Origin: Clostridia bacterium
Lineage (GTDB): Bacteria; Bacillota; Clostridia; Christensenellales; Maliibacteriaceae
Direction: 5' to 3'
DNA length: 64,000 bases
Assembly (NCBI GenBank): GCA_017431145.1
Contig: JAFRLQ010000053.1
Coordinates: 59,710-123,709 of the forward strand
Each line of letters begins with the position of its first letter. Positions within the stretch are counted from its first letter, which is position 1. This document shows, piece by piece, positions 1 to 64,000 of this stretch. The notes beneath the pieces were generated by a model, which did not search any database, had not been told where the DNA came from, and saw only the letters and a program-made list of their open reading frames with translations. Position numbers and translations under genes: made by a program.

Positions 1-650
1 TTGGTATAGACGCCCTCGCCGCGCTCCGGCGCTTCCACCTGTCCGAGATTGTCATGCGTATCCAGCACGAACATCCAGCTCTGCGGAATGTGAAGGATGA
101 CCTGCCCCAGGTTATCCGTTACCGTAATCTTTCCGTTCCCCGTATAGGCTTCGGTATTGGTAACGAACACCTGCACGCTCCCCAGGTTGTCGTGGATCCG
201 CGCGTCCGCCATATCCGCCGCGTCCAGATAGATCGAGGAAGTGCCGACCTTCTTGTTTTTCGTTGTGAACCTTCTTGTGGAAGGGAATATCAGCTTCAGT
301 CCGATCATGACCAGGAAGCCCGCGCCGATGATCAGCCATTCGTTGATGACCCGCATTTCCTCGCGACCCATGAGATTCAGGATCACCGGCTGGAAGATCA
401 CGCCCAGAAGTGCCAGCGGCAATACCGCTTCGGGGATCTGCCGCGCTGCGATCCTCTCTACCATCCAGCCCAGGCATACCGCGCCAAGCAGGATCCGCCA
501 TACCGTGAGACGGTTTCCGAGATTCACGCCCATTCCGCTGATGATCAGCATCGCAGCCGCAAGCAGAAGGATCATTCCCCAGAAGACGCCATTCGAACGT
601 TTTGTACCGTACTCCCATTTGAATTCTTTCTTCACTTTTTTCTCGCTCAT
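1..650 (-). CDS. Polytopic membrane protein, 3'-truncated by the window edge; putative partner of the LytTR regulator, with a possibly LiaF/DUF2154-like C-terminal part
   Basis: Not in the ORF track because no stop lies in the window. Manual reverse translation from the ATG at 650-648 stays open to position 3: MSEKKVKKEFKWEYGTKRSNGVFWGMILLLAAAMLII... It has about 4 hydrophobic segments, then three DNLG(S/Q)V repeats. Its ATG overlaps the LytTR stop (ATGA at 647-650). Confidence 0.7.
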   Translation of the reverse strand, partial: MSEKKVKKEFKWEYGTKRSNGVFWGMILLLAAAMLIISGMGVNLGNRLTVWRILLGAVCLGWMVERIAARQIPEAVLPLALLGVIFQPVILNLMGREEMRVINEWLIIGAGFLVMIGLKLIFPSTRRFTTKNKKVGTSSIYLDAADMADARIHDNLGSVQVFVTNTEAYTGNGKITVTDNLGQVILHIPQSWMFVLDTHDNLGQVEAPERGEGVYT

Positions 651-1105
651 TTTCTTAACCTCATCTCTTCGATCGTCTCCCGCACCGCACTGTAGTACAT
701 GCGCGAGATATACGCTTTTTTGCCGCATCCCGCGAAGGACGCCTCACCGACGCCGGTCGGCCCTCTTGTGATGGAACGGATCTTCGCCGTATTGACGATG
801 CCGCTCTTGGACGACCGCACGAACGCGCGCGGAAGGATCCCCGCCAGTTCGTTCAGCCGCATCGCGCTGCGGAAGCAGTCCTGCGCCGTGTGTACCCAGA
901 CGTAATCATCGCTGACTTCAAAATAGAGGATCTCACCATAGGAGAGGAAGATCTCTCCTTCCCCGCTGTGCACCGCGAGTTCGCCTCTTCTTGACGCTGC
1001 GTTCTCCAGCGCTTTCTGGATGCGCAGGATCTCGTCCGTCACGGCAGGCGCGCGTATGATCACTTCTTCGGGGATCCCCGGTTCGATCTCGATCCTGATC
1101 TTCAT
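647..1105 (-). CDS. Stand-alone LytTR-family DNA-binding protein with no receiver domain
   Basis: 152 aa. The C-terminal two-thirds resemble a LytTR domain (IFLSYGEILYFEVSDDYVWVHTAQDCFRSAMRLNELAGILP..FVRSSKSGIVNTAKI). AGGAG RBS lies 6 nt upstream of the ATG. Confidence 0.85.
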   Translation of the reverse strand: MKIRIEIEPGIPEEVIIRAPAVTDEILRIQKALENAASRRGELAVHSGEGEIFLSYGEILYFEVSDDYVWVHTAQDCFRSAMRLNELAGILPRAFVRSSKSGIVNTAKIRSITRGPTGVGEASFAGCGKKAYISRMYYSAVRETIEEMRLRK

Positions 1106-1137
1106 GATTCCGCGCTCCTTTCCCTGTCCACAATTGC

Positions 1138-1143
1138 ATTATA
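1138..1143 (-). promoter_or_regulatory. Candidate -10 box (TATAAT on the minus strand) for the LytTR operon, with a poor -35
   Basis: The reverse complement of 1138-1143 is TATAAT, about 33 nt upstream of the ATG at 1105. The hexamer at the -35 position is GTTTTT. Confidence 0.45.
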
Positions 1144-1174
1144 CATGTCTCATGACGCAAAAAAACCGTTTTCA

Positions 1175-1207
1175 GCCAAGTGGTCGTTTTTACCCGCCAA
1201 GTGGTCG
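1175..1207. promoter_or_regulatory. Two perfect 12-nt direct repeats GCCAAGTGGTCG with a 21-bp period; candidate LytTR operator
   Basis: Copies at 1175-1186 and 1196-1207. They lie in the divergent intergenic region between the LytTR operon and the PfkB kinase gene. Confidence 0.6.
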
Positions 1208-1252
1208 AAACGCCCTCTTTTCTTTCGCTCCGCTTCTTTTTCCTTCCTTCTT

Positions 1253-1261
1253 TGTTATAAT
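1253..1261 (+). promoter_or_regulatory. Extended -10 promoter element (TGtTATAAT) for the PfkB kinase gene
   Basis: TGTTATAAT at 1253-1261, 64 nt upstream of the ATG at 1325. No good -35. Confidence 0.45.
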
Positions 1262-1324
1262 AATACAAGAAAATGAACGGTCGCGCAGAACCGTTTCCGC
1301 TGTTTTTTTCGGGAGGGACCTGTT

Positions 1325-2332
1325 ATGAGAAAAGGAATCTGTGTCGCAGGCAATATGATCGTGGATATCGTCTATCCCATCACCGGCTGGCCGCAGCCGG
1401 GCGAGCTGGTCCACATTCACGACGGTATCACACATACGACGGGCGGTTCGGTATGCAACTGCATCGTGGATCTGGCGAAGCTCGATCCGGAGCTTCCGCT
1501 GTATGCGATGGGAAAAAACGGAACCGACGCGGAAGGCGATCTGATCATGGCTGCGATCGATTACCCCAACGTGGATGTGTCCAACGTGATCCGGGACGGG
1601 GCCTCCGCTTTCACCGCCGTCATGAGTGACCAGATAAGCAAGCAGCGCACATTCTTCACATATCTGGGCGCCAACGGAAAGTTTGACGAGTCCGATATCA
1701 TCTGGGACAATGTGCCCGCGAACATCCTGCATATCGCCTATATCATGCTTCTCAACGCGCTGGATCAGCCGGACGACGAGTTCGGCACGAAGATGGCAAG
1801 GCTTCTGTGTCACGCACAGGAGCACGGTCTGAAAACCTCCATCGATATCGTCAGCGAGGCAAGCGACCGGTATAAAACGCTCGTTCCTCCCGCTTTGAAA
1901 TACACAGATTACTGTATCATCAATGAATATGAAGCCCAGCAGTCCACCGGCATCATGCTGCGTGACAGCAATGACCGGCTTATGACAGAGAATGTCCCGG
2001 AAGCGCTGTCCGCGCTGAAGCGCATGGGTGTTTCTACCTGGGCTGTAATCCACGCACCGGAAGGCGGTTACGGTCTGGATGAGCACAACAACTATATCGT
2101 CCGCGCAAGCCTCGCTCTGCCCGAGGATTACATCAAGGGTTCCGTCGGAGCAGGCGATGCTTTCTGCTCCGGCGTCCTTTACGGTGCGGAGACGGGAATG
2201 GCACTGCCCGAAGCCATCGATCTTGGCATCTGCAGTGCGGCGGCGTCCCTGAGCATGCCCGGATCCACGGAAGGCATGCGTTCAAAGGACGAGGTCATGC
2301 AGCTTCTTGAGAGATTCGGAAGAAGAGGCTGA
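1325..2332 (+). CDS. PfkB-family carbohydrate kinase
   Basis: 335 aa. N-terminal ICVAGNMIVD and the C-terminal PfkB signature GAGDAFCSGVLYG. GGGAGGGA RBS. Confidence 0.85.
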   Translation: MRKGICVAGNMIVDIVYPITGWPQPGELVHIHDGITHTTGGSVCNCIVDLAKLDPELPLYAMGKNGTDAEGDLIMAAIDYPNVDVSNVIRDGASAFTAVMSDQISKQRTFFTYLGANGKFDESDIIWDNVPANILHIAYIMLLNALDQPDDEFGTKMARLLCHAQEHGLKTSIDIVSEASDRYKTLVPPALKYTDYCIINEYEAQQSTGIMLRDSNDRLMTENVPEALSALKRMGVSTWAVIHAPEGGYGLDEHNNYIVRASLALPEDYIKGSVGAGDAFCSGVLYGAETGMALPEAIDLGICSAAASLSMPGSTEGMRSKDEVMQLLERFGRRG

Positions 2333-2388
2333 CAGATACTGAAATGTTTCCGCTGAAACATAAGGAAATCAGGCCGGCTTCACGGCAT

Positions 2389-2423
2389 GCAAAAGGCTTC
2401 TGCAGAATGCAGAAGCCTTTTGC
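2389..2423. terminator. Bidirectional intrinsic terminator between convergent genes
   Basis: Perfect palindrome GCAAAAGGCTTCTGCA-GAA-TGCAGAAGCCTTTTGC, with an A-tract and a T-tract on either side of the GC core. Confidence 0.75.
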
Positions 2424-2463
2424 GTGTCACTCCGTCAGACTCTGACGATACAGTCTCTCTTTC

Positions 2464-2997
2464 TCATTTGATCCATGTGATGTAATCCGCTTTTCTCTCC
2501 TTGGGCTGGGGATCGGGCATGTCCGCGTATCCCAGCGCGATGGATGCGACTCCCTGCAGATCCTCGCTCAGGCCCCACTTTTTCAGCAGCGCCTTGCCTT
2601 CTGGCATCTCAAACATCTGGATCGGACGGTCGATCCAGCAGGAAGCCAGACCCACAGCATATGCCGCGTTCAGAAGATTGGTCATGACCGCCGCCCCGTC
2701 ACGATGCGGTGCATGGGATTCCGGCGTGGCGAAGACAATCAGGATCGTCGGCGCGCCGTAATAGGGATCAGGATCCGCACTCGGTCTGCCAAGGACCTTT
2801 GCGTTCAGTTTCCGGACAGCTGCCAGGCTTTCCTCTTCCTGAACGACCACGATCTTGCAGCCCTGTGTGCCGGATGCCGTCGGAGCGTAAGTGCCTGCCT
2901 CAAGCACCAGTGCGAGTTCTTCGTCTTTAACCTGTTCCTGTTTGAATTTGCGGATGGAACGTCTGTTTTTCAGCACGTCAAGCGCTTCCATTTTCAT
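2464..2997 (-). CDS. Nitroreductase-family flavoprotein
   Basis: 177 aa. N-terminal LKNRRSIRKF motif typical of nitroreductases. Confidence 0.85.
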   Translation of the reverse strand: MKMEALDVLKNRRSIRKFKQEQVKDEELALVLEAGTYAPTASGTQGCKIVVVQEEESLAAVRKLNAKVLGRPSADPDPYYGAPTILIVFATPESHAPHRDGAAVMTNLLNAAYAVGLASCWIDRPIQMFEMPEGKALLKKWGLSEDLQGVASIALGYADMPDPQPKERKADYITWIK

Positions 2998-3057
2998 GAA
3001 AAAGTCACCTCCGAATATTAGTTAACTATATTATACACTGCATGCCGGAAAAGAAAA

Positions 3058-3078
3058 CGGCAGCCGCAACGGCTGCCG
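3058..3078 (-). terminator. Intrinsic terminator downstream of nfnB
   Basis: CGGCAGCCG-caa-CGGCTGCCG hairpin, followed on the minus strand by TTTTCTTTT. Confidence 0.7.
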
Positions 3079-3096
3079 CATCTTTTTCGGTTGTGC

Positions 3097-4509
3097 TTAT
3101 TCCTTTGCGCTCAGGAATTCATCGATGGATTTCGCCGCAAGTTTGCCGGCGCCCATCGCGGAAATGACGGTCGCGGCGCCTGTTACGGCGTCTCCGCCGG
3201 CGTACACGCCTTCGCGTGACGTCAGCCCGTCTTCGTTGATGATGATGCCACCTCTGCGGTTGACTTCGAGGCCTTTGGTCGTGTTCTTGATCAGCGGGTT
3301 CGGAGACGTTCCGATCGCGATGACGACCGTATTCACATCCAGCGTGTACTCGCTGCCCTCTACCGGGACGGGTCTGCGGCGTCCGCGTTCATCCGGCTCG
3401 CCCAGTTCCATTTTGATAACTTTCATACCCGTCACGAATCCGTTCTTCGGATCTCTGGGATCGTCCGGATTCTGATACCCGAGGATCTCGACGGGATTGC
3501 GCAGAAGGTGGAACTCGATGCCCTCTTCCTGTGCGTGCTCCACTTCCTCTTTCCTTGCGGGAAGCTCGTCCATGGAACGGCGGTATACGATGTACACCTT
3601 GTCCGCGCCGAGACGGAGCGCCGTACGTGCCGCGTCCATCGCAACGTTTCCGCCGCCGACGATCGCGACTTTTCCGCCCTTCATGATCGGGGTATCGGGC
3701 GTTTCCCTGTACGCCTTCATGAGGTTGCTTCTCGTCAGAAACTCGTTTGCAGAATACACGCCCTTCAGGCTCTCGCCCGGGATCCCCATGAAATTCGGAA
3801 GTCCCGCGCCGGAACCGACAAAGACCGCCTCGAATCCCATCTCAAACAGTTCATCGATGGTGAGCGTCTTGCCGATCACGACGTTAGTCTCCACGTCAAC
3901 GCCCAGTTCCTTCAGCGTCTCCACTTCTTTGGCGACGATCGCCTTGGGAAGACGGAACTCGGGAATGCCGTAGACCAGAACACCGCCCGCGGTATGCAGT
4001 GCCTCAAAGACAGAGACCTTATAGCCTTTCTTGGCCAGGTCGCCCGCGCAGGTCAGTCCGGAAGGACCGGAGCCCACGATCGCGACTTTATGTCCGTTGC
4101 TCTCAGGCGCCTGTGCCTTTTTTGTATTGTTCGCGTTATGCCAGTCGGCGACGAAGCGCTCCAGACGGCCGATTCCCACAGGTTCGAACCGGATGCCCAT
4201 GGTGCATTTGCTTTCGCACTGGGACTCCTGCGGGCAGACTCTTCCGCAGACAGCGGGAAGAGAGGACGTCAGACTGATCACCTGATACGCGCCTTCAAAA
4301 TCACTTTCCTTGATCTTTGCGATGAACTCAGGGATATGGATGTTTACGGGACAGCCCTCCACACACGGACGGTTCTTGCAGTTCAGACAGCGGTTTGCTT
4401 CCTCCACCGCGATCTCGGCCGTGTAACCGAGCGCCACTTCATTGAAATTATGGGCACGGACTGCCGGCTCCTGGGTCGGCATCTCGTGTTTCTTCGGATT
4501 CAGCGCCAT
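3097..4509 (-). CDS. nfnB: NADH-dependent reduced ferredoxin:NADP+ oxidoreductase large subunit (GltD-like, 'homotetrameric glutamate synthase' type)
   Basis: 470 aa. N-terminal Cys clusters (CLNCKNRPCVEGCP, CGRVCPQESQCESKC). Two dinucleotide-binding motifs (VAIVGSGPSGL, VAIVGGGNVAMD). Immediately downstream of an FNR-like small subunit. Confidence 0.8.
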   Translation of the reverse strand: MALNPKKHEMPTQEPAVRAHNFNEVALGYTAEIAVEEANRCLNCKNRPCVEGCPVNIHIPEFIAKIKESDFEGAYQVISLTSSLPAVCGRVCPQESQCESKCTMGIRFEPVGIGRLERFVADWHNANNTKKAQAPESNGHKVAIVGSGPSGLTCAGDLAKKGYKVSVFEALHTAGGVLVYGIPEFRLPKAIVAKEVETLKELGVDVETNVVIGKTLTIDELFEMGFEAVFVGSGAGLPNFMGIPGESLKGVYSANEFLTRSNLMKAYRETPDTPIMKGGKVAIVGGGNVAMDAARTALRLGADKVYIVYRRSMDELPARKEEVEHAQEEGIEFHLLRNPVEILGYQNPDDPRDPKNGFVTGMKVIKMELGEPDERGRRRPVPVEGSEYTLDVNTVVIAIGTSPNPLIKNTTKGLEVNRRGGIIINEDGLTSREGVYAGGDAVTGAATVISAMGAGKLAAKSIDEFLSAKE

Positions 4510-4512
4510 CGC

Positions 4513-5364
4513 TCAGGCCTCCTTTTTGAAGAGATTGCACGCGGCTTCATACGCATGCCGCTCAAAGTCCATATACATACGCCCACGGGACATGGCCTCG
4601 TCGAAATCGACTTCATAGCCGTTGAAGTCCGGTCCGTCCACGCACGCGAATTTTGTGATCTTCTCTCCGTCACGGTTCAGCGTCAGCCTGCAGCCGCCGC
4701 ACATGCCCGTTCCGTCGATCATGATGGGGTTCATGGAGACCGTTACCGGGATGTTGAACGGTTTCGCCGTCAGGACCACGAATTTCATCATGATCAGCGG
4801 TCCGATGGTGATGATCATATCGAAGGTCTCCCCTGCTTCCAGCATTTCCTTCAGAGGCACCGTCACGTTTCCGTGTCTGGCGTAGGACCCGTCGTCCGTC
4901 ATGACGATCAGTCTGTCGGAGCACTCCCTGAATTCATCTTCCAGGATAAGAAGGTCCTTGTTCCGGAACCCGATGATGCTGGTCACTTCAGCCCCGAGTC
5001 TGTGGAACTCCTGCGCTACCGGCATCGCGATCGCGCAGCCGACGCCGCCGCCTACGATGCAGACCTTTTTGATCCCTTCGGTGTGTGTCGCCACACCCAG
5101 AGGTCCGACAAAGTCCTGAATGAACTCACCCTCTTCCTTGTGATTCAGTTTTTCCGTCGTTCCGCCTACGATCTGGAAGATGATCTTGACTGTTCCGCGT
5201 TCCGGATCCGTTCCGGCTACGGTAAGAGGGATCCTCTCCCCGTCCTCATCCACGCGAAGGATGATGAACTGGCCCGGCTGCGCCTTGCGCGCAACCAGAG
5301 GGGCTTCGATCTCCATCTGCGTAACGGTCGGGTTCAGCGCTTTCTTCGCTGCGATCTTGTACAT
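4513..5364 (-). CDS. nfnA: NfnA-type FAD/NAD(P)-binding [2Fe-2S] subunit (sulfide/dihydroorotate dehydrogenase-like)
   Basis: The track ORF runs 4513-5418. I trimmed it to MYKIAAKK at 5364 because a GGGAGGAA RBS precedes that ATG. C-terminal Cys motif DGTGMCGGCR...ACVDGP. Confidence 0.8.
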   Translation of the reverse strand: MYKIAAKKALNPTVTQMEIEAPLVARKAQPGQFIILRVDEDGERIPLTVAGTDPERGTVKIIFQIVGGTTEKLNHKEEGEFIQDFVGPLGVATHTEGIKKVCIVGGGVGCAIAMPVAQEFHRLGAEVTSIIGFRNKDLLILEDEFRECSDRLIVMTDDGSYARHGNVTVPLKEMLEAGETFDMIITIGPLIMMKFVVLTAKPFNIPVTVSMNPIMIDGTGMCGGCRLTLNRDGEKITKFACVDGPDFNGYEVDFDEAMSRGRMYMDFERHAYEAACNLFKKEA

Positions 5365-5432
5365 TTGCCATTCCTCCCGTTTTCCCATACGGCAGCCGTT
5401 CTTTCCGGTCTGCCTCAAAATGTTTACCGTTT

Positions 5433-5462
5433 ATTCTACTGACTTTTTCCTCTTTTTGTCAA
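5433..5462 (-). promoter_or_regulatory. Sigma-70-type promoter for nfnAB
   Basis: Minus strand reads TTGACA (5462-5457), an 18-nt spacer, then TAGAAT (5438-5433). It lies about 70 nt upstream of the nfnA start. Confidence 0.55.
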
Positions 5463-5478
5463 TCACGGCGCCGTATCT

Positions 5479-6222
5479 TCATGCCGTTTTCTTCCCTTTT
5501 CCCGTGATGTTCGCGATAAGCACGATCGTCCAGAAAGCCACATACAGAAGATCCATCAGCAGGCCCGCCCAGAAAAGCAGCGATCCGAACGCGAGTCCGT
5601 TCATGAGAATATCACCCAGCAGCGTCAGGAAAATCGCACCGATGCAGAATGCAGGTCCCATGACGCCAAGCACTGCCGCTTTCTCATTTGAAAACCAGTA
5701 GATCGCAAGCAGCACCGCGCCGACGATCGTGAGCACAGACCCCAGCGTATAGGTCACTGCGGACATGGAAAAGGTGATCCGTGAGAGTGCGATCAGGATC
5801 GCGCCGACCGCCGCCAGCGCCGCTCCTTTTCTCTTCGGATAAAGCGCCAGATAGTAGATTGCGATCAGGAGCATGCCGGCCATCCCGAGAAATGCCAGGA
5901 TCATATTGTAATTGAATATGCCCAGAAACACTCGCGGGATGATCCTGTGCTCTCCTGTGATCAGATGATACAGCGAGATCCGCCAGAACACATCCGCCAG
6001 AGGATACAGAAGCGCAATGATCAGTGCGAATACCCCGAACAGTGCGCTGCGTTTTTTTGTCTCCTGCAGCGGCTGCTGTACAGTTCCGTAACCGGGCTGC
6101 GTCTGCAGCTGCTGAACGGCGCCATATGCCGGCTGCGTTTGGGACTGTGTGACCTGTCTTCCGCACACGCCGCAAAATACGGCGTCATCCGGAAGCTGTG
6201 TTCCGCAAAAAGGACAATACAT
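5479..6222 (-). CDS. Zinc-ribbon-domain membrane protein
   Basis: 247 aa. N-terminal MYCPFCGTQLPDDAVFCGVCG zinc ribbon. Tandem QTQP(A/G)YG(A/T)VQQ repeat, then about 6 hydrophobic helices. Confidence 0.75.
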   Translation of the reverse strand: MYCPFCGTQLPDDAVFCGVCGRQVTQSQTQPAYGAVQQLQTQPGYGTVQQPLQETKKRSALFGVFALIIALLYPLADVFWRISLYHLITGEHRIIPRVFLGIFNYNMILAFLGMAGMLLIAIYYLALYPKRKGAALAAVGAILIALSRITFSMSAVTYTLGSVLTIVGAVLLAIYWFSNEKAAVLGVMGPAFCIGAIFLTLLGDILMNGLAFGSLLFWAGLLMDLLYVAFWTIVLIANITGKGKKTA

Positions 6223-6240
6223 GTTTTCTTCCTCCTGTTT

Positions 6241-6735
6241 TTACGCTGATGCGTTTTCTTCTCCGGGCCTCCAGCCCCTGCAGACGTCGACCCATGCGGC
6301 TGCCGAGGAATACTTCTCCAGTTCCCCGGGTGTCAGTTCGATCATGCTGTTCCCGCTGCCGCAGGCAGGAAAAACCGTTTCAAATCTCTTCAGAGACTCG
6401 TCCAGATAGACCGTCACGCCTTCATTCACCGCGAACGGACAGACACCGCCGACAGCATGCCCGATAAGCCGGACCGTTTCATCGGGTTTCAGCATTCTCG
6501 CTTTTACCCCGAACCGTGCCTTGTATCTCGGATTGTCGATCCTGGCGTCTCCTGCCGCTACGATCAGAACCGGTGCGCTGTTCACGAGAAAGGAAAGCGT
6601 CTTCGCGATCCTGCAGGGTTCACAGTTCAGGGCCTGCGCCGCGAGCTGGACCGTGGCGCTGGACTCTTCCAGTTCCCTGACACGGTCTCCGATCCCCTGT
6701 GCCGTAAAGAACGCCTTGACTTTTTCCACACTCAT
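6241..6735 (-). CDS. YbaK/EbsC-type aminoacyl-tRNA deacylase domain protein
   Basis: The track ORF 6241-7011 is over-extended into the upstream gene. I trimmed it to MSVEKVKAFF at 6735. YbaK-like sequence (TLSFLVNSAPVLIVAAGDARID, IGHAVGGVCPF). Confidence 0.75.
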   Translation of the reverse strand: MSVEKVKAFFTAQGIGDRVRELEESSATVQLAAQALNCEPCRIAKTLSFLVNSAPVLIVAAGDARIDNPRYKARFGVKARMLKPDETVRLIGHAVGGVCPFAVNEGVTVYLDESLKRFETVFPACGSGNSMIELTPGELEKYSSAAAWVDVCRGWRPGEENASA

Positions 6736-6757
6736 ACTGTTTATCTCCAAAATTCCG

Positions 6758-7705
6758 TTATGACATGTCGACCGCGAACAGTCCGCCCGCGCCGCCGGAA
6801 TGCAGGAACAGGACCCGATCATCCGGCCCGAACGTACCTTCTTTTGCCATCGCCACGAGTCCGGCGAATGCCTTTCCTGTATAAACTGGATCCAGGAAGA
6901 TGCCTTCCGATCCCGCCAGAAGACTGATCGCTTCGTTTCCTTCCTTCGACGCGATCGCATAGCCGGGTCCACACATATCCCGGAGGATATAGTCCGTCGG
7001 CGTGATCTCAATGTCCGCCTCCAGAAGGTTTGCCGCTTCCCGCATCAGCTGCGGCGTAATGACATCAAAGGGATCTGTATCCACCATCATACCGTACACC
7101 TTCATCTCTGGAGCAAAAAGCTTCGCGCCAAGCGCAAGCCCCGCCATGGTCCCGCCGCTTCCCTCGGCGCAGATCAGGTGATCGAATCTGTCCTGACCGG
7201 TGATCTCCCGCACGCATTCCACATAGCCGAGCGCTCCCAGCGCGTTGGACCCGCCGCAGGGGATCTTGTAGTAAGGCACGCCCATCTGTGTGCCGATTCG
7301 GTCCATCTCTTCATAGATATCCGCGTAATCGTCGGTATCCATGAAGATGACTTCTGTACCCATGAGATATTCCAGCAGCTGGTTCCCGAGCCGCTCGGTT
7401 ACGCCTCTTTTTTTCAGGATCAGGATGCACTTCAGTCCAAGCCGTGTGCAGGCCGCCGCCGTAAGCATCGCATGATTGGATTGGGCGCCGCCCGTGGTAA
7501 AGACAAGTTCCGCGCCTTTCTTTTTGGCATCTGCCAGAAGGAACTCCAGTTTCCGGGTCTTGTTTCCGCCAAGCCCCAATCCTGTCAGATCGTCTCGCTT
7601 GATGAACACATTTGTGCCCAGTTTCGCGCTGATGTTGTCCAGCCGGTGGATCGGTGTGGGAAACACGCCCAGACTGATCCGGTCGAAAGAATCCAGTGAA
7701 CGCAT
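6758..7705 (-). CDS. PLP-dependent D-cysteine desulfhydrase / ACC deaminase family enzyme
   Basis: 315 aa. TPIHRL...KRDDLTGLGLGGNKTRKLEFLL, which includes the PLP-lysine motif. Confidence 0.85.
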   Translation of the reverse strand: MRSLDSFDRISLGVFPTPIHRLDNISAKLGTNVFIKRDDLTGLGLGGNKTRKLEFLLADAKKKGAELVFTTGGAQSNHAMLTAAACTRLGLKCILILKKRGVTERLGNQLLEYLMGTEVIFMDTDDYADIYEEMDRIGTQMGVPYYKIPCGGSNALGALGYVECVREITGQDRFDHLICAEGSGGTMAGLALGAKLFAPEMKVYGMMVDTDPFDVITPQLMREAANLLEADIEITPTDYILRDMCGPGYAIASKEGNEAISLLAGSEGIFLDPVYTGKAFAGLVAMAKEGTFGPDDRVLFLHSGGAGGLFAVDMS

Positions 7706-7949
7706 GGTGTTCTCCTTTCGCTGCCCCGTTTTCCGGAGCTATCTGTTTCAAAACTCTCTGTTTCCATTAACCGATTTTTTCTTCTGTTTGTCAATCTCTT
7801 CTCCTGATCTTTCAGTGGAATCCCTCTGTCAGCCGCACCACGCAGGCAGCGGCATCTTAATGCCATCTTAACAGTATACAAAAACACCCTTACGCCGTCT
7901 TAAAATCCCGTTCGATACAATACCCGTATATTAAAGGAGACGGTACGCC

Positions 7950-9284
7950 ATGCCGAAACGGATGAAAAAACACAGGATGTCTTCTTTTCAGACCATCATT
8001 ACAGGTTTTGCGGTCCTGATCATAGCAGGAACGCTGCTTCTGATGCTCCCGTTATCCAGCGTAGGCCGCACACCGTCAAATCTTTCCGACGCGCTTTTCA
8101 CGGCAACATCCGCAGTCTGCGTAACGGGTCTTGTCGCGCTGCCCACAGCTGTGCACTGGTCCCTGTTCGGACAGGTCGTGATCCTGCTTCTGATCCAGGC
8201 GGGCGGCCTTGGTGTCGTGACTGTCGCCGCGTCCTTTGCCCTCATTTCCGGCAGAAAGATCAGTGTGATCCAGCGTGATACGATCCAGGAGGCGATCTCC
8301 GCGCAGAAAACATCCGGCGTAGTCCGTCTGATCGTTTTTATTCTGAAAGTCACACTTGCAGCGGAGTTCACTGGTGCTCTAATCATGATGCCCGTGTTCT
8401 GCCGCGCATACGGCGCACGCGGCATCTGGGTCTCTGTGTTTCACGCCGTGTCCGCTTTCTGCAACGCAGGCTTTGACCTGACAGGTGCCCCCGGCGCAGA
8501 ATTTGCCTCGCTGAGCGGATTCGCCGCAAATCCCGCCGTCAATCTCGTAATCATCTTTCTTATCGTATTCGGCGGAATTGGTTTCCTGACATGGGAGGAT
8601 ATCCGCACCCAGAAGTTCCGCCTGCCCCGTTACAGCATGCAGAGCAAAGTCATTCTGACGGTGACCGGCATCCTGATCACGATCCCGGCACTTCTGTTCT
8701 TCTTTCTGGAATTCCGGGATCTGCCGCTCGAGGAACGACTGCTCGCCTCCCTTTTTCAGTCCGTCACGCCGCGTACAGCAGGTTTCAACACAGAGTCTCT
8801 CAATGATATGTCTGGCGCAGGAAAACTCGTCATGATCGCACTGATGTTCATCGGCGGCGCGCCGGGCTCCACCGCGGGCGGCATGAAAGTCACGACGGCA
8901 GCCGTGTTGTTCGCAAACGCGCGCGCGGTCTTCGCAAGACATGAAGATGTACGTCTGTTTGACAGAAGGATCCCGGAACAGGCAATACGCAACGCCTCAA
9001 CGATCTTCCTTCTGGACATCGTTCTGACGGTGACCGGGGCAGCCGTCATCTCATCTTATGAAAACATTCCGTTCCAGTCGTGCCTTTATGAAGCGGTATC
9101 CGCAGTCGGCACGGTCGGTCTTTCCCTGGGGATCACACCGCATCTGCATTTTCTTTCAAGATGCGTTCTGATGTTCCTGATGTTCTTCGGAAGAGTCGGA
9201 GGACTCACTGTGATCTACGCTGCAATCTCCGGCAGAAACATCTCCGGCATGCGGTACCCGCTGGGACAAATCACAACAGGTTAA
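7950..9284 (+). CDS. trkH: TrkH/KtrB-family potassium uptake membrane subunit
   Basis: 444 aa polytopic protein with repeated selectivity-filter-like segments (CVTGL, CNAGFD, TAGF, VGLSLG). Confidence 0.85.
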   Translation: MPKRMKKHRMSSFQTIITGFAVLIIAGTLLLMLPLSSVGRTPSNLSDALFTATSAVCVTGLVALPTAVHWSLFGQVVILLLIQAGGLGVVTVAASFALISGRKISVIQRDTIQEAISAQKTSGVVRLIVFILKVTLAAEFTGALIMMPVFCRAYGARGIWVSVFHAVSAFCNAGFDLTGAPGAEFASLSGFAANPAVNLVIIFLIVFGGIGFLTWEDIRTQKFRLPRYSMQSKVILTVTGILITIPALLFFFLEFRDLPLEERLLASLFQSVTPRTAGFNTESLNDMSGAGKLVMIALMFIGGAPGSTAGGMKVTTAAVLFANARAVFARHEDVRLFDRRIPEQAIRNASTIFLLDIVLTVTGAAVISSYENIPFQSCLYEAVSAVGTVGLSLGITPHLHFLSRCVLMFLMFFGRVGGLTVIYAAISGRNISGMRYPLGQITTG

Positions 9285-9306
9285 AAGCAAGGAGGATCTT
9301 ACGGAA

Positions 9307-9954
9307 ATGAAAACGATTCTGCTGATCGGGCTCGGAAACTTCGGGCTGAACGTGGCGACGCAGCTGTTTCAGCTCGGACACCACGTCATGGGGATCGACA
9401 TTGACGAAGTGAAAGTCAACGCCGCGCTGCCCGTACTGAGCAACGCAAAGATCGGAGACGGCACGAATCCCGAATTCATGGGAAGCCTCGGCATCGACAA
9501 TTACGATCTGTGCATCGTCTCTACCGGCGGAGACTTTCAGAACTCGCTGGAGACGACCTCTCTTTTAAAGGAATTCGGCGCAAAAAAGGTAATCTCCCGC
9601 GCAGACAGGGACGTTCAGATGAAGTTCCTTCTGAGAAACGGAGCGGATGAGGTCGTCTATCCGGAAAAACAGGTCGCCAGATGGACCGCCGTGCGTTACA
9701 CCGCGGATCATATCCTGGACTATATCGAGCTGGGTGACGACTATTCGATCTTTGAGGTCTCTGTACCGAAATCCTGGATCGGCATGACGGTGGGACAGCT
9801 GGATATACGCAAAAAATACGGTCTCAATATCATGGCGGTCAGGCAGCAGGGCAAAATCAACGTCGCCGTCACGCCGACGACGGTCCTGTCCGCGGACAAG
9901 TCCCTGCTTGTGCTCGGTGAATACAAGGCCGTCCAGCGGTGCTTCAAGATCTGA
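9307..9954 (+). CDS. trkA: TrkA/KtrA-family RCK regulatory subunit
   Basis: 215 aa. N-terminal Rossmann motif ILLIGLGNFG and a C-terminal RCK_C-like part. Sits 22 nt after trkH. Confidence 0.85.
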   Translation: MKTILLIGLGNFGLNVATQLFQLGHHVMGIDIDEVKVNAALPVLSNAKIGDGTNPEFMGSLGIDNYDLCIVSTGGDFQNSLETTSLLKEFGAKKVISRADRDVQMKFLLRNGADEVVYPEKQVARWTAVRYTADHILDYIELGDDYSIFEVSVPKSWIGMTVGQLDIRKKYGLNIMAVRQQGKINVAVTPTTVLSADKSLLVLGEYKAVQRCFKI

Positions 9955-9989
9955 GCACCTGACGCAAACCGGAGAAAAGACATGAGGAA

Positions 9990-10304
9990 GTGACAGACAT
10001 GACAGACTGGATGCTGGCCATACTGATCGTTCTTCTGATGCTGGGCGAATTCGTCTTCGGCTTTTTTGTGATACGCCGGGTCGACAGATTCCTCAGAAAA
10101 AACGCCGAACAAACCAAAACGCCCTCCATCCCCGATACCGGAGTCCTCAGCGGACACGCGGACGAGGGCGAGATCCTGCAGGCGCTGCGGCAATATAAGG
10201 ATCACCGGGATACGATACGTGTTATGATATATGATGTAAAAAGCGGCGAAGTATTATGGGATAACGGAGGACGCGGATCTCATGCAGCAGACGAGCGACA
10301 ATAA
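9990..10304 (+). CDS. Hypothetical small single-pass membrane protein
   Basis: 104 aa. One hydrophobic helix (WMLAILIVLLMLGEFVFGFFVI). Sits between trkA and kdpD and overlaps the kdpD start by 23 nt. No recognisable family. Confidence 0.4.
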   Translation: MTDMTDWMLAILIVLLMLGEFVFGFFVIRRVDRFLRKNAEQTKTPSIPDTGVLSGHADEGEILQALRQYKDHRDTIRVMIYDVKSGEVLWDNGGRGSHAADERQ

Positions 10305-12303
10305 ACAGAACATGCAGAACGTCTCCGAGCAGGAGCACGTCCTTGTCTGTCTGTCCGCTTCTCCCACGAACGTGCGGATCGTACGTGCCGCCGCCAATAT
10401 GGCCCAGGCCTACGGCGCGCAGTTCACCGCCGTATACGTCAGGCGTCCGTCCGAGCAGTACACGGAATCGGACAGACGGAATCTGGAAGCGCACATTTCC
10501 CTGGCCGAGCATCTCGGCGCGGACGTTGTAACGCTTTACGGAGAAGACATCTCCGAGCAGATCGCCGCGTTTGCGCGCATGGCAGGCGTCACGCAGATCA
10601 TGATCGGCAAAAGCAAAAACAGACTTCCGTTCCCTTTCCGCGGGACCGACCTCACCGAGCGGCTCATCGAGAGCGTTCCGAACATGGAAGTCCATATCCT
10701 CCCGGACGCCTCCTATACAAGACGCTATCAGTATTTCGGCACGAGCCGGGCGCTTCTGCGCAACATCGTGTTCCGTCCCGTCGATCTGCTGATCACTGTG
10801 CTGATTCTCACGGCCGTCACGCTGATCGGGCTTCTGTTCCGGAGCCTCGGATTCACGGAATCCAACATGATCACGATCTATATCCTGGGCGTCCTTCTGA
10901 CGGCGCTGTTCACCAAGGGGTATGTGTTCAGCACGCTCAGTGCGGTCATGAGCGTTATCCTGTTCAATTTTTTCCTGACAGAACCAAGATTCACATTCCA
11001 CGTATACGGAACCGGATATCCCGTAACGTTCGCGATTATGCTGATTGCCTCCATGATCACCGGTACGCTCGCGGCGCGGCTGAAGGATCACGCAAAGATC
11101 TCCGCACAGTCTGCCTACCGGACGAAAGTCATGTTCGACACGAACCAGTTCCTGCAGCAGGCGGAAAGCGAGCATGAGATCATCGAAATCGCCGCAAGCC
11201 AGATCATGAAGCTTCTGGACCGGGATGTGATCGCATACGGAGAAAAGGACGGCCGGATGCTTCCACCCAGTCTTTTCCCCGTCATGGAAAACTCGAAACT
11301 TGACGATCTTCTGACGGAAGACGAAGAACTTGTGGCGCAGTGGACATTCGAAAACAGGAAACGCGCCGGAGCTTCGACCGCCCATTCCGGAAATGCGAAG
11401 GGGCTTTATCTTGCGATCCGCAGGGCACAGAGCGTTTACGGCGTGATCGGCATCGCGCTGGGCGACGACTCCATTGAACCCATGGAGTCCAGCATGGTGC
11501 TGTCGATCATGGGAGAATGTGCACTTGCCATAGACAACATGCGTAACGCCATAGAAAAGGAAGCCGCCGCCGTCGTCGCCAAAAACGAACAGCTGCGCGC
11601 GGATCTTCTGCGGACAATCTCCCACGACCTGCGCACGCCTCTTACGACGATCTCAGGAAATGCGGATAATCTGCTCACCAATTACGACGCACTGGATGAC
11701 GAAACGCGTCAGCAGGTATTTACAGACATCTATGAGGATGCGCAGTGGCTCAACAGTCTCGTGGAGAATCTCCTTTCCGTTTCCCGGATCGAAGACGGTA
11801 CCATGAATCTCAATCTGTCCACGCAGCTGATCGACGAGGTGATCGACGAGGCGCTGCAGCACGTGAACCGGAAACACGATCTGCACAGGATCGTTGTAGA
11901 GTCCTCCCAGGAGATGCTGATGGCGAAAATGGATGCGCGTCTGATCGTTCAGGTCCTGATCAATCTTATCGGAAACGCGCTCAAGTATACGCCGAATGAA
12001 AGCCGTATCCGGATCTGGTCGGAAGAGATCGACGATATGATCCACATCCATGTCGCCGATGAAGGCCCCGGCATTCCGGACGAGGAGAAAACACGTATCT
12101 TTGAGATGTTCTATACAGGCGGGAACAGGATCGCAGACAGCAGGCGGAGCCTCGGTCTCGGACTTGCGCTGTGCCGTTCCATCATCACTGCGCATCAGGG
12201 AAAGATCTGGGTGACAGATAACGATCCCAGGGGCAGCGTTTTCACCTTTACGCTTCCTACGGACAGGATCCCTCTGACGCTGCCGAACATTATGGAATCA
12301 TAA
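10282..12303 (+). CDS. kdpD: KdpD-like sensor histidine kinase lacking the N-terminal KdpD sensor domain (USP + membrane DUF4118-like + HisKA + HATPase)
   Basis: 673 aa. It starts directly with a USP-like domain (VLVCLSASPTNVRIV...FTAVYV). Then 3-4 TM helices, the H-box SHDLRTPLTTI, and the N/G boxes (NLIGNALKYTP, DEGPGIP, GLGLALC). Confidence 0.8.
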   Translation: MQQTSDNKQNMQNVSEQEHVLVCLSASPTNVRIVRAAANMAQAYGAQFTAVYVRRPSEQYTESDRRNLEAHISLAEHLGADVVTLYGEDISEQIAAFARMAGVTQIMIGKSKNRLPFPFRGTDLTERLIESVPNMEVHILPDASYTRRYQYFGTSRALLRNIVFRPVDLLITVLILTAVTLIGLLFRSLGFTESNMITIYILGVLLTALFTKGYVFSTLSAVMSVILFNFFLTEPRFTFHVYGTGYPVTFAIMLIASMITGTLAARLKDHAKISAQSAYRTKVMFDTNQFLQQAESEHEIIEIAASQIMKLLDRDVIAYGEKDGRMLPPSLFPVMENSKLDDLLTEDEELVAQWTFENRKRAGASTAHSGNAKGLYLAIRRAQSVYGVIGIALGDDSIEPMESSMVLSIMGECALAIDNMRNAIEKEAAAVVAKNEQLRADLLRTISHDLRTPLTTISGNADNLLTNYDALDDETRQQVFTDIYEDAQWLNSLVENLLSVSRIEDGTMNLNLSTQLIDEVIDEALQHVNRKHDLHRIVVESSQEMLMAKMDARLIVQVLINLIGNALKYTPNESRIRIWSEEIDDMIHIHVADEGPGIPDEEKTRIFEMFYTGGNRIADSRRSLGLGLALCRSIITAHQGKIWVTDNDPRGSVFTFTLPTDRIPLTLPNIMES

Positions 12304-12318
12304 GAGAGGCGAAGAAAC

Positions 12319-13023
12319 ATGGCAAACAAACCAATGATCCTTGTCGTCGAAGATGATACGCCGGTCAGGAATCTGATCACAACGACGCTCAAGGCACATG
12401 AATACAGATATATCACCGCGGAAAACGGCGAGCAGGCCGTGATGGAAGCTTCCACGCACAACCCGGAGATCATCCTGCTTGATCTCGGTCTTCCGGATAT
12501 GGACGGTGTCGAAGTCATACGGATCATCCGCACATGGTCCATGACACCCATTATCGTGATCAGCGCCCGCAGTGAAGACGCAGATAAGATCGAAGCACTT
12601 GACAGCGGTGCGGATGATTATCTGACGAAACCGTTTTCCGTCGAGGAGCTTCTGGCGCGTCTGCGCGTCACGCAAAGAAGGCTTTCCATCATGCAGGCCG
12701 GCGCAGCAAGCGAAAGCCCCGTCTTTACAAACGGACAGCTGCGGATCGAATATGCCGCAGGCTGCGCTTATCTGGGAAACGAAGAACTGCACCTGACCCC
12801 GATCGAATACAGGATCCTCTGCCTTCTGGCAAAAAACGTGGGAAAAGTCCTGACACACCGGTATATCACACAGCAAGTCTGGGGAAGCAGCTGGGACAAC
12901 GATGTCGCTTCACTGCGCGTGTTTATGGCAACCCTCAGAAAGAAAATAGAGTCTCAGAAAGACTCGCCGCAATACATCCAGACGCATATCGGGATCGGTT
13001 ATCGCATGATGCGCGTGGACTGA
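12319..13023 (+). CDS. kdpE: OmpR-family response regulator (KdpE-like)
   Basis: 234 aa. Receiver domain (ILVVEDD, ILLDLGLPDMDG) plus a winged-helix output (LTPIEYRILCLL...GIGYRM). Confidence 0.85.
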   Translation: MANKPMILVVEDDTPVRNLITTTLKAHEYRYITAENGEQAVMEASTHNPEIILLDLGLPDMDGVEVIRIIRTWSMTPIIVISARSEDADKIEALDSGADDYLTKPFSVEELLARLRVTQRRLSIMQAGAASESPVFTNGQLRIEYAAGCAYLGNEELHLTPIEYRILCLLAKNVGKVLTHRYITQQVWGSSWDNDVASLRVFMATLRKKIESQKDSPQYIQTHIGIGYRMMRVD

Positions 13024-13055
13024 CGGTAAGAACCCCTGTCCGTAGTCCAAAAAAA

Positions 13056-13090
13056 GCCGCCTGTGCAGGTTTTCTATCTGCACAGGCGGT
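13056..13090. terminator. Bidirectional intrinsic terminator (kdpE / NUDIX gene)
   Basis: GCCGCCTGTGCAG-N9-CTGCACAGGCGGT. The minus-strand reading is followed by TTTTTTT; the plus-strand reading has a T-run 6 nt downstream. Confidence 0.75.
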
Positions 13091-13105
13091 CTCTCATTTT
13101 TGTTC

Positions 13106-13771
13106 TCATTCCGCTTTCCACAGATCCGACACGAACCAGACAAGCGCTGCCCACGTGTACACAGAATACGGGATCCCGTTCGCATCGCAGCCGTCCGCCA
13201 GCACTTTCCGCGCCTCCTCGCGCGTCAGCAGTGCGAAACCGTCAAAATGCTCCGTCTCCTCCGCTCCGTCCTGGGAAAGCTCAGACAGATCCTTTGCACG
13301 GATCACAGCGCATACCAGCGCATTGCTTTCATCCGACATTCCCGGTGTGCTGAAAACCAGAGGATTGACGACCCGTACGCTGTCTGTGTCGCGGATCACA
13401 ATGCCGGTCTCTTCACGGATCTCTCTGCGCGCTGTATGAAGAAGCGCTTCCTCGCCGATACCGTCGTCCGGATCGATCAGTCCCGCCGGGGGACTCAGAA
13501 GATATCTTCCCGCCGGATACCGGAATTCATAGGAAAGAAGCAGTCTCGGTTCCTCGTTTTCTGTTTCAATGATCACGATGCAGGTCACGGCGTCCGCATA
13601 GACACTGCGGAATTCTTCCGCGTTCTTGACTGCGATCAGTCTGTCCATCGGACGTCTGGACACGTCGTAATAGTGTCTTCCCTCCTCATACTGCAGATCG
13701 TAGACACGGATATACTTTGTTTCCAACAGTTGTTTGACACACTCCCGTGTGATCTTCGGCGTTTTCGTCAT
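13106..13771 (-). CDS. NUDIX hydrolase
   Basis: 221 aa. Nudix box GLIDPDDGIGEEALLHTARREIREETGIV. Confidence 0.85.
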   Translation of the reverse strand: MTKTPKITRECVKQLLETKYIRVYDLQYEEGRHYYDVSRRPMDRLIAVKNAEEFRSVYADAVTCIVIIETENEEPRLLLSYEFRYPAGRYLLSPPAGLIDPDDGIGEEALLHTARREIREETGIVIRDTDSVRVVNPLVFSTPGMSDESNALVCAVIRAKDLSELSQDGAEETEHFDGFALLTREEARKVLADGCDANGIPYSVYTWAALVWFVSDLWKAE

Positions 13772-13784
13772 CGTCTGTCAGTCC

Positions 13785-14657
13785 TCAAAACACATAAGCG
13801 GACTCATCTTCCTCCGGAACCGGCAGATTCGCCTGCTCCGCTTCTTCGCGTTCACGCTCCTGCCTGATCATTGCGCTGCGCTGCATGAGCCGTACGCTGG
13901 CAAACATGACCACAAGGATCGCGCTGATCAGAAGAAAGATGACATTCCCAAGAAGAAGGCAGCTGCCGCCCGTAAAGCGCACGCTTCCCTTCAGCACCGT
14001 ATTGATCCAGTGCGGATAATCCGGGTCCATTTTGATGCAACCCAGCACAAGTCCCGCCATGATGTGGAACGATGCGTTCGCAAGGATCGATGTGATGAGA
14101 TTCCCCGTCACTTCCATCAGAAGGGTCATCAGAATGCTGAAGCACAGCACGCTCGCGACCGGTATAATCCCTTCGTTCCAGGCAAATCCGGCACACCACA
14201 GATACAGGATCGTCGTGACCCCGAAAGCCGCCATCGCATTGTGTCTTCCCTTGATCAGCTGATAGACATACCCTCTGAAGAGCATCTCCTGCGTCGTTGA
14301 ATGGATCAGGATCGCAAGCGCCCACCACCAGAACTTTGTCATTTCCGTAACGCCCTGAAAGGCCAGGCGTTCCATCAGAAAAAGAACCAGCACCGCCACG
14401 CCGACCCACGCGGCGCCGAAGAACGATCCGGTGATCATGCCTCCGGGCAGATTCCGGAGAAGCGGCATCGTCATATCATGTCTGTCGATGATCGAAAAAC
14501 CGATCGTCAGCACGACGACGCAGATCAAAAGGGGCAGTTCCGCCCATATCCTGTTCATCACAGGATCTTCTCTCGTCATACTGAAAAAACCTGCGAACAG
14601 GACCCAGACCAGGTAAAACGCGGCGACCCGGATCACTGTTCCCAACACACGTCTCAT
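13785..14657 (-). CDS. CPBP-family (CAAX-type) intramembrane metalloprotease
   Basis: 290 aa polytopic protein with TQEMLFRGY (EExxxR-type) and NASFHIMAG (FxxxH-type) motifs. Confidence 0.7.
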   Translation of the reverse strand: MRRVLGTVIRVAAFYLVWVLFAGFFSMTREDPVMNRIWAELPLLICVVVLTIGFSIIDRHDMTMPLLRNLPGGMITGSFFGAAWVGVAVLVLFLMERLAFQGVTEMTKFWWWALAILIHSTTQEMLFRGYVYQLIKGRHNAMAAFGVTTILYLWCAGFAWNEGIIPVASVLCFSILMTLLMEVTGNLITSILANASFHIMAGLVLGCIKMDPDYPHWINTVLKGSVRFTGGSCLLLGNVIFLLISAILVVMFASVRLMQRSAMIRQEREREEAEQANLPVPEEDESAYVF

Positions 14658-14834
14658 GAACGCTTTCCTACCTCTCTGAGAATGCGGACATATCCCTTTT
14701 TGTCTTATCCGCGTTCATTCCGCGAACAGGATCCGCATTCTGTCTTTGTAAACATTTTCCGACAAACAGGCGCTCTTTTCAAGACTCAGGCACGGATTTT
14801 CCGTTTCCCGGTCTCTTTTTTGCCTCTGTCATTC

Positions 14835-15416
14835 TTATGCGTTGAGGATCAGATCCTCCAGCTTGCGTTTCGGCACATAGTGCACGTCCGACTCGTCACG
14901 GTAGAACGGAAGATTGTCCGCCGTCGCGTCCACCAGCCGGATCTCCTCATCCGGTTTGCCCAGCGCGATCACGAGACGGGGCTCCACAGATGCAGGCGTG
15001 CCCATGATCCCGATGATCTTTTCCCTGTTGAAAAGGCCGATCATCAGTCCCCCAAGGCCGCGTTCCGCCGCTGCGAGAAGGATCGTCTGCGCCGCGATCC
15101 CGACTTCGAAAAACGTGGATGATGTATTCGCGCTGATCTGCATATCCTGGCAGATCACGATGAACGCGGTCGGGTGCTTTCCTTCATGCGGCAGCCCCGC
15201 ACGCAGGGACGGCGCAAACTGCGTGATGGAGAGTATCTCCTCGACCGCCTCCTTTTCCCATGCCAGATAATACTTCAGCGGCTGCCTGTTCCCTGCCGAC
15301 GCGGAAAGCCGGACAAGCTCAACCAGTTCTTCAAGATCCTTCCGTGTCAGCGTGACGCTTTCGTCATAGCCGCGGTAGCTCCTGTTCTTCAGGAGCAGCT
15401 CTCTCAGTTCTTTCAT
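14835..15416 (-). CDS. Nitroreductase-family flavoprotein
   Basis: 193 aa. LLKNRSYRGY N-terminal motif and nitroreductase-like core. Confidence 0.8.
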   Translation of the reverse strand: MKELRELLLKNRSYRGYDESVTLTRKDLEELVELVRLSASAGNRQPLKYYLAWEKEAVEEILSITQFAPSLRAGLPHEGKHPTAFIVICQDMQISANTSSTFFEVGIAAQTILLAAAERGLGGLMIGLFNREKIIGIMGTPASVEPRLVIALGKPDEEIRLVDATADNLPFYRDESDVHYVPKRKLEDLILNA

Positions 15417-15438
15417 TCTTTTCTCCTTTTGAAAAAGA

Positions 15439-15475
15439 ACAGACAGAGCGGCGGCAGTGCCGTGTCTCTGTCTGT
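15439..15475 (-). terminator. Intrinsic terminator downstream of the XRE-family gene
   Basis: 10-bp stem ACAGACAGAG / CTCTGTCTGT, followed on the minus strand by TCTTTTTC. Confidence 0.7.
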
Positions 15476-15491
15476 CATTCTTCTGTATGGA

Positions 15492-15911
15492 TTATTTGAG
15501 ATTCGAGATCAGACCGCCGAGGATGTTCGTGATCAGATCCGAGTTGTCATTGCCGTCATTCTTCAGCAGCTTGACAACTTTCTTCTTCGTGTCCTTGTCC
15601 GCGTCACGATACAGCTGGAGAAGTTCTTTCTCCGACTCCGTGACCTTGATCGACACCGTCTTCTTTTCCTCGGCAGTTGTTGTCAGACCGCCGGTCAGCG
15701 CACCGATCGCCGTGTTGAGAAGCGACGTTCCGGTCGCACCCGCGATCGCCTGGATCAGCGCGGAGCTCAGATCTTTCTGCCCGCGTTCCGCTTTGCTGAT
15801 ATCGCTTGCCGTCAGTCCTCCGACCTGCCTTGCCAGCTCTGCCTGTGTCATGCCCGCGTCGGTACGCGCCTTTTTGATCAGCTCGCCGATGCTTTTCTCT
15901 TTCGTTGCCAT
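15492..15911 (-). CDS. XRE-family helix-turn-helix protein
   Basis: 139 aa. IGELIKKARTDAGMTQAELARQVG HTH, and a Gly/Thr-rich then Lys-rich C-terminal part. Confidence 0.75.
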   Translation of the reverse strand: MATKEKSIGELIKKARTDAGMTQAELARQVGGLTASDISKAERGQKDLSSALIQAIAGATGTSLLNTAIGALTGGLTTTAEEKKTVSIKVTESEKELLQLYRDADKDTKKKVVKLLKNDGNDNSDLITNILGGLISNLK

Positions 15912-15987
15912 AATTCTATCCGCTCCTGTTCGTTTTTTTCAGCGTATCACAAACGACCGTCTTCTGACAAGAATTCCCTGTCTCCCG

Positions 15988-16710
15988 TCAGACTTCCACG
16001 TTCATTTTCTCAAATTCGTCCAGCCGGATTCTGTAGCAGGCCTCCGCATCCTCTTCAAACGCCACTGTTGGCTGTGCCACTCCCAGGAGTTTCATGATGT
16101 AGCGCGTGAACGGCGGATTCATGATCATGATCGGTCCCAGCACATTGGTCCCGATAAAGTTCTTCCTCCGCAATCCCTCTTTTTTGCTTTCGGGATTGAT
16201 CCCGCATCCCTTTTCCACATCAAAAACGTAGCTGTTCCCGTTATCGCCGTACATCTGCGTGAACTGGGACTTGAACCCGACAATGCGAATCGTCTCATCC
16301 CCGTCCTTCATCGTTCCGGAGAACGGCGTATTGAACCGGTCCATCATTTTCCGCTTCGCGTATGCGTCAAAGAGCCCGAGGCACTGGATCTTCGATCCGT
16401 CGTCATTCTCGATATAGCTGCCGAAGATCTCCTGTGCGTTCCCTGTTGCGAGGATCACGGTCCCCTTGTCGATCACCTCTTCCAGTCGTTCCTTCAGGGG
16501 CATCAGTTTTTCTATCGCGATCTCCTGCGCGTATTCCGGCAGAGGGCCGATGTAGATCATGTCCACATCCTCCTGCGCAAAGCGCGGCGTCTCGTTCAGA
16601 TGGGTCTCGATATAGTCCGCGTCAGGCAGACACTGTTTCAGATAGTTCATATTGAACAGATCGCCGAACAGATTTCCGACTTCCGGATATAGAATCTCGA
16701 TTTTACGCAT
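15988..16710 (-). CDS. GatD-like (CobQ-type glutamine amidotransferase fold) protein; catalytic Cys and His appear substituted
   Basis: 240 aa. Overlaps the upstream MurT-like gene by 8 nt. Aligns by eye to GatD (DMIYIG..., KKEGLRRKNFIGTNVLGPI). It has LATGNAQ where GatD has ICGGYQ, and NVLGP where GatD has YLHGP. Confidence 0.75.
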   Translation of the reverse strand: MRKIEILYPEVGNLFGDLFNMNYLKQCLPDADYIETHLNETPRFAQEDVDMIYIGPLPEYAQEIAIEKLMPLKERLEEVIDKGTVILATGNAQEIFGSYIENDDGSKIQCLGLFDAYAKRKMMDRFNTPFSGTMKDGDETIRIVGFKSQFTQMYGDNGNSYVFDVEKGCGINPESKKEGLRRKNFIGTNVLGPIMIMNPPFTRYIMKLLGVAQPTVAFEEDAEACYRIRLDEFEKMNVEV

Positions 16711-18085
16711 GGTTCTTTCTCTCCCTGATCGTGTTTTCGATAATGTTCCGCGCCTCGTTTTCCAGATCGACGGAGTAGTTGTCGTACAGGATGTAGACCG
16801 CTTCCCCGTCCTTCAGCACCAGTTCCGGAGCCAGATCCTTCATCTGCGCGACTGCATGCAGACGTTCTTTCGGGATCCCTGCCACGAGCATGCGGAATAC
16901 GAAGTCCTGTGCGCGTTTGCCGACCGCCACGATATTGTAGATCTTTTCATCATTCAGGAACTCGAAGTCCGTATCGTAGATATAAGTCAGGTTCTCGGAA
17001 TCGCCGAAATGCGCGTCTTCCAGCATCATGACGATCTCTTTCTCTTTGGGCTGTTTGCTCACATAGTCAAACACGACGGAGCATGCCGTGGAGATCTGGC
17101 CTTTGGCCATGTTGGAGATGACGTCGATCCCCTCCACCGTGCTGTTGCGGTAGCGCGTGCTCACGATGGTGACATTCTCGAGGATGTCGACCAGTTTATC
17201 CGGCTCGATACCGAATTCGCGCAGGAACGCGATCACCGTCACCTCATTGTAGAGATTGAAAATGCTGTTGGAGATCATGTGATAGGAATAGATCTGTCCG
17301 TTCTTATCCCGCACCTGCATCCGCATGGTCCCGTAATCGAACGATACGGCCTCATAATCCGGTTCGGGCGAGGCGAAGCCGCAGGCCGGGCAGTGCGCTC
17401 TGCCGATGTGGTTGTAATGCACATAATCATAGACAAGAGGCGTATGACAGACAGGACATACCTGGATGTCGTTGACGATATTGCGGCATTCGTCGCTGTC
17501 GCCCTCCATGTGTCCGGTACCGTAATACACGTTCTTCTGATCTGTCTTCAGCCGTGCGCTGATCAGGTCATCCGCGTTCAGAATGAGCTTCGTCGTCTTC
17601 GGCAGCCCCTTCTGGACCACATCAAAAATGTAATGCGGATGCGGGTTGCGTGACAGAGAGTCCCTTGACAGATTCGTGCAGACCAGATAGGTCGGCTTCA
17701 CGTGTTCATAGACCAGAATCGAGCTGCGCTCGTCCACTTCCAGAACGCCGATATCATGCTTGGATTTATTGAACAGCGTCGCATTGTTGACCAGTGCAGC
17801 GGTGATTCCCGTGATGATATTGGACCCAAGCCGGTTGCTGGTGACGTCATAACCTGCCGCTTCAAGGCAGTCTGAGATCATGTTCGTCATCGTCGTCTTT
17901 CCGTTCGTGCCGGTCACCGCGATGACTGTCCTGGGTTTGACGATCCTGGCGAGAATGTTGGGACACAGTTTCAGCGCGACGATTCCCGGGAAGTTCGTTC
18001 CCTCTTTTTTGATGACTTTGTGGAACAGCCGGATGAGTACCTTTGCTGCCTTGGCCGCCCACAGTGCGAAATAAAACCTGATCAC
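16703..18085 (-). CDS. murT: MurT-like Mur-ligase family protein (lipid II isoglutaminyl synthase ligase-subunit homologue)
   Basis: 460 aa. P-loop VTGTNGKTT. MurT-specific Cys4 ribbon CPVCHTPLVYDYVHYNHIGRAHCPACGF. DUF1727-like C-terminus. Confidence 0.75.
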   Translation of the reverse strand: MIRFYFALWAAKAAKVLIRLFHKVIKKEGTNFPGIVALKLCPNILARIVKPRTVIAVTGTNGKTTMTNMISDCLEAAGYDVTSNRLGSNIITGITAALVNNATLFNKSKHDIGVLEVDERSSILVYEHVKPTYLVCTNLSRDSLSRNPHPHYIFDVVQKGLPKTTKLILNADDLISARLKTDQKNVYYGTGHMEGDSDECRNIVNDIQVCPVCHTPLVYDYVHYNHIGRAHCPACGFASPEPDYEAVSFDYGTMRMQVRDKNGQIYSYHMISNSIFNLYNEVTVIAFLREFGIEPDKLVDILENVTIVSTRYRNSTVEGIDVISNMAKGQISTACSVVFDYVSKQPKEKEIVMMLEDAHFGDSENLTYIYDTDFEFLNDEKIYNIVAVGKRAQDFVFRMLVAGIPKERLHAVAQMKDLAPELVLKDGEAVYILYDNYSVDLENEARNIIENTIRERKNHA

Positions 18086-19761
18086 TTCGCTGCATTAGCC
18101 TCCTTGTTCTTGTTTCTTTTGAATATACCGGTGATCTTGTCGATCAGTCCGGAAAGTTTTCCCGTTCCCGCGATCCGCCGCAGTGCGCCGGTGCGGTATG
18201 TCAGAACCAGATAGATCCCCACCGTCACGATTCCCGCCGCAAGAAGCAGCAGCATCACAATGATTTTGCTCGTCATCTCCCCGCGGAACAGCGCGAACCG
18301 CAGGCCGACCATAAGCAGAATGGACAGGATTAGCGGACCGTAATATCTTTTCATGAAGATGAACACATCTTTATACCGGAATCCGTAGCTCTTCTTCATG
18401 CTCGTCAGAATGATCGCCGTGGAAGTCGTTGCCCCGATGATCGAAGCCAGCACGGAGCCGATATAGCAAGGCGCGCCGATCGTATTCAGCAGCAGGATCA
18501 GCGGAATGTCAAGCCCCGCGTTGACGGTGATGCCGATCAGCGTGTTGGCGAACAGGACCTTGTACTTGCGCATGCCCTGCAGCATCATATTCAGCACCAG
18601 CTGAATGGAAAACGCGATGCTCAGGATCGCCTGCACCATAAGGACCGTCGCGCCGTACTGCGACGGGCCGTAAAAGAAGAAGTAGACCGGCTTGGCGAAC
18701 ACGATGATGAACGCCGCCATGGGGAATCCGATATAGAAAAGCGTGTTGATCACGTAATTGACCTTCTCATTGATCCCGTTATATTCCTTATGGGTAAAAT
18801 CCGTCACGACAAAGGGGATCACGCTGGCGCACATCCCGATGCCGATCGCGTTGATCACCATGCAGATCTTGGAAGACCAGGTGATGACCACGCTGGCGAT
18901 CAGTTCGCTCTGGGCACCCGAGAAGCCCACGAGCTTCATGCCTTCCAGAACAAGTTTCAGGTCCACCATCTGGTAAACGTCCTGCGACGCTGAGATCAGA
19001 ATGACCGGCAGCGCGTAGAGCAGGATCCTTTTTGCGATCTTCTGCCAGGGGATCGTCGGCGGATAATCCGTATCCTTTTTCAGGTCCTTCCTGCTGGCAA
19101 ACGCACGCGCCTTGAGAAAGAGCAGCGCCACAAGTCCGCCCAGTACCGTTCCAGCCAGGGCAACCGATACGCCGATGTCTGTTCTGCCGCTCAGCACGTT
19201 GATCACGATATAGGATCCGACGAGCGCCACAAAGATCCGTACCAACTGCTCGATCACCTGGGAGATCGAGGACGGGTTGATGTACTTGTTCCCCTGAAGA
19301 TAACCGCGCGTGACGCTCAGAAACGGGATGACCAGCAGGCAGAACGAGATCACGCGGATGACCATGACCACGCTCCGGAAATCGCTTCCGCCTGTGATGT
19401 CTCCGATATAGAACCGTGTGATGAGCGGCGCGAACGAGAACATCAGAATGAACATCACCAGACCGATGAGTCCGATCAGACGGTTGGCGACGCGGTTCGC
19501 AAGTTCGCGTTCCGAAAACATGTTGAGCGCATTGTACTCCGCAACGATCAGGGAGACCGCCGTGGGGATGCCGCTTGTGGAAACATTCAGGAACAGATTG
19601 TAGACGTTATAAGCATATCCGTAGAGGACGCCGCCCTGTTCCCCGATGATCTTGTAAAACGGAATGACGTATACGGCGCCAAGCACCTTTGTCAGTATGA
19701 TCGCGATATAGGCGATCACGGTGCCTTCCACGAATGTGTTCTTTTTCATTTTTCTTGCCAT
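18082..19761 (-). CDS. MOP-superfamily flippase (MurJ/SpoVB/polysaccharide biosynthesis protein type)
   Basis: 559 aa with about 14 hydrophobic helices. 4-nt overlap with the downstream murT-like gene. Confidence 0.75.
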   Translation of the reverse strand: MARKMKKNTFVEGTVIAYIAIILTKVLGAVYVIPFYKIIGEQGGVLYGYAYNVYNLFLNVSTSGIPTAVSLIVAEYNALNMFSERELANRVANRLIGLIGLVMFILMFSFAPLITRFYIGDITGGSDFRSVVMVIRVISFCLLVIPFLSVTRGYLQGNKYINPSSISQVIEQLVRIFVALVGSYIVINVLSGRTDIGVSVALAGTVLGGLVALLFLKARAFASRKDLKKDTDYPPTIPWQKIAKRILLYALPVILISASQDVYQMVDLKLVLEGMKLVGFSGAQSELIASVVITWSSKICMVINAIGIGMCASVIPFVVTDFTHKEYNGINEKVNYVINTLFYIGFPMAAFIIVFAKPVYFFFYGPSQYGATVLMVQAILSIAFSIQLVLNMMLQGMRKYKVLFANTLIGITVNAGLDIPLILLLNTIGAPCYIGSVLASIIGATTSTAIILTSMKKSYGFRYKDVFIFMKRYYGPLILSILLMVGLRFALFRGEMTSKIIVMLLLLAAGIVTVGIYLVLTYRTGALRRIAGTGKLSGLIDKITGIFKRNKNKEANAAK

Positions 19762-19865
19762 AGATTCCGCCGTTTCACTCCTGCAGTATATTCATCATAG
19801 CATGGCGTACAGTTCCTGTACCCATCCTTTCGTATGGTTTCTTCCCTCTTCTCCGGACTTTCCGT

Positions 19866-20858
19866 TCACTCCGGTTCCGCAGCAGCCCGCGCCTGCTCCA
19901 GTTTTTCCAGATACGCGCCGCGCACATTTTCCGGGGAAAGGATCCTCACTTTTCCTGAGAACCCAAACACCCAGTTGTAGAAGGTCTGCCCCGTCGCGAC
20001 ATCCGCCTCCACATCGAACCATTCTTCGTCGATCACCTCGGTGCGGACACGCTCACCGAAGCGGTCGATCACAGCATCCATCGTCGATACATGGCACCGG
20101 AGCGTGACCGTCTCCACTTCCGTATTCATCATCCGGAAATGCGTCTGCAGATACCGGTCCAGATTGAAGTCCTTCGGTCTCGGCTCTGCTTTTTCATCAA
20201 GGAGCTCGGGCTGGTGCGCGATCCGGTCGACCCGGAAACTCGCAATGCCGCCGTGTTTGTCGGAATAGCCCAGCGCGTAGTAGAAATCTCCGTTCCAGAC
20301 CATCGCGTACGGACTGAACACATACCATTCTCCGCCATGCCGCAGCTGTTTCTTCTTGTGTATATCATAATAGAAATACTGGAACCGGATTTTTCTGCGT
20401 TTCTGGATCGCTTCATGGATCCTGTCTGCGATATAATAAACGGATTCGTTGCTCCCGCGGATCCTTCCCTCGGGATTGTTGAACCGTTTCAGTTCCTCGG
20501 ATGTATATCTGCTGGCAAGAGACGCCAGTTTGTCTGTCAGTTCACGGCTCTTTTTCGCCGTAATGAACTTTGAGGATTCCACAGCGTCGATCAGCAGTTT
20601 CAGTTCCGGAATCTGAAAGATCCTCGTCACCAGCCGGTATCTGTTCTGTGTCGAATGCGTCACGACAACGTCCGCTCCGAAGGCAATCAGCGTCTCGATA
20701 TCACGCGTGACCGTCGTCCTGTGGGCGTCGATCCCCCAGCGCTCCTTCAGAAGGCGCATGATCTGCGCCGTCGTAAGATAATGCTCCTCATCCGTCAGTT
20801 CCATCAGGAGTCTGTAAATGTAAAATATCCTGCTCTGATTCTCCGTCACCGATGACAT
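19866..20858 (-). CDS. HTH + WYL-domain transcriptional regulator (YafY/PafBC-like)
   Basis: The track ORF runs 19866-20951. I trimmed it to MSSVTENQSRIFYIYRLL at 20858 (start uncertain; 20894 is an alternative). N-terminal wHTH, a central WYL-like segment (IRFQYFYYD...YVFSPYAMVWNGDFYYALGY) and a C-terminal WCX-like part. Confidence 0.75.
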   Translation of the reverse strand: MSSVTENQSRIFYIYRLLMELTDEEHYLTTAQIMRLLKERWGIDAHRTTVTRDIETLIAFGADVVVTHSTQNRYRLVTRIFQIPELKLLIDAVESSKFITAKKSRELTDKLASLASRYTSEELKRFNNPEGRIRGSNESVYYIADRIHEAIQKRRKIRFQYFYYDIHKKKQLRHGGEWYVFSPYAMVWNGDFYYALGYSDKHGGIASFRVDRIAHQPELLDEKAEPRPKDFNLDRYLQTHFRMMNTEVETVTLRCHVSTMDAVIDRFGERVRTEVIDEEWFDVEADVATGQTFYNWVFGFSGKVRILSPENVRGAYLEKLEQARAAAEPE

Positions 20859-20934
20859 ATTCCCGCGTATCCTTCCAGTATCATTCCCGGTCATTATATC
20901 AGATATCGAAAAAAACCGACACCTCAGCAGGCAA

Positions 20935-20968
20935 AGAGAGCGTGGAAACATTTGTCTCCACGCTCTCT
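20935..20968 (-). terminator. 12-bp inverted repeat: terminator of the 158-aa gene and/or operator in front of the WYL gene
   Basis: AGAGAGCGTGGA-N10-TCCACGCTCTCT. The minus-strand T-run (TTTTTTT) lies about 20 nt downstream, not adjacent. Confidence 0.45.
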
Positions 20969-20981
20969 CGTACTCTTCAGA

Positions 20982-21458
20982 TCAGAACAGACGCGGTCTC
21001 CAGTGCACATCCATCTGTCTTTTTTCGATCCGCATACCGGGATCAAACGAGGCAAACATCTTCTCGATCGCAGTCACTGCCTTGTTCATCCTCAGTGCAT
21101 CTTCCGGCATGCCGTTTCTCGTGTTCCATTTCAGGAACTGAAAGCGGTATACTGTCTCCTCTCCTGCGTCCTCGATCTTCTTCAGCGCTGCGACCCATCC
21201 GACGCCCGATATCTCAAAATCCTGCTGGGAAATGCTTCCCTTGCAGCCCACGCCGGTATTCTGCGCGATCTGTTTCAGCTGCTCTGCGACCTGCTGCGGA
21301 TCCACTGCCTTCAGATGGAAATCCTCAGCTTCTTTCATAAAATCCGGTTTCCGTTCCGCGATCTCTCCGCTTGCGACCAGCTTCTTGTGCTTCTGGTTCG
21401 CCAGCACGATCACGACTGCCAGAATGACCACCACAACCCCGACAATTGCCCAGACCAT
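20982..21458 (-). CDS. Hypothetical N-terminally membrane-anchored protein
   Basis: 158 aa. N-terminal TM helix MVWAIVGVVVVILAVVIVLA, then a soluble domain with no recognisable family. AGGAGGGA RBS. Confidence 0.6.
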   Translation of the reverse strand: MVWAIVGVVVVILAVVIVLANQKHKKLVASGEIAERKPDFMKEAEDFHLKAVDPQQVAEQLKQIAQNTGVGCKGSISQQDFEISGVGWVAALKKIEDAGEETVYRFQFLKWNTRNGMPEDALRMNKAVTAIEKMFASFDPGMRIEKRQMDVHWRPRLF

Positions 21459-21514
21459 TTCTGTCCCTCCTGTTTTCCTGAATCGTTTTTTCCATTATAC
21501 GCCGTCTTCATCTT

Positions 21515-21523
21515 TGCTATAAT
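21515..21523 (+). promoter_or_regulatory. Extended -10 promoter element (TGcTATAAT) immediately left of the IS element
   Basis: TGCTATAAT at 21515-21523. It now reads into tnpA. Without the IS it would sit about 20 nt upstream of the GGAGG RBS of the gene at 23612. Confidence 0.45.
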
Positions 21524-21533
21524 CATTTTAACA
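21524..21533 (+). repeat. Left copy of the 10-nt direct repeat CATTTTAACA flanking the IS element
   Basis: Identical 10-mer at 23589-23598. Confidence 0.8.
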
Positions 21534-21595
21534 CGCATGCAGCAAGAATTCTCCCACCTCTGCAGGTGGCAAGATGAATTGCGGAACAGCATGCG
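21534..21595 (+). repeat. IS left-end (LE) imperfect palindrome
   Basis: Nested pairings: CGCATGC (21534-40) with GCATGCG (21589-95), AATTC (21547-51) with GAATT (21576-80), and CCACCT (21554-59) with AGGTGG (21564-69). Confidence 0.65.
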
Positions 21596-21662
21596 CATAT
21601 TTGAAATATCCCGTAATTTGGATTATAATCAGTAGTAGAGAGAAAATAAAGGGATATTTCAA

Positions 21663-22061
21663 ATGAAACTGTACAACAACAATCACTCAGTGTTCGCGCT
21701 GCATTATCACCTGGTGCTGGTCGTGAAATACCGCAGGAATGTGATCGATGATGAGATATCAGCAAGATTGCGCGAGATTTTTTCGTATATCGGAGAAGCC
21801 TACAAGATCACGATCGAAGAGTGGAATCATGATGGAGATCATGTGCATGTTCTGTTTCGGGGAGAACCGAAGAGCGAACTGACGCATTTTATCAATGCAT
21901 ATAAATCAGCAAGCAGCAGACTGATCAAAAAGGAACATCCTGAAATACGGGAGAAACTGTGGAAAGAAATGTTCTGGTCACGGTCATTCTGCCTGATCAC
22001 GACAGGCGGTGCGCCGATGGAAACGATTCGCAGATACATCGAGAAGCAGGGAGAAAAGTGA
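21663..22061 (+). CDS. tnpA: IS200/IS605-family Y1 (HUH) transposase TnpA
   Basis: 132 aa. HYHLVLVVKYRR, HUH motif DHVHVLF, and the C-terminal catalytic Tyr context RRYIEKQ. Confidence 0.9.
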   Translation: MKLYNNNHSVFALHYHLVLVVKYRRNVIDDEISARLREIFSYIGEAYKITIEEWNHDGDHVHVLFRGEPKSELTHFINAYKSASSRLIKKEHPEIREKLWKEMFWSRSFCLITTGGAPMETIRRYIEKQGEK

Positions 22062-23431
22062 TGGAGACCGGAATGTTCCATAAGGCGGAAAAATACGCGG
22101 TGAGCAAACGGGCGCTGACTGAAGAGACCAGTACCTTTCTGATGCAGAACTTCGGCTGCAGCAGAAAAGTGTACAACCTGTATACGGACTGGCTGTATAA
22201 GAGGCTGGAAGAAGCAGGCTATGAGGGCGGAAACCGTCTGCCTCAGCTGAAACTGCCGGAAGTAAGAGAATTCAAGAAAGCATATCCTTATCTGAAGGAA
22301 GCGGATTCTCTGGGACTGGCGAACGCGAAGATCGCGTTCGAGCAGGCGATGAAGCACTTCAATGAGGACTGTGATCATAAGACCTACACAAAGACAGCGC
22401 TGAAGCGCGCGAAGAGCGGAACGGAAGCATTGAGTTTCCGCGGCCTGACCGGGATGCCGAAGTTTCACAGCAGAGCGCACGGGGATCTTTCCTACACGAC
22501 GAACTGCCAGTATCCGTCAGAGGGAAACAGCCTGAAGCAGCCGACGGTGCGTCTGGAGGGAAACAGGCTGTATCTGCCGAAATGGAAGGACGGGATCGAA
22601 CTGATCGTGCACCGTCCGCTGCCGGAAGGAGCGAAGATCGGGAATGTGACGATGAGCATGGATCCCGGCGGGACGTTCTATGCGGCAGTGGAGTACGAAT
22701 ATGAGAAAAGAAGGGATGCCACGCTGCGTGACGCAGTCAAAGCGGGAGACAGTGAAACACTGAAGGATCTGAAGATCCTTGGGCTGGATTATTCGCAGGA
22801 AGCGTTCTATGTGGACAGTGAGGGCAGGAAAGCCAACTACCCGCACTATTACAGGGAAGCGGAAGCGAAACTGGCAAAAGAGCAGAGGAAACTGTCCCGT
22901 ATGGAGAAGGGATCCAAGAACTGGGAGAAGCAGCTGAAGAAGGTGCAGAAGACCGGGAAGAAGATCCAGAACCAGCGGAAGGACTGGATCTGCAAGGAAG
23001 CGCTGAAACTGTCGCGGAAATATGACGCGGTAGCGGTGGAAGATCTGGATATGCGTCAGATGGCCATGGAAGCACATCTGGGGAAAAAGGCATATGACAA
23101 CGGATTCGGGATCTTCCGGACGGTCCTGGCACATAAGCTGGAGGAAAAAGGATCGGTACTGGTAAAAGTGGACCGGTACTATCCGAGCACGAAGAAGTGT
23201 CACTGCTGCGGCGCGTGTGTGTCTGAGATTGCGCTTGGAGTCAGGGAATGGATCTGTCCCGAATGCGGAACACTGCTTGACCGGGACGAAAACGCGGCGA
23301 TCAATATCCGTGACGAAGGCAGGAGGATCTTTGCGGAGTACTTTCTGAAACAAATGGAAGAAGAGGAAAAGACAAAGATGCGCGCGGCGGTCAGATCCGA
23401 ATACAGGCACAGAAAAAAGAAGAAAGAATAA
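22061..23431 (+). CDS. tnpB: TnpB (IS605 OrfB) RNA-guided RuvC-type endonuclease
   Basis: The track ORF 21959-23431 was trimmed to METGMFHK at 22061 (TGATG overlap with the tnpA stop). RuvC D-E-D candidates are present (ILGLDYS, VAVEDLDM, DRDENAAINI), as is the zinc finger CHCCG...CPECG. Confidence 0.9.
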   Translation: METGMFHKAEKYAVSKRALTEETSTFLMQNFGCSRKVYNLYTDWLYKRLEEAGYEGGNRLPQLKLPEVREFKKAYPYLKEADSLGLANAKIAFEQAMKHFNEDCDHKTYTKTALKRAKSGTEALSFRGLTGMPKFHSRAHGDLSYTTNCQYPSEGNSLKQPTVRLEGNRLYLPKWKDGIELIVHRPLPEGAKIGNVTMSMDPGGTFYAAVEYEYEKRRDATLRDAVKAGDSETLKDLKILGLDYSQEAFYVDSEGRKANYPHYYREAEAKLAKEQRKLSRMEKGSKNWEKQLKKVQKTGKKIQNQRKDWICKEALKLSRKYDAVAVEDLDMRQMAMEAHLGKKAYDNGFGIFRTVLAHKLEEKGSVLVKVDRYYPSTKKCHCCGACVSEIALGVREWICPECGTLLDRDENAAINIRDEGRRIFAEYFLKQMEEEEKTKMRAAVRSEYRHRKKKKE

Positions 23432-23598
23432 ACACATCGATCACAAATACTGAACCGGTCGGGACACCGGGGATAGGCCCCTTATCTTGTCAGGGTGCTG
23501 GCACAGCAGGGCAAAATAAAGTGACTGACCGCAAGGTCAGCCACGAAGCCCCCACCTCAGCGCAAGCAGGTGGTGGGTAGTTCACCGACATTTTAACA
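23432..23598 (+). ncRNA. Candidate omega-RNA scaffold / IS right end (RE). The 5' boundary is probably inside the tnpB 3' end and is undetermined
   Basis: Structured non-coding tail after tnpB. It contains a CTGACC-GCAA-GGTCAG hairpin (23525-23540) with a GNRA loop, and CCACCT...GC-GCAA-GC...AGGTGG (23552-23573). Confidence 0.4.
23589..23598 (+). repeat. Right copy of the 10-nt direct repeat CATTTTAACA
   Basis: Identical to 21524-21533. It is followed directly by the GGAGG RBS and the ATG at 23612. Confidence 0.8.
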
Positions 23599-23611
23599 GG
23601 AGGATTTTTCC

Positions 23612-24130
23612 ATGGATTTTCTGAATCTCGCAAAGGACCGCTATTCCTGCAGAATGCTGGATCCCCGTCCGGTTGAACAGGAAAAGATCGACAGGATCAT
23701 TGAAGCCGCGCTCTGCGCACCGACGGCAGTCAACAAGCAGCCTTTCCGCGTCTTCGTGCTGCAGAGCCCCGAAGCACTTGCAAAAGCCGGTGAGGCGTTT
23801 CCCTTCGATTTCGTCCGCAAAGCGCCTGCTCTTATCGTGATCGGCGCGAAAGAGGATGAAGCATGGGTGCGCAAATTCGACAGCCGCAACTTCGCGGATG
23901 TCGATGCAACGATCGTCGCAACGCATGTCATGCTCGCGATCCACGACCTCGGCCTTGTCTCGACGTGGATCGGCAACTTCGATCCCACGGTCATGAAGGC
24001 TGCCTTCCCCGTTATGGAGGGATTGGATCTCATCGCGCTGTTCCCAGTGGCGTATCCCGCGCAGGATGCCGCGCCGGGCGCCAAACACACCGTATCCCGC
24101 GAATGCGGAGAACTTATCTGCAGACTGTAA
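23612..24130 (+). CDS. Nitroreductase-family flavoprotein
   Basis: 172 aa. AKDRYSCRML N-terminal motif and nitroreductase-like core. GGAGG RBS 8 nt upstream. Confidence 0.8.
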   Translation: MDFLNLAKDRYSCRMLDPRPVEQEKIDRIIEAALCAPTAVNKQPFRVFVLQSPEALAKAGEAFPFDFVRKAPALIVIGAKEDEAWVRKFDSRNFADVDATIVATHVMLAIHDLGLVSTWIGNFDPTVMKAAFPVMEGLDLIALFPVAYPAQDAAPGAKHTVSRECGELICRL

Positions 24131-24206
24131 CGTCAAACAGCAAAAACAAAAGGGACCTTTCCTGCGGAGAGGCTCCTTTTGTTTTCCTTCTGTTCTTTTC
24201 TGATGA

Positions 24207-24833
24207 TTACAGGCCGTCCGGGAAACTGGTGGATACGCGCGTTTCCTTTTCCGGAAGCCCTTCCGATTCCTTTGCGGCACTGATGCCGCGCATCAGGAAA
24301 GCCATGTTATGAGCAAGCGTACGCATGGTCTGAAGCCCTTCCAGGTCTTTTCCCACGTCCTTCGCGGTGAATCCGTGCACATTGTTCCAGTACTGGCTGG
24401 AGGCCACAGGCATTCCGCTGATGGTAAAGAACTTGTTCAGCTGTTCAAATGTCGCCGTTGCGCCGCTTCTTCTGCAGCTCACGACCGCAGCGCCGACCTT
24501 CATCGACAGATCCTCGCCGTTGGAATAGAAGATCCTCGTCAGAAGATTTACCAGCGTTCCGTTCGGTCCCGCATAATAGACCGGACTGCCGACGACGATC
24601 CCGTCAGATGCGCGCAGCTTGTCACCGATCTCATTCACAGGATCGTCATTGAACACGCATCTGTCCAGTTTGTCGCAGGCGTTGCATGCCACGCAGCCGC
24701 GAATGATCCGCGAACCGATCTGGATAAGCTCCGTTTCGATCCCTTCTTCGTTCAGCGTCTTTTCCACTTCACGCAACGCTGTGTAAGTGCAGCCCTTCTG
24801 ATGCGGGCTTCCGTTGATGAGCAGTACTTTCAT
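24207..24833 (-). CDS. Flavodoxin-fold NAD(P)H-dependent FMN reductase / iron-sulfur flavoprotein (Isf-like)
   Basis: 208 aa. MKVLLINGSPHQKG N-terminus and a compact Cys motif CVACNACDKLDRC (CX2CX2CX5C). Confidence 0.75.
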   Translation of the reverse strand: MKVLLINGSPHQKGCTYTALREVEKTLNEEGIETELIQIGSRIIRGCVACNACDKLDRCVFNDDPVNEIGDKLRASDGIVVGSPVYYAGPNGTLVNLLTRIFYSNGEDLSMKVGAAVVSCRRSGATATFEQLNKFFTISGMPVASSQYWNNVHGFTAKDVGKDLEGLQTMRTLAHNMAFLMRGISAAKESEGLPEKETRVSTSFPDGL

Positions 24834-24836
24834 TAT

Positions 24837-25391
24837 TTATTCTCCTTTCGGCAAAATAGTTTCAGATTGTGTGATGACAGCATCCATATATATGTCATCC
24901 GCGTCCATCGGAACTGCATCCAGCAAACGCTCCTGGTAGCACAGGCATATAGTGCGCGTTTTATGCCGTGCAAGGAACCTGTCGTAGTATCCCGCACCGT
25001 GTCCGATCCTTGCGCCGTCCCTTGAAGCTGCCACGCACGGCACCAAAGCAAGGCTGATGTCCCCCGTCCACGACAGACTGTCCGGCGGTTCCGGGATCCC
25101 CAGCGCACCCGGCGTCAGTTCTTCAAGGTCTCTGATCCTGACTGCGATCATCTCTGTTTTGCTGACGCACTTGGGTACCAGCACAGTCTTTCCTTCTCTC
25201 AGACATTCCCCGATCAGGACACGCGTATCGGGTTCCCCCTGCATACTGACATAGATGAATACCGACCGGGCTTCCTTCATCCATGGATGCGTAAGGATCC
25301 GCTCCCGTATCTTCTTGTCCGCCGTGTCCGTATCTGCAGGGACTATTCCCCGCACCTTTGCGCGCAGCTGATCCTTCAGCACTTCACTCAT
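24837..25391 (-). CDS. 5-formyltetrahydrofolate cyclo-ligase
   Basis: 184 aa. ALGIPEP and GHGAGYYDRFL motifs. Confidence 0.8.
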   Translation of the reverse strand: MSEVLKDQLRAKVRGIVPADTDTADKKIRERILTHPWMKEARSVFIYVSMQGEPDTRVLIGECLREGKTVLVPKCVSKTEMIAVRIRDLEELTPGALGIPEPPDSLSWTGDISLALVPCVAASRDGARIGHGAGYYDRFLARHKTRTICLCYQERLLDAVPMDADDIYMDAVITQSETILPKGE

Positions 25392-26320
25392 CCCCCGAAC
25401 ACCGCCGAAAGCACCGGGATCGTGATGAGCAGCGAAAGCATCGTGATCACGGAAGTTGCGCTCGCGAGCTCGTCATCCGCGCCGTAGTTCTGCGCGATGA
25501 TCGTGCTCTGACTCATCAGCGGCATCGCTGCCTGCGCGATAAAGATCTGTCTCAGAAACGGATCGATCCGGAAAACCAGCGAAAACGCCACTGCGATCAG
25601 AGGAAGGACCGCGATCTTTCCCGCTGTCGCGATAAACGCTTCCCAGCGTCTCCAGATCCCTCTCTTCACGCCCCGCCAGATCACACCGCCCGCAATGATC
25701 ATCGCCATCGGTGTACCCGGGGCGCCGAGTTTGGACGCCGCCTGCAGGAGGAACTTCGGGATCGGCACGCGAAGAAACAGAAGCGCCAGCGAAACGATCA
25801 GTGTGATCAGCGCCGGAGAAAGCAGCGCTTTCAGAGATTGCAGAGAGAAAAGCGGCGCCTTGACGCCCGTATCCCGCCGTATCCCCCATGCGCCGAGGGT
25901 CCAGAACATCAGCGTATTGCCCAAAAAATAGAACAGCGCAGGCACAGATGCTGCCTCTCCAAACAGTGCCTGGTTTACAGGAAGTCCCACGAACACCGTA
26001 TTTGAAAACGCAAAACATACGGCAAACACGCCTCTGCTGGTCGCTTTGATCGGGAGGATCCGTGCCAGCAGCATACCGATCATCCAGCCCGTGAAAACTG
26101 TAAGAAGCGGGACAAGCAGCGCCGTGCCCGCCTCTTTCAGTATCTGAGGGTCAAAATACTGAAACACATTGGCAAACATCGTTGAGGGAATGCAGACGAT
26201 GAGTACGATCTTGGTCAGTTTTTTACTTGTCTTTTCGTCCAGAATCTCTGTCGCAGCAAGGACCACCCCTGCAGCGATCATGATCAGGAAGACCAAAAGC
26301 GTATTGATGCTGTTGCTCAC
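25388..26320 (-). CDS. AEC-family (auxin efflux carrier) transporter
   Basis: 310 aa with about 10 TM helices and AEC-like sequence. 4-nt overlap with the downstream gene. Confidence 0.75.
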   Translation of the reverse strand: MSNSINTLLVFLIMIAAGVVLAATEILDEKTSKKLTKIVLIVCIPSTMFANVFQYFDPQILKEAGTALLVPLLTVFTGWMIGMLLARILPIKATSRGVFAVCFAFSNTVFVGLPVNQALFGEAASVPALFYFLGNTLMFWTLGAWGIRRDTGVKAPLFSLQSLKALLSPALITLIVSLALLFLRVPIPKFLLQAASKLGAPGTPMAMIIAGGVIWRGVKRGIWRRWEAFIATAGKIAVLPLIAVAFSLVFRIDPFLRQIFIAQAAMPLMSQSTIIAQNYGADDELASATSVITMLSLLITIPVLSAVFGG

Positions 26321-26410
26321 ATTGCCACCTCGATTGAAAACTTTTTTTCAGTATAGCTTCTTTTCCGTTGAAAATCCACGGCTGCGCCGCCCCTTTCCCC
26401 TGTGTCCGCA

Positions 26411-26419
26411 TGGTATAAT
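26411..26419 (+). promoter_or_regulatory. Extended -10 element (TGgTATAAT) for the GH42 gene
   Basis: TGGTATAAT at 26411-26419, 46 nt upstream of the ATG at 26465. Confidence 0.45.
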
Positions 26420-26464
26420 GATTCCAAATAAGAACGGATTCCGGGATAAGGAGCGTGATCAAAC

Positions 26465-28471
26465 ATGCGTCAACTGCTTTTTGGATGTGCCTATTACGAC
26501 GAATATATGCCCTGTGAACGTCTTCAGGAAGATATGAAGATGATGAAGGATACGGGGATCAATACTATCCGCATTGCGGAGTCCACCTGGAGTACCTATG
26601 AACCGGTGCCCGGTGTCTTTGATTTCTCTCATGTCCTGCGCGTTCTGGACGCGGCGGAAACACACGGACTTCAGGTGATCGTCGGAACACCGACCTACGC
26701 GATCCCTTCCTGGATGGCGAAACGCCATCCGGACGTGCTGATCGACACCGTATCCGGAAGAAAGTTCTACGGAAAAAGACAGATCATGGACATCACGCAT
26801 CCTGTCTTCCGCTTCTACGCGGAGCGCATCATCCGCAAACTCATGGAAATCACGGCAAACCGCCTCTGTGTGGTCGGATTCCAGCTGGACAACGAGACCA
26901 AATACTACAACAACGTAAGCGCCAATGTGCAGGACGCTTTCATCAAACATCTGCGCGAGACGTTCCATGACGATCTGGACGCCATGAACCGCGCGTTCGG
27001 ACTGGATTACTGGAGCAACCGGATCGGCGCCTGGGAGGATTTCCCCGACGTGCGCGCCACGATCAATGGAAGCCTGGCTTCGGAATTTGACAAATTCCGC
27101 CGTACGCTGGTAGACGAGTATCTCGCATGGCAGGCGTCCATCGTCAATGAATACAGAAGAAAGGATCAGTTCGTCACACAGAACTTCGATCTGGAATGGC
27201 GCGGCTATTCCTTCGGCATCCAGCCGCAGGTCAATCATCTGCACGCCGCGCGCTGTCTGTCCGTCGCATCCGTGGATATCTACCATCCTTCGCAGGACAA
27301 ACTGACAGGCGCTGAGATCGCGTTTGGCGGCGATCTCACCCGTTCGCTGAAGAAAGACAATTATTACGTTATGGAAACGACCGCCCAGGGCTATCCGGGC
27401 TGGCTGCCCTACCGCGGGCAGCTGCGCCTGCAGGCATACAGCCATCTGGCGTCCGGTGCCGATTCTGTTCTTTACTGGCACTGGCACACGATCCACAACT
27501 CCTATGAGACCTACTGGAAGGGGATCCTGAGTCAGGATTTCGAAAAGAACGAGATCTATGAGGAGGCCGGACGGATCGGACATGAGTGGCAGAAGATCGG
27601 AAGCCGCCTGCTCCATCTGAAGAAACAGAACCGCGCCGCTGTCCTCGTCAGCAACGAGGCATATTCCGCGCTGGATCATTTCCGGATCGACGCTGTCTCC
27701 GGAAATCCGGGCAAAGCCGGTTACAACGACGTACTGCGCTGGATGTACGACGCGCTTTACAGGATGAATATCGAATGTGACATCATCTGGCCTGAAACAG
27801 AGGACCTTTCACAGTATGATCTCGTCATCGTCCCGGCGCTCTACAGCGTTTCCGAGGAAACCATCAGGCGGCTGCGCGACTATGTCGCACTGGGAGGCAC
27901 GCTGGTCGCTTCGTTCAAGACAGGTTTCTGCAATGAGTTTGTGAAAGTGTGGCCCGACCGGCAGCCGCACGGTCTGACAGACGTTTTCGGTATCTCCTAT
28001 TCCACCTTCACTTTTCCGGAAAACACAGGTCTGTCCAGCAGTCTGCTTCCGGCACAGGGTGAACGCGCTTCTCTGTTCATGGAATGCCTGAACGCAGACC
28101 GGGCAGAGGTTCTCGCCGGATACGATCACCCGAACTGGGGCAGATATGCCGCCGTCACCCGCAACAGGTTCGGGCGCGGCACCGCCTACTACATCGGCTG
28201 CATGACATCAGAGGCATTCCTTCAGGCGGTCTACCGTCTCGCGATCGACGGAACGGGGATCAAGCCGTGTACCGTCGAATGGCCGCTTGCCGTCAGACGC
28301 GGTACCAACCGCTACGGGAAAAAGATCACCTATCTTCTCAATTATTCCTGGGACAACAGAAACTACGTCCCGACGCACGACGCGGTAAGTCTTCTGGACG
28401 GAAAACAAATCACGGCAGGTGATACCGTCGCGGTAGGTCCATGGGACGTTGTGATTCTGGAAAGAAAATAA
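26465..28471 (+). CDS. Glycoside hydrolase family 42 beta-galactosidase
   Basis: 668 aa. GH42-like N-terminus (FGCAYYDEYMP...DMKMMKDTGINTIRIAESTWSTYEP) and QLDNE catalytic-acid context. Confidence 0.85.
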   Translation: MRQLLFGCAYYDEYMPCERLQEDMKMMKDTGINTIRIAESTWSTYEPVPGVFDFSHVLRVLDAAETHGLQVIVGTPTYAIPSWMAKRHPDVLIDTVSGRKFYGKRQIMDITHPVFRFYAERIIRKLMEITANRLCVVGFQLDNETKYYNNVSANVQDAFIKHLRETFHDDLDAMNRAFGLDYWSNRIGAWEDFPDVRATINGSLASEFDKFRRTLVDEYLAWQASIVNEYRRKDQFVTQNFDLEWRGYSFGIQPQVNHLHAARCLSVASVDIYHPSQDKLTGAEIAFGGDLTRSLKKDNYYVMETTAQGYPGWLPYRGQLRLQAYSHLASGADSVLYWHWHTIHNSYETYWKGILSQDFEKNEIYEEAGRIGHEWQKIGSRLLHLKKQNRAAVLVSNEAYSALDHFRIDAVSGNPGKAGYNDVLRWMYDALYRMNIECDIIWPETEDLSQYDLVIVPALYSVSEETIRRLRDYVALGGTLVASFKTGFCNEFVKVWPDRQPHGLTDVFGISYSTFTFPENTGLSSSLLPAQGERASLFMECLNADRAEVLAGYDHPNWGRYAAVTRNRFGRGTAYYIGCMTSEAFLQAVYRLAIDGTGIKPCTVEWPLAVRRGTNRYGKKITYLLNYSWDNRNYVPTHDAVSLLDGKQITAGDTVAVGPWDVVILERK

Positions 28472-28488
28472 TGACCATTCAGAACATC

Positions 28489-28513
28489 AAAAGCGGGAGA
28501 TCTGCCCGCTTTT
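28489..28513. terminator. Bidirectional intrinsic terminator (GH42 gene / rarA)
   Basis: AAAAGCGGG-agatctg-CCCGCTTTT with T-runs on both strands. Confidence 0.7.
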
Positions 28514-28520
28514 TTGTTTT

Positions 28521-29864
28521 TCAGCTATTCTTTTTTTCCGCCAGACTTCGCTGCTTTGCTTTCCAGTCCTTCACCTTGTTGAGTTTCTCCGCCAGTTGTT
28601 TCTCTTCACCCTGTTCTCCCGGTTCGTAATACACCGTCCCCTCCATCTTTTCGGGAAAGCACTGCATCGCCGTGACCTTTTCTTCAAAGTCATGCGCGTA
28701 CTGGTATCCTTCTCCGTAGTGCAGTTCCTCCATAAGAGACGTCGGCGCGTTCCGGATCTGGAGCGGCACCGGTTCGGCCAGTTGCTTCACAGCATCCGTC
28801 TTTGCGGTCTCATACGCAACATACGCCGAATTGGATTTCGGCGCCATCGAAAGATAGATCACCGTCTGCGCAAGATGCACGGAGCACTCCGGCATCCCGA
28901 GAAAATGACATGCCTGATACGCATTGACAGCCAGCGTCAGCGCCTTTTCATCCGCGAGGCCCACATCCTCGCTCGCGAACCGTACCAGTCTGCGCGCCAC
29001 ATACAGCGGGTCCTCTCCCGCTTCCAGCATACGCGCGAGCCAGTACACAGCCGCGTCCGGATCCGTATTTCGCATGGATTTGTGCAGTGCGGAGATAAGA
29101 TTGTAGTGCTCCTCTCCCTTTTTGTCATACAGAAGGGATTTCTGGGAAGTGCACTGCTCCATCGTTTCTTTCGTCACAGTTACGGAACCGTCGGCACCGT
29201 ATTCTCCGTTCAGGATCACCATCTCCAGCACAGACAGCGCGGTACGCGCATCTCCGTTGGCAAAGACCGCCAGTCCATGCAGCATGTCTTCTGTGATTGT
29301 CACGTTCATATTTCCGAATCCCCTGGGGTCTTCGATCGCGTGCTTCATGATCCGGACAAGGTCCTCTTCCTTCAGCGCATGCATAAGGAAGACCCGGCAG
29401 CGTGACAGAAGCGCGTTGTTGATCTCGAAAGACGGGTTTTCCGTGGTCGCGCCGATCAGAATGATGCTTCCTTTTTCTACAAAGGGAAGAAACGCATCCT
29501 GCTGCGCCTTGTTGAATCTGTGGATCTCGTCCACGAAAACGATCGTCCGGACCCCGAACTTCAGATTACTGTCCGCCTGCTGCATCACGGTGCGGATCTC
29601 CTTGATCCCGCTCGTGACCGCGGAAAAATCGATGAACTCGGCGCGCGTCTGTTTCGCGATGATCCTTGCCAGTGTCGTTTTCCCCACGCCCGGAGGTCCC
29701 CAGAAGATCATCGAACAGATCTGATCCTCTTCGATCATCCTCCGCAGCAGCCTGCCTTTTCCGGTCAGATGCTCCTGCCCGACGAACTCATCCAGCGTAA
29801 CCGGTCTGAGTTTCGCCGCCAGCGGCTCATTGACATGCTGTTCAAAAAACGTTGTCTGACTCAC
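28521..29864 (-). CDS. rarA: Replication-associated recombination protein A (AAA+ ATPase, MgsA/RarA)
   Basis: 447 aa. Walker A GPPGVGKTTLA and Walker B VFVDEIHRFNK. RarA-like C-terminus. Confidence 0.9.
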   Translation of the reverse strand: MSQTTFFEQHVNEPLAAKLRPVTLDEFVGQEHLTGKGRLLRRMIEEDQICSMIFWGPPGVGKTTLARIIAKQTRAEFIDFSAVTSGIKEIRTVMQQADSNLKFGVRTIVFVDEIHRFNKAQQDAFLPFVEKGSIILIGATTENPSFEINNALLSRCRVFLMHALKEEDLVRIMKHAIEDPRGFGNMNVTITEDMLHGLAVFANGDARTALSVLEMVILNGEYGADGSVTVTKETMEQCTSQKSLLYDKKGEEHYNLISALHKSMRNTDPDAAVYWLARMLEAGEDPLYVARRLVRFASEDVGLADEKALTLAVNAYQACHFLGMPECSVHLAQTVIYLSMAPKSNSAYVAYETAKTDAVKQLAEPVPLQIRNAPTSLMEELHYGEGYQYAHDFEEKVTAMQCFPEKMEGTVYYEPGEQGEEKQLAEKLNKVKDWKAKQRSLAEKKNS

Positions 29865-29887
29865 GGTAAAAACCTCTCTCAGTTAGG

Positions 29888-29910
29888 AAAAGCCCCTGTT
29901 CGGGGCTTTT
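29888..29910 (-). terminator. Intrinsic terminator downstream of rny
   Basis: AAAAGCCCC-tgttc-GGGGCTTTT. The minus-strand reading is followed by TTTTCC. Confidence 0.75.
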
Positions 29911-29921
29911 CGTCATGTCTC

Positions 29922-31496
29922 TTATTTGGCGTAGTCGACTGCTCTCGTCTCCCGTATGACATTGACTTTGATCTGTCCGGGATAATCCAGTTCCTCTTCG
30001 ATCTTCTTTGCGATATCGCGGGCCAGTACGACAGAGCCGGCGTCATCGACCATCTCAGGCTTGATGACAATACGTATCTCACGTCCTGCCTGAATGGCGA
30101 ATGATTTATCTACGCCGCGGAAGGAATTCGCGATCTCTTCCAGTTTCTCCAGTCTGCGGATGTAGTTCTCCAGCGTCTCACGGCGCGCGCCTGGCCTTGC
30201 GGCTGAGATCGCGTCGGCTGCCTGAACGAGCACTGCCTCCACGGTCCTGGGCTCGACGTCGTTGTGATGCGCCTCGATCGCGTGAACGATCTGCGCATTC
30301 TCACGGTAACGCTTTGCAAGATCCGCACCGATCTGTGCGTGCGGTCCCTCGATCTCATGATCGACCGCTTTGCCCAGGTCATGCAGCAGTCCCGCGCGTT
30401 TCGCCAGCTGGACATCCGCGCCGAGTTCCGCTGCCATGATCCCCGCAAGATGCGATACCTCGATGGAGTGCTTCAGCACGTTCTGCCCGTAGCTTGTACG
30501 GAACTTCATCCGTCCCAGAAGTCTGATGACTTCATGATGCAGGCCGTGTACGCCTGTTTCGAATACTGCGGATTCTCCCGCTTCCTGGATCTGCGCGTCC
30601 ACTTCCTTGCGCGCCTTGTTGACCATTTCCTCGATGCTGGTAGGATGGATCCTTCCGTCCATGACCAGTCTCTCCAGCGCGATCCTTGCCACTTCTCTTC
30701 TGACCGGATCGAATCCGGACAGGATGACCGCCTCAGGCGTATCGTCGATGATCAGATCGACTCCGGTCGCCGTCTCCAGCGCACGGATGTTTCTTCCCTC
30801 ACGGCCGATGATCCGTCCCTTCATGTCATCATTGGGCAGCGATACAACGGATACGGTACTTTCTGACACGTGATCCGCCGCGCACTTCTGAATGGCGAGC
30901 GATACGATGTTTCTCGCTCTTTTATCTGCTTCTTCCTTGGCGCGGCTCTCGATATCCCGGATCATGATCGCTGCGTCGTGCTTGACATCGTTTTCGATGT
31001 TCTCAAGCAGCAGGGCTTTTGCCTCATCCACCGTCATGCCCGAGATCCTTTCCAGCTGTACAAGTTCCTGATTGTGGAGTTCCTCCACTTCAGCCTGCAT
31101 GCGCTGGATCTGCTTCTGCTGACGTGCGATCGCTTCTTCTTTGGAATCGAGCTGTCCGGACTTTTTGTCCAGGCTCTCTTCGCGCTGATTCAGCCTGCGC
31201 TCCTGCGCTTTCAGTTCGCTCCTGCGCTCGCGCGCCTCGCGTTCCTGTTCGCTGCGCAGACGATGCACATCTTCACGCGCTTCAAGGATACTCTCTTTCT
31301 TCATCGTTTCCGCCTGCTGACGGGCATTGTCAATGATCTTCCTTGCGTTTTCCTCTGCCGAGCCAGTCCGCTTTGCCGCGATACTCTGACGGATGCGGTA
31401 ACCCGCAATAATACCCACGATCAGAGCCGCTGCTCCGATCAGTGCGGCCATCCAGCCGGTGATCCCGCCGCCTGCAAGAACGATATGGGAAAGCAT
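29922..31496 (-). CDS. rny: Ribonuclease Y
   Basis: N-terminal TM helix, coiled-coil, a KH domain ([15 protein letters not shown]) and an HD domain ([13 protein letters not shown]...LLHDLGK). The track start at 31511 is a GTG inside the RBS. The ATG at 31496 or the TTG at 31502 is more likely. Confidence 0.9.
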
Positions 31497-31578
31497 CTGC
31501 AAATGTAACACCTCCTTCTTTCCTTTTTCTCCAAGTCGTTATTCATTTTTTCATCTGCCTAAACGTTTCCAATAAAAG

Positions 31579-31605
31579 AGGAATCGATGACTGAAACCGA
31601 TTCCT
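31579..31605 (-). terminator. Intrinsic terminator downstream of the 147-aa gene
   Basis: AGGAATCG-N11-CGATTCCT, followed on the minus strand by CTTTTATT. Confidence 0.6.
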
Positions 31606-31698
31606 TCTATATTTTTGCCGAGATACGAAGCGCAAATATGTATTCAAACGTTATAGCCATACATGGCTTAGTATAAAACATATGTACGTTTTGTCAAG

Positions 31699-32142
31699 TC
31701 ATGCTTCCTCCGGAGCCCAGGATTTCTGCAGTTCCTCGATGATCAGGAACCCGTCAGTTTTCACTGCGATCTGATACTGATCCTCATACACGATCTCGCC
31801 CGGCGAATTGGTGTAGACGAGATAATACGGATGATTGTATTTTTCCAGCAGCCAGAGCGCCGGACGGATCATCTTCATCATCTCTTCCGTGTTCTCTGTC
31901 TTGAACCAGCAGATGACAGGCTCCCTGCGCATGCACGGCTCGGGCCATGGAAGATGCTCCGCGAACCATCCGTCAATCTCTTTGAACAGTTCCGCGTCTT
32001 CCTCCTCCATCACATCATTCTGGACCATCTGCCAGCACATACTGAAAACACCCTTGGCATACATCGTGTTTTCCGCCAGTTCTTTCCCCTGTATCCGCGC
32101 ATATTTATACCTTGAGTTCATCCCCGGAATCCTCCCGTTCAT
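31699..32142 (-). CDS. Hypothetical cytoplasmic protein
   Basis: 147 aa with no recognisable family. Its ATG overlaps the stop of the upstream surface-protein gene (ATGA at 32139-32142). An alternative ATG at residue 8 has a GGGAGG RBS. Confidence 0.55.
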   Translation of the reverse strand: MNGRIPGMNSRYKYARIQGKELAENTMYAKGVFSMCWQMVQNDVMEEEDAELFKEIDGWFAEHLPWPEPCMRREPVICWFKTENTEEMMKMIRPALWLLEKYNHPYYLVYTNSPGEIVYEDQYQIAVKTDGFLIIEELQKSWAPEEA

Positions 32143-34055
32143 GCTGCTTTCTTCCTGCGTATCAGTATCAGGGCACAGCCCGCTGCCGCAGCTGCGATCA
32201 CCGCCGCAGCTCCGCCGCAGATCAGATAAAGCGGCATCCTGTAGCCCTTGACGGCAATATGCACCGTGCTTGCCGGCGTTTCCACAGCAGAGGGTCTGAA
32301 TACCGTTTCCGCTTTGATGAAAGAGCCGTATCCGGGCACTGCGAAGACATTCACTTCCCCTTTGCGGGGAACAGTGATCTGTGCCTTTTCAGCCAGGATA
32401 AAGCATGAAGGCGCGTACTGTGGAATATATGCCACAGCTGCTTCCACGGTTTCTCCCGTATCCGCCGCCAGCGCGATGCCGTTTTTCGCTTCTGACTTCA
32501 CGAAGCACTTCCGATCGGTCAGCGTGATATTCGCTGTTCCGAACAGGATTCCGTACGCCGTTCCTTCCTTGCCTGCACGCACTCTGGATTCCAGAACTGC
32601 GTCTGTAACGTTGAGTTCGCGTCCCACTGTCATGCCAAACGCTTCCGTCATTCCCCTGACGTCGAGTTTTGCTTTGCAGCCTTCCTCGAGCATAAAGAGT
32701 CCGCCGATCTGTACCGCGACCGTGTTCGCCGTTTTCGGCCCGTAGATTTTTACCTTCAGCACGCTTCCATTCATCAGGTCGACGGAATTTCCCGTCTCCC
32801 CTCCGAAGACACCGATCAGATTCCCCGTATACTCCTTCCTCGCGGGTCTGGCGGAAAGTTCGACATTGATGACTGCATTGTCCGCATTGATCGAACCCAG
32901 TCCGTTCAGCGAGATCCCGCTCAGCATGGCGATATACTGGTCTGTCGGAATGAAATTCTTCGGCACAGCCGTGCCTTTCACATTGAGCGTCGCGCCGTTG
33001 GCATAGATCGATCCCATAATGAACAGACTGTCCTTCACAGTCGGTCCCACAGAGACGCGTACGGGTTTTGAGTCTACATCCACGACGGCGCCGTCATACA
33101 TGCGCAGATCTCCGTCCGTATGGATCGCCGTTCCATGCGCGTTGATCGACGCGTGTGTTCCCTCATCGAAATACAGGGAATAGCATGTGATGCCGTCTGC
33201 GAAATCGTTCTTTCGCGGCCGGCCGGTAAAGTCAGACATAAACTCGATGTTCGCATCTGTATAGATATAGTTGCTTCCGCCTTTGATCACCAGCGGATCG
33301 CCGTCAAAAACGAGATTCGGATGATTCCCCTCACCTTTTGTTCCGAAGAACGCGTTGAACGTCACACCGCCGGAGTGGTAATCCGCGTCATAGTAGTTAT
33401 TGGTAATGACGCATTTCCCTTTCATGTGGAAATAGTACTCCAGATCCTCGCTGTTCCTGCGCATCAGAAACACACACAGGGCTGCTGATGTGCGGGGATC
33501 ACATACGAACCTGCCGTTGCTGAGCCTGACATTTTCAAACGTTATGTTCACGCCGTCGGGATCGAAGTACACCTTTCCTTTTCCAAGGCCTGCTCCCTTC
33601 AGATCAAGCTCGTCACCCGGCGTAAGCGCAAACTCGCCGATATAAAGGACCGTGATGTCCTCCGTCTTGTTCTTGTTGGTCAGTGTCGCCTCTTCCGTCG
33701 TCAGGACATTTCCCTTCCTGTCTTCCATGACACACCAGTATGTCAGCACTTCCTGTGAATCCTGTTCAATGGAAGGCACGATCAGCGTTTCCGTGTGCGC
33801 ACTGGAACCCTGAAGTTCAAAAATGTTGTATCCGTCTGAGAAATACCACTGATAGGATTTGATCTTCCCCGGCTTGTCCACTTCCACATGGAATTCCGCG
33901 CCGTTGGGGTAATTGACCTCCACACTCTGGGGCTGTGAAATGATCACGGGCGGCGCGTATGCCGCCGACGCCTTCTGCGGGATCAGGACCGCGCACACGA
34001 CCAGAAGCAGGATCCCGATTCCGAGGACCGCCATCTTTTTCAGTTCTCGTTTCAT
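32139..34055 (-). CDS. Secreted, C-terminally membrane-anchored surface protein with an N-terminal Ig-like domain and a probable beta-helix region
   Basis: 638 aa. Signal peptide MKRELKKMAVLGIGILLLVVCAVLIPQKASA. Ig-like module (PPVIISQPQSV...YQWYF...LTYWCVMED). C-terminal TM helix followed by RRKKAA. Confidence 0.7.
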   Translation of the reverse strand: MKRELKKMAVLGIGILLLVVCAVLIPQKASAAYAPPVIISQPQSVEVNYPNGAEFHVEVDKPGKIKSYQWYFSDGYNIFELQGSSAHTETLIVPSIEQDSQEVLTYWCVMEDRKGNVLTTEEATLTNKNKTEDITVLYIGEFALTPGDELDLKGAGLGKGKVYFDPDGVNITFENVRLSNGRFVCDPRTSAALCVFLMRRNSEDLEYYFHMKGKCVITNNYYDADYHSGGVTFNAFFGTKGEGNHPNLVFDGDPLVIKGGSNYIYTDANIEFMSDFTGRPRKNDFADGITCYSLYFDEGTHASINAHGTAIHTDGDLRMYDGAVVDVDSKPVRVSVGPTVKDSLFIMGSIYANGATLNVKGTAVPKNFIPTDQYIAMLSGISLNGLGSINADNAVINVELSARPARKEYTGNLIGVFGGETGNSVDLMNGSVLKVKIYGPKTANTVAVQIGGLFMLEEGCKAKLDVRGMTEAFGMTVGRELNVTDAVLESRVRAGKEGTAYGILFGTANITLTDRKCFVKSEAKNGIALAADTGETVEAAVAYIPQYAPSCFILAEKAQITVPRKGEVNVFAVPGYGSFIKAETVFRPSAVETPASTVHIAVKGYRMPLYLICGGAAAVIAAAAAGCALILIRRKKAA

Positions 34056-34086
34056 GCCTTTTCTCCTCCGCTGCTTTTTAATAAAA

Positions 34087-34110
34087 ACGCCCCGGCGTTT
34101 CCCGGGGCGT
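34087..34110 (-). terminator. Intrinsic terminator ending the STAS/MATE operon
   Basis: ACGCCCCGG-cgtttc-CCGGGGCGT, followed on the minus strand by TTTTTATT. Confidence 0.8.
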
Positions 34111-34119
34111 ATTTGGTTG

Positions 34120-35892
34120 TCAGACTTTGATCGTCAGAACATTCAGTCCGAGTATGTTCTGATACTGTATGTCCTCCGCCATCTTGAAGATCATGCGCAA
34201 TCCGATATTCTTTGTCACATCATCCGGATCGGCGATCTTCTGCCGTTCTCTGGGATCAAACGGCACGCAGTCGTCCTTCAGTCTCAGGATGAGGTCATTG
34301 TCTTTATGGACGACACGCACGTCAACAGAATGCTTCTTTTTGTCTTTCGTGAATCCGTGGTCGACGATATTGCCTGCCATTTCCTCCATCGCAAGACCTG
34401 CAAGATAGGACCTGTGTGCGTCGATCCCCTTCTCTTCGCAGAAAGCCTGGACCCGCTGCGAGATCGTTACGACATCCTCGATGCTTTTGATACTCAGGTC
34501 CATACGCTCATCGTCTGTCACACCGAAATCATCCGGTATGACCATAAGATCGTCCATGCTGCGCGGAAAATGTTTTTTGCGGATCAGTGCGTAGATGACG
34601 CAGATCAGGATGCATCCCACGCCGTTGAGGATATTGGCGATATATACGCTGTTCATCTTCAGAGCCGGGATCAGCAGCGCAGTGAAACCTGCAACAAACA
34701 CCGCCCCGTCGAACAGGGACAGGATATTGACGAGCACGTCCTTTCCGGAAGCCTGTCCGTAGTTGATGAAATGGATCGCGATGGTGCTCAGCGGCATACA
34801 GACCGGGATAAGCCGGAGGCCCCACACCGTCATCATGTAGACCGGATCCGCAGGATCCCGGTAGAAGATCCGTGTGAGCGGCACGGCGAAAATGATGAGC
34901 AATGCTGAAACCGCGCACATCAGCGGCACATAGCGCGTGAACATCACGCGCATGATATCTGCCAGCGTCCTCCTGTCTTCCTCGCCGACGCTGACGGACA
35001 TCAGCATACGGGAAACAGCCTGCATACCGAACGGGATCGCCCAGAATATCCTGAGCAGACTGTCCACCGCGGCAAACGCGGACAGCGCAACGCTCCCCAC
35101 ATAAGCAAGAAGCAGCGCGTTCACGATCAGTCCGCGGATCGTCTCATAGACTCTGGCGCTCGCCGCAGGGAAGCCGATGCGCAGGATCGCTCCGCTTTCC
35201 TTCCATGCAAGGCCTTTCATGCTGAATCTAAGATGCGATTTCTTGGAAAAGAAGTAAGGCGCCTGTACCAGAAAGAACGCCCAGAGCCCGATGGAGGAGG
35301 CCAGCGCCAGGCCGAAGATCTCCATTTTCAGCACAAGAACGAACAGGAAATTCAGAACGATATTCAGAAAGATGTAGACGCCGATCGCGACGAGCGTCCG
35401 GTTGCCTTTGTTCTCCATCGACAGAAATGCCTGCAGCTGGTTGCCCACCACGAGCGGGAACACGCCGATCGACATGCCCAGAAGATACTGATTGAACAGC
35501 GGCCGCAGCACTGGATCCTTGGCGAGAAAACCGGTCAGATCGAACGCACCGAAGATTACGAACAGAACTGTAAAAACGATCCCGATAATCGCTGAGATCA
35601 CCAGACTCAGCGAGAACACGTTGCGCATTTTCTCCTGCTGATTCTGCCCCATGTATTTCCCGCACAGGATCACGGAACCGCCGACCATCGTCATGTTGAT
35701 CGCCGTGATCAGCATATTGATGGGCCCGTACAATCCGATCGCGCTCATGGAATCGACGCTGATAAAGTTGCTGGCATAAAAACTGGAAACGATCCCGTTT
35801 ACCGCCGTCACTGCCGACAGCAGGATCTGGATCGGCAGAAGTTTCATCATCAGTTTTGCAATCATTTTGGTGTTGGCTGCCTGTTTTTCCAT
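34120..35892 (-). CDS. MATE-family efflux transporter fused to a C-terminal GHKL (SpoIIAB/RsbW-like anti-sigma) ATPase-fold domain
   Basis: 590 aa. About 450 aa form a 12-TM MATE-like core. The last 135 aa or so carry an N-box (EEMAGNIVDHG), a G1-like DDCVPFDP and a degenerate G2 (NIGLRMIF). Confidence 0.8.
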   Translation of the reverse strand: MEKQAANTKMIAKLMMKLLPIQILLSAVTAVNGIVSSFYASNFISVDSMSAIGLYGPINMLITAINMTMVGGSVILCGKYMGQNQQEKMRNVFSLSLVISAIIGIVFTVLFVIFGAFDLTGFLAKDPVLRPLFNQYLLGMSIGVFPLVVGNQLQAFLSMENKGNRTLVAIGVYIFLNIVLNFLFVLVLKMEIFGLALASSIGLWAFFLVQAPYFFSKKSHLRFSMKGLAWKESGAILRIGFPAASARVYETIRGLIVNALLLAYVGSVALSAFAAVDSLLRIFWAIPFGMQAVSRMLMSVSVGEEDRRTLADIMRVMFTRYVPLMCAVSALLIIFAVPLTRIFYRDPADPVYMMTVWGLRLIPVCMPLSTIAIHFINYGQASGKDVLVNILSLFDGAVFVAGFTALLIPALKMNSVYIANILNGVGCILICVIYALIRKKHFPRSMDDLMVIPDDFGVTDDERMDLSIKSIEDVVTISQRVQAFCEEKGIDAHRSYLAGLAMEEMAGNIVDHGFTKDKKKHSVDVRVVHKDNDLILRLKDDCVPFDPRERQKIADPDDVTKNIGLRMIFKMAEDIQYQNILGLNVLTIKV

Positions 35893-35907
35893 TGCAACTT
35901 CCCTCTT

Positions 35908-36696
35908 TCAATCGATCAGCCCGAAATGCCGCAGCGCATTTCCGATGCCGTCTTCATCCACTGTATCCGTTACGTAATCCGCAGCCGCCTTGACAGTGTC
36001 ACCTGCGTTTCCCATCGCAACACCGATCCCGGCAAACTGCAGCATTTCGATATCGTTTTCTCCGTCTCCGAATGCCATGATCTGGGAACGTTCCAGCCCG
36101 TTCTCGTCAAGGTATTTCTGAATGCCTGAGGCTTTTCCGCCGCCCCGTGGAATGATGTCGATACCCGTCTCAGCCCAGCTGGAAATAGAACATTCATCCA
36201 GAAGATCGTTCAGTATCTGCTTTTCATGCTCCGGGATAAATGCCAGGATCTGGTAGACGTTCTCCCCCTCATAGGTACCGATCTGCGGGATCGTGCCCAT
36301 CGTTTCCGCCTGTGTCTTCACAACGGTATCGTTGACGTAATTGATGTAGCGGTCGTTCTCCCCGATCAGCACGAACGGAATGCGTTTCGCACGGAATATC
36401 TGTTCCAGAACTTCCATTTCGCCTTTGTCGATCGCGGTCCCCGCATACACTTTCCTGTTTCCGTCCAGAAGCAGCTGCCCGTTCAGCGTCAGGTATCCGT
36501 CGAACTCGATCTCGCTGACCGGCAGTTTGGAGTATTCCTGCATATGTCTGCCCGTCGCAATGACCGTTTTGATCCCTTTTTCGCGCAGCCTCCGGAGCGC
36601 TACGCGCGTTTCCTGCGGCACGTCGTTCAGTTTATGTGACAGAAGCGTTCCGTCGACATCGAAAAACACCGCCCTGATATCATGTTCTCCGCTCAC
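35908..36696 (-). CDS. Cof-type HAD-IIB phosphatase
   Basis: HAD motif I FFDVDGTLL and motif IV GDGENDIEM. The track start (TTG at 36720) was trimmed to the GTG at 36696, which has an AGGAGG RBS 7 nt upstream. Confidence 0.8.
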   Translation of the reverse strand: MSGEHDIRAVFFDVDGTLLSHKLNDVPQETRVALRRLREKGIKTVIATGRHMQEYSKLPVSEIEFDGYLTLNGQLLLDGNRKVYAGTAIDKGEMEVLEQIFRAKRIPFVLIGENDRYINYVNDTVVKTQAETMGTIPQIGTYEGENVYQILAFIPEHEKQILNDLLDECSISSWAETGIDIIPRGGGKASGIQKYLDENGLERSQIMAFGDGENDIEMLQFAGIGVAMGNAGDTVKAAADYVTDTVDEDGIGNALRHFGLID

Positions 36697-37561
36697 TGTT
36701 GTACCTCCTGACCTTCTCAAAAAAACGCTTCATGCCCGCAGGCCCCTGTTCCGCATCCTCGAGATTCGTATCTCCGAGTTCGATCAGTTTGTTTTTGCCG
36801 TGGTAATCGCTTCCCGCCGTGACGTACAGCCCGTTCTTTTCCGCCAGTGTCAGAAGGCTCTCCGTCAGTCTTTTCGGGAAACCGGAATAGAACGCCTCAA
36901 GTCCCTGAAGTCCGAACCCCATGAGCCGTGAAACGCGCTCCTCCATCTCCTCTCCAATGATAAGCTGGTCTCCGCTCCCGTATGAGGGATGCGCCAGGAC
37001 CGGAATACCGCCCGACGCGAGGATCCCCTCGATCGCTTCTTCCGGCCGTACATACTCGCTTTTGAAATGGATCTTGTTGATGTAATCCAGGATCGCCTCT
37101 TCCTTGGTCTTCACATAGCCGTATTTCACCATCAGATTTCCGATGTGCGGCTTCCCGGGATTGTCCAGTGCGAAAAGCGCGTCCTTGTCCTCCTGTGAAA
37201 ACACGAATCCGAATTCCTTCTCGACAAAATCCACCCGCGCGCGCACCTTGTTCATGCGGTAGCTGTGTCCCAGATCCACGATCCGCTGCACACCTTCCGA
37301 TTGCGGCTCGTACCCGTATCCCAGAATGTGGTACTTCCCATATTCATCCTTGCAGGAGAACTCGGCGCCGGTGATGAACTGAGGGTCTTCGGGCTTCAGA
37401 ATATCCAGAACGATCCTGCAGCCTTTGACCGCATCGTGGTCCGTGACCGCGAAAAGACCGATCCCCGCGTCTTTTACGCGCAAAAGGATTTCCTCCGGCG
37501 TATCCGTGCCGTCGGAAACCCTTGTATGCATATGCAGATCGATCTTCTTAGGAATAACCAT
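36680..37561 (-). CDS. PHP-domain metal-dependent phosphoesterase
   Basis: 293 aa. IDLHMHTRVSDG, FAVTDHD, VLAHP and GSDYHG, which are PHP motifs. Confidence 0.8.
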   Translation of the reverse strand: MVIPKKIDLHMHTRVSDGTDTPEEILLRVKDAGIGLFAVTDHDAVKGCRIVLDILKPEDPQFITGAEFSCKDEYGKYHILGYGYEPQSEGVQRIVDLGHSYRMNKVRARVDFVEKEFGFVFSQEDKDALFALDNPGKPHIGNLMVKYGYVKTKEEAILDYINKIHFKSEYVRPEEAIEGILASGGIPVLAHPSYGSGDQLIIGEEMEERVSRLMGFGLQGLEAFYSGFPKRLTESLLTLAEKNGLYVTAGSDYHGKNKLIELGDTNLEDAEQGPAGMKRFFEKVRRYNSERRT

Positions 37562-37591
37562 ACCGTGTCTCTTCGTACCGCGACACTGCGG

Positions 37592-39169
37592 TCACAGATT
37601 CTTTTTCAGTTTCAGTATGTTTCTCCCGTCTTTGTATTCATAAACGATATCATCCATCGTTTTCTTTGCCAGGAATATGCCCAGTCCGCCGATCCTGCGT
37701 TCCTCCGCAGAGAGTGTCACATCGGGTTCCTCCGATGCCAGCGGATCATACGGGACCCCCTGATCCATGAACGTGATGGTGACAGTGACAGGCGCTTCGG
37801 ACACTTCCATCAGAACCGTCGCGTTTCCGTGTTCCGGTGCGTAGGCATAGTTCGCGATATTCACGAAGATCTCCTCCGCTGCGACAGCGATCTGCATGCG
37901 GGCTCTCGGAGGGCAGTCGGTATCCTCAAGATTCCTGTCGATGAAATCCAGCACTTCCTGCAGATTCTCCACGTCCGCACCGATCTCCAGCTCATTGCGG
38001 GCAAACAGCAGCGTATCCGTCTTTTCCAGCAGTTCCAGAAGCTCGCCCTTCCACAGTTCGATCTCCGCTCTGCCTTCAGGCGTCTCCATACCTTTCCTGC
38101 GGATCGATCTTCTGATCATGCGCGCATACCCGATGATCCTCGCCTTGTCTTCCACTTCGCGGATCCTGTACTCGTTCTGCGTTCCCAGATAAGCTGCCAG
38201 TGCTTTGTGCCAGAACTGTTTTCCGATGTCCAGCGTAAAGCCCTGGAAACGTTCGATCGCCGTATTGTCATACTCGGAGTATCCGATAAAGGAATTATAC
38301 ATGGACGCCAGTTCAAAGATCGGATGCCCGACCGCCAGCGTATCCATATCGATCAGCAGCGTCTCGTCGTTCTGAAGCATGACGTTTTTCGTATGGTAAT
38401 CACCATGGATCATATGATCGTCATGCGGCACTTCCTCGACCAGTCTGATCAGTTTTTCGCCTGCGTCCTCCGGCAGATAATCCTTCATGAAGCGCACCCA
38501 ATTGAGCGCCGTCTCCTTCATGTCCGGTAGTTTTCCTTCCGGGACCAGCGTGCTGTGGATCTTCTTCAGCATTCCGATATACTCTTCCACGCACCAGTCC
38601 ATCTTTTCGGGCTCCGTCTCCAGTATCTTCGAAAAGGAGCGGGCATTCAGAAATTCGAAAACCGATCCGTAACTGTCATTGACACGCACCACATCATAAG
38701 AGATCGCCGTCGGGATCCCGAGGACCAGCGCAAGACGCGCCACTTCCCTCTCATGCTGGATGTCCGCCAGCGCGTCCGCATTATTGTAGACCTTGATGAC
38801 ATTGTCCTGGTCGATCCTGTAGATCGTCCCGTTCGCACCGCGTCCGACTTCCTCGCATCCCTCCACGGAAACGACTCTGTACGCCTTTTCCACCTTCATC
38901 ATCTGCGTGAACCCAGTCATGTCGAGAATCTCGTAAACATCCGAGTTGACATTGATGATCCGAAGATCGGGATTCGTCTTTTTCAGACGCAGAAGGACAC
39001 GCAGGCCGGCGCTGGAAATGTATTCCAGCTCCTCCATATCAAGCACGACCGGCACTCCGGTTTTTCCATCCAGAACGGACTGTATATGCGCTTCCGCGTC
39101 TGCCGCATTGCGGGAATCGATCCTCCCTTTCAGATCGACTGTAACAGCCCCGTTGGTCAAGTCAGCCAT
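37592..39169 (-). CDS. Three-domain signalling protein: STAS + APH/ChoK-like protein-kinase-fold phosphotransferase + GHKL (anti-sigma-type) ATPase domain
   Basis: 525 aa. STAS motif LEYISSAGLRVLL (residues 48-60). Kinase motifs GRGANGTIY, VIKVY, HGDYHTKN (255-262) and LIDMD (272-276). GHKL motifs EEIFVNIANY, DQGVPYDP and GGLGIFL (494-500). Confidence 0.8.
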   Translation of the reverse strand: MADLTNGAVTVDLKGRIDSRNAADAEAHIQSVLDGKTGVPVVLDMEELEYISSAGLRVLLRLKKTNPDLRIINVNSDVYEILDMTGFTQMMKVEKAYRVVSVEGCEEVGRGANGTIYRIDQDNVIKVYNNADALADIQHEREVARLALVLGIPTAISYDVVRVNDSYGSVFEFLNARSFSKILETEPEKMDWCVEEYIGMLKKIHSTLVPEGKLPDMKETALNWVRFMKDYLPEDAGEKLIRLVEEVPHDDHMIHGDYHTKNVMLQNDETLLIDMDTLAVGHPIFELASMYNSFIGYSEYDNTAIERFQGFTLDIGKQFWHKALAAYLGTQNEYRIREVEDKARIIGYARMIRRSIRRKGMETPEGRAEIELWKGELLELLEKTDTLLFARNELEIGADVENLQEVLDFIDRNLEDTDCPPRARMQIAVAAEEIFVNIANYAYAPEHGNATVLMEVSEAPVTVTITFMDQGVPYDPLASEEPDVTLSAEERRIGGLGIFLAKKTMDDIVYEYKDGRNILKLKKNL

Positions 39170-39209
39170 TTTGTCCTCCTTTGTATTGCAGACAGATTCT
39201 CATACGCCC

Positions 39210-39512
39210 TTATTCGATCGTCAGAATCTCCGCGAAACCGGTCAGCTCAAAGATCTCCGCGATCGTATCGTTCAGATTCCGAACCTTCATTTCGCCTTTT
39301 TCCTTGTTCATGATCTTCTGCGTCGCAAGCAGCACACGCAGTCCGGCGGAAGAGATATAATCCAGTTTCTCAAAATCCAGAGTCAGATCTTTCACGCCTT
39401 CCAAAGAGTTCATCAGATCCTCTTCCAGAACAGGGGCTGTGATGGTATCCAGTCTCCCTTCCAGTGCGAACAAAGCTTTTCCCTCTTCGATTGTCTTGTT
39501 GATATTCAGCAT
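39210..39512 (-). CDS. STAS-domain protein (anti-sigma-factor-antagonist type)
   Basis: 100 aa. DYISSAGLRVLL with the conserved Ser-Ser. The 11 residues YISSAGLRVLL are identical to those in the STAS domain of the next gene. Confidence 0.85.
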   Translation of the reverse strand: MLNINKTIEEGKALFALEGRLDTITAPVLEEDLMNSLEGVKDLTLDFEKLDYISSAGLRVLLATQKIMNKEKGEMKVRNLNDTIAEIFELTGFAEILTIE

Positions 39513-39696
39513 TCCGTTATACTCCTTTTTCTGCTGTTATTCTGATACGGACAGTTTCCTGCCTTAAAAAAAGTAAAACCACGCTCTTATCCACCTATAA
39601 TACAGGTGAGCATTCTTATGTATATTTTCTATCCTCAGCACGCCCTGTGTCAAGTCTTTCATACGTGCTTGACATATGCCGAAAAGAAAAACCGAA

Positions 39697-39728
39697 AGCT
39701 CCGGGCGGTATCCGCCGCTCCGGAGCTC
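39697..39728 (-). terminator. Intrinsic terminator downstream of recA
   Basis: AGCTCCGG-GCGG-tatc-CGCC-g-CTCCGGAGCT hairpin. The minus-strand reading is followed by GGTTTTTCTTTT. Confidence 0.75.
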
Positions 39729-39757
39729 CTGCTGTATATCTTGTTTTCCGTAAATGC

Positions 39758-40786
39758 TCAGTCCTCGTCCATTCCCGGCGCACCGGAGAGGATCTGCCGG
39801 ATCTTCTCCTCCACTTCCGCGGCGACGTCCGGATTGTCCGCGAGGTACTGCTTGGCATTCTCTCTTCCCTGTCCGATCCTTTCACCCATATAGGAATACC
39901 ATGAACCGCTTTTCACGATCACACCGTGTTCTGCGCCGAGGTCGATCAGAGAACCGGTCCTGGAGACGCCGCGTCCGTAGATGATATCAAATTCAGCGAC
40001 CTTGAACGGCGGCGCAAGTTTGTTTTTCACGACCTTGATGCGCGTGCGGTTGCCGACCAGTTCGCCTCCGACCTTGATCGTATCGATGCGCCGCACGTCC
40101 AGACGGATGCTGGCATAGAATTTCAGCGCACGTCCGCCGGCAGTCGTTTCGGGGTTGCCGAACATTACGCCGATCTTTTCACGCAGTTGGTTGATGAAGA
40201 TCACGATGGTCTTGGACTTCGACACCGTGCCCGAGAGTTTTCTCAGCGCCTGGGACATCAGTCTTGCCTGCAATCCGACATGGGAATCGCCCATGTCCCC
40301 CTCCAGCTCCGCCTTGGGAACCAGCGCTGCCACCGAGTCGATGACAATCAGATCGATCGCTCCGCTGCGCGCCAGCGCATCCGCGATATCCAGCGCCTGT
40401 TCGCCGCTGTCCGGCTGGGAAACATACATCTCGTTCACGTCCACACCCAGGTTTCCGGCATAGACGGGATCCAGCGCGTGTTCTGCGTCGATGAACGCCG
40501 CGATGCCGCCCGCTTTCTGTGTTTCCGCCACCGCATGCAGCGCGATCGTCGTTTTACCGGAAGACTCAGGTCCGTAGATCTCGATCACGCGTCCACGGGG
40601 GAATCCGCCGATCCCCAGCGCCAGATCCAGTTCCAGACATCCGGTCGGGATGACGGAAACGTTCATGTTCGCCGTGTTCTCTCCCAGTCTCATGATCGAG
40701 CCTTTTCCGAACTGTTTCTCGATCTGTGCCAATGCAACGTCCAGTGCGTGCTGTTTTTCCGCAGGCAGTCTGTCATTCTTGTCCAT
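39758..40786 (-). CDS. recA: Recombinase RecA
   Basis: Walker [10 protein letters not shown] and a RecA-like sequence throughout. The track start at 40801 was trimmed to MDKNDRL at 40786, which has a GAGGGAG RBS. Confidence 0.95.
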
Positions 40787-40909
40787 ATTCCGCTCCCTCA
40801 TTCTTTCGCTAAATGTTTTTTACCTGAAATCGCCTTGCAATATCATCTTAAAGAAGAATCTTCCGGAAAACAATATCCCTTTTTCATGGTGTCGCTGTTT
40901 GGCGACACC

Positions 40910-42151
40910 TTATCTGTCTTTTCCGATCAGCGCGCAACGGATCCTGTTGAGTGCGTTGAGCATCGTCATTCTCCTCACGCGGTTTCTGTCGCCACCGAAC
41001 AGAAAACATGTGCTCGTCACGCCGTTTTCGTCGCAGAATCCCATCCAGACCGTTCCGACCGGTTTCTCCGGTGTTCCGCCGTCCGGTCCCGCGATCCCCG
41101 TAACGGAAAGCGCCATATCTGCGCCGCTTCTTTCCCGCAGACCCGCAGCCATTTCTTCCGCCGTCTGCGCACTGACCGCTCCATACGCTTCCAGCGTTTC
41201 CTTCCGAACGCCGAGCGTCCGCATCTTTGCCTCGTTGGAATAGGTCACGTGGCTCTCCGTAAGCGCTGCCGAGATCCCCGGAAACGCGACAAGGCTTGAC
41301 GCGATCATCCCGCCGGTGCAGGATTCCGCAAACGATACCGTCCGTCCGCTTTTGATCAGCATGTCCGCGACGCACGCTTCCATGCTGGTATCCCCTTCCG
41401 CATAGATCAGCGTTCCCAGCCTGCGGTACAGTTCATCCGCGACGGGTCCGATCATTCTTTCCGCTTCCTCTTCACTCGCGCTCTTTGCGCTGATCCGGAT
41501 CCGGATCTCTCCGAAACCGACGTAGATCCCGACCATCGGATTGGTCTGTTCCTTCAGTATGTCCGCGATCCGGTCCTCCAGACTGGGCTCCCCGATCCCG
41601 AACACGCGCAGCACGCGGGAATGGATCGTTTCAGCCGAACATTCCCTGAGATATGGCCGGACGCTGCGCAGGAACATTTCCTGCATCTCATGCGGCGGTC
41701 CAGGCAGAACGATGACCGTCTTTCCGCCCTTTTCCGTCGCGCTGCCCGGCGCTGTTCCTCTCGTATTGAAGAATACCGTGGAACCCTCCGGGACATACGC
41801 CTGTTTCAGCGCGTGGGACGGGATCTCCATCTTCTGTGAGTCATACCGCCCGCGGATTGCGTCCGCGCTCGGCTTGTCCTCCGCAAGTTCCAGTCCCAGC
41901 ACATGCGCTGTGCATTCCCGAGTGATGTCGTCCATCGTAGGCCCGAGCCCTCCGGTGATCAGCACAAGATCCGCGTGACCAAGCGCACGTCTGATCGTCT
42001 CTTCAAGCCGGTCTGCATTGTCTCCGACTGTTTCCCGGAAGAACACATCGATCCCCATTTCAGAAAGCTGCCGGGAGAGAAAGGCCGCGTTCGTGTCTGT
42101 GACTTCACCGAGCAGAAGCTCGGTCCCCACTGAGAGGATTTCAGCAATCAT
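40910..42151 (-). CDS. cinA: CinA-family competence/damage-inducible protein (MoCF-binding + PncC nicotinamide-nucleotide amidase domains)
   Basis: 413 aa. MIAEILSVGTELLLGEVTDTN and ITGGLGPTMDD. C-terminal SFAESCTGG. Confidence 0.9.
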   Translation of the reverse strand: MIAEILSVGTELLLGEVTDTNAAFLSRQLSEMGIDVFFRETVGDNADRLEETIRRALGHADLVLITGGLGPTMDDITRECTAHVLGLELAEDKPSADAIRGRYDSQKMEIPSHALKQAYVPEGSTVFFNTRGTAPGSATEKGGKTVIVLPGPPHEMQEMFLRSVRPYLRECSAETIHSRVLRVFGIGEPSLEDRIADILKEQTNPMVGIYVGFGEIRIRISAKSASEEEAERMIGPVADELYRRLGTLIYAEGDTSMEACVADMLIKSGRTVSFAESCTGGMIASSLVAFPGISAALTESHVTYSNEAKMRTLGVRKETLEAYGAVSAQTAEEMAAGLRERSGADMALSVTGIAGPDGGTPEKPVGTVWMGFCDENGVTSTCFLFGGDRNRVRRMTMLNALNRIRCALIGKDR

Positions 42152-42738
42152 GCGACATCCTCCTTCAGCACTTCACGGTTTTTCCAGATATAGACCGCAC
42201 AGGACAGGGCGGAAAACACCGCTGAAAGAATGATCGCCGCGAAGAACGCCCAGTAAAGGAACATCTGCTGCGGCGCGCCTCTGAAAAGAAGGTACGCCGT
42301 CAGCGCGATATACTGCGTAACGGTCTTGATCTTTCCCAGCCAGCCGGCGGCAATCACTTTTCCGCCGTCCGCCGCAGCGACAAGACGGAACCCGCTGATG
42401 ATGAATTCCCTTGCCACCGTAATGACCATGACCACGGTCATCCAGTTCGCCGATATCTCTGCTGTGATCCATGTCAGGATGGAGATGACGAGCAGCTTGT
42501 CCGCCAGCGGATCGACGAATTTCCCGAAATTGGAGATCGCGTCAAATTTGCGCGCGATATGTCCGTCCAGTCCATCCGTTGCCGCACTCAGCACGAACAG
42601 CAGCGCCGCGATCCAGAACCTTTTTTCATAATCCCACGGGATCATGAGCACCGCGAGGATCACCGGGACCGTCAGGATCCGGATGACCGTCAGGATATTC
42701 GGCACATGCTTCATCCGCTCTTTCTTACTCTTCGTCAT
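42148..42738 (-). CDS. pgsA: CDP-diacylglycerol--glycerol-3-phosphate 3-phosphatidyltransferase
   Basis: 196 aa. CDP-alcohol phosphatidyltransferase motif DGLDGHIARKF...GKFVDPLADK. Confidence 0.9.
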   Translation of the reverse strand: MTKSKKERMKHVPNILTVIRILTVPVILAVLMIPWDYEKRFWIAALLFVLSAATDGLDGHIARKFDAISNFGKFVDPLADKLLVISILTWITAEISANWMTVVMVITVAREFIISGFRLVAAADGGKVIAAGWLGKIKTVTQYIALTAYLLFRGAPQQMFLYWAFFAAIILSAVFSALSCAVYIWKNREVLKEDVA

Positions 42739-44065
42739 CGTTCAGCCTCCCTATCAGATCATATGGCGTCGCGTCCGTGATCCTTACATCAAATACCATG
42801 CCCGGCACCGGATCCGCCCCGATCCCGGACCAGTCGATCCGAATGACGCCGTCCACATCCGGCACTTCCCCGCGGGAGCGCGCGATCGCCTCGCAGCGTT
42901 CCTCGTCGAATCCGTCGATCACGCATTCGCACACCGTACCGATGCGTTTTCTGTTATTCGCATAGGATATTCCCTGCTGCAGCAGCATGATTTCTTCCAG
43001 TCTGCGCGCCTTCGTCTCTTCCGGAATCTGATCCGGCATCCTCGCTGCGGGCGTGCCGTCTTCGGGACAGAACGCAAACGCACCAAGCCTGTCGAAGCAG
43101 TTCTCCGCGAGAAACGCGAGAAGCTCTTCATGCTCTTCCTCTGTTTCTCCGGGGAAGCCGGTCATCACCGTCGTGCGGACCGTGAACCCGCCCCCGCGCA
43201 GTTTCTGCATCAGTGCATCCAGCTGCGCACGTGTCACCTTTCGGTTCATCTTTTTCAGGATGCGGTCATTGCAGTGCTGGATCGGAATATCCACATATCT
43301 GCAGATTTTCTCCTCCCGGAGCATGGTATCCAGTATCTCATCCGTCAGTTTTTCAGGATAGGCGTACAGGAACCGTATCCACCGGATCCCGTCGACCGTC
43401 GCGATCTTTTTGAGGAGACTGTTCAGATCCTCACCGTTCTTCAGATCGCTCCCGTACCTGGTCGTGTCCTGTGCGATCAGGATGATCTCCGTCACGCCCT
43501 GTTCCGCCAGGTCTTTCACTTCCTCCATGATCTCGTTCACCGCTCTGCTGCGGTACCGCCCCCTGATCCCGGGGATCGCACAGTAGCTGCAGTAATTGTC
43601 GCATCCGTCCGCGATGCGGACATACGCGTAATGCACCGCTCCGGTATAGACGCGTTTTCCGCTGTGATAGACTCTGTCCGGTTCTTTGCGGAAGATCTTT
43701 CTTCCGTTATAGGTCTCTGCCCAGTCAGCGATCTCTTCACACTGGTCTATCCCGATCACAAGGTCGATCTCAGGCATCTGTTCGTACAGCTCCTCCGGAT
43801 ACCGCTGCGCCATGCAGCCCGCCGCCACAAGCAGCGCTCCGTCCTTGCGCACCGCGTCCATTTCAAGAAGCGTGTCGATCGCTTCCTGCTTGGCCGGATC
43901 GATAAAGCCGCATGTATTGACCAGAATGAGATCCGCTTCCTCCGCTGCCTGCGTCAGCTCCCAGCCTTTCTGCAGAAAGCTGTACAGCATGCGCTCTGAA
44001 TCCACGAGATTCTTACTGCAGCCAAGCGAGATCAGATGTATCTTTTTTCCTTTGCTTTCTGTCAT
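42725..44065 (-). CDS. rimO: Ribosomal protein S12 methylthiotransferase RimO (radical SAM)
   Basis: 446 aa. LGCSKN N-terminal domain, radical-SAM CDNYCSYCAIP motif and a TRAM-like C-terminus. Confidence 0.85.
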   Translation of the reverse strand: MTESKGKKIHLISLGCSKNLVDSERMLYSFLQKGWELTQAAEEADLILVNTCGFIDPAKQEAIDTLLEMDAVRKDGALLVAAGCMAQRYPEELYEQMPEIDLVIGIDQCEEIADWAETYNGRKIFRKEPDRVYHSGKRVYTGAVHYAYVRIADGCDNYCSYCAIPGIRGRYRSRAVNEIMEEVKDLAEQGVTEIILIAQDTTRYGSDLKNGEDLNSLLKKIATVDGIRWIRFLYAYPEKLTDEILDTMLREEKICRYVDIPIQHCNDRILKKMNRKVTRAQLDALMQKLRGGGFTVRTTVMTGFPGETEEEHEELLAFLAENCFDRLGAFAFCPEDGTPAARMPDQIPEETKARRLEEIMLLQQGISYANNRKRIGTVCECVIDGFDEERCEAIARSRGEVPDVDGVIRIDWSGIGADPVPGMVFDVRITDATPYDLIGRLNDDEE

Positions 44066-46551
44066 CAGTCATCTCCGTCCGAGGGCATGCCCCATTTTTC
44101 TCCCGCTTTTCTGCGCCATTCCTCTTTCGTCATGATGACCTTTCTCGGCTTGCTTCCCTCGGAAGGTCCGACAACGCCCATCTGTTCCATCGTATCGATA
44201 AGGTGCCCTGCCCGCGCGTATCCCACACGCAGTTTCCTCTGCAGAAGGGAAATGGATGCCTGCCCGCTCTGCACCGCGATATCGATCGCCTCGGACAGGA
44301 GCGGATCCTCATCGGATCCTTCTCCTCTGTCAGACGCACCGTTTTCATTCCCCGCCGCACCGGCGTTATCCAGCGCGGTGATCACATTGACATCGTATTC
44401 CGCCTCGATTCCCTGCTGCTTCACATAGGCGACCACGGCTTCTCTGTCTTCATCCTTAACATAGGCGCCCTGCACGCGCAGCGGCTTCAGGATGCCGGTC
44501 GGAGCATAGAGCATGTCGCCGTTGCCGAGAAGACGTTCCGCGCCGCCCGTATCGATGATCGTGGTGGAGTCCACACGCGAAGACGTCTTCAGCGCGATAC
44601 GGGACGGGATGTTTGCCTTGATCGTCCCGGTGATGACATCAACGGAAGGACGCTGTGTCGCGATGACCATGTAGATTCCGGCGGCGCGCGCCAGCTGCGC
44701 CAGACGCATGATGCTGTTCTCCACTTCCTTGGAAGCCACCATCATCAGGTCCGCCAGCTCGTCGATCACGATCACGATCTGCGGCAGTTTCTCAACTTTA
44801 TTGTCTTTTTTGAATTTCTCGTTGTAACGGAACAGGTTATTGACCTGGTTTTCCGAGAAGAGTTTGTAGCGGCGTTCCATCTCCACCACAGCCCAGTTCA
44901 ATGCGCCTGTCGCTTTCTTGGGATCCGTCACGACCGGGATCAGCAGATGCGGAATCCCGTTGTACAGTGAAAACTCCACTTTCTTGGGGTCGATCAGGAT
45001 CAGTTTGACCTGATCCGGCGTCGATTTGTACAGAATACTCAGAATGATCGAATGAATACAGACGCTCTTGCCCATGCCTGTTGCGCCGCTGACCAGAAGG
45101 TGCGGCATGCGTGCGATATCGCCGACCACAATATTTCCGGAAATATCGCGGCCAAGAGCGAACGCCAGATTGGATGTCGCCTTCTGGAATTTCTCGCTCT
45201 CGATGATCTCCCTCAGAGTCACGATCGCCGTTTCCTCGTTGGGGATCTCGATGCCGACCGCGGCTTTTCCGGGAATCGGTGCTTCCATGCGGATACCCAT
45301 GCTCGCCATTCCCAGCGCGATATCATCAGTCAGGCTGACGATCCTGGACAATTTGACGCCCGTCGCGGGCTGAAGTTCATATCTCGTCACGGTCGGCCCC
45401 TGGCTGATGTTCACGACACGCGCCTGCACGCCGAAGCTTTCCAGAATGCCTTCCAGCTGTTTGCCTTTCTCAAGGATTTCCTGCTCAGAGGATACGGTCC
45501 TCTTTCCGGTGCGTTTTGCGGGTGAAAGCAGATTCAGCGGCGGTTTGGTATAAGGCTTCTTCTCCGCCTCCGCTGCGGCTTTGAGCCGTGCCTGCTCCAG
45601 CTCGTCTTCCGGAAGACCGCCTTCCTCCCCCTCACCGGAGAACGTGATCGGTTCGTGCGTGACGCGCGTCCTGCGTTCCTTCACAGGAGCCGCAGGTTCT
45701 TTTTTGACTTCCGGCGTCTCCTCGCGGATCTCGGGTTCCGGCATCATCGTGATCTCCGGGATCACCGTGTCCTCCACAGGCTTCTCGATCGTGCCCACGG
45801 GGAACCGGGATTTGCGCACGCGCTTTTTCTGTGCGCCTCTTCTTCTGAAGTCGGCGGGTCCCAGAAGCGCGGGATCGGAACGCTGGTCCTGTCTTCCGTT
45901 CAGCGTCTCATTGTACATGCTGACCTGTTTGCGCGCCTCCCTGCGGTACTCCACCTGCTCCTTGACCACGTTGCCTACGTCTTCGCCCGTCTTTTTCAAA
46001 GATAGATTCGTCACCAGGATCAGTGCGATCACGATGCCCGCGATAAACAGGATATAGGCCCCGACGTTCCCGATCAGCATGCGCACGGGATACACCGGGA
46101 TCGACGCGACCGCGCCGCCGCCCGTATGGACCGTCTGTCCCAGAAGATAGGCATTCTTCACAAACTCTCCGAACTTCGGGGCGTCTGTCCGCTTCAGATA
46201 GAACATATTGATCAGACACAGCAGGAACAGCACGCCAAACGCCGCTGCAACGACCTTGCCCGTATGGATCTTCTGATGGCGTTCTGCGATACAGATCACG
46301 CCGAAGGCGACGAACAGAGCCGGGATCACATACGCCGCGATCCCGAACAGTCCGAACTGCAGGTTCTGGAAGAACACGCCGACCTTTCCGATCCAGTGAG
46401 ACCTGGACGGAGAGATCGCGCAAACGAACAAAAACAGGCCGAGTGCGATCCAGCATACGCCTGCTATCTCATTTCTTTTTCCCGATCCGTCGGCCGGTTT
46501 CGACACCTTCCTGACACGGACGGGCTTAGCGGTCTTTTTTCTTGCTGCCAA
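44065..46551 (-). CDS. ftsK: DNA translocase FtsK/SpoIIIE
   Basis: 828 aa. N-terminal TM helices, a linker, a motor domain with Walker A GATGMGKS, and a gamma-domain wHTH (ISLLQRKLRVGYARAGHLID). The start codon is TTG, preceded by AGGGGA. Confidence 0.9.
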   Translation of the reverse strand: MAARKKTAKPVRVRKVSKPADGSGKRNEIAGVCWIALGLFLFVCAISPSRSHWIGKVGVFFQNLQFGLFGIAAYVIPALFVAFGVICIAERHQKIHTGKVVAAAFGVLFLLCLINMFYLKRTDAPKFGEFVKNAYLLGQTVHTGGGAVASIPVYPVRMLIGNVGAYILFIAGIVIALILVTNLSLKKTGEDVGNVVKEQVEYRREARKQVSMYNETLNGRQDQRSDPALLGPADFRRRGAQKKRVRKSRFPVGTIEKPVEDTVIPEITMMPEPEIREETPEVKKEPAAPVKERRTRVTHEPITFSGEGEEGGLPEDELEQARLKAAAEAEKKPYTKPPLNLLSPAKRTGKRTVSSEQEILEKGKQLEGILESFGVQARVVNISQGPTVTRYELQPATGVKLSRIVSLTDDIALGMASMGIRMEAPIPGKAAVGIEIPNEETAIVTLREIIESEKFQKATSNLAFALGRDISGNIVVGDIARMPHLLVSGATGMGKSVCIHSIILSILYKSTPDQVKLILIDPKKVEFSLYNGIPHLLIPVVTDPKKATGALNWAVVEMERRYKLFSENQVNNLFRYNEKFKKDNKVEKLPQIVIVIDELADLMMVASKEVENSIMRLAQLARAAGIYMVIATQRPSVDVITGTIKANIPSRIALKTSSRVDSTTIIDTGGAERLLGNGDMLYAPTGILKPLRVQGAYVKDEDREAVVAYVKQQGIEAEYDVNVITALDNAGAAGNENGASDRGEGSDEDPLLSEAIDIAVQSGQASISLLQRKLRVGYARAGHLIDTMEQMGVVGPSEGSKPRKVIMTKEEWRRKAGEKWGMPSDGDD

Positions 46552-46679
46552 CTTGTTTCCCCTTTCATATCCTTCGAAAGGACACGATTTCGAACATATT
46601 ATATCCCCGAACCCCTTTTCTCTGCAATCAGACGCGCAGCCTGACAGACAGGGTCTCCGGAGCAGATTCCAACAGAAAA

Positions 46680-46708
46680 ATTATACACCTTTTTACGCAT
46701 AAAATCAA
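46680..46708 (-). promoter_or_regulatory. Candidate sigma-70 promoter for ftsK
   Basis: Minus strand reads TTGATT (46708-46703), a 17-nt spacer, then TATAAT (46685-46680). It lies about 130 nt upstream of the ftsK start. Confidence 0.45.
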
Positions 46709-46753
46709 ACTTTTGTTCGAAAAGCTGACATTGGAAGCCGCGCCGTGCAAAAA

Positions 46754-46782
46754 GCAAAGAGTGCGCTGTGCGCACTCTTTGC
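46754..46782 (-). terminator. Intrinsic terminator downstream of the PPIase lipoprotein gene
   Basis: GCAAAGAGTGCGC-tgt-GCGCACTCTTTGC, followed on the minus strand by TTTTTGC. Confidence 0.8.
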
Positions 46783-46786
46783 TCCG

Positions 46787-47839
46787 TCAGTTCTTGGGAA
46801 CACTCCATTCGAGCAGTTTCTCATTGACGATATCGTAGAGCATGTTCTCACGGATCAGATCCAATCCGTACTCCTGCTCGAAGGCTTCGCGGTTGCCTTC
46901 ATATCCGAGACGCGTGAGATACTCGCCGATCCTCGCCTCGTATTCTTCTTCCGTCACCGTGAGGCCCTCCGTTTCGGCGACCTTCTGGTAAAAGAGCCTG
47001 GACGCAAGGGAATCCTGGGCATAGCGGTTTGCCGCGTCCTCCAGCGCTTCTGTCGTCGTCCCCATCGTCGCGATATAGTCTTCCAGCGTATAGCCGTACA
47101 TATCTGCCATCTGCTGGTAGTACGTAATGAACTCGTCGTGGTACTGATACATGTCCTTGGGGTTCATGCTGAACGTGCAGCCCGCAAGCGCCTGTTTGAG
47201 GATCTCCTCAAGCGCCTTCTGTTCCGCCGCCTTCTGCTTCTGCGCCTCAAGGTCCGTGCGGACGCTCATCTCGTATTCTTTTACCGTCGAGTACTGGCCC
47301 TGCGTCAGTTCATAGACGAATGTGTCGTTGTATTCCGGCTCAGTCACCTTGTACGCAAAATGGATGTCGATCTCAAACTGGGCATCCTTTCCCGCCAGCG
47401 CAGGATTGATGCTGTAGGGATTGGGGAACGTCACGTCGATCACCGTTTTCTCTCCGATCGTTTTTCCGATCAGCCCCTCTTCGAATCCGGGGATCATCGC
47501 GCCCAGTCCGATCGTGATGTCCACGCCCTGGCCCATGCTGTTTCCGCCTTCGAATTCGACGCCGTCGATCGAGCCGACATAGTCCACGTTGATCTTGTCG
47601 CCTTCCACGACTTTCGTACCGTCTCGGGAAGGATCACGCTCATCTTCTGAGTTGTCGGTGATGACGTTGCGGATGTATTCGTCCACTTCCTCCTGTGTCA
47701 CCGTAGCGTCCTGCGGTGTGTAGGTCAGTCCCTTGTACTGGCCCAGTTTCACGGCGGATCTTGATGCGCATCCTGCAAACAGAACCGTCATCAGGAGCGC
47801 TGTCACAGCGATCAGCAATACTTTCCTCTTCATGTGCAT
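46787..47839 (-). CDS. Lipoprotein with a trigger-factor/FKBP-type peptidyl-prolyl isomerase domain
   Basis: 350 aa. Lipobox LFAGC. FKBP-like segment VDYVGSIDGVEFEGG...MIPGFEEGLIG. Confidence 0.75.
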   Translation of the reverse strand: MHMKRKVLLIAVTALLMTVLFAGCASRSAVKLGQYKGLTYTPQDATVTQEEVDEYIRNVITDNSEDERDPSRDGTKVVEGDKINVDYVGSIDGVEFEGGNSMGQGVDITIGLGAMIPGFEEGLIGKTIGEKTVIDVTFPNPYSINPALAGKDAQFEIDIHFAYKVTEPEYNDTFVYELTQGQYSTVKEYEMSVRTDLEAQKQKAAEQKALEEILKQALAGCTFSMNPKDMYQYHDEFITYYQQMADMYGYTLEDYIATMGTTTEALEDAANRYAQDSLASRLFYQKVAETEGLTVTEEEYEARIGEYLTRLGYEGNREAFEQEYGLDLIRENMLYDIVNEKLLEWSVPKN

Positions 47840-47859
47840 TTCCTTTCTGAAATAGAAAA

Positions 47860-47886
47860 GCGGAGCGCGCTTTCGGGACGCTCCGC
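47860..47886 (-). terminator. Intrinsic terminator downstream of pnp
   Basis: GCGGAGCG-N11-CGCTCCGC, followed on the minus strand by TTTTCTATTT. Confidence 0.8.
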
Positions 47887-47898
47887 ATTTTTCTCGGA

Positions 47899-50001
47899 TT
47901 ATTCCTCTTCCTTGTACTCGTCCTCGCGTACGCCGTGATGGATGAGGTTGATGCGGCCCTGCTTGTCGATCTCATTGACCTTGACCAGCAGCGTATCGCC
48001 GATGTTGCAGTAATCCTCGACCTTCTCAATGCGCTTGCCGGCAAGCTTGGAGATGTGGACCATTCCGTCTTTTCCGGGAAGCAGTTCCACAAATGCGCCG
48101 AACGGCATGATGCGGACAACTTTGCCCTTGAAGACGTCTCCGACCTTGATCTCGCGGACGATCGACTGGATCTGCTTCTTCGCAGCCTTGGCAGCGTCGC
48201 TGTCGGGAGTGGAGATATAGACGCGGCCGTCATCTTCGATATCGATCTTCACGCCGGTCTCGGCAATGATCTTGTTGATGGTCTTGCCGCGGGGTCCGAC
48301 GACTTCGCCGATCTTCTCGGGATCGATGGAGAAGGTGATGATCTTGGGCGCGTACTTGGAAAGCTCCTTGCGGGGCTCAGGCAGCACTTCGAGCATCTTG
48401 TTCAGAATGAACAGACGGCCCTCTCTCGCCTGTGCGAGCGCACGGCGCAGGATCTGCTCGTCGATGCCCTTGATCTTGATGTCCATCTGGATCGCGGTGA
48501 TGCCTTCCGCGGTGCCTGCGACTTTGAAGTCCATGTCGCCGAGGAAGTCCTCAAGGCCCTGGATGTCCGTCATGATCGCGATGTTGCCGTTGGAGTCATC
48601 CTTGATGAGTCCCATCGCAACGCCTGCGACCGGTGCCTTCAGCGGTACGCCCGCGTCCATCAGGGACAGAGTGCTTCCGCAGACGCTCGCCATGGAGGTG
48701 GAGCCGTTGGAGGAGATCGCTTCGGATACGACACGGATCGCATACGGGAATTCTTCCTCGCTGGGCAGCATGGGCTCCAGCGCGCGCTCTGCCAGCGCGC
48801 CGTGGCCGATCTCGCGTCTGCCGGGGCTGCGCATGGGCTTCGCCTCGCCTGTTGAGAACGGAGGCATATTGTAATGGTGCATATAGCGCTTCATATCGTC
48901 GTTGGTCAGGCCGTCAAGGATCTGGACCTCACCCATGGCGCCCAGCGTCGCGATACTCATGACCTGCGTCTGGCCGCGGGTGAAAACTGCAGAGCCGTGC
49001 GGGTGCGGCAGGATACCGACTTCGCACCAGATCGGACGTACTTCGTTCATCGCGCGTCCGTCGGGACGGATCTGATGATTGATGATCTTGTCGCGGACGA
49101 TCTCTTTGGTCACGCTGTACAGGATATCCCCGATCGTGCCGGCGCTGTCGGGATACTCTTCCGCGAAATGCGCCACAGTCTCTTCCTTGACCTGTGCGCT
49201 GCGTTCTTCTCTCTCATAGCGGTCTGTCGTATCAAGGCTCCAGCGGACCTTCTCGGTCGCGAACTCACGCACTTTGCGCTCGAACTCCTCGTCGGGCTTG
49301 GGTGCGACGAACTCCATTTTGGGCTTTCCGACTTCCGCAGCGATATCATTGATGAAAGCGACAATCTTCTTGATCTCTTCGTGCGCTGTCAGGATCGCGT
49401 TCAGCATGACTTCCTCGCTGACTTCCTTCGCACCGGCCTCGACCATCATGACCGCGTCCTTCGTTCCGGACACGACCAGATGCATGTCGCTCTTTTCCTG
49501 CTGCTCCTGATCCGGGTTGATCACGATCTGTCCATCCACCAGGCCGACAAGCACGGAACCGGTCGGGCCCATGAAAGGCAGATTGGAAATCGCCAGCGCC
49601 GCAGAGGAGCCGACCATTGCCAGAACGTCCGTGGGAACGTCGCTGTCGACGGAAAGGACCGTCGCTACGACCTGAACATCATTGTGGAATCCCTTGGGGA
49701 ACAGGGGGCGCAGCGGTCTGTCGATCAGACGGCATGCCAGGATCGCCTTTTCACTGGGACGTCCCTCTCTCTTGATGAAACCGCCGGGGATCTTGCCTGC
49801 CGCATAAAGTTTTTCCTGATATTCCACGCTCAGCGGGAAGAAGTCCACGCCTTCACGGGGTGTGTCCGATCCTGTTGCCGTTACAAGCACATAACTTTCG
49901 CCCATGTGGATCAGTACGGATCCGCCGGCCTGCTGTGCGTATTTTCCTGTTTCGATCACAAGCTGTCTGCCTGCCAATTCCATTTGGAAAATGTGATGCA
50001 T
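47899..50001 (-). CDS. pnp: Polyribonucleotide nucleotidyltransferase (PNPase)
   Basis: 700 aa. Two RNase PH domains, a KH domain ([10 protein letters not shown]) and an S1 domain ([15 protein letters not shown]). Confidence 0.95.
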
Positions 50002-50059
50002 TTTGATTCGTTTACCCTCTTTCTTCTTTTCTTCTTTTTGCTTCTTTTATCAAAAATAA

Positions 50060-50084
50060 CAGCGGCAAACTGTGTTACCGCTGC
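50060..50084 (-). terminator. Weak hairpin between rpsO and pnp (partial terminator or pnp leader structure)
   Basis: 6-bp stem CAGCGG/CCGCTG with a 12-nt loop, followed on the minus strand by TTATTTTT. Confidence 0.4.
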
Positions 50085-50096
50085 TTTTTTAATCTC

Positions 50097-50369
50097 TTAT
50101 TTGCGCAGTCCGAGTTTTGCGATCAGTGCACGGTAGCGTTCGATATCCTTGGCGCGAAGATAATTCAGCATGCCTCTGCGCTGTCCGACCATTTTCAGCA
50201 GTCCACGGCGGGAATGATGATCCTTGGGATGCTGTTTCAGGTGCTCGTTCAGATGATTGATCCGCTGTGTCAGAATCGCGATCTGAACTTCCGGTGAACC
50301 GGTGTCGCCCTCATGGGTCTTGTACTGCTCGATGATTTCTTCTTTCCAGTTTGCTTCCATTGCTTGCAT
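50097..50369 (-). CDS. rpsO: 30S ribosomal protein S15
   Basis: The track ORF 50097-50471 was trimmed to [13 protein letters not shown] at 50369, which has an AGAGGAA RBS. S15 signature [12 protein letters not shown]...[16 protein letters not shown]. Confidence 0.9.
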
Positions 50370-50588
50370 TTTGGTGTTCCTCTTTTCTTTTGATGTAATC
50401 GCCTTCGGCATAGTGTGACGTCGTATCCGGGGTTTAAGAGGAGTCGCGTCAAACGATGCTGAGGTTCTCATGTGACTTTGTCACAAGTGCAATAAGTGTA
50501 TCACAGGACGCTCGCGCATTGCAAGCGTCCTGCTGATTTTTCCTTGTTTTTTCGGCCTTTTTCACGCTTTGTCCGCAGTCTGAAAGAA

Positions 50589-52217
50589 TCATTTCTCCTC
50601 TTTGACGATGGGGTGCGCTTCAAAATACGCCTCAGCTGCCTGTTTATCCTGCGTGATCTGGCCCGAAAGCTCCGCAAACGTTTCGAATGTCTCTTCATCA
50701 CGCAGCTTTTTCATGAACTCCACACGGATCTTTTTCCCATACAGATCACCGGAATAATTCAGAATGTGCGTCTCGATGATCGGCGCTTCCAGTCTGTCAA
50801 CAGTAGGATGATATCCTATGTTGCTCACACTTTCCTGAAGTTCGCCGCCGTCCACGCTGACACGGGTGACATACACCCCGTTTCCGGGAAGCATCATGCC
50901 CTGCGGGACCGGAATGTTCGCTGTGGGGAATCCGAGAAGTCTTCCGCGCTCCGCTCCGTGCTGTACCGTTCCGACCACGCTGTAGGGTCTTGTCAGGCAC
51001 GTGTTGACATACGGCATGTCGCCTCTTGCAGCCGCCTCGCGGATGCTGCTCGAAGAGATCCGTTTGCCGTTTGCCGTGACCGCAGGCACGACATGCACCG
51101 TGATGCCGAACTGCGCCGCTTCTTCCTGAAGCACCTGTGCGTTGCCCAGGCCGCCCCGTCCGAAGATCGCGTTCTGCCCGATCACCATATGAGTCATCCG
51201 CAGCTCACGGATCAGAAGGACCAGAAACTCCCTGTAGTGCATCGCTGCGAAACGGTTCGTGAAGTGATAGACGTTCAAGCAGTCCATCCCGTATTTTGTC
51301 AGAAGCGCGATCCGTTCCTCCATCGTGGAAAGATACGGGATCTTCGTTCCGCTCAGCACACCTGCCGGATGCTCGTAGAACGTCACGACGTTCAGCGGGA
51401 TCCCGAGACGGTCCGCGTCTCTGCGCGCGACGGCAAGCAGATGCTGATGCCCGATGTGCACGCCGTCGAACATGCCCAGCGCCACAACGACACCGTTTGC
51501 ATTGTTCGGCTCCATGACTTCTTCGGATCTTCTGGAAGCGGGAGCAGTGAACTCTTTCTCCTCCTCTTCTTCCTCCTGCCGCGCGGCGGGTTCTTCCTCA
51601 ACCTGAGCAGGCGCAGGTCCGGGTTCCGCCGGTTCAGGCTGCACATAAGCGGGTGCTTCCTGCTCCTGCAGGTCCTGACCGCTTTCTTCGCGCATCATCT
51701 CACGCTCGATCTCTTCCGCCGCAAGCGCGGCTTCACGCATCGCCTTGGCACGCTTTTCATCGATCGGAGTTTCCTCTTCCTCTTCAACAGGACGCACAGG
51801 CTTGCGCACCTTGCTTCCCCACTTAAAGAAGTTCCGTCCGCTTCCCGATCCTTTCATCGGCGCGTCGTTATGTTCCCAGTCATTCAGAATGTCAGAGATC
51901 AGATCGCCTTTTTCCGCGTCTTCTGCTGCTGTCATGTCCGGAACGACAGCTTGCTGCTCCTCTTCACGCACAGGCTGCACAGGTGCTTCCTCAGCATCTG
52001 CGTACTCTGTTCTGTCACGCAGAAGAATATCCGACGCTTCCATCGACAGGTCCTCGTAGAACGCATTGGAATCATCGCGGAAGCTCTGCATGAGCCCCTC
52101 CTGATAGTCGCTGTCGATCTCTTCGGCGGAAAACTCTCCGAAATCAAACGGATCGTTCTCATCGACTCGCTCGATGCCCAATTTGTTCAGAAACTTCTGA
52201 AAACCGGACTGTTTCAC
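50589..52217 (-). CDS. ribF: Bifunctional riboflavin kinase / FAD synthetase with an in-frame acidic N-terminal extension of about 230 aa
   Basis: 542 aa. The RibF core begins near residue 235 (VVALGMFDGVHIGHQHL...). Upstream in the same frame there is no stop back to a GTG start with a GGAGGAA RBS that overlaps the truB stop. Confidence 0.8.
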   Translation of the reverse strand: MKQSGFQKFLNKLGIERVDENDPFDFGEFSAEEIDSDYQEGLMQSFRDDSNAFYEDLSMEASDILLRDRTEYADAEEAPVQPVREEEQQAVVPDMTAAEDAEKGDLISDILNDWEHNDAPMKGSGSGRNFFKWGSKVRKPVRPVEEEEETPIDEKRAKAMREAALAAEEIEREMMREESGQDLQEQEAPAYVQPEPAEPGPAPAQVEEEPAARQEEEEEEKEFTAPASRRSEEVMEPNNANGVVVALGMFDGVHIGHQHLLAVARRDADRLGIPLNVVTFYEHPAGVLSGTKIPYLSTMEERIALLTKYGMDCLNVYHFTNRFAAMHYREFLVLLIRELRMTHMVIGQNAIFGRGGLGNAQVLQEEAAQFGITVHVVPAVTANGKRISSSSIREAAARGDMPYVNTCLTRPYSVVGTVQHGAERGRLLGFPTANIPVPQGMMLPGNGVYVTRVSVDGGELQESVSNIGYHPTVDRLEAPIIETHILNYSGDLYGKKIRVEFMKKLRDEETFETFAELSGQITQDKQAAEAYFEAHPIVKEEK

Positions 52218-53143
52218 TTTGTTCCTCCTTCCGTTTCCCGGGCAGCTGTCTTCCCGGAAAACAGCATGATCTGCGGGCGGATCGTTCCATCCGTCTGCGC
52301 CGTAGACAATGAGATCAGCTGATGATCTTCCGTGTGTATCTGGTACATCCTGTTGCTTTCATAATCTTCCAGGATCGCTGTTCTGTCAAGGGATCCCCCG
52401 TTGACCGCGCGGATCAAAGCAGCGTTTCTGACGGTGAGTATTCCGTATTCTCCCAGAACTTCCTGCGTCGGAACAAGAAGCGTTTCCACCGTTCCATTTT
52501 CCTGCGCTCTGAGAATCTGCTCCACAGTGACCGCGTCCTGCAGCCGGAACATTCCGGACTGTTCCCGTGTCAGCTGTGCCAGATATGCAATACAGCCGCA
52601 TTCCCGCGCCAGGTCACTGACCAGTGTCCGGATATAGGTTCCAGAAGAGCACCTGACCCGGATCGTGACCGTACGTTCGTCACGCCACGCCAGTGTCCGG
52701 ACCGAAAAAACCGTAACGTCCCGCTGCGGGATCTCAGCCTGCGCGCCTTTGCGCGCCAGCTGGTACGCGTGTACCCCGTTGACCCGCACCGCAGAATAAA
52801 GAGGCGGAATCTGCCGCACCGTTCCTGTAAATCTCTTCAGTGCTTCCTCCCATGCTTCCCTCTCGGGAAGCACATTGCTCTGCGCCGTCACTGCGCCTTC
52901 GGCGTCCAGCGTGTCCGTCGTCTGTCCGAACCGGACTGTGGCGACATATGTCTTCTCGTGCCCGAGCATGAGGTCAAACAGTTTCGTCGCATTGCCCACC
53001 AGGACCGGCAGCACGCCGCAGGCGGCAGGATCAAGCGTCCCGCCATGTCCGCATTTGCGCGTCCCGCACATCCTTCTTGCCCAGACGACGGCATCATTCG
53101 ATGTCATGCCAGGCGGTTTGAGCAAATTGATGACTCCGTTCAA
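52214..53143 (-). CDS. truB: tRNA pseudouridine(55) synthase TruB
   Basis: The track ORF 52214-53356 was trimmed to a TTG start at 53143 (MNGVINLLKPPGMTS), which has an AGGGAAGGAA RBS and overlaps the nrnA stop. Catalytic motif GHGGTLDP. Confidence 0.9.
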   Translation of the reverse strand: MNGVINLLKPPGMTSNDAVVWARRMCGTRKCGHGGTLDPAACGVLPVLVGNATKLFDLMLGHEKTYVATVRFGQTTDTLDAEGAVTAQSNVLPEREAWEEALKRFTGTVRQIPPLYSAVRVNGVHAYQLARKGAQAEIPQRDVTVFSVRTLAWRDERTVTIRVRCSSGTYIRTLVSDLARECGCIAYLAQLTREQSGMFRLQDAVTVEQILRAQENGTVETLLVPTQEVLGEYGILTVRNAALIRAVNGGSLDRTAILEDYESNRMYQIHTEDHQLISLSTAQTDGTIRPQIMLFSGKTAARETEGGTK

Positions 53144-54114
53144 TCCGTTTTTCCTTCCCTCCAGGCGCGGACCAGTCTTTCCCTGATCATGGCTTCCGCA
53201 GCATCGATGTCCTCCCGGACAGTGCATCCGGACGCAAGAACATGCCCTCCTCCGCCCAGTTCTTTCGCAACTGCCGCAACGTCGTAACCCGCCGCACAGC
53301 GGAAACTGACTTTGCAGCCGTCCTGCGATTCTCTGAGCAGCGCACAAAGCCTGCACGTGTCGATTTCTCTGAGGATATCGATCACACCGTCACTGTCCAC
53401 CTCCGTCGCGCCGGATACTTCAAAATCCTGTTTCGTCAGATACGTGGTCACGACTGCTCCGCTGCATTCCGTGCGGATGTGTTCGATCGCACGGCCCATA
53501 AGTTTCGTTTTGCTGAGTCTGCGGCTCGCATACAGACGCGTGTAGATCGCGTTGATATCCGCGCCGCATGCCACGAGATCCGCCGCCGCCCGGAGCGTCC
53601 GGGGCGTCGTGTTTCGGTGTGCGAATCCTCCTGTGTCCATCTCGATGGCAACGAGCAGGTACTCAGCGATCGTCCGGTCGACTGTGATCCCGAGCTGCGG
53701 GAGCAGTTCCGTCAGGATCTCTCCCGTCGCCGATGCCTGCGCGTCGACATAGACATAGTCCGCTTCACAGTCATTTGTGATGTGATGATCGATCACTGCA
53801 CAAGGCCTGCCCTGCAGAAGGGGCGCCAGGTCCCCGAGCCTTCCGGCATCGGAACAGTCCAGACAGACCGTCAGGTCATACGGCTTTTTCCCTACGTCTT
53901 CCGGCATCAGGATCCTGTCCGCTCCGGGGAGGAACAGGTACACCGGATCGATCGGTCCGGGAAGAAGCACGTCCGCTTCCTTTTTCATCTGCCGCAGCCC
54001 CGCTGCGAATGCAAGTGCACTCCCCACCGCGTCCCCGTCAGGATTGACGTGACCGCAGACGGCGATGCACTGTGCGCTGTCGATCAGCCGCGCAAGGCGC
54101 TCACTCTTCATCAC
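53140..54114 (-). CDS. nrnA: DHH/DHHA1 phosphoesterase NrnA (oligoribonuclease / pAp phosphatase)
   Basis: 324 aa. HVNPDGDAVGS, the DHH motif (VIDHH), and DHHA1 GGGH. Confidence 0.85.
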   Translation of the reverse strand: MMKSERLARLIDSAQCIAVCGHVNPDGDAVGSALAFAAGLRQMKKEADVLLPGPIDPVYLFLPGADRILMPEDVGKKPYDLTVCLDCSDAGRLGDLAPLLQGRPCAVIDHHITNDCEADYVYVDAQASATGEILTELLPQLGITVDRTIAEYLLVAIEMDTGGFAHRNTTPRTLRAAADLVACGADINAIYTRLYASRRLSKTKLMGRAIEHIRTECSGAVVTTYLTKQDFEVSGATEVDSDGVIDILREIDTCRLCALLRESQDGCKVSFRCAAGYDVAAVAKELGGGGHVLASGCTVREDIDAAEAMIRERLVRAWREGKTD

Positions 54115-54481
54115 TGTGTTCCTCTTGACTCACGATCGAATCGATCTTGTGTATCATCTCCACGCCGTAGGCGATGGAGTCATCCAGAACGAAATGCAGT
54201 TCCGGTGTATAGCGGATCAGCATCCGCGCACCGGTCTCCCTGCGGATGTATCCCGCGGCGGAACGTATCGCTTCAAAGGACTTTTTCGCCGCTTCCTCGT
54301 CTCTGTCAAAGATGCTGACAAACACCTTCGCGTGCCGCAGGTCCCGTGTCACGTCCACACGTGTCACGGAGATCATTCCCTGGATCCTCGGATCTTTCAT
54401 ACCGTGGATGATATCGCTGATCTCGCGCTGCATCTCCACGCCGATCCGGTCTGTTCTGACTGCACTGGACAAGACACTCAC
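54101..54481 (-). CDS. rbfA: Ribosome-binding factor A
   Basis: 126 aa. RbfA-like (RIGVEMQREISDII...DPRI..MISVTRVDVTRDLRHAKVFVS). Confidence 0.9.
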   Translation of the reverse strand: MSVLSSAVRTDRIGVEMQREISDIIHGMKDPRIQGMISVTRVDVTRDLRHAKVFVSIFDRDEEAAKKSFEAIRSAAGYIRRETGARMLIRYTPELHFVLDDSIAYGVEMIHKIDSIVSQEEHSDEE

Positions 54482-54506
54482 CTTCTTTCCTCTGTCCGGT
54501 TTCCGA

Positions 54507-57281
54507 TTACGCTTCCACTTCCTGGTTCTCGAAGACCTCGATCTGGTCTCCGACCTTGATATCGTTGTAGTTCACCAGGCTGATGCCGCATTCGTAGCCT
54601 GTGGCGACTTCACGGACATCGTCCTTGAATCTGCGCAGAGATGCGATATCCGCCTCGCGGATGATGACGTCGTCGCGGATGACGCGCGCTTTCGCCGTCC
54701 TGGTGATCTTGCCGTCCATGACATAGCAGCCTGCGATCGTGCCGACTCTTGAAACATGGTACGTCTCACGCACTTCCGCGTGTCCGAGGACCACTTCCTC
54801 ATACACAGGCGCAAGCATGCCGTGGATCGCAGCCTCGATGTCTTCGATCGCCTGATAGATGACGCGGTACAGACGGATGTCCACATCCTCATGCTCCGCG
54901 GCTTCCTTAGCCTGCGGCTGCGGACGGACGTTGAATCCGACGATGATCGCGTTGGACGCCGCTGCCAGCATGACGTCCGAAGCAGTGATCGCGCCGACAC
55001 CTCCGTGGATCGTGCGCACACGCACTTCCTCGTTGGAGATCTTTTCCAGCGAACTGCGGACCGCTTCCACGCTGCCCTGTACGTCCGCCTTGACGATCAC
55101 GTTGAGTTCCTTGATATTTCCCTGCTCGATCTGCGAGAACAAATCGTCCAGAGAGACCTTTGTCTGCGCCTTCAGCTGCTCCGCCTTGATGCGGTCGCGG
55201 CGCTCTTCCGCCACCTGTCTGGAAATGCTGCCCTCTTCGACGGCGTAGAGGTTGTCGCCCGCCTCAGGCACATCGCTGAAACCGATGACCTCGACGGGAT
55301 CGGACGGACCCGCTGCCGTTACGCGCGCGCCCTGCTCGTTCTGCATGGCACGTACGCGTCCGTAGGCAAGCCCCGCAACGATCGTGTCACCGACATGCAG
55401 CGTTCCGTTCTTCACGAGGACCGTTGCCACAGGACCGCGGCCTTTGTCCAGTTTCGCCTCGATGATGATACCTACCGCTCTGCGGTCCGGATTCGCCTTG
55501 AGCTCCAGCATATCCGCATCCAGAAGGATCATCTCAAGCAGTCTGTCGATGTTTTCGCCTGTGTGCGCGGATACGGGAACGCAGATGGTGTCTCCGCCCC
55601 ATTCCTCGGGAACCAGACCGTATTCCGTCAGCTGCTGCATGACACGGTCCACGTTCGCTGCCGGACGGTCGATCTTGTTGATCGCCACGATTATGGAAAC
55701 TCCCGCCGCCTTGGCGTGATTGATGGCTTCGATGGTCTGCGGCATGATGCCGTCATCCGCCGCTACGACCAGCACCGCGATATCCGTCGCCTGCGCGCCG
55801 CGCATACGCATCGCCGTGAAGGCTTCGTGTCCGGGCGTATCGAGGAAGGTGATCCTTCTTCCGTTCAGCGTCACACTGTATGCGCCGATATGCTGTGTGA
55901 TGCCGCCCGCTTCGGTCGCCGTCACATGTGTCTTGCGGATCATGTCCAGAAGGGACGTCTTGCCGTGATCGACATGTCCCATGATGGTCACGACCGGCGG
56001 ACGCTCTTTCAGATCCTCTTCCGCATCCTGCGCGGCATCGTCCATCAGGACTTCCTCCGTCGTCTTCTCGATCTTCTGCTCCAGCTCCACATCGAACTCG
56101 GAACAGACGAGAGACGCCGTATCGAAATCGATCTCGTTGTTGATCGTCGCCATGATGCCCAGAAGGAACAGTTTTTTGATGATCTCGGCAACGGGTCTTC
56201 CGATCTTCTCGGACAGATCCTTGACGCTGATCGTCTCGGTCGCCATCACGGCATGATCGATCTTGATGGGCTCGATCACGCGGGTCTCTTCCTTCTTCTT
56301 TCTACGGACCTTTCTGTTGCGGACGTTGTCGTCGTCTCCGAAACTCATGGGCTCGCCGTTCATACGGATCTGCTGACGGCGGTTCAGCCCGCGTTTCTCC
56401 TGATCCCCCTTCTTGGAATACTGGTTCCTGTTGGGATCATAGTTGCTTCCGCCGCGCTTTTCCTGCACAGGCGTGATCTGGGAGGCGATGTTCTGCTGTT
56501 TGCGCGGGTTCTTCGCGCCGCCTCTTGCAGCATTCCTGTCGGGCGACGCAGGCTGTGCCTGTGCCGCGCTGTATCTGGGGCCGCCTGCCTGCTGGCCTTC
56601 ACGCGCAGGTCTCTGGGGCCGGTCCTGACGGTCTGTGCGCTCTCTTCTTTGGGGGCGGTCCGTCCGTTCCGTGCTTCTGGCGTCAGGGCGGGATACATAG
56701 ACCGGTCCCTCGCGGTTCTCACGCTGAGGTCTGGAGCGGTCGCGGGATTCCTGGGTGCGGAAATCCAGCACCTTCGGTCCCTGCGTCTCCGTTTTCTTCA
56801 CGGTCTCCTGCTTCTGCGCAGGCTCCTCCGTCTTCTTCGGACGCGTCTCTTTTTCCTGTTTCACAGGTTCAGGCTTCACCTCAGCCGGCTTCTGCGCTTC
56901 GGTTTCCTTCTCCTCCGCTTTCTGAACAGGCTGCGTCTCCTGCACGGGAGCGGTCTCCTGCACTGCCGCTGGTTCAGCTTTCTCAGGCGCGCTGACCTCT
57001 GCTGCCTGCGCGGCAGGCTGCACTGCCGGCTGTGCCTTTTCCGCTTCGGCAGGCTGCTCTTCCCCGTTCTCCTGCATCTGTCTTGCAAGCGCCTCGGCAG
57101 CCTCACGCTCTTCCGCGCGCTGCTGCTCAGCCTGTTTCTGGAGCGCAATCTCCATCCTCTTCAGATTCTGTGCTTTCGCGCGCCACTGCTGCTGCTGTCT
57201 GCGCACACTGTTCAAAAGCGCTTCCGCGCTCTCGCTCATCTGTTTCGTCAGCTCTCCGATTTTCACTTTGTTCGTGCTCAT
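54507..57281 (-). CDS. infB: Translation initiation factor IF-2
   Basis: 924 aa. Long low-complexity N-terminus. G-domain [20 protein letters not shown] and NKID. Confidence 0.95.
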
Positions 57282-57622
57282 TGCTGCACTCCTTCCTCTG
57301 CGCTTCTGTCCTTTGTTTCATCCCCGTATGCGTTGCACACGAGTTTCGCAAGATTCTCATCCTGCACCGCAAACAGAAGGCAGTTGCTCTTTCCCGCATA
57401 AACGGCCGCTTCCACGCTCGCAGGCAGTTCTCTGTACGGGACACCGCAGGTCCCGCAGAGGTACTGCAGCCGTTTTCTCGTACCTTCCGCAGCTCTTTCA
57501 TCAATGAGAACCAGCCATGCCGTTCCCATCTGTACGCTTCTTTTTACGGCAAAATCTCCGCATGCCAGCTTGCCCGCTCTCGCGCATAAGCCGATCGCGC
57601 CACGTATCTTCTGATCACGCAT
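57278..57622 (-). CDS. ylxQ: L7Ae-family RNA-binding protein (YlxQ)
   Basis: 114 aa. [12 protein letters not shown] motif. Conserved position between ylxR and infB. Confidence 0.8.
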
Positions 57623-57884
57623 CCGCCCGGATCTCCTCTCTGAGGCGTTCGATCTCCTCCTGCGTCAGATCCTTCTCCAGCGCATGCTGCACCGCGCGGA
57701 TCTTAATCGCTCTGTCGAGGCACTGTTCGTTTCTGCAAAGATATGCTCCTCTTCCGGACACCTTGCCCGTAAGATCCATTCTGATGATCCCCTCCGGGTC
57801 CGCGACGAGTCTGACCAGTTCCCTTTTGGGTTTCATTTCCCTGCATCCGACGCACATACGCATCGGGATCTTCTTCTGCTTCAA
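57615..57884 (-). CDS. ylxR: YlxR-family (DUF448) RNA-binding protein
   Basis: 89 aa. RMCVGCREMKPKRELVR and GRGAYLC motifs. Confidence 0.85.
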   Translation of the reverse strand: MKQKKIPMRMCVGCREMKPKRELVRLVADPEGIIRMDLTGKVSGRGAYLCRNEQCLDRAIKIRAVQHALEKDLTQEEIERLREEIRADA

Positions 57885-57901
57885 GCAGTTTCCTCCTTAT
57901 A

Positions 57902-59017
57902 TCAAAGGTCGAGATCCCCGAGGTCTTCTGCCTCGAAATCTTCTTCCTCGAAATCTTCTTCCTCCATCAGGCTGTCCATTTCGGACTGGCTCTTGATATC
58001 GATCCCCCAGCCGGTCAGTTTCGCGGCAAGCCTGGCATTCTGTCCCTCTCTTCCGATCGCAAGGGAAAGCTGATCGTCCGGGACGACGACGCGCGCTGCT
58101 TTCTGTCCGCCTGTCTCATCTGTCCACACCGCCGTCACACGCGCGGGGCTCAGAGCGCTGGCAATATACTGCGCGGGGACCTCGCTCCATCTGATGATAT
58201 CGATCTTCTCACCCTTCAGTTCGTCCACGATGCGCTCCACCCTTGTGCCGCGCTGTCCGACGCAGGCGCCGACCGGATCGATATCGTCCTGCAGGCTGCT
58301 GACCGCGATCTTGGTGCGGAAACCGGCCTCGCGCGCGATCGCGTGGATCTGCACGATCCCGTTGCGGATCTCAGGCACTTCGCTTTCAAACAGGCGTCTG
58401 ACAAGATTGGGATGCGTTCTGGAAACATGGACCTGAGGCCCCTGTCCCTGTGTGGAGCGGCTGACCGTCACGACATAGACTTTCACATATTCGCCGGGCG
58501 TCAGACGCTCGCCGGGAATGATCTCCTGCTGCGCAAGAAACGCGTCCGTCTTGCCGATATCCAGATAAACACCGTTCTTTTCCACACGCTTGACGATCGC
58601 GTTGATGGTCTCGTCCGTAGAGTCGGCGTAGCGGTCATAGATGCTGCTGCGCTCCTCCTCGCGGATCTTCTGCACGACCATCTGTCCCGCGGTCTGCGCC
58701 GCGATGCGTCCGAACGTCTTGGGCGTGACTTCTTTTTCCACGACGTCGCCGATCCCGAAGCCGGTGCGGATCTTCTTCGCTTCCTCGAGGGAGATCTCCG
58801 TCTGCGGATTCTCCACCTGCTCCGCTACCTTCCAGCGGCGGAACACCTGCATCCTGCCTGTCTCGCGGTTGATGGACACGCGCACGTCCGTATCGTTGCC
58901 GTAGTCCTTCTTATATGCGGTCACGAGAGCCTTCTCGATGGCCTCGATCATCACATCTTTCTTGATTCCCTTTTCCTTTTCCAGCGCACGCAGCGCGTCG
59001 ATAAACTCGTGATTCAC
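57902..59017 (-). CDS. nusA: Transcription termination/antitermination factor NusA
   Basis: 371 aa. S1 and tandem KH domains (ACVGQRGTRV, AIGREGQNARLA). Acidic C-terminal tail. Confidence 0.95.
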   Translation of the reverse strand: MNHEFIDALRALEKEKGIKKDVMIEAIEKALVTAYKKDYGNDTDVRVSINRETGRMQVFRRWKVAEQVENPQTEISLEEAKKIRTGFGIGDVVEKEVTPKTFGRIAAQTAGQMVVQKIREEERSSIYDRYADSTDETINAIVKRVEKNGVYLDIGKTDAFLAQQEIIPGERLTPGEYVKVYVVTVSRSTQGQGPQVHVSRTHPNLVRRLFESEVPEIRNGIVQIHAIAREAGFRTKIAVSSLQDDIDPVGACVGQRGTRVERIVDELKGEKIDIIRWSEVPAQYIASALSPARVTAVWTDETGGQKAARVVVPDDQLSLAIGREGQNARLAAKLTGWGIDIKSQSEMDSLMEEEDFEEEDFEAEDLGDLDL

Positions 59018-59041
59018 TTCCTGCCTCCCGATCCTGTTTCC

Positions 59042-59497
59042 TCAAAAATCCAGCCGGAACATCGGCTTGACTGATGATACGTCCTTTGCGGCGAATTCCA
59101 TTTCCGCGCCGCTTTCCTCTTCCGTGATGCGGATCACGTCCGCGTCCCTTCCCAGCAGTACGCCACCGAAGAGCTTTTTGCCGTCTCTTGCCGCATAGAG
59201 TCGGACTTCCACTTCCCTGCCCTGCATCCTTTTGAAATCCTGCTCGGATTTCAGCGGTCGGTCGCCCGGAGAGGAGACCTCAAGATAATCGTAGTCGACA
59301 TCCTCAAGCGGGTCGACGATCGCGCGGTGGAACGTCTCGCATCGGTTCATATCGATACCGCCGTCGCAATCCGCGTAGATCCGGACCAGCCTGCTTTTTC
59401 CCATCTTCGTGATCTCAACGTCCACAAGATAAAGACCCATCTCATTTGCGATGGGCTCTACAATCACACGTATCTGTTCTTTTAAGCTGACTGCCAT
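59042..59497 (-). CDS. rimP: Ribosome maturation factor RimP
   Basis: The track ORF 59042-59566 was trimmed to MAVSLKEQIRVIVEPI at 59497. RimP-like (GLYLVDVEI...LEVSSPG.DRPL). Confidence 0.85.
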   Translation of the reverse strand: MAVSLKEQIRVIVEPIANEMGLYLVDVEITKMGKSRLVRIYADCDGGIDMNRCETFHRAIVDPLEDVDYDYLEVSSPGDRPLKSEQDFKRMQGREVEVRLYAARDGKKLFGGVLLGRDADVIRITEEESGAEMEFAAKDVSSVKPMFRLDF

Positions 59498-59711
59498 ACG
59501 CGCTTCTGTGCCTCCGTTTCCTTTCCTTATACCTAGAAAGACGGAGCGGGACGCTTCCCACTCCATCTGATCAGATCAATGATGCTGTTCTTTACGATCG
59601 AAATCGCTCATACGCACGAAGTATATCATAATCCCTGCGCAGGTGTAAACCTGTTTTTTTTGAAAAAGCTCCGAAAAAAGCCTGTTTCTGCGTACTTTTC
59701 CCTTCCCGGGC

Positions 59712-62700
59712 TCACAGTCCGAGCCCTTCGAACAGGTTCATCTGACTGCTCTCGGGAAGTCCGTCCAGCACACCGTAATCCCGCAGCAGCGCCGTCATGG
59801 AACGTCCCGTTTTCGTGCGCTCCGTGAAATCGTCGACGGAGCGGAAGGGATCGTTTCTGTCCCGTCCCGCCACGATCGCCTTCGCGACGCTCTCCCCAAG
59901 TCCCGGGATCGCCGTAAGCGGCGGACGGATCCCGTCGGGCGCAACGGTGAAACGGGTCGCCTCCGACTCATACAGGTCGATCGGCAGAAAATTGATCTTG
60001 CGCGCATGCATCTCCACGATCACTTCCAGCGCTGCCTGGATGCTCTTTTCACGCGGATTCAGTTTTCCCCTGCGGCTGTAGTCACGCAGAACGGAGCGCA
60101 CCTCCTCGTCGCTCTTCAGCATGACGGACGCGTCGAAATCCGTTCCCGTACGCGCCGTAAAATAAGTAGCGTAGTAAGCCTGCGGCTCGTAGATCTTGAA
60201 CCACGCGATCCTGAGGCACATCATGACGTACGCTGACGCATGCGCTTTGGGGAACATGTATCCGATCTTCTTGCAGGAATCGATGAACCAGTCCTCCACA
60301 CCTGCGTCGCGCATCTTGGGTTCCATGTCTCCCTTGCCCTTGAGGACGAGTCCCTTTCCCTTGCGGACGCTCTCCATGATGTTGAACGCGTCGAGCGGTT
60401 CCATCTTCTTGATCAGGGCGTTCATGATATCGTCGCGTGTGCAGATCGCTTCCCGCAGCGTCACGGTGCCGTTCTTGATAAGATCCTGCGCGTTTCCGAT
60501 CCAGACGTCCGTCCCGTGGGAAAGGCCCGAGATGCGGATCAGCTCCGACATGGAGGTCGGTTTCGTCTCCACGAGCATCTGCCGCACAAAAGGCGTGCCG
60601 AACTCCGGAAGCCCGTATGTGCCCACCGGGGTGCCGATCTGCTCCTCCGTCACACCGAGCGCTTCCGTTGAGGAGAACAGGGAGATGACTTTGGGATCCG
60701 TGATCGGGACCTTTCTGGCGTTGACTCCCGTCATGTCTTCCAGCATGCGGATGACGGTCGGATCCACGTGTCCGAGGATATCCAGTTTCACCAGCGTATC
60801 GTGCATATCGGAGAATTCAAAATGGCTCGTGATGATATCTGTCCTCGGGTCGTCCGCCGGATGCTGCAGCGGTGTGAACCGGTTGATATCCTCGCCCTTG
60901 GGCAGCACAACGATCCCGCCGGGATGCTGTCCCGTCGTTCTCTTGATGCCGGAGCAGCCCGCGATCAGGCGTCTGATCTCAGCTGGCGAAGCCGTCTTTC
61001 CCTTGTCCTCGAGATAGTCTCTGACATATGCGAACACAGTCCTGTCCGCCACCGTGCCGACCGTGCCTGCCCGGAAGACCTGTCCCTTTCCGAAGATCTC
61101 CTCTGTATAGCGGTGCGCGACAGGCTGGTATTCGCCCGAGAAATTCAGATCGATATCCGGGACCTTGTCCCCCTTGAACCCGAGGAACGTCTCGAAGGGA
61201 ATGTCGTATCCGTCCCGGACCAGCGGTGCTCCGCAGACCGGACAGACGCGTTCCGGAAGATCCGGCCCCACCGCATAGGTCTCGGTATCCACGTCAAAAT
61301 CCGAGAATCTGCATACTTCGCAGCGGTAATGCGGCGGCAGCGGATTGACCTCGGTAATGCTGCACATCGTCGCGGCCAGGGAGGATCCCACAGAACCTCT
61401 GGATCCCACGAGATATCCGTCCGAAAGGGATTTCGTGACCAGTTTCTGCGCGATCAGGTACAGAACCGCATAGTCGTTTGAAATGATGCTGTTCAGTTCC
61501 CTGTCCAGACGCTTGTAGACGATCTCGGGGACCGGATCCCCGTACATTTCCCTGCAGCGCTTCCACGCCATCTCCCGGATCTGTTCATCGGATCCTTCGA
61601 TGACAGGCGGATGCAGCCCCTCGGGGATCGGCACGATGCTGCTGATCCAGGAAGCGACTTTGCGCGTATCGTCGATCACGACCTTGCGCGCGGTCTCCTC
61701 TCCCAGATACGAAAATTCCTCCAGCATCTCCTGCGTCGTTCTGAAATAGAGCGGGCGTCCATCCGCACCCACGTCCTCATATCCCTGGGAATGCTGCAGG
61801 ATCTCACGGAAATACCCGTCATGCCGGTCCAGATAGTGCACATCGCCGGTCGCAACGACAGGCTTGCCCAGCTGTTCCCCGATACGGACGATCGTCCGGT
61901 TGAACCGGTGCAGTTCCTCCGCGGACGCGACCTTTCCCTCCCGCACGAGGAACATGTTGTTCCCGTCCGGCTGGATCTCCAGATAATCGTAGAACGAAGC
62001 GATACGCAGAAGCTCCTCCTCGCTCTTGCCCGTCCTGACGGCCGTATAAAGCTCTCCGTTCTCGCAGGCGGACCCGATAATGAGTCCCTCCCTCAGCGCC
62101 TGCACCCGGCTCTTGGGCATCCGCGGTCTGCGGTAGAAGTATCTGAGATGGGATTCCGTGATCAGTTCGTACAGGTTCCTCAGGCCTTCCTGATCCCGCG
62201 CGAAGATCACTGTGTGATGGGACTCCTGGGAAGACACGATCCTTTCCGTGTCGATATGGCTCCTGACATCTCCGGCATAGGAAATCCCCATGTCCCTGAG
62301 CATGCCGAACAGATGCAGCATGATCTGTGCGCATGCAAGCGCGTCATCCACCGCCCTGTGGTGATTCTCAAGGTCCACATTGAAATATTTGGTCAGGCTG
62401 TTCAGTTTATAGTTCTTCAGTTCCGGCACCAGCTGGCGCGCAAACGTCAGCGTGTCCAGAGACTCGAACCGGTAGTCGATCCCCATGCGTTTGCACGCCG
62501 TCGCGATGAATTCCGTATCGAACGCGGCGTTGTGTGCGACCAGCACGGAGGCGCCCGCGAATGTCAGGAATTCCGGGAGCACCTTTTCGATCGGAGGCGC
62601 ATCCTTGACCATCGAATCCGAGATCCCGGTCAGCTTCACGATCTTTTCGGGGATCTTCCTGTAGGGATTGACGAAGGTATTGTACCTTTCCCCGATTTTG

Positions 62701-63995
62701 CCGTTCTCCACGATCGCGGCGCCGATCTCGATGATCGTGTCCTTTCCCGCGTTCAGTCCCGTCGTCTCGATATCAAAGACGCAGTAGCGTCCGTCGAGCG
62801 GGAACTTCTTCTCATCGCCCTCATCGGGAAGATCGTCCACCATATATGCTTCTGTTCCGGCGAGGAAACGCACACCTGTCTGCTTTGCCGCCGCATACGC
62901 ATCCGGAAACGCCTGGATCACGCCGTGGTCCGTTACGGCTACCGCGTCCATACCCCATTCCTTCGCCCTTTTGAACAGCGCCTTGACATCCGTCACGGCG
63001 TCCATATTGCTCATCTTCGTGTGCAGATGCAGTTCCACGCGCTTGACCGGCGCGTCGTCTTTTCTGGGTTTCACGACCGGAGCCGTGATATCATGCGCCA
63101 CGACGACGCAGCCCTTCTCGAAGCGGTCATACCCGCAGTCGCCTCTCACGCGCAGCTGCATTCCCGGCGCGATCCCCTTCAGAAGCGCATCTTTCTCTTC
63201 TTTATTGACATAGCATTTGACCGTGCAGGAGGAATCGTAATCCGTCATGGCGAACTTGATCTCGATCCTGCCGCCGCGTGTTTCACGGTCTTCCACTTCA
63301 AAGACCGTTCCCTCCACGACGACTGTTCCGCTCCCCTCGTTGATCTCCTCGATCGGAATGGTCTTCGCTTCCGTGACCTTCGTTCCGAGAAGGATCTTCG
63401 GCCCTTCCTTTTTCTTCTTGCGTTTCTTCGCCGCCTCCGCCTCCGCTTTGCGGACCACTTCCGCCGCGATGCTCTCGAAGTCCGGCTCCTCTTCCGTCTG
63501 CGCCTCTGCGATCAGCACTTCGCGGAATCCGCTGAACCTGTGATCGATCCAGACTTTCAGGAGTTCTGCGCATCTGCTGCTTTCCAGGATCACATGTGCG
63601 TCGGGAAGCGTCGGGATCAGCGTCAGGTTCCCCTTGGAGTCGAACTGCCACTGCGCCGTCTCAAGCACACGTCTGCATCTGGCTGCTGCATTGCAGTATT
63701 CGATCATTTCCTCTCTGTAACGGCGCAGCAGGGCAGCATCGTACGGCATTTTCTCCCGCACCTGCCACAGCACTTCGACGCGGATGCCCGGGACCTGCCG
63801 CTCCAATGCGGAAGCGATCTTCGCCGTGATCTGATCGCTGACCGCGTCCGCTACCTCCGCAGTCACCGTCATCGTTTTTTTCTGCACGTCAAAGACGGCG
63901 TCCGCGACTTTCAAGCCGAGCACGCCCGCGTCCAGACCGCATTGTGCGGCGATTTCATAAAACGATGTGTTTTCCGTCTGCATCCTGTCTGTCAC
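59712..63995 (-). CDS. polC: DNA polymerase III alpha subunit, PolC type
   Basis: 1427 aa. PHP domain (HLHTKMSNMD), inserted 3'-5' exonuclease (FDIETTGL...HNAAFD...HRAVDDA) and a polymerase core. Confidence 0.95.
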   Translation of the reverse strand: MTDRMQTENTSFYEIAAQCGLDAGVLGLKVADAVFDVQKKTMTVTAEVADAVSDQITAKIASALERQVPGIRVEVLWQVREKMPYDAALLRRYREEMIEYCNAAARCRRVLETAQWQFDSKGNLTLIPTLPDAHVILESSRCAELLKVWIDHRFSGFREVLIAEAQTEEEPDFESIAAEVVRKAEAEAAKKRKKKKEGPKILLGTKVTEAKTIPIEEINEGSGTVVVEGTVFEVEDRETRGGRIEIKFAMTDYDSSCTVKCYVNKEEKDALLKGIAPGMQLRVRGDCGYDRFEKGCVVVAHDITAPVVKPRKDDAPVKRVELHLHTKMSNMDAVTDVKALFKRAKEWGMDAVAVTDHGVIQAFPDAYAAAKQTGVRFLAGTEAYMVDDLPDEGDEKKFPLDGRYCVFDIETTGLNAGKDTIIEIGAAIVENGKIGERYNTFVNPYRKIPEKIVKLTGISDSMVKDAPPIEKVLPEFLTFAGASVLVAHNAAFDTEFIATACKRMGIDYRFESLDTLTFARQLVPELKNYKLNSLTKYFNVDLENHHRAVDDALACAQIMLHLFGMLRDMGISYAGDVRSHIDTERIVSSQESHHTVIFARDQEGLRNLYELITESHLRYFYRRPRMPKSRVQALREGLIIGSACENGELYTAVRTGKSEEELLRIASFYDYLEIQPDGNNMFLVREGKVASAEELHRFNRTIVRIGEQLGKPVVATGDVHYLDRHDGYFREILQHSQGYEDVGADGRPLYFRTTQEMLEEFSYLGEETARKVVIDDTRKVASWISSIVPIPEGLHPPVIEGSDEQIREMAWKRCREMYGDPVPEIVYKRLDRELNSIISNDYAVLYLIAQKLVTKSLSDGYLVGSRGSVGSSLAATMCSITEVNPLPPHYRCEVCRFSDFDVDTETYAVGPDLPERVCPVCGAPLVRDGYDIPFETFLGFKGDKVPDIDLNFSGEYQPVAHRYTEEIFGKGQVFRAGTVGTVADRTVFAYVRDYLEDKGKTASPAEIRRLIAGCSGIKRTTGQHPGGIVVLPKGEDINRFTPLQHPADDPRTDIITSHFEFSDMHDTLVKLDILGHVDPTVIRMLEDMTGVNARKVPITDPKVISLFSSTEALGVTEEQIGTPVGTYGLPEFGTPFVRQMLVETKPTSMSELIRISGLSHGTDVWIGNAQDLIKNGTVTLREAICTRDDIMNALIKKMEPLDAFNIMESVRKGKGLVLKGKGDMEPKMRDAGVEDWFIDSCKKIGYMFPKAHASAYVMMCLRIAWFKIYEPQAYYATYFTARTGTDFDASVMLKSDEEVRSVLRDYSRRGKLNPREKSIQAALEVIVEMHARKINFLPIDLYESEATRFTVAPDGIRPPLTAIPGLGESVAKAIVAGRDRNDPFRSVDDFTERTKTGRSMTALLRDYGVLDGLPESSQMNLFEGLGL

Positions 63996-64000
63996 CGTCC

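Follow-up and report, generated by a model that had tools for sequence, protein, structure and literature searches.

A candidate partner-switching operon of a Clostridia bacterium encodes a MATE transporter with an anti-sigma-type domain

Partner switching is the textbook mechanism by which Gram-positive bacteria control alternative sigma factors. We know of few outputs other than sigma factors, and of none that is a transporter. What such a switch may otherwise act on is the question raised by a gene cluster from a Clostridia bacterium, in which an anti-sigma-type GHKL domain is fused to a MATE transporter. The cluster lies in the 64-kb window analysed here, i.e. the whole stretch of 64,000 nucleotides. 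The source bacterium is uncultured and stems from gut or rumen.

Layout of the five-gene unit

ORF calling located five tightly spaced open reading frames on the minus strand, at positions 34120-39512. In the order of transcription they code for a stand-alone STAS protein, a triple fusion of STAS, APH-like kinase and GHKL domains, a PHP phosphoesterase, a HAD phosphatase and the MATE-GHKL fusion. The genes are separated by gaps of 40, 30 and 15 nt, while the PHP and HAD genes overlap by 17 nt when the latter starts at the GTG at 36696. This start follows public gene calls for the same species; the open reading frame itself reaches to a TTG at 36720 (270 aa).

Upstream, the unit is limited by a hairpin with a T-run (39692-39728, minus strand), located 3' of the recA stop codon (39758). 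The hairpin was read from the sequence, and its inner stem was also picked up by the terminator scan. It is followed by a sigma-70-like promoter candidate (39624-39653, minus strand; TTGACA, 18-nt spacer, GAAAAT), which agrees with the consensus at 10 of 12 positions and is assigned by this match only. An AGGAG ribosome-binding site precedes the ATG of the STAS gene at 39512. Downstream, an intrinsic terminator (34087-34110, minus strand) begins 9 nt past the MATE-GHKL stop codon; its 9-bp stem contains 8 G-C pairs and runs into a T-run (TTTTTATT). The sequence scan detected no terminator-like sites between the genes of the cluster. Coordinates, gaps and flanking hairpins are all in line with an earlier sequence-only reading, which had described a five-gene minus-strand unit bounded by terminators, with one gene pair overlapping by 17 nt.

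Between 33500 and 40500, no Rfam riboswitch or leader was found, the sole match (sX6, E = 0.33) being at chance level. A repeat search returned nothing meaningful. None of the PADLOC anti-phage defence models matched any of the seven proteins; hence, the cluster is not a known defence system.

Domains of the STAS proteins and the MATE-GHKL fusion

In the HMM searches, STAS, APH, HATPase_c_2, PHP, Hydrolase_3 and MatE were all matched above the Pfam gathering cut-offs, which bears out the domain assignments originally made from the sequence alone. The stand-alone STAS protein (39210-39512, minus strand, 100 aa) scores 60.6 bits against Pfam STAS (1.4e-16) and, with 68.5 bits, lies above the cut-off of TIGR00377. 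Its predicted phospho-acceptor is Ser55 (codon 39348-39350) in the motif YISSAGLRV, which is invariant in 12 homologues. The register was transferred via a SpoIIAA alignment of the paralogous STAS domain in the triple fusion, where the predicted phospho-acceptor Ser53 (codon 39011-39013) aligns with SpoIIAA Ser58, the residue mutated in 1TID. A conserved phospho-acceptor serine is present in both STAS units of the operon. As judged from sequence, the cluster does contain a STAS antagonist with a conserved, putatively phosphorylatable serine, as is typical of partner switching.

The triple fusion (37592-39169, minus strand, 525 aa) passes the Pfam cut-offs with all of its parts (STAS 49.5, APH 62.0 and HATPase_c_2 74.6 bits). 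The STAS domain comprises approximately residues 1-100, the APH-like kinase domain residues 106-385 (38015-38854), and the RsbW-type GHKL domain residues 398-523 (37601-37978). The motifs HGDYHTKN, IDMD, E-x3-N, DxGxPYDP and GGLGI are invariant in 12 homologues. In the APH domain, the Gly-rich loop and lysine (GRGANGTIY...VKV), the catalytic loop (HGDYHTKN) and the metal-binding aspartate (IDMD) are all invariant, and the predicted active site displays the motif set of APH and protein-kinase-like phosphotransferases. The N, G1 and G2 boxes of the GHKL domain are unaltered across homologues. Within the module, conservation among relatives is highest for the STAS-APH unit, with an identity of 72-78% versus ~65% for MATE-GHKL.

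The MATE-GHKL protein (34120-35892, minus strand, 590 aa) matches Pfam MatE in two stretches (77.8 bits) and HATPase_c_2 with 42.3 bits. Its MATE part spans residues 1-445 (34558-35892) and the tethered C-terminal SpoIIAB/RsbW-type GHKL domain residues 472-587 (34132-34479). The full-length AF2 model, of moderate confidence (pLDDT 67.8), contains 12 TM helices, and the top Foldseek matches are PfMATE (6fhz, 6gwh; TM-score ~0.77 on target) and DinF-BH. In the Foldseek ranking, Wzx and MurJ come after PfMATE, DinF and NorM; a lipid-linked-sugar flippase of the Wzx or MurJ type was dropped, as the MATE structures match better. The two MatE repeats and the 12 helices predicted to span the membrane give the model the fold of DinF/PfMATE-type MATE proteins, and the protein may act in cation-coupled efflux of drugs or metabolites; unlike these, it carries an extra 145-residue C-terminal domain of the anti-sigma-type GHKL class. 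It scores below the TIGR00797 cut-off (113 vs 147 bits). The complete 12-TM MATE fold is kept across the MATE-GHKL family.

The model of the tethered domain has a pLDDT of 79.6. Its first 13 Foldseek matches (E up to 2.3e-5) all belong to GHKL proteins of the anti-sigma type, namely SpoIIAB, UsfX and RsbW, twelve of them with a TM-score on target of 0.65-0.76, while histidine-kinase domains scored far more poorly. The likeness to SpoIIAB and RsbW that had been noted before is thus also seen at the level of structure; a PDB sequence search with the tethered domain, as single sequence or as profile, gave chance-level matches only. In 150 representatives, conservation is strict for Glu, Asn and His of the N-box and for the Asp of the G1 box; the G1 Gly is replaced by a nearly invariant Cys, and the G2 box is reduced. 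A dead pseudokinase, which the Gly-to-Cys exchange and the weak G2 box might suggest, was not adopted in view of the strictly conserved N-box and G1 Asp. Together with the triple fusion, the operon hence has two HATPase_c_2 domains of the putative kinase/anti-sigma type (74.6 and 42.3 bits).

Gene neighbourhoods, PP2C phosphatases and sigma factors

The loci of relatives were censused with HMMs. Partner-switching genes (STAS, RsbW-like kinase, SpoIIE-type PP2C) are found near MATE-GHKL in 32 of 80 species loci; the other 48 (60%) have none within 10 kb. Within 2.5 kb upstream of MATE-GHKL, these genes reach a density of 19.3 per 100 kb, compared with none in 394 kb surveyed 2.5-10 kb downstream, and 64 of the 69 linked genes are on the same strand as MATE-GHKL. 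The arrangements vary: a STAS gene immediately precedes MATE-GHKL in L012, the order is PP2C-STAS-MATE-GHKL in L023, several STAS genes with PP2C and a stand-alone GHKL lie ahead of it in L011 and L037, and PP2C adjoins it in the Butyrivibrio loci L084 and L085. In some loci the upstream STAS gene is only 9-17 nt away. Linked loci are scattered across the entire family tree. The linkage of STAS/GHKL signalling parts to MATE-GHKL is conserved and non-random; an accidental adjacency was rejected on account of the bias in position and strand and of the shuffled arrangements. For the triple fusion, on the other hand, MATE-GHKL is present in only 6 of 16 loci with at least 5 kb of flank on both sides, which makes this link facultative. 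Of the co-occurrence that had been proposed as a check on the cluster, the part concerning STAS partners has stood, while the pairing with the triple fusion has done so only in this minority of loci.

The neighbourhoods also contain envelope genes, coding for DUF218 (SanA-like), a VanX-like M15 peptidase and DUF3089. Furthermore, a protein of ~200 aa that alternates with STAS genes could be a degenerate GHKL protein.

An HMM scan of the ORFs of the 64-kb window yielded no PP2C and no further STAS or GHKL domain. In ~25 of the 80 MATE-GHKL loci, however, a SpoIIE-type membrane PP2C is encoded in the same operon (confirmed by Pfam SpoIIE), and of the 54 triple-fusion loci whose flank is long enough, 21 have a PP2C gene immediately ahead of the fusion. 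In about a quarter of the triple-fusion loci, a STAS gene is directly upstream with no PP2C in between, although PP2C may be present elsewhere in the locus. The PP2Cs of relatives are equipped with membrane sensor domains of their own (HAMP, 5TMR-LYT, Reg_prop) and often have a lipoprotein gene directly upstream; Pfam detected no RsbU_N-type docking domain in them. The sequence-only reading had called the module PP2C-less, which is true locally but not for many of its relatives. It had also seen neither PP2C nor sigma factor in the window. The scan confirms this for PP2C in the whole window, while for sigma factors it applies to the cluster and its annotated flanks, which contain none. Likewise, none is found in the annotated related loci, nor among the Pfam families matched by at least two of 80 neighbour-gene representatives. 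Of the classical partner-switching parts, PP2C and a cognate sigma factor were hence not found here; an unlinked sigma factor is possible.

Could PHP, HAD or both replace the missing PP2C as phosphatase of phospho-STAS, as had been considered before? The window without PP2C and the quarter of triple-fusion loci that likewise have STAS directly upstream would fit with this, and PHP-fold protein phosphatases such as CpsB/YwqE exist. Yet the PHP gene (36680-37561, minus strand, 293 aa; TrpH/YciV-like, Pfam PHP 36.9 bits) is the next gene after the triple fusion in 39 of 62 loci, irrespective of the presence of PP2C; it does not compensate for PP2C loss, and is therefore no evident PP2C substitute. 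Its top NCBIfam matches, both below cut-off, are 3',5'-nucleoside bisphosphate phosphatase (2e-29) and RNase RNM (7e-26), and with 102.6 bits against NF041577 (cut-off 400) and 91 bits against NF047791 (cut-off 375) the equivalog level is not reached; the closest families, by sequence comparison, are nucleotide phosphoesterases (pAp phosphatase, RNase RNM). The Cof-type HAD-IIB phosphatase (35908-36696, minus strand, 262 aa; Hydrolase_3 186 bits, TIGR00099 (Cof) passed with 187.5 bits) recurs beside MATE-GHKL only in L001, L093/L166 and L101, occurs in only about four lineages, and is best classified from this distribution as a sporadic, lineage-specific accessory gene. A PP2C may also be encoded elsewhere in the genome. 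We consider a substitution by PHP or HAD distinctly unlikely.

A proposed switch with the transporter as output

We propose that the cluster forms a sigma-factor-independent partner-switching module, in which unphosphorylated STAS binds the tethered GHKL domain and switches transport. We infer every step of this from sequences and models, and regard the chances of the proposal as evenly balanced. In its favour are the conserved linkage, the phospho-acceptor serines of both STAS units, the anti-sigma-type fold of the tethered domain and the lack of a recurrent sigma factor. It is weakened by the 48 of 80 loci without partner-switching genes nearby, the facultative link to the triple fusion, the unusual Cys and reduced G2 box of the tethered domain, and the window's lack of a recognised phosphatase for phospho-STAS. 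The stand-alone STAS protein, and probably also the STAS domain of the triple fusion, would cycle between a Ser-phosphorylated and an unphosphorylated state. The triple fusion, with its canonical RsbW-type GHKL domain, would supply the main STAS kinase. In many relatives, the membrane-sensor SpoIIE-type PP2C of the same operon would both dephosphorylate STAS and receive the signal; in this genome, the phosphatase may be encoded elsewhere. Unphosphorylated STAS would then bind the SpoIIAB-like GHKL domain at the MATE C-terminus and alter the transport activity. The tethered domain would thus take the anti-sigma role, with its own membrane domain standing in for sigma. The STAS-fused APH-like kinase and its constant neighbour PHP may constitute a second effector pair of the same switch, probably as kinase and phosphoesterase acting on a small molecule or nucleotide, while HAD would remain a lineage-specific accessory gene.

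With the Bacillus systems SpoIIAA/SpoIIAB/SpoIIE-sigmaF and RsbV/RsbW/RsbU-sigmaB, the cluster has in common the STAS proteins with the phospho-acceptor serine at the same position, the HATPase_c_2 domains and, in the operons of many relatives, the SpoIIE-type PP2C. It differs from them in that a sigma factor is lacking, the window is without PP2C, and one GHKL domain is fused to a 12-TM MATE protein and the other one to STAS and an APH-like kinase. Rv1364c of Mycobacterium tuberculosis is a PP2C-RsbW-STAS fusion; the triple fusion similarly combines STAS and an RsbW-type GHKL in a single chain, which points to an intramolecular switch or one operating from subunit to subunit. Unlike Rv1364c, it has an APH-family kinase between the two domains, and relatives encode the PP2C as a membrane protein of its own. 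Non-sigma outputs are served by BtrUVW in Bordetella and HsbA/HsbR in Pseudomonas. Further examples are SypA/SypE from Vibrio fischeri and All4160/Alr3423/HenR from Anabaena, the latter with an envelope-polysaccharide enzyme as proposed direct target (PMC10120452, PMC4517449, bioRxiv 10.64898/2026.04.08.717354). These systems share a STAS phospho-switch aimed at a non-sigma target. However, in Anabaena STAS is fused to the effector, while here it is the anti-sigma-like GHKL; the effector here would be a transporter, and MATE, APH and PHP are absent from the four systems. The C-terminal STAS of SLC26/SulP anion transporters and MlaB in MlaB-MlaFE are partner-switch-type cytoplasmic domains on or docked to a transporter and are needed for function (PMC8256260). 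MATE-GHKL resembles them in bearing such a domain on a membrane transporter, but is a mirror image of SLC26/SulP, as it carries GHKL instead of STAS and is of the MATE/MOP fold.

The transporter could also be the input. The MATE part would then sense a substrate or ion flux, and the tethered GHKL, as a kinase or RsbT-like PP2C activator, would set the phosphorylation of STAS, with the APH kinase (together with PHP) or an unlinked target as effector. The strictly conserved nucleotide-binding residues of the tethered domain (N-box Glu/Asn, G1 Asp), as in an active enzyme, and the particularly high conservation of STAS-APH agree with this, as do L012, L023, L008, L014-L016, L084 and L085, which have only STAS or only PP2C beside MATE-GHKL and no other GHKL kinase. 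However, the tethered domain has atypical G1 and G2 boxes, MATE proteins are known transporters, and we know of none that acts as a sensor. Moreover, the PP2Cs, in which Pfam detected no RsbU_N-type docking domain, already have large membrane or extracytoplasmic sensor domains. As these sensors, often with a lipoprotein gene upstream, place the input at PP2C, the transporter is left as output, and we consider sensing by MATE a possible but minor option. As the pairing of signalling proteins with MATE-GHKL recurs in related species, the target of the switch is probably a membrane transporter and not a sigma factor.

A link by co-regulation only, with the GHKL domain as an autonomous ATP/ADP sensor or dimerisation module gating the pump and the STAS and PP2C genes nearby as members of a shared envelope-stress regulon, would account for the solitary 60% of loci and the other envelope genes (DUF218, VanX-like M15 peptidase, DUF3089). 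It is distinctly unlikely, given that the tethered domain belongs to the anti-sigma-factor subtype, for which STAS proteins and sigma factors are the known partners, and that same-strand partner-switching genes immediately precede MATE-GHKL in many shuffled orders, including the closely spaced STAS. SpoIIAB, RsbW and UsfX all bind sigma factors, and the resemblance to them could also mean that MATE-GHKL is a membrane-anchored anti-sigma factor holding an unlinked sigma factor until its release by STAS, i.e. classical switching with an anchor. We regard this as very improbable: no sigma-70 family gene occurs in the annotated neighbourhoods or among the Pfam families shared by neighbour-gene representatives, and a protein that served only as an anchor would hardly need the complete 12-TM MATE fold seen throughout the family.

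A wider version of the transporter-output proposal is a transcription-independent stress switch, in which a membrane PP2C would sense an envelope or toxin signal and dephosphorylated STAS would simultaneously activate two effectors of resistance type at the protein level, the STAS-fused APH-family small-molecule kinase and the MATE-GHKL efflux pump. We rate it as unlikely; if true, a transporter would for the first time be seen to be gated directly by partner switching, as the mirror image of the STAS-bearing SLC26. Genes for a VanX-like dipeptidase and SanA-like DUF218 are often found alongside.

If STAS binding gates the pump, partner switching would gain a new class of output. MATE efflux would then be under fast post-translational control, of relevance for drug and metabolite export in gut anaerobes, and the long-standing puzzle of the STAS domains on SLC26 transporters would find a complement. 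In the literature, we found no account of a MATE-GHKL fusion, of this operon or of such wiring of a switch to a transporter. The family with its built-in anti-sigma-type domain is large and conserved, and its genes recur next to those of STAS, kinase and PP2C partners. Clustering at 50% identity gives 922 clusters, and the family occurs in at least 251 species genomes, mostly of rumen and gut Clostridia. The cultured carriers Ruminococcaceae bacterium YRB3002 and Butyrivibrio hungatei DSM 14810 make the idea testable.

Layout and domains of the five-gene cluster

The five open reading frames lie on the minus strand at window positions 34120-39512, as the sequence-only reading had placed them, with intergenic gaps of 40, 30 and 15 nt; if the HAD gene begins with the GTG at 36696, as public gene calls of the same species have it, its overlap with PHP is 17 nt. 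Past the recA stop codon (39758, minus strand), which marks the upstream side, the minus strand carries a hairpin with T-run (~39692-39728), whose inner stem was also detected in the terminator scan, then a promoter-like consensus match (TTGACA-18-GAAAAT, 39653-39624) and, 3' of it, an AGGAG ribosome-binding site. Downstream, a terminator hairpin with T-run and a 9-bp stem containing 8 G-C pairs (34087-34110, minus strand) lies 9 nt past the last stop codon, and the scan revealed no terminator-like sites between the genes. The single unit with flanking terminators is thus confirmed from the sequence. There was no Rfam match for a leader RNA at the cluster and no PADLOC match of its proteins to a defence system.

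Profile searches upheld every proposed domain at curated cut-offs: STAS in the first protein; STAS, APH and HATPase_c_2 in the second, the triple fusion; PHP in the third; Hydrolase_3/Cof in the fourth, the HAD protein; and MatE in two stretches plus HATPase_c_2 in the fifth, MATE-GHKL. An HMM scan of all ORFs of the 64-kb window found neither further STAS or GHKL genes nor a PP2C. The triple fusion shares 72-78% identity with its top homologues. Its APH motifs GRGANGTIY...VKV, HGDYHTKN and IDMD are invariant in homologues, as are the complete N box (E-x3-N), G1 box (DxGxPYDP) and G2 box (GGLGI) of its GHKL domain. Ser53 of its STAS domain aligns with the phospho-acceptor Ser58 of SpoIIAA, the residue substituted in PDB entry 1TID; through the common YISSAGLRV motif, Ser55 is the predicted equivalent in the stand-alone STAS protein.

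The cluster is located between recA and the RNase Y gene rny (window positions 31699-34055 and 39758-40801; loci L167/L168). As recA and rny are frequently adjacent in Firmicutes, it looks like an insertion. The same interval also encodes a protein of 638 aa, secreted and anchored at its C-terminus, and one of 147 aa, both without a Pfam, NCBIfam or PADLOC match.

A MATE transporter with a tethered anti-sigma-type domain

In the AF2 model of MATE-GHKL (pLDDT 67.8), an alpha/beta domain comes after 12 TM helices. In Foldseek, PfMATE and DinF-type MATE transporters rank above Wzx and MurJ for the membrane part, and a Wzx/MurJ-type identity was rejected on these scores. For residues 446-590 modelled on their own (pLDDT 79.6), the 13 best PDB neighbours are the anti-sigma GHKL proteins SpoIIAB, UsfX and RsbW (E up to 2.3e-5), with histidine-kinase domains scoring far worse. 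Conservation across 150 family representatives extends to the Glu, Asn and His of the N box and the Asp of G1, hence the domain probably retains nucleotide binding; the G2 box has shrunk to N-I-G-I-R and the G1 Gly is replaced by Cys in 139 of them. This near-invariant residue, Cys543 in the window (34264-34266, minus strand), could be redox-sensitive or merely a family-specific trait of the nucleotide pocket.

The family to which MATE-GHKL belongs is large and uncharacterised: 251 species genomes, chiefly rumen and gut Clostridia MAGs, encode relatives, isolates with the fusion include Ruminococcaceae bacterium YRB3002 and Butyrivibrio hungatei DSM 14810, and the tethered-domain subtype comprises 922 clusters (50% identity) at E <= 1e-10. 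Among the 150 best hits, full-length members measure about 580-610 aa; the domain is C-terminal in these and also in the shorter members, which look like fragments. Source annotations are generic, e.g. "ATP-binding protein", and full-text searches found no paper describing the fusion or the five-gene operon.

Partner-switching genes in related loci

At least one gene for a STAS protein, RsbW-like kinase, STAS-APH protein or SpoIIE-type PP2C occurs near MATE-GHKL in 32 of 80 species loci, so the association proposed for the window recurs. Upstream, the density of these genes is 19.3 per 100 kb at 0-2.5 kb and 11.1 at 2.5-5 kb; the 394 kb surveyed 2.5-10 kb downstream contain none, and 64 of the 69 share the strand of MATE-GHKL. 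Linked loci are dispersed over the family tree, deepest branches included. The linkage is conserved, rearranged and non-random. MATE-GHKL follows the triple fusion and PHP (L009, L019, L035, L047, L073), the triple fusion (L020), a STAS gene immediately before it (L012), PP2C and STAS (L023), or three or four STAS genes with PP2C and a stand-alone GHKL (L011, L037). Other loci have a split GHKL gene and a STAS-APH gene (L018, L041, L046, L051), or a PP2C immediately adjoining MATE-GHKL with STAS absent within 10 kb (L008, L014-L016, Butyrivibrio L084/L085). The PP2C calls are SpoIIE domains (Pfam), each preceded by sensor regions of the HAMP, 5TMR-LYT or Reg_prop type.

In L018, L025, L041 and L046 the RsbW-like GHKL is fused to the PP2C C-terminus rather than to STAS-APH, which divides these three activities among polypeptides in another way. 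Elsewhere, a ~180-203-aa protein alternates with STAS genes in tandem (L011:2942-5027, L037:3480-6124, L013, L030, L134); it has no Pfam match and a weak, tentative similarity to GHKL profiles (hhalign E = 0.006-0.014).

Eighty metagenome loci with the triple fusion at their centre have STAS, triple fusion and PHP as their conserved core, often with a lipoprotein and membrane PP2C before the triple fusion; DUF218 and a VanX-like M15 peptidase are also frequent. Of the loci with sufficiently long flanks, 39 of 62 have PHP <=200 nt downstream of the triple fusion, 21 of 54 have a PP2C <=200 nt upstream of it, and 13 of 54 have, like the window, STAS directly upstream without an intervening PP2C. 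All 16 loci with >=5 kb on both sides contain STAS, 11 PHP, 10 PP2C and 6 MATE-GHKL. The description as PP2C-less holds for the window but not for this kind of cluster, as many relatives have PP2C in their operons. The suggestion that PHP or HAD substitutes for it is weakened. Whether or not a PP2C is there, PHP stays with the APH-containing fusion, and it resembles nucleotide phosphoesterases; it is more likely to be a partner of the APH kinase than a stand-in for PP2C. HAD adjoins MATE-GHKL again only in L001, L093/L166 and L101 and is an occasional accessory gene.

Immediately upstream of the membrane PP2C, at least nine loci encode a ~207-aa lipoprotein that contains two internal repeats and matches no Pfam family (L093:7704-8327; also L008, L011, L015, L016, L019, L041, L046, L047); it may serve the phosphatase as a co-sensor. 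These operons repeatedly include the VanX-like Peptidase_M15, a SanA/YdcF-like DUF218 membrane protein and DUF3089 (L001, L009, L011-L013, L018, L019, L047, L166, many of L086-L165), and C39-peptidase ABC exporters lie near the operon in 6 loci; their recurrence is a hint that the theme may be the cell envelope or antimicrobial stress.

Proposed output of the switch and its precedents

The annotated neighbourhoods of the cluster and related loci contain no sigma factor, and 80 representatives of neighbour genes otherwise unexplained show no recurring one, which bears out the sigma-less reading in this range. With confidence that is about evenly balanced, we favour the transporter as the output, because the PP2Cs already carry sensor domains with an adjoining lipoprotein and because a GHKL of the SpoIIAB/RsbW subtype is where unphosphorylated STAS would naturally dock. 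Such STAS would bind the tethered domain of MATE-GHKL and so control transport. The main rival, which we consider rather unlikely, reverses the flow: the transporter would sense, and its tethered, conserved nucleotide-binding domain would phosphorylate STAS. Loci in which MATE-GHKL is the sole GHKL fit this reversal.

With the transporter as the favoured output, the cluster would share the working scheme of classical partner switching but lacks two of its defining features, namely a sigma factor as target and, in this window, PP2C. Its nearest precedents are partner switches with non-sigma outputs: SypA/SypE and, reported recently, Anabaena All4160/Alr3423/HenR (PMC10120452, PMC4517449, bioRxiv 10.64898/2026.04.08.717354). 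The Anabaena effector carries the STAS domain, whereas the putative effector here, a transporter, carries the anti-sigma-type domain. The conserved association of MATE-GHKL with partner-switching genes is well supported. Non-sigma partner switching and STAS-bearing transporters were known already; what appears new is the attachment of an anti-sigma-type GHKL domain to a transporter, the mirror image of the STAS-bearing SLC26 transporters (PMC8256260).

Follow-up and report, generated by a model that had tools for sequence, protein, structure and literature searches.

Partner switching is known mainly as a means of controlling sigma factors, together with a few soluble enzymes, and to our knowledge next to nothing has been described of how bacterial MATE transporters are controlled post-translationally. 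SpoIIAB and RsbW, the GHKL members of the SpoIIAB/RsbW, SpoIIAA/RsbV and SpoIIE/RsbU systems, are dimers (PDB 1TH8, 6M36). UsfX of M. tuberculosis, which operates with RsfA and RsfB, is reportedly a GHKL anti-sigma factor under the control of STAS-type antagonists that it does not phosphorylate, and thus sets a precedent for a module that only binds. Partner-switching-like modules whose output is not a sigma factor include HenR and a STAS-glycosyltransferase in Anabaena (PMC13555669), SiaABCD in P. aeruginosa (PMC8457831) and SypE/SypA in Vibrio (PMC10120452). There, a GHKL-type or related kinase phosphorylates STAS and a PP2C dephosphorylates it, and the switch acts on an enzyme and not on a sigma factor; the outputs are soluble enzymes, and none of these modules has a GHKL domain fused to a transporter. 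The STAS world is tied to transport via a cytoplasmic domain in SLC26/SulP proteins, which end in a STAS domain, and in the ABC transporter MlaFEDB, on which the STAS protein MlaB sits (PMC7367683). Searching the literature on MATE efflux, partner switching and STAS, we found no account of a MATE-GHKL fusion.

The gene described here encodes such a fusion. It lies in the window (the whole stretch of DNA that was analysed, 64,000 nucleotides long) as the last member of a tightly spaced operon with the order STAS, STAS-APH-GHKL, PHP, HAD, MATE-GHKL, which has one promoter-like site and one strong terminator:

31369..39797, no strand: stretch of about 8.4 kb between rny and recA, without counterpart in two same-genus genomes
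39624..39653, minus strand: promoter-like site TTGACA-18-GAAAAT upstream of the STAS gene (consensus match only)
39210..39512, minus strand: stand-alone STAS protein of 100 aa, anti-sigma-antagonist type, with the serine motif YISSAGL (domain and motif)
37592..39169, minus strand: STAS-APH-GHKL protein of 525 aa with three domains (Pfam, NCBIfam, motifs)
36680..37561, minus strand: PHP-domain phosphoesterase, TrpH- or pAp-phosphatase-like, below equivalog cut-offs (profiles)
35908..36720, minus strand: Cof-type HAD-IIB phosphatase (profiles)
34120..35892, minus strand: MATE-GHKL fusion gene, 590 aa (ORF; Pfam MatE and HATPase_c_2; AF2 model)
34087..34110, minus strand: terminator-like hairpin at the operon end, 9 pairs of which 8 are G-C, with a T-run (sequence)

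Besides the five-gene operon, the stretch between rny and recA holds orf147 and an Ig-like protein of 638 aa. The operon itself supplies partner-switching components, namely a STAS protein with the serine motif and a canonical GHKL kinase domain. The latter forms the C-terminus of the 525-aa protein (PF13581, 74.6 bits; canonical motifs DQGVPYDP and GGLGIF), which also carries a STAS domain with YISSAGL at residue 50 and an APH-type kinase with HGDYHTKN at 255 and IDMD at 273. Only two HATPase_c_2 and only two STAS domains were counted in the whole genome, all of them in this operon; the operon has no PP2C of the SpoIIE/RsbU type, for which the genome has three or four genes at other sites.

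The fusion protein falls into three parts:

34573..35892, minus strand: MATE core, residues 1-440, DinF/PfMATE-like (PDB profile matches; Foldseek)
34483..34572, minus strand: conserved linker from TM12 to the GHKL domain, residues 441-470, LMVIPxDFG...R.D (conservation)
34123..34482, minus strand: HATPase_c_2 (SpoIIAB/RsbW-type GHKL) domain, residues 471-590 (Pfam; AF2; Foldseek)

In the AF2 model of the 590-aa protein (pLDDT 82), 12 TM helices are followed by an alpha/beta domain. Pfam MatE (PF01554) matches in two stretches with 77.8 bits against a cut-off of 24.9, and a profile search of the core against the PDB returns 3VVN, 6FHZ and 4LZ6. These DinF/PfMATE structures share the 12-TM fold and are the best matches in both sequence and structure, with a Foldseek TMt of 0.75-0.80 for the full-length model against PfMATE (0.80 for 6FHZ); that search returned MATE, MurJ and Wzx structures only, and no GHKL match. 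Unlike DinF and PfMATE, the protein has about 150 extra C-terminal residues and misses the cut-off of NCBIfam TIGR00797 (matE), its 113 bits against 147.4 marking it as a divergent MATE. Asp395 in TM11, invariant in family set A1 and the sole invariant intramembrane acid, and Glu191, found in 28 of 32 sequences, are, by their conservation, candidate cation-coupling acids. The linker has a mean identity of 68% to the window protein, and P443, M450, P453, F456, G457, R463 and D465 are invariant in set A1.

An earlier note had taken positions 34123-34530 on the minus strand, residues 455-590 of the ORF, for an anti-sigma-like GHKL domain lying in the cytoplasm, and both parts of this reading stand. 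Pfam HATPase_c_2 (PF13581) covers residues 472-587 with 42.3 bits (E 9.4e-11, cut-off 27.4), and NCBIfam gives weak RsbW and RsbA matches on the same stretch. Because single-sequence and profile searches of the tail against the PDB gave no significant match (best E about 0.1), its fold was assigned from an AF2 model of the domain alone (pLDDT 82.4), which shows a Bergerat alpha/beta fold, and from Foldseek. The best structural matches are SpoIIAB (1TID and 1TH8; TM 0.69/0.72 for 1TID), RsbW (6M37; TMt 0.77, E 3e-7) and UsfX (8IH8), and SiaB (6KKO) is also among them. In the full-length and the domain model alike, confidence is lowest in the lid, the region expected to contact STAS and nucleotide. 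With 12 helices and K plus R counts of 24 and 6 on the two faces, the positive-inside rule predicts that the tail is cytoplasmic.

The likeness to the SpoIIAB/RsbW systems extends to domain family, fold and an intact N-box, and also to a co-encoded STAS protein with the conserved serine and a PP2C in related clusters, but here a 12-TM transporter carries the domain at its C-terminus and no sigma factor is linked to the domain. UsfX is soluble and binds a sigma factor, whereas this domain belongs to a membrane transporter; and where SLC26/SulP and MlaFEDB transporters carry or bind STAS, here it is a MATE/MOP transporter that carries the GHKL partner of STAS. It could be argued that the tail is a true anti-sigma factor that holds a sigma factor at the membrane and frees it upon STAS binding. 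Its closest structures are indeed the anti-sigma factors SpoIIAB, RsbW and UsfX, and the genome has seven sigma-70-family genes, with products of 262 and 288 aa among them. Yet no sigma70_r2 gene lies on the window's contig, and at 80 loci the four genes flanking the fusion on each side include no recurrent family of sigma-factor size; we consider this role very improbable.

Three motifs define the nucleotide pocket of the tail:

34354..34386, minus strand: N-box EEMAGNIVDHG with Glu503/504, Asn508 and His512, intact (invariant)
34252..34278, minus strand: G1 region KDDCVPFDP, Asp540 kept, glycine replaced by invariant Cys542 (alignments)
34192..34209, minus strand: G2 region NIGLRM with invariant Arg566, where Gly564 is the one glycine left of three (alignments)

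As the earlier note had it, the N-box and the G1-like motif parallel those of the 525-aa protein (EEIFVN and DQGVPYDP), and the G2 glycines differ from its GGLGIF; the two GHKL domains are 27% identical over 99 residues (E 6e-7). The note had overlooked that the G1 glycine is lost as well: the DxG of G1 has become DDC, and Cys542 is invariant in family sets A1 and A2 and mostly cysteine in members at 40% identity. Where SpoIIAB and RsbW have glycine in G1 and GGLG in G2, the tail has cysteine and KNIG. The family's G2 motif is KNIG(I/L)RM in place of GGLG or SGMG, with Gly564 alone left of the glycine cluster, and the lid is 4-8 residues shorter. An alignment with RsbW (PDB 6M36), which shares the fold, pairs DEG with DDC and GGLGLYLM with (K)NIGIRLV and leaves the lid 8 residues shorter, and 14 canonical GHKL domains of like clusters read D.G.PyDP...eR.iGGLGiF against DDCvPFDP...kNIGIRM in the MATE tails. 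N-box residues E503, E504, N508 and H512 are all invariant, and the Mg-binding Asn508, Glu503/504 and the adenine-contacting Asp540 stay so even at 40% identity.

These motifs had been taken as the mark of a binding-only pseudokinase. We do not regard this status as established: a few genomes have no GHKL domain of this type other than the MATE-borne one, and the catalytic-type residues are invariant at 40% identity. One may instead picture the tail as an active serine kinase and the transporter as its sensor (a 'transceptor'), in which the transport cycle or substrate occupancy would control the kinase via the TM12 linker, and STAS phosphorylation would report substrate flux to the STAS-APH enzyme or other targets. 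The invariance of Glu503/504, Asn508 and Asp540 argues for such a kinase, as do three genomes (G302, G349 and G335) in which the MATE-borne domain is the only or best HATPase_c_2 above cut-off and a PP2C or STAS gene is present, either adjacent (locus L003) or at another site in the genome. It is the only one above cut-off in at least two or three genomes, where it would be the only candidate STAS kinase of its type; one of the three named above, G302, is a metagenome-assembled genome of unknown completeness that has the fusion and in which no STAS was found. At locus L017, too, PP2C, STAS and MATE-GHKL follow one another, and no second GHKL lies within 10 kb. However, the tail has lost the G1 glycine, two of the three G2 glycines and the lid arginine of the co-encoded canonical kinases, its lid is shortened, and most genomes, including this one, also have a canonical kinase domain; on the whole, we think kinase activity of the tail unlikely.

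A survey of MATE-HATPase_c_2 fusions, as the earlier note had proposed, uncovered a large family. The architecture and motifs are common to 1093 clusters at 90% identity and to 2374 at 50% identity (E<=1e-3), and 410 species genomes, mostly of rumen and gut Clostridia, encode a MATE-GHKL protein. A fusion created by chance, assembly or frameshift is ruled out because the architecture recurs in the 1093 clusters and 410 species. Measured against the window protein, the tail is 73% identical and the transporter core 58%, and pairwise identity within the family is likewise higher in the tail (75% versus 64%); judged by this conservation, the tail is under strong purifying selection. The family can be viewed as a natural experiment in what a GHKL domain under strong selection can do without: the glycines of G1 and G2 and some of its lid.

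The proposed link to STAS is supported by the make-up of the operon, by the STAS, PP2C and STAS-APH genes that recur upstream in relatives and by co-occurrence at the level of genomes. A neighbourhood survey covered 80 related MATE-GHKL loci. Upstream sequence reached 5 kb or more at 57 of them, and 19 of these had a STAS gene there on the same strand; downstream sequence reached 5 kb or more at 54, none of which had a STAS gene on that side. PP2C genes occurred at 21 of the 80 loci and STAS-APH genes at 18, and in L007 and L017 the STAS gene ends 9-17 bp before the start of MATE-GHKL. No cluster STAS domain has lost the EYISSAGLRVLL serine motif; YISSAGL is found in both operon STAS domains, and the same motif in 41 of 41 STAS domains from related clusters. 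Among 301 genomes of the order, 13 encode MATE-GHKL, 14 encode full STAS-APH and 8 encode both (Fisher odds ratio 75, p = 2.3e-9, not phylogeny-corrected), and in several of the genomes with both the two genes are on different contigs. The earlier note had asked whether the fusions always adjoin STAS genes, and they do not: roughly two thirds of the informative loci lack any STAS, PP2C or GHKL gene within 10 kb, which, like the absence of STAS from G302, speaks against the link.

These solitary loci could also mean that the tail is an ATP/ADP-sensing or dimerising domain that gates the pump by energy state and has no STAS partner, the association with STAS clusters reflecting shared regulation only. 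The nucleotide-contacting Asn and Asp are kept, as an energy sensor would have it, and the best structural matches, SpoIIAB and RsbW, form dimers. Against this, the STAS genes are directional, being upstream only, on the same strand and sometimes immediately adjacent, and the co-occurrence holds with the genes on different contigs. An energy sensor without a STAS partner therefore strikes us as quite improbable.

A conserved but altered GHKL domain on a MATE tail suggests an unstudied wiring of a transporter into a phospho-switch circuit. We lean towards the view that the protein is a secondary MATE-type transporter whose cytoplasmic GHKL tail serves as a port into a STAS/PP2C/GHKL partner-switching circuit. 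According to this port model, unphosphorylated STAS, in the form of the 100-aa protein or of the STAS domain that begins STAS-APH-GHKL, would dock on the tail, probably with nucleotide bound. Docking may alter the effect of the tail on the transporter, with gating relieved or imposed via the conserved TM12 linker, or alternatively may bring the APH-type enzyme to the pump. The conserved STAS serine would be phosphorylated by the canonical GHKL domain of the 525-aa protein and the phosphate removed by a PP2C, whose gene lies outside the operon in this genome and within the cluster in relatives, so that phosphorylation state would set transporter state. Whether STAS physically binds, which way control runs, how transport is affected and whether the tail still transfers phosphate are matters of inference here. 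A SpoIIAB-like domain on a MATE pump amid STAS, PP2C and kinase clusters nevertheless makes for a testable model of signal-controlled efflux or efflux-coupled signalling.

We are more tentative about a bolder form of the port model, in which this may be the first recognised secondary transporter hard-wired into partner switching, its tail either gating the transporter in cis until unphosphorylated STAS competes or reporting transport. In the in-cis case, the switch partner of the SpoIIAB-like tail would be the transporter itself, with its cytoplasmic face plugged or gated. If true, either case would tie MATE activity directly to STAS phosphorylation across hundreds of Firmicutes of the gut and rumen.

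The remaining neighbours vary in how regularly they accompany the fusion. The HAD phosphatase is ruled out as a core component, having been found at one of the 80 loci, and an ABC/C39 exporter (14 loci) and a 334-aa lipoprotein (10 loci) are taken for generic neighbours and not parts of the system because their position and strand are not fixed. A PHP gene lies upstream of MATE-GHKL at 10 of the 80 loci, and locus L081 has the same gene set in a changed order.

The MATE-GHKL fusion closes a run of five tightly spaced genes on one strand, arranged as follows.

Features of the operon
39653-39624: promoter-like site before the operon
39210..39512: gene 1, STAS protein of 100 aa
37592..39169 (-): gene 2, 525-aa protein with a STAS domain, an APH-type kinase (TIGR02172-like) and a canonical HATPase_c_2 domain
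gene 3: PHP phosphoesterase
gene 4: Cof-type HAD phosphatase
34120..35892 (-): gene 5, MATE-GHKL, a 590-aa ORF with the feature under study at its 3' end
34110-34087: strong terminator at the operon end

As listed, the HAD ORF begins within the PHP gene, the two sharing 41 nt (36680-36720), and the true HAD start may be an internal codon.

An earlier note had read the end of MATE-GHKL as a cytoplasmic GHKL/HATPase_c_2 domain, and both parts of that reading hold. The peptides it quoted are found at that position, and HATPase_c_2 matches residues 472-587 with 42.3 bits (E 9.4e-11; Pfam cut-off 27.4), the Pfam MatE profile scoring 77.8 bits (cut-off 24.9). The NCBIfam matches to RsbW and RsbA in the tail and to matE (113 bits, cut-off 147.4) are sub-threshold. 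A full-length AlphaFold2 model (32-sequence alignment, pLDDT 82, pTM 0.75) consists of twelve long helices followed by a beta-alpha-alpha-beta-beta-(lid)-alpha-beta-beta domain. The top sequence and structure matches of the transporter core are PfMATE, DinF-BH and related MATE/MOP transporters, and the top PDB matches of a tail-alone model (56-sequence alignment, pLDDT 82.4) are SpoIIAB 1TID and 1TH8 (TM about 0.7), RsbW 6M37 (TMt 0.77), M. tuberculosis UsfX 8IH8, LvrC 9QIH and SiaB 6KKO. Because there are twelve helices, both termini lie on one side of the membrane, where the loops contain 24 Lys+Arg, compared with 6 on the opposite side; the positive-inside rule and homology to solved MATE structures both place the tail in the cytoplasm.

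The tail shares the profile, fold and N-box of the HATPase_c_2 family but differs in the glycines of both G1 and G2, motifs of the nucleotide pocket. Its N-box (EEMAGNIVDHG) is intact, with E503, E504, N508, H512, G513 and F514 invariant. G1, which reads DEG in RsbW and DQG in the 525-aa neighbour, is DDC in the tail, with D540 invariant and an invariant cysteine at the glycine position, and the GGLG that RsbW and the neighbour have at G2 is (K)NIG, in which Gly564 is the only glycine left, ahead of an invariant Arg566. The G1-to-G2 lid, as counted from alignments, has 24 residues in the tail, 28 in the neighbour and 32 in RsbW. The earlier note was thus right about G2 but understated the change, since the G1 glycine is replaced as well. 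The altered pattern is kept in family members at just 40% identity, and the consensus of the MATE tails (DDCvPFDP...kNIGIRM, n=56) contrasts with that of canonical GHKL domains taken from gene clusters of this type (D.G.PyDP...eR.iGGLGiF, n=14). The earlier note took the G2 pattern to fit a binding-only pseudokinase, but the residues corresponding to those that hold Mg2+ and adenine in GHKL enzymes are all kept, as is the N-box glutamate; sequence alone therefore cannot mark the tail as nucleotide-blind or catalytically dead. Two tail cysteines are invariant, FC485 in helix 1 and Cys542 (window 34276-34269) in the pocket at the G1 glycine position, and a thiol or redox role for them is conceivable.

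This operon holds the only two HATPase_c_2 and the only two STAS domains of the 2.38-Mb assembly. Both STAS domains contain YISSAGL, the site at which SpoIIAA and RsbV carry their phosphorylated serine, and the catalytic loop of the APH domain in the 525-aa protein is intact (HGDYHTKN, IDMD). Elsewhere the genome encodes three or four PP2C/SpoIIE phosphatases. The cluster shares STAS and kinase with partner-switching systems but has no sigma factor, none of the seven sigma-70-family genes of the genome being on this contig. The tail might be a membrane-tethered anti-sigma factor, as its SpoIIAB- and RsbW-like fold would allow; with no sigma gene nearby, we hold this to be highly improbable. 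Fusion of STAS to an APH/TIGR02172-type kinase defines a family of its own (STAS-APH), in which some proteins end in a canonical GHKL domain and others do not, with members at 37592-39169 (-) in the window and at the related loci L013, L036, L041 and L050; our literature search found no paper mentioning TIGR02172.

Eighty related loci, each with as much as 10 kb of flanking sequence, were analysed with neighbourhood HMMs built iteratively from the loci themselves, which could miss STAS or PP2C genes that have diverged strongly. The association of MATE-GHKL with STAS is strong and directional: a same-strand STAS gene lies upstream in 19 of the 57 loci whose upstream sequence extends for 5 kb or more, and a downstream one in none of the 54 with as much sequence downstream. 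The earlier note had asked whether the fusions always neighbour STAS genes; they do not, but about a third do. PP2C is present in 21/80 loci, STAS-APH in 18/80, PHP in 10/80 and at least one of STAS, PP2C and a second GHKL in 28/80; HAD, found in 1/80, lies outside the conserved cluster. The usual order is STAS, sensor-HAMP-PP2C, STAS-APH (with or without GHKL), PHP and MATE-GHKL, and one locus (L081) has the identical gene set with MATE-GHKL first. At two loci (L007, L017) a 98-aa STAS gene ends 9-17 bp ahead of the MATE-GHKL start, and at two others (L006, L032) three or four STAS genes, PP2C and a 140-aa GHKL precede it. Among 301 genomes of the order, the tail occurs in 13, full-length STAS-APH in 14 and both in 8 (Fisher odds ratio 75, p = 2.3e-9, kinship ignored), with the two genes on different contigs in several genomes. 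The tail-bearing ORFs of the 13 genomes are all at least about 590 aa, bar one of 399 aa at a contig end. Four loci (L013:5873-8008, L036, L041, L050) encode a membrane sensor-HAMP-PP2C of 711-716 aa with a C-terminal canonical HATPase_c_2, which would place STAS phosphatase and kinase on one polypeptide beside STAS-APH and MATE-GHKL.

On balance we lean towards the tail being the transporter's interface with a partner-switching circuit. In this scheme, where we infer that STAS binds, which way control runs and how transport responds, an unphosphorylated STAS domain would bind the tail, its state being set by the canonical GHKL kinase and PP2C phosphatases, and binding would either alter transport via the conserved linker or recruit the STAS-fused APH enzyme to the pump. 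A role as nucleotide or energy sensor independent of any STAS partner, which the retained Mg2+ and adenine residues would suit, seems improbable beside the STAS linkage.

The tail could also be an active kinase with the pump as sensor, a reading that the lost glycines make unlikely in our view and on which three MAGs, whose absences are soft, also bear. At least two HATPase_c_2 matches occur in each of the 50 genomes checked. In G302 (L003) the MATE tail is the sole match above cut-off, a PP2C gene overlaps the MATE-GHKL start and no STAS was detected in the genome; in G349 (L079) it is again the sole match above cut-off, and the sole STAS lies within a 684-aa ORF; in G335 (L054), with one STAS, it is the better of two such matches, the other being a weaker 161-aa ORF. 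These patterns argue that the tail is more than a passive dock always needing a separate canonical kinase. On the other side, UsfX, a structural neighbour of the tail, is reportedly a GHKL anti-sigma factor under the control of STAS-type antagonists that it does not phosphorylate (Beaucher et al. 2002, cited in PMC8256260), which provides a precedent for a binding-only module.

The family is large. A word-indexed search with the tail only matched 1093 clusters at 90% identity; the best 120 all carry PF13581 and PF01554, have 70-77% tail identity and, with a few exceptions in both directions, are 580-610 aa in length. Exhaustive phmmer matched 2374 clusters at 50% identity at E<=1e-3 and 904 at E<=1e-10, and in the top 150 the domain is always C-terminal, complete proteins being about 565-665 aa and mostly 580-610. 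Relatives are encoded in 410 species genomes, mostly of rumen and gut Oscillospiraceae, Lachnospiraceae, Erysipelotrichaceae and other Clostridia. Conservation is higher in the tail than in the transporter core (73% versus 58% identity to the window protein; pairwise 75% versus 64%), and the linker from TM12 to the tail has invariant residues of its own. Some genomes (L044, G210, G226, G342) have two MATE-GHKL paralogues; those at L044, one at L044:18941-20725 (-), lie on opposite strands with about 9 kb between them.

The domain combination is already visible in automatic annotations, source names among the best 120 clusters including 'ATP-binding protein', 'MATE family efflux transporter [Butyrivibrio proteoclasticus]' and 'Na+-driven multidrug efflux pump/anti-sigma regulatory factor'; full-text literature searches turned up no paper in which a MATE-HATPase_c_2 fusion is described or tested. 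Among published systems the nearest are partner-switching-like modules with non-sigma output, namely Anabaena HenR/STAS-glycosyltransferase (PMC13555669), SiaABCD (PMC8457831) and SypE/SypA (PMC10120452), and the STAS-regulated transporters SLC26/SulP and MlaB-MlaF (PMC7367683).

The five-gene module is accessory and patchily distributed, because cinA-recA-rny is contiguous in two same-genus genomes (L090, L091), with a recA-rny gap of about 220 bp, and the tail is absent from three same-genus genomes. In the window about 8.4 kb (31369-39797) separates recA from rny and contains, besides the operon, a 147-aa ORF and an Ig-like surface protein of 638 aa; no integrase or transposase was seen in this interval. 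The 638-aa protein (32139-34055 (-)), just downstream of the operon terminator in the same island, does not reach the threshold of any Pfam or NCBIfam family; it has a signal peptide, a weak Ig_3 match and, at the C-terminus, a hydrophobic anchor with RRKK after it.

Follow-up and report, generated by a model that had tools for sequence, protein, structure and literature searches.

Partner switches are textbook regulators of sigma factors. The locus described here raises the question of what such a switch might act upon when a STAS domain and a GHKL serine kinase share one polypeptide with a kinase of the APH/ChoK fold. The gene lies within a window of 64 kb, that is, the whole stretch of DNA that was analysed.

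The fused gene and its product

37592..39169, minus strand: STAS-APH-GHKL gene, encoding 525 aa, with an ATG start, its stop codon at 37592-37594, and three Pfam domains

A Shine-Dalgarno sequence, AAAGGAGG, is found upstream of the ATG. An earlier note on this DNA had described the product as a protein of three parts, a STAS domain, an APH/ChoK-type kinase and a SpoIIAB-like GHKL domain; this description was upheld by a Pfam scan and by Foldseek searches with an AlphaFold2 model of the 525-aa protein (pLDDT 93.9, pTM 0.86), which give the order STAS (residues 1-95), APH/ChoK-fold kinase (106-390) and HATPase_c_2/RsbW-like GHKL (393-525). The best 120 database clusters contain the same three domains at the same length, and therefore a frameshift or an assembly artefact is ruled out as the origin of the fused gene. 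Further, the architecture can no longer be called unusual, as the note had it: a database search found STAS-APH-GHKL proteins in more than 100 clusters, of equal length and with an identical domain set, from rumen and gut Bacillota.

38885..39169, minus strand: STAS domain, residues 1-95 (Pfam STAS over residues 5-95, 4e-13)
39011-39013, minus strand: codon of S53 of the fused STAS domain (coordinates checked)
38855..38884, minus strand: conserved linker AYRVVSVEGC, leading from STAS to the kinase N-lobe directly before the Gly-rich loop (alignment, AlphaFold2)

The fused STAS domain carries the motif ISSAGL (residues 51-56, including S52 and S53), in which S53 is aligned with Ser58, the phospho-serine of SpoIIAA. 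S53 is kept in all 125 homologues (31-78% identity) and begins helix 53-65 of the AlphaFold2 model; alignment and model alike place at the N-terminus of helix alpha2 the conserved candidate phospho-serine of a partner-switch STAS domain. In the linker that follows (pLDDT >90), R98 and S101 are kept in about 85-88% of the 125 sequences.

38000..38854, minus strand: APH/ChoK-fold kinase, residues 106-390 (Pfam APH, Foldseek)
38819-38845, minus strand: Gly-rich loop GRGANGTIY, residues 109-117
38792-38794, minus strand: K126, within VIKVY (residues 124-128)
38384-38407, minus strand: catalytic loop HGDYHTKN, residues 255-262, with D257 and N262
38342-38350, minus strand: DMD codons of the metal-binding IDMD, residues 273-276

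The central region was assigned by Pfam to APH (PF01636) over residues 106-303 (9.6e-17; 62 bits, the cutoff being 23.2). Its best Foldseek matches in the PDB are APH(2''), APH(3'), APH(4), MTR kinase, NahK and choline kinase, the APH, MTRK, NahK and ChoK structures being matched at E of about 1e-9 and a TM score (target) of 0.5-0.6; Pfam and Foldseek together thus describe the bilobal kinase fold with a helical C-terminal subdomain that marks the APH/ChoK superfamily, and not the non-kinase fold that the note had named as the result that would speak against it. Sequence searches of the PDB, with the single sequence and with a profile, matched the APH part around the catalytic loop only. TIGR02172, a paralogous family of Fibrobacter succinogenes, reached 109.7 bits, short of its cutoff of 228.2, which makes the protein a relative that stands outside that family. 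The motifs that had been picked out from the sequence were all found at the expected catalytic positions and are conserved among the 125 homologues: H255, N262 and D274 are invariant, G109, G111, K126, E140 and D257 are each kept in at least 90%, and for the full catalytic set (G109/G111/G114, K126, E140, H255/D257/N262 and D274) the values range from 88 to 100%. From this conservation the kinase domain of the fused protein is predicted to be catalytically intact.

37595..37993, minus strand: RsbW/SpoIIAB-like GHKL domain, residues 393-525 (Pfam HATPase_c_2; alignment in register with RsbW and SpoIIAB)
37841-37876, minus strand: N-box EEIFVNIANYAY, residues 432-443, with E433 and N437
37742-37765, minus strand: G1 box DQGVPYDP, residues 469-476
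37670-37690, minus strand: G2 box GGLGIFL, residues 494-500

The C-terminal domain, matched by HATPase_c_2 (PF13581) over residues 398-523 at 9e-21, has the N-box, G1 and G2 of a GHKL serine kinase. E433 and N437 align with E46 and N50 of SpoIIAB and with the N-box of RsbW, D469, G471 and G494-G497 are conserved, and the boxes are kept in 19 three-domain homologues and in 10 GHKL domains.

The gene string

39624..39653, minus strand: promoter-like TTGACA-18-GAAAAT upstream of the free STAS gene (weak: from a consensus scan alone, the number of such sites being not above shuffle expectation)
39210..39512, minus strand: free STAS gene, anti-sigma-antagonist-like, lying 40 nt upstream of the fused gene (Pfam STAS 1.4e-16; TIGR00377 above cutoff)
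36680..37561, minus strand: PHP-family phosphoesterase (TrpH/YciV-like), 30 nt downstream of the fused gene (Pfam PHP)
35908..36720, minus strand: Cof-type HAD-IIB phosphatase of the same gene string (Pfam Hydrolase_3 1e-54; TIGR00099 above cutoff)
34120..35892, minus strand: final gene of the string, encoding a MATE transporter that ends in an RsbW-like GHKL domain (Pfam MatE and HATPase_c_2)
34087..34110, minus strand: terminator-like GC-rich hairpin (9-bp stem, 8 GC pairs) with a T-run, 10 nt past the MATE-GHKL stop

The free STAS protein is 36% identical overall to the fused STAS domain, and the 11 identical residues reported by the note are indeed present in both as the run YISSAGLRVLL; the Ser-Ser motif of the free protein is retained in 54 of 54 orthologues. 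For the PHP protein the best NCBIfam models are 3',5'-nucleoside bisphosphate phosphatase and RNase RNM, both below cutoff, and its PDB matches are 3e0f, 2yb1 and 7ug9. The HAD-IIB phosphatase stands beside the cassette elsewhere only in one related locus (L014). No PP2C was detected within the 64-kb window (tblastn, E<0.01). A defence system was considered and rejected, as six proteins of the gene string matched no PADLOC model.

Distribution and domain shuffling

At E<=1e-30 the fused protein is matched by 849 of the 50%-identity representatives. Most of the 150 matches listed are about 390 aa long and span residues 4-389; the evolutionary core and most widespread unit is the two-domain STAS-APH protein. 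The GHKL domain, judged from its changing positions, appears to be a mobile add-on from a multi-gene partner-switching cassette that includes a membrane PP2C. It is fused C-terminally to STAS-APH, as in the window, at 63 loci, and N-terminally in one protein (P0126); it is encoded by a stand-alone gene up- or downstream of STAS-APH in others (L075-77, L053, L089), or, at distant loci, sits on the C-terminus of an adjacent membrane PP2C (L073, L074, L081, L087, L091). Of 80 related loci, 44 gave a match to a SpoIIE-type PP2C, in most cases lying immediately 5' of the fused gene; some of these linked phosphatases bear dCache/HAMP or 5TMR-LYT sensor domains. The free STAS gene accompanies the GHKL: it is present in 43 of 57 loci with GHKL and in none of six close relatives without it (Fisher p=6e-4, uncorrected for phylogeny; the neighbor-joining tree carries no support values).

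The cassette can be followed to relatives of only about 40% identity, and not one of the 80 related loci has the recA, cinA, pgsA and rimO genes that form the housekeeping flanks in the window; it is the cassette that is conserved, not the surrounding synteny. In several close relatives (L059-L068, L071) STAS-APH retains S53 although GHKL, free STAS and PP2C are all missing from the neighbourhood, which shows that the unit does not depend on a linked switch for its existence. For some distant two-domain representatives (L082-L084, L086) the gene context is uninformative or the contigs are too short.

The slot directly downstream is taken by PHP in 38 of 71 related loci and by HD_4 in five. HD_4 also occurs fused, as HD_4-STAS-APH in at least 25 clusters, and as HD_4-APH in proteins of the same family that have no STAS domain (P0446, P0452, P0498). 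A STAS-APH-PHP fusion (P0128) was seen on a single 3-kb contig, which is weak evidence; the fusions with HD_4 are robust. No description of the STAS, APH and HATPase_c_2 architecture was found in the full-text literature, a coverage that excludes most subscription journals.

What the switch may control

The gene probably, though by no means certainly, encodes a fused partner switch of the RsbV/RsbW/RsbU type whose regulated output would be the APH/ChoK-fold kinase instead of a sigma factor, and it is likely, as far as domains and gene context can tell, that the APH kinase is under the control of the GHKL/PP2C pair by way of STAS, beyond the mere sharing of a substrate by two kinases. In such a scheme the C-terminal GHKL would phosphorylate STAS serines, that is, S53 of the fused domain and/or its equivalent in the free STAS, and a SpoIIE-type PP2C would strip the phosphate upon an extracellular or membrane signal; the phosphatase is adjacent in many relatives and would, for the window organism, have to lie elsewhere in the genome. 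The phosphorylation or docking state of the fused STAS would open or close the APH active site, with either direction of the switch conceivable. That fused and free STAS share or compete for the GHKL fits the data, because the phosphorylatable serine lies within the identical YISSAGLRVLL of both and the free STAS tracks the GHKL; by rivalling the fused domain the free STAS would fix the switching threshold. A substrate, probably a small molecule, would then be phosphorylated by the APH domain, and the adjoining PHP (HD_4 in other loci) would reverse or consume the product.

The usual position of PHP or HD_4 beside the kinase gene hints at a kinase/hydrolase pair. A more far-reaching proposal, which we hold to be distinctly unlikely, makes the STAS-gated kinase and PHP/HD_4 the writer and eraser of an undescribed phosphorylated small molecule. 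As nucleotide 3'-(pyro)phosphates are the substrates of the TrpH-like PHP and SpoT/Mesh1-like HD_4 families, this molecule could then be a nucleotide-like signal (for example a 3'- or 2'-phosphorylated nucleotide); its level would be set by the membrane-sensing partner switch, with pseudo-GHKL transporters responding to the same switch.

Transport might also be the main output, which is compatible with a switch acting on the APH kinase, but seems rather unlikely to us. Unphosphorylated free STAS would dock on the RsbW-like, partly degenerate GHKL domains of transporters, MATE-GHKL here and the N-terminal pseudo-GHKL of SDF transporters in relatives, while STAS-APH-GHKL would serve mainly to phosphorylate the free STAS out of play. 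MATE-GHKL closes the same gene string and recurs near the fused gene in five related loci (L014, L018, L020, L034, L038); its family has at least 1365 members. The N-box of its C-terminal GHKL is invariant and G1 carries Cys for Gly, and the free STAS might dock on this domain as a second partner. At 10 loci, distant ones included, the cassette is flanked by SDF transporters whose N-terminal domain resembles GHKL (hhalign: probability 90%, E 1.4e-6), the N-box Asn being lost and the ATP lid deleted. Control of transport by STAS has precedents in the STAS domains of SLC26/SulP transporters (PMC8256260) and in MlaB-MlaF (PMC7367683). Yet transporter-GHKL genes occur in a minority of loci only, and such an output would leave the invariant APH catalytic residues and the fused-STAS serine unexplained across the family.

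We give little credence to a classical anti-sigma module, in which the GHKL would sequester a sigma factor encoded elsewhere, both STAS domains would be antagonists and the APH domain would have an accessory part, as a sensor or as an enzyme. The GHKL does match RsbW and SpoIIAB models, the STAS domains match anti-sigma-antagonist models, and linkage of a regulator gene to its sigma gene is not obligatory; however, tblastn with a SigF probe, which ECF-type factors might escape, detected a sigma-70-family gene in just 2 of 80 related loci and none in the window. It is PP2C, PHP/HD_4 and transporters that are conserved as partners, and where the GHKL is fused to PP2C or STAS-APH its partners are in cis.

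It is likewise quite improbable that the APH-fold domain is itself the protein kinase for the STAS serine (S53 in cis, or the free STAS), which would leave the GHKL as a binding module or second kinase. All of the best structural matches are small-molecule kinases, the STAS-less HD_4-APH proteins argue for a STAS-independent role of the kinase, and wherever a switch is linked it comes with a canonical GHKL kinase. What speaks for this arrangement is that STAS-APH with invariant S53 occurs without a linked GHKL kinase, that the linker sets STAS directly beside the Gly-rich loop, and that YihE/SrkA and the CotS/CotI family, APH-fold proteins that are described as protein kinases, gave weak matches. 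A signal-controlled antibiotic resistance kinase of the aminoglycoside/macrolide type, which Pfam APH membership and the Foldseek matches to APH enzymes might bring to mind, is highly improbable and was rejected, as no curated resistance model of NCBIfam was matched (models including APH(6) and APH(3') gave E 0.005-0.06, far below cutoffs), the PDB sequence matches are limited to the catalytic loop, the context is chromosomal and of housekeeping type with no mobile-element genes noticed nearby, and the family is widely conserved among gut anaerobes.

Relation to known systems

With the known APH/ChoK kinases (APH(2''), APH(3'), hygromycin kinase, MTR kinase, NahK, choline kinase) and with TIGR02172, the protein of the window shares the bilobal kinase fold, including the Gly-rich loop, the beta3 Lys, the alphaC Glu, HxDxxxxN, the metal-binding Asp and the helical C-terminal subdomain. 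Identity to the solved structures is just 11-18% over the Foldseek alignments, and unlike the known small-molecule kinases of this fold the window protein adds STAS and GHKL domains.

To the partner switches of Bacillus (RsbV/RsbW/RsbU and SpoIIAA/SpoIIAB/SpoIIE) it is linked by a STAS domain with a predicted phospho-serine at the start of helix 2, by a HATPase_c_2 GHKL domain of serine-kinase type in which the N, G1 and G2 boxes are present, and by the SpoIIE/PPM-type phosphatase likewise encoded alongside in related loci. In contrast to Bacillus, a linked sigma factor is absent, the GHKL and one STAS share a chain with an APH-fold kinase, and the phosphatases of the relatives are membrane sensors (dCache/HAMP, 5TMR-LYT), none being encoded in the window.

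Direct control of an enzyme via a fused STAS domain was shown only recently, for the STAS-glycosyltransferase All4160 of Anabaena, whose STAS serine is the point at which the PP2C HenR and the serine kinases Alr3423 and All2284 exert their control (bioRxiv 10.64898/2026.04.08.717354). Architecture and gene context give the same picture here, from genes alone: an N-terminal STAS on a catalytic domain, with a GHKL serine kinase and, in relatives, a PP2C in place of a sigma output. Here, however, the output enzyme would be an APH/ChoK-fold kinase and not a glycosyltransferase, the serine kinase is part of the same polypeptide, an extra free STAS paralogue is encoded next door, and the hosts are Bacillota and not cyanobacteria. 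The STAS-APH family, which occurs in dominant rumen and gut Bacillota, would thereby add a second and abundant class of output, a kinase of small-molecule (APH/ChoK) fold; its natural fusion and fission variants, with GHKL on the kinase, on the phosphatase or alone, and HD_4/PHP fused or adjacent, ease the reading of the wiring, and there are signs, too, of a kinase/phosphohydrolase pair and of transporters with RsbW-like domains.

Multidomain partner-switch proteins are known from Mycobacterium tuberculosis, where Rv1364c is a PAS-PP2C-GHKL-STAS protein, and from Pseudomonas aeruginosa (HsbR/HsbA). In Vibrio fischeri, SypE (GHKL-REC-PP2C) acts with SypA (PMC10120452). Rv1364c, SypE/SypA and HsbR/HsbA resemble the fused protein in that GHKL, STAS and PP2C are joined in single chains and outputs other than sigma factors occur. 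Unlike the window protein, Rv1364c, SypE and HsbR have no APH-fold kinase, and they differ from it in the place of the PP2C, which is outside its chain; its relatives have PP2C-GHKL fusions beside STAS-APH.

The fused protein and its kinase fold

The window holds, in this order, the free STAS gene, the fused gene, a PHP gene, a Cof-type HAD phosphatase gene and a gene for a MATE transporter with a C-terminal GHKL domain, with gaps of 40 nt between free STAS and fused gene, 30 nt between fused gene and PHP, and 15 nt before MATE; a terminator-like hairpin starts 10 nt past the MATE stop codon, and a strong Shine-Dalgarno sequence, AAAGGAGG, lies 5′ of the fused ORF. The fused and the free STAS are 36% identical, and the run that the earlier note saw in common, YISSAGLRVLL, is the same in both.

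Features of the window (nucleotides) and of the fused protein (residues)
39210-39512, minus strand, free STAS gene, 40 nt upstream of the fused gene
37592-39169, minus strand, fused STAS-APH-GHKL gene, ORF of 525 aa
34120-35892, minus strand, MATE-family transporter with C-terminal RsbW-like HATPase_c_2
Residues 5-95, STAS domain (Pfam E 4e-13)
S52/S53, in YISSAGL of STAS
Residues 106-303, APH domain, PF01636 (Pfam E 9.6e-17)
Residues 109-117, Gly loop
K126, kinase lysine
Residues 255-262, HGDYHTKN
Residues 273-276, IDMD
Residues 398-523, HATPase_c_2 domain, PF13581 (Pfam E 9e-21)
Residues 432-443, GHKL N-box
Residues 469-476, GHKL G1
Residues 494-500, GHKL G2

The three-domain anatomy read from the sequence, that is, STAS, APH/choline-kinase-type kinase and GHKL, was borne out by Pfam (all three matches well over the gathering cutoff), AlphaFold2 and Foldseek, and the motifs named are all present where they had been placed. 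They also fall on catalytic positions: S53 coincides with the phospho-serine Ser58 when aligned to SpoIIAA structures, and the N-box is in register with RsbW and SpoIIAB, E433 and N437 falling on SpoIIAB E46 and N50. When the window protein was aligned with 18 three-domain and 106 two-domain homologues (31–78% identity), S53, H255, N262 and D274 were invariant, and G109, G111, K126, E140 and D257 were kept in at least 90% of the sequences; every three-domain and stand-alone GHKL homologue examined keeps the G1 and G2 boxes. AlphaFold2, fed the homologue alignment, gave a model with pLDDT 93.9 and pTM 0.86, in which the secondary-structure elements follow the canonical patterns of a STAS domain, a bilobal kinase and a Bergerat fold. 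The central part was matched by Foldseek to APH(2''), APH(3'), APH(4), MTR kinase, NahK and choline kinases in the PDB (E about 1e-9, target TM 0.5–0.6); a non-kinase assignment did not occur. Given the motif alignment and the fold, the observation stands: the APH-fold kinase is intact, a conserved linker of 10 residues ties it rigidly to a STAS domain whose phospho-site serine is invariant, and the GHKL domain is likewise intact and RsbW-like. Fold and motifs place the protein in the APH superfamily; among NCBIfam models, it scores above cutoff for the anti-sigma-antagonist superfamily and below threshold for TIGR02172, an uncharacterised APH-like paralogous family, and it is a member neither of the latter nor of any resistance family. 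The feature is real, well conserved and uncharacterised.

Architectures of the family

A protein search returned ~8000 matches, and the best 120 clusters (71–78% identity; Oscillospiraceae, Ruminococcaceae and Clostridia MAGs, with generic names only) all have the identical three-domain makeup. An exhaustive search of 50%-identity representatives gave 849 proteins at E ≤ 1e-30; among the 150 matches listed, most are ~390 aa long and span residues 4–389 only, so that the conserved core is the two-domain STAS-APH and the C-terminal GHKL fusion is therefore one clade within the STAS-APH family. In a rough neighbour-joining tree without support values, this fusion stands at the base of one large clade, with GHKL-less forms nested at several points in it, and split arrangements are basal.

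Variant architectures, with their protein cluster representatives
P0126, GHKL-STAS-APH
P0192, HD_4-STAS-APH
P0186, HD-CE-STAS-APH
P0128, STAS-APH-PHP
P0227, STAS-APH-PolyA_pol head

A scan with one genome per species yielded 95 relatives, of which 80 were retained, nearly all Bacillota MAGs from rumen or gut. Three-domain genes 64–71% identical to the window protein also occur in two MAGs labelled Spirochaetales/Spirochaetes (L015, JAGABZ010000016.1; L050, CAKJZO010000051.1), with the identical order STAS-PP2C-fused gene-PHP, which suggests horizontal transfer or mis-binning.

Gene context

The context was screened in 80 loci by tblastn and custom HMMs. In most, a free STAS paralogue adjoins the fused gene or sits within a few kb, and 44 have a SpoIIE-type PP2C match, mostly immediately 5′ of the fused gene; these PP2Cs are membrane proteins, and dCache and HAMP domains occur in some of them. 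No PP2C was found by tblastn in the 64-kb window. A TrpH-like PHP gene lies directly 3′ of the fused gene in 38 of 71 loci, and its slot is taken by an HD_4 gene in 5 further ones. Two-domain relatives at ~40% identity still show the cassette, and recA, cinA, pgsA and rimO, the housekeeping neighbours in the window, were found in none of the related loci, which argues that the conserved gene set reflects a functional link and not inherited synteny. Free STAS is present in 43 of 57 loci with GHKL versus 0 of 6 close relatives without it (Fisher p=6e-4, kinship ignored). GHKL may be a separate gene beside STAS-APH (L075-77, L053) or joined to the PP2C C-terminus (L073, L074); the positions that it takes with respect to STAS-APH, PP2C and free STAS are interchangeable between genomes, and genes for PP2C, free STAS and PHP or HD_4 recur as neighbours. 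The wider view is of a modular signalling cassette whose GHKL happens to be fused in the window.

Gene orders and HD_4 genes in related loci (L numbers)
L081, STAS-APH / PP2C-GHKL / STAS-APH
L087, L088, SDF / STAS / PP2C-GHKL / HD_4 / STAS-APH
L089, STAS / GHKL / x / STAS-APH
L091, L092, SDF / STAS / PP2C-GHKL / STAS-APH
L016:4091-4645, L027, L033, L042, L079, HD_4 gene downstream of fused gene (PHP slot)
L075:2251-2817, L076, L087:6430-6996, HD_4 gene upstream of STAS-APH

The HD_4 gene is small, SpoT/Mesh1-like and directly beside the kinase gene. About 9 loci have a ~400-aa membrane protein beside the cassette (L011:2462-3667, with a Pfam DUF218 domain; L067:8719-9939; L059:7169-8383; L009:7645-8811; L008:2669-3856). 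In the window, a 638-aa protein (32139-34055, minus strand) directly past the hairpin has, by eye, an apparent N-terminal signal peptide and a C-terminal membrane anchor, and matched nothing in NCBIfam or PADLOC. A 147-aa ORF (31699-32142, minus strand), with no Pfam match at a useful E-value, resembles by eye over its N-terminal ~50 residues the ORF immediately 3′ of the fused gene in L012 (L012:7920-8378) and may be a loosely associated small protein. Nearly all 2-kb blocks of the window (1-64000) have a negative GC skew, and the minus strand carries most of the long ORFs, among them those that look like housekeeping genes; this fits a stretch within a single replichore whose genes run in the direction of replication.

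A proposed switch on the kinase

The explanation we favour, with somewhat better than even confidence and judging from sequence, is that GHKL and PP2C act on the STAS serines and that the fused STAS gates the APH kinase. The GHKL domain would phosphorylate the serines, the sensor PP2C would take the phosphate off, and the state of the fused STAS would set the activity of the kinase, whose product would be acted on by PHP or HD_4; free STAS would compete for the GHKL domain, and the competition between fused and free STAS proposed in the earlier note is reasonable. The explanation is weakened by the window having no PP2C and by STAS-APH genes that stand alone and keep S53.

As for the product, TrpH-like PHP and SpoT/Mesh1-like HD_4 proteins both belong to families that hydrolyse nucleotide 3′-(pyro)phosphates; the window PHP is nearest, by models and structures, to 3′,5′-nucleoside bisphosphate phosphatase and RNase AM/Rnm, below model cutoffs. 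PHP and HD_4 alternate in the slot beside the kinase gene, and HD_4-STAS-APH and HD_4-APH fusions form at least 25 clusters, some without STAS. Alternation and fusions together suggest that kinase and hydrolase might work as a pair on a single small phosphorylated compound, which could resemble a nucleotide; we hold this to be distinctly unlikely, since no APH-fold nucleotide kinase is known to us.

Among other readings, free STAS might mainly regulate transporters by way of the RsbW-like domains that these carry. In the MATE-GHKL family, of at least 1365 generically named members, the N-box Glu/Asn/His is invariant; G1 is D-D-C, Cys replacing Gly, and G2 N-I-G-x-R-M, for which reason the C-terminal domain may only bind a partner, with no kinase action. 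Further, SDF (sodium:dicarboxylate) symporters in 10 loci begin with a degenerate GHKL domain of ~140 aa (hhalign probability 90%, E 1.4e-6) with Arg in place of the N-box Asn and the ATP lid deleted; the window has no such gene. Transport control as the main role is unlikely, and it is compatible with a partner-switch on the kinase.

SDF symporters with degenerate GHKL beside the cassette
L003:4331-5971, L012:4325-5935, L043:7323-8921
L045, L047, L022, L087:2462-4060, L091/L092:2845-4470

A classical anti-sigma role is improbable, no linked sigma factor having come to light: tblastn with a SigF probe found no sigma-70-family gene in the window and only two among the 80 loci. That the APH domain is itself the STAS kinase has a similarly small chance, as its structural neighbours are small-molecule kinases and HD_4-APH proteins without STAS exist. 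Antibiotic resistance is very improbable, none of the curated NCBIfam resistance models having matched.

Comparison with known systems

In full-text literature drawn mostly from outside subscription journals, no description of STAS-APH or STAS-APH-GHKL proteins was found, and database names of family members are generic. Measured against partner-switching as defined, the STAS and GHKL features are present in the window protein, PP2C occurs in relatives and was not found in the window, and a linked sigma factor is lacking; as a partner-switching cassette, it would be new both in its enzymatic output and in the way its domains are fused. The MATE transporter with its anti-sigma-like domain mirrors the arrangement of SulP-STAS. 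The closest functional precedent for the STAS-APH cassette, and one studied experimentally, is the Anabaena STAS-glycosyltransferase All4160, which the PP2C HenR and serine kinases regulate through its STAS serine (bioRxiv 10.64898/2026.04.08.717354).
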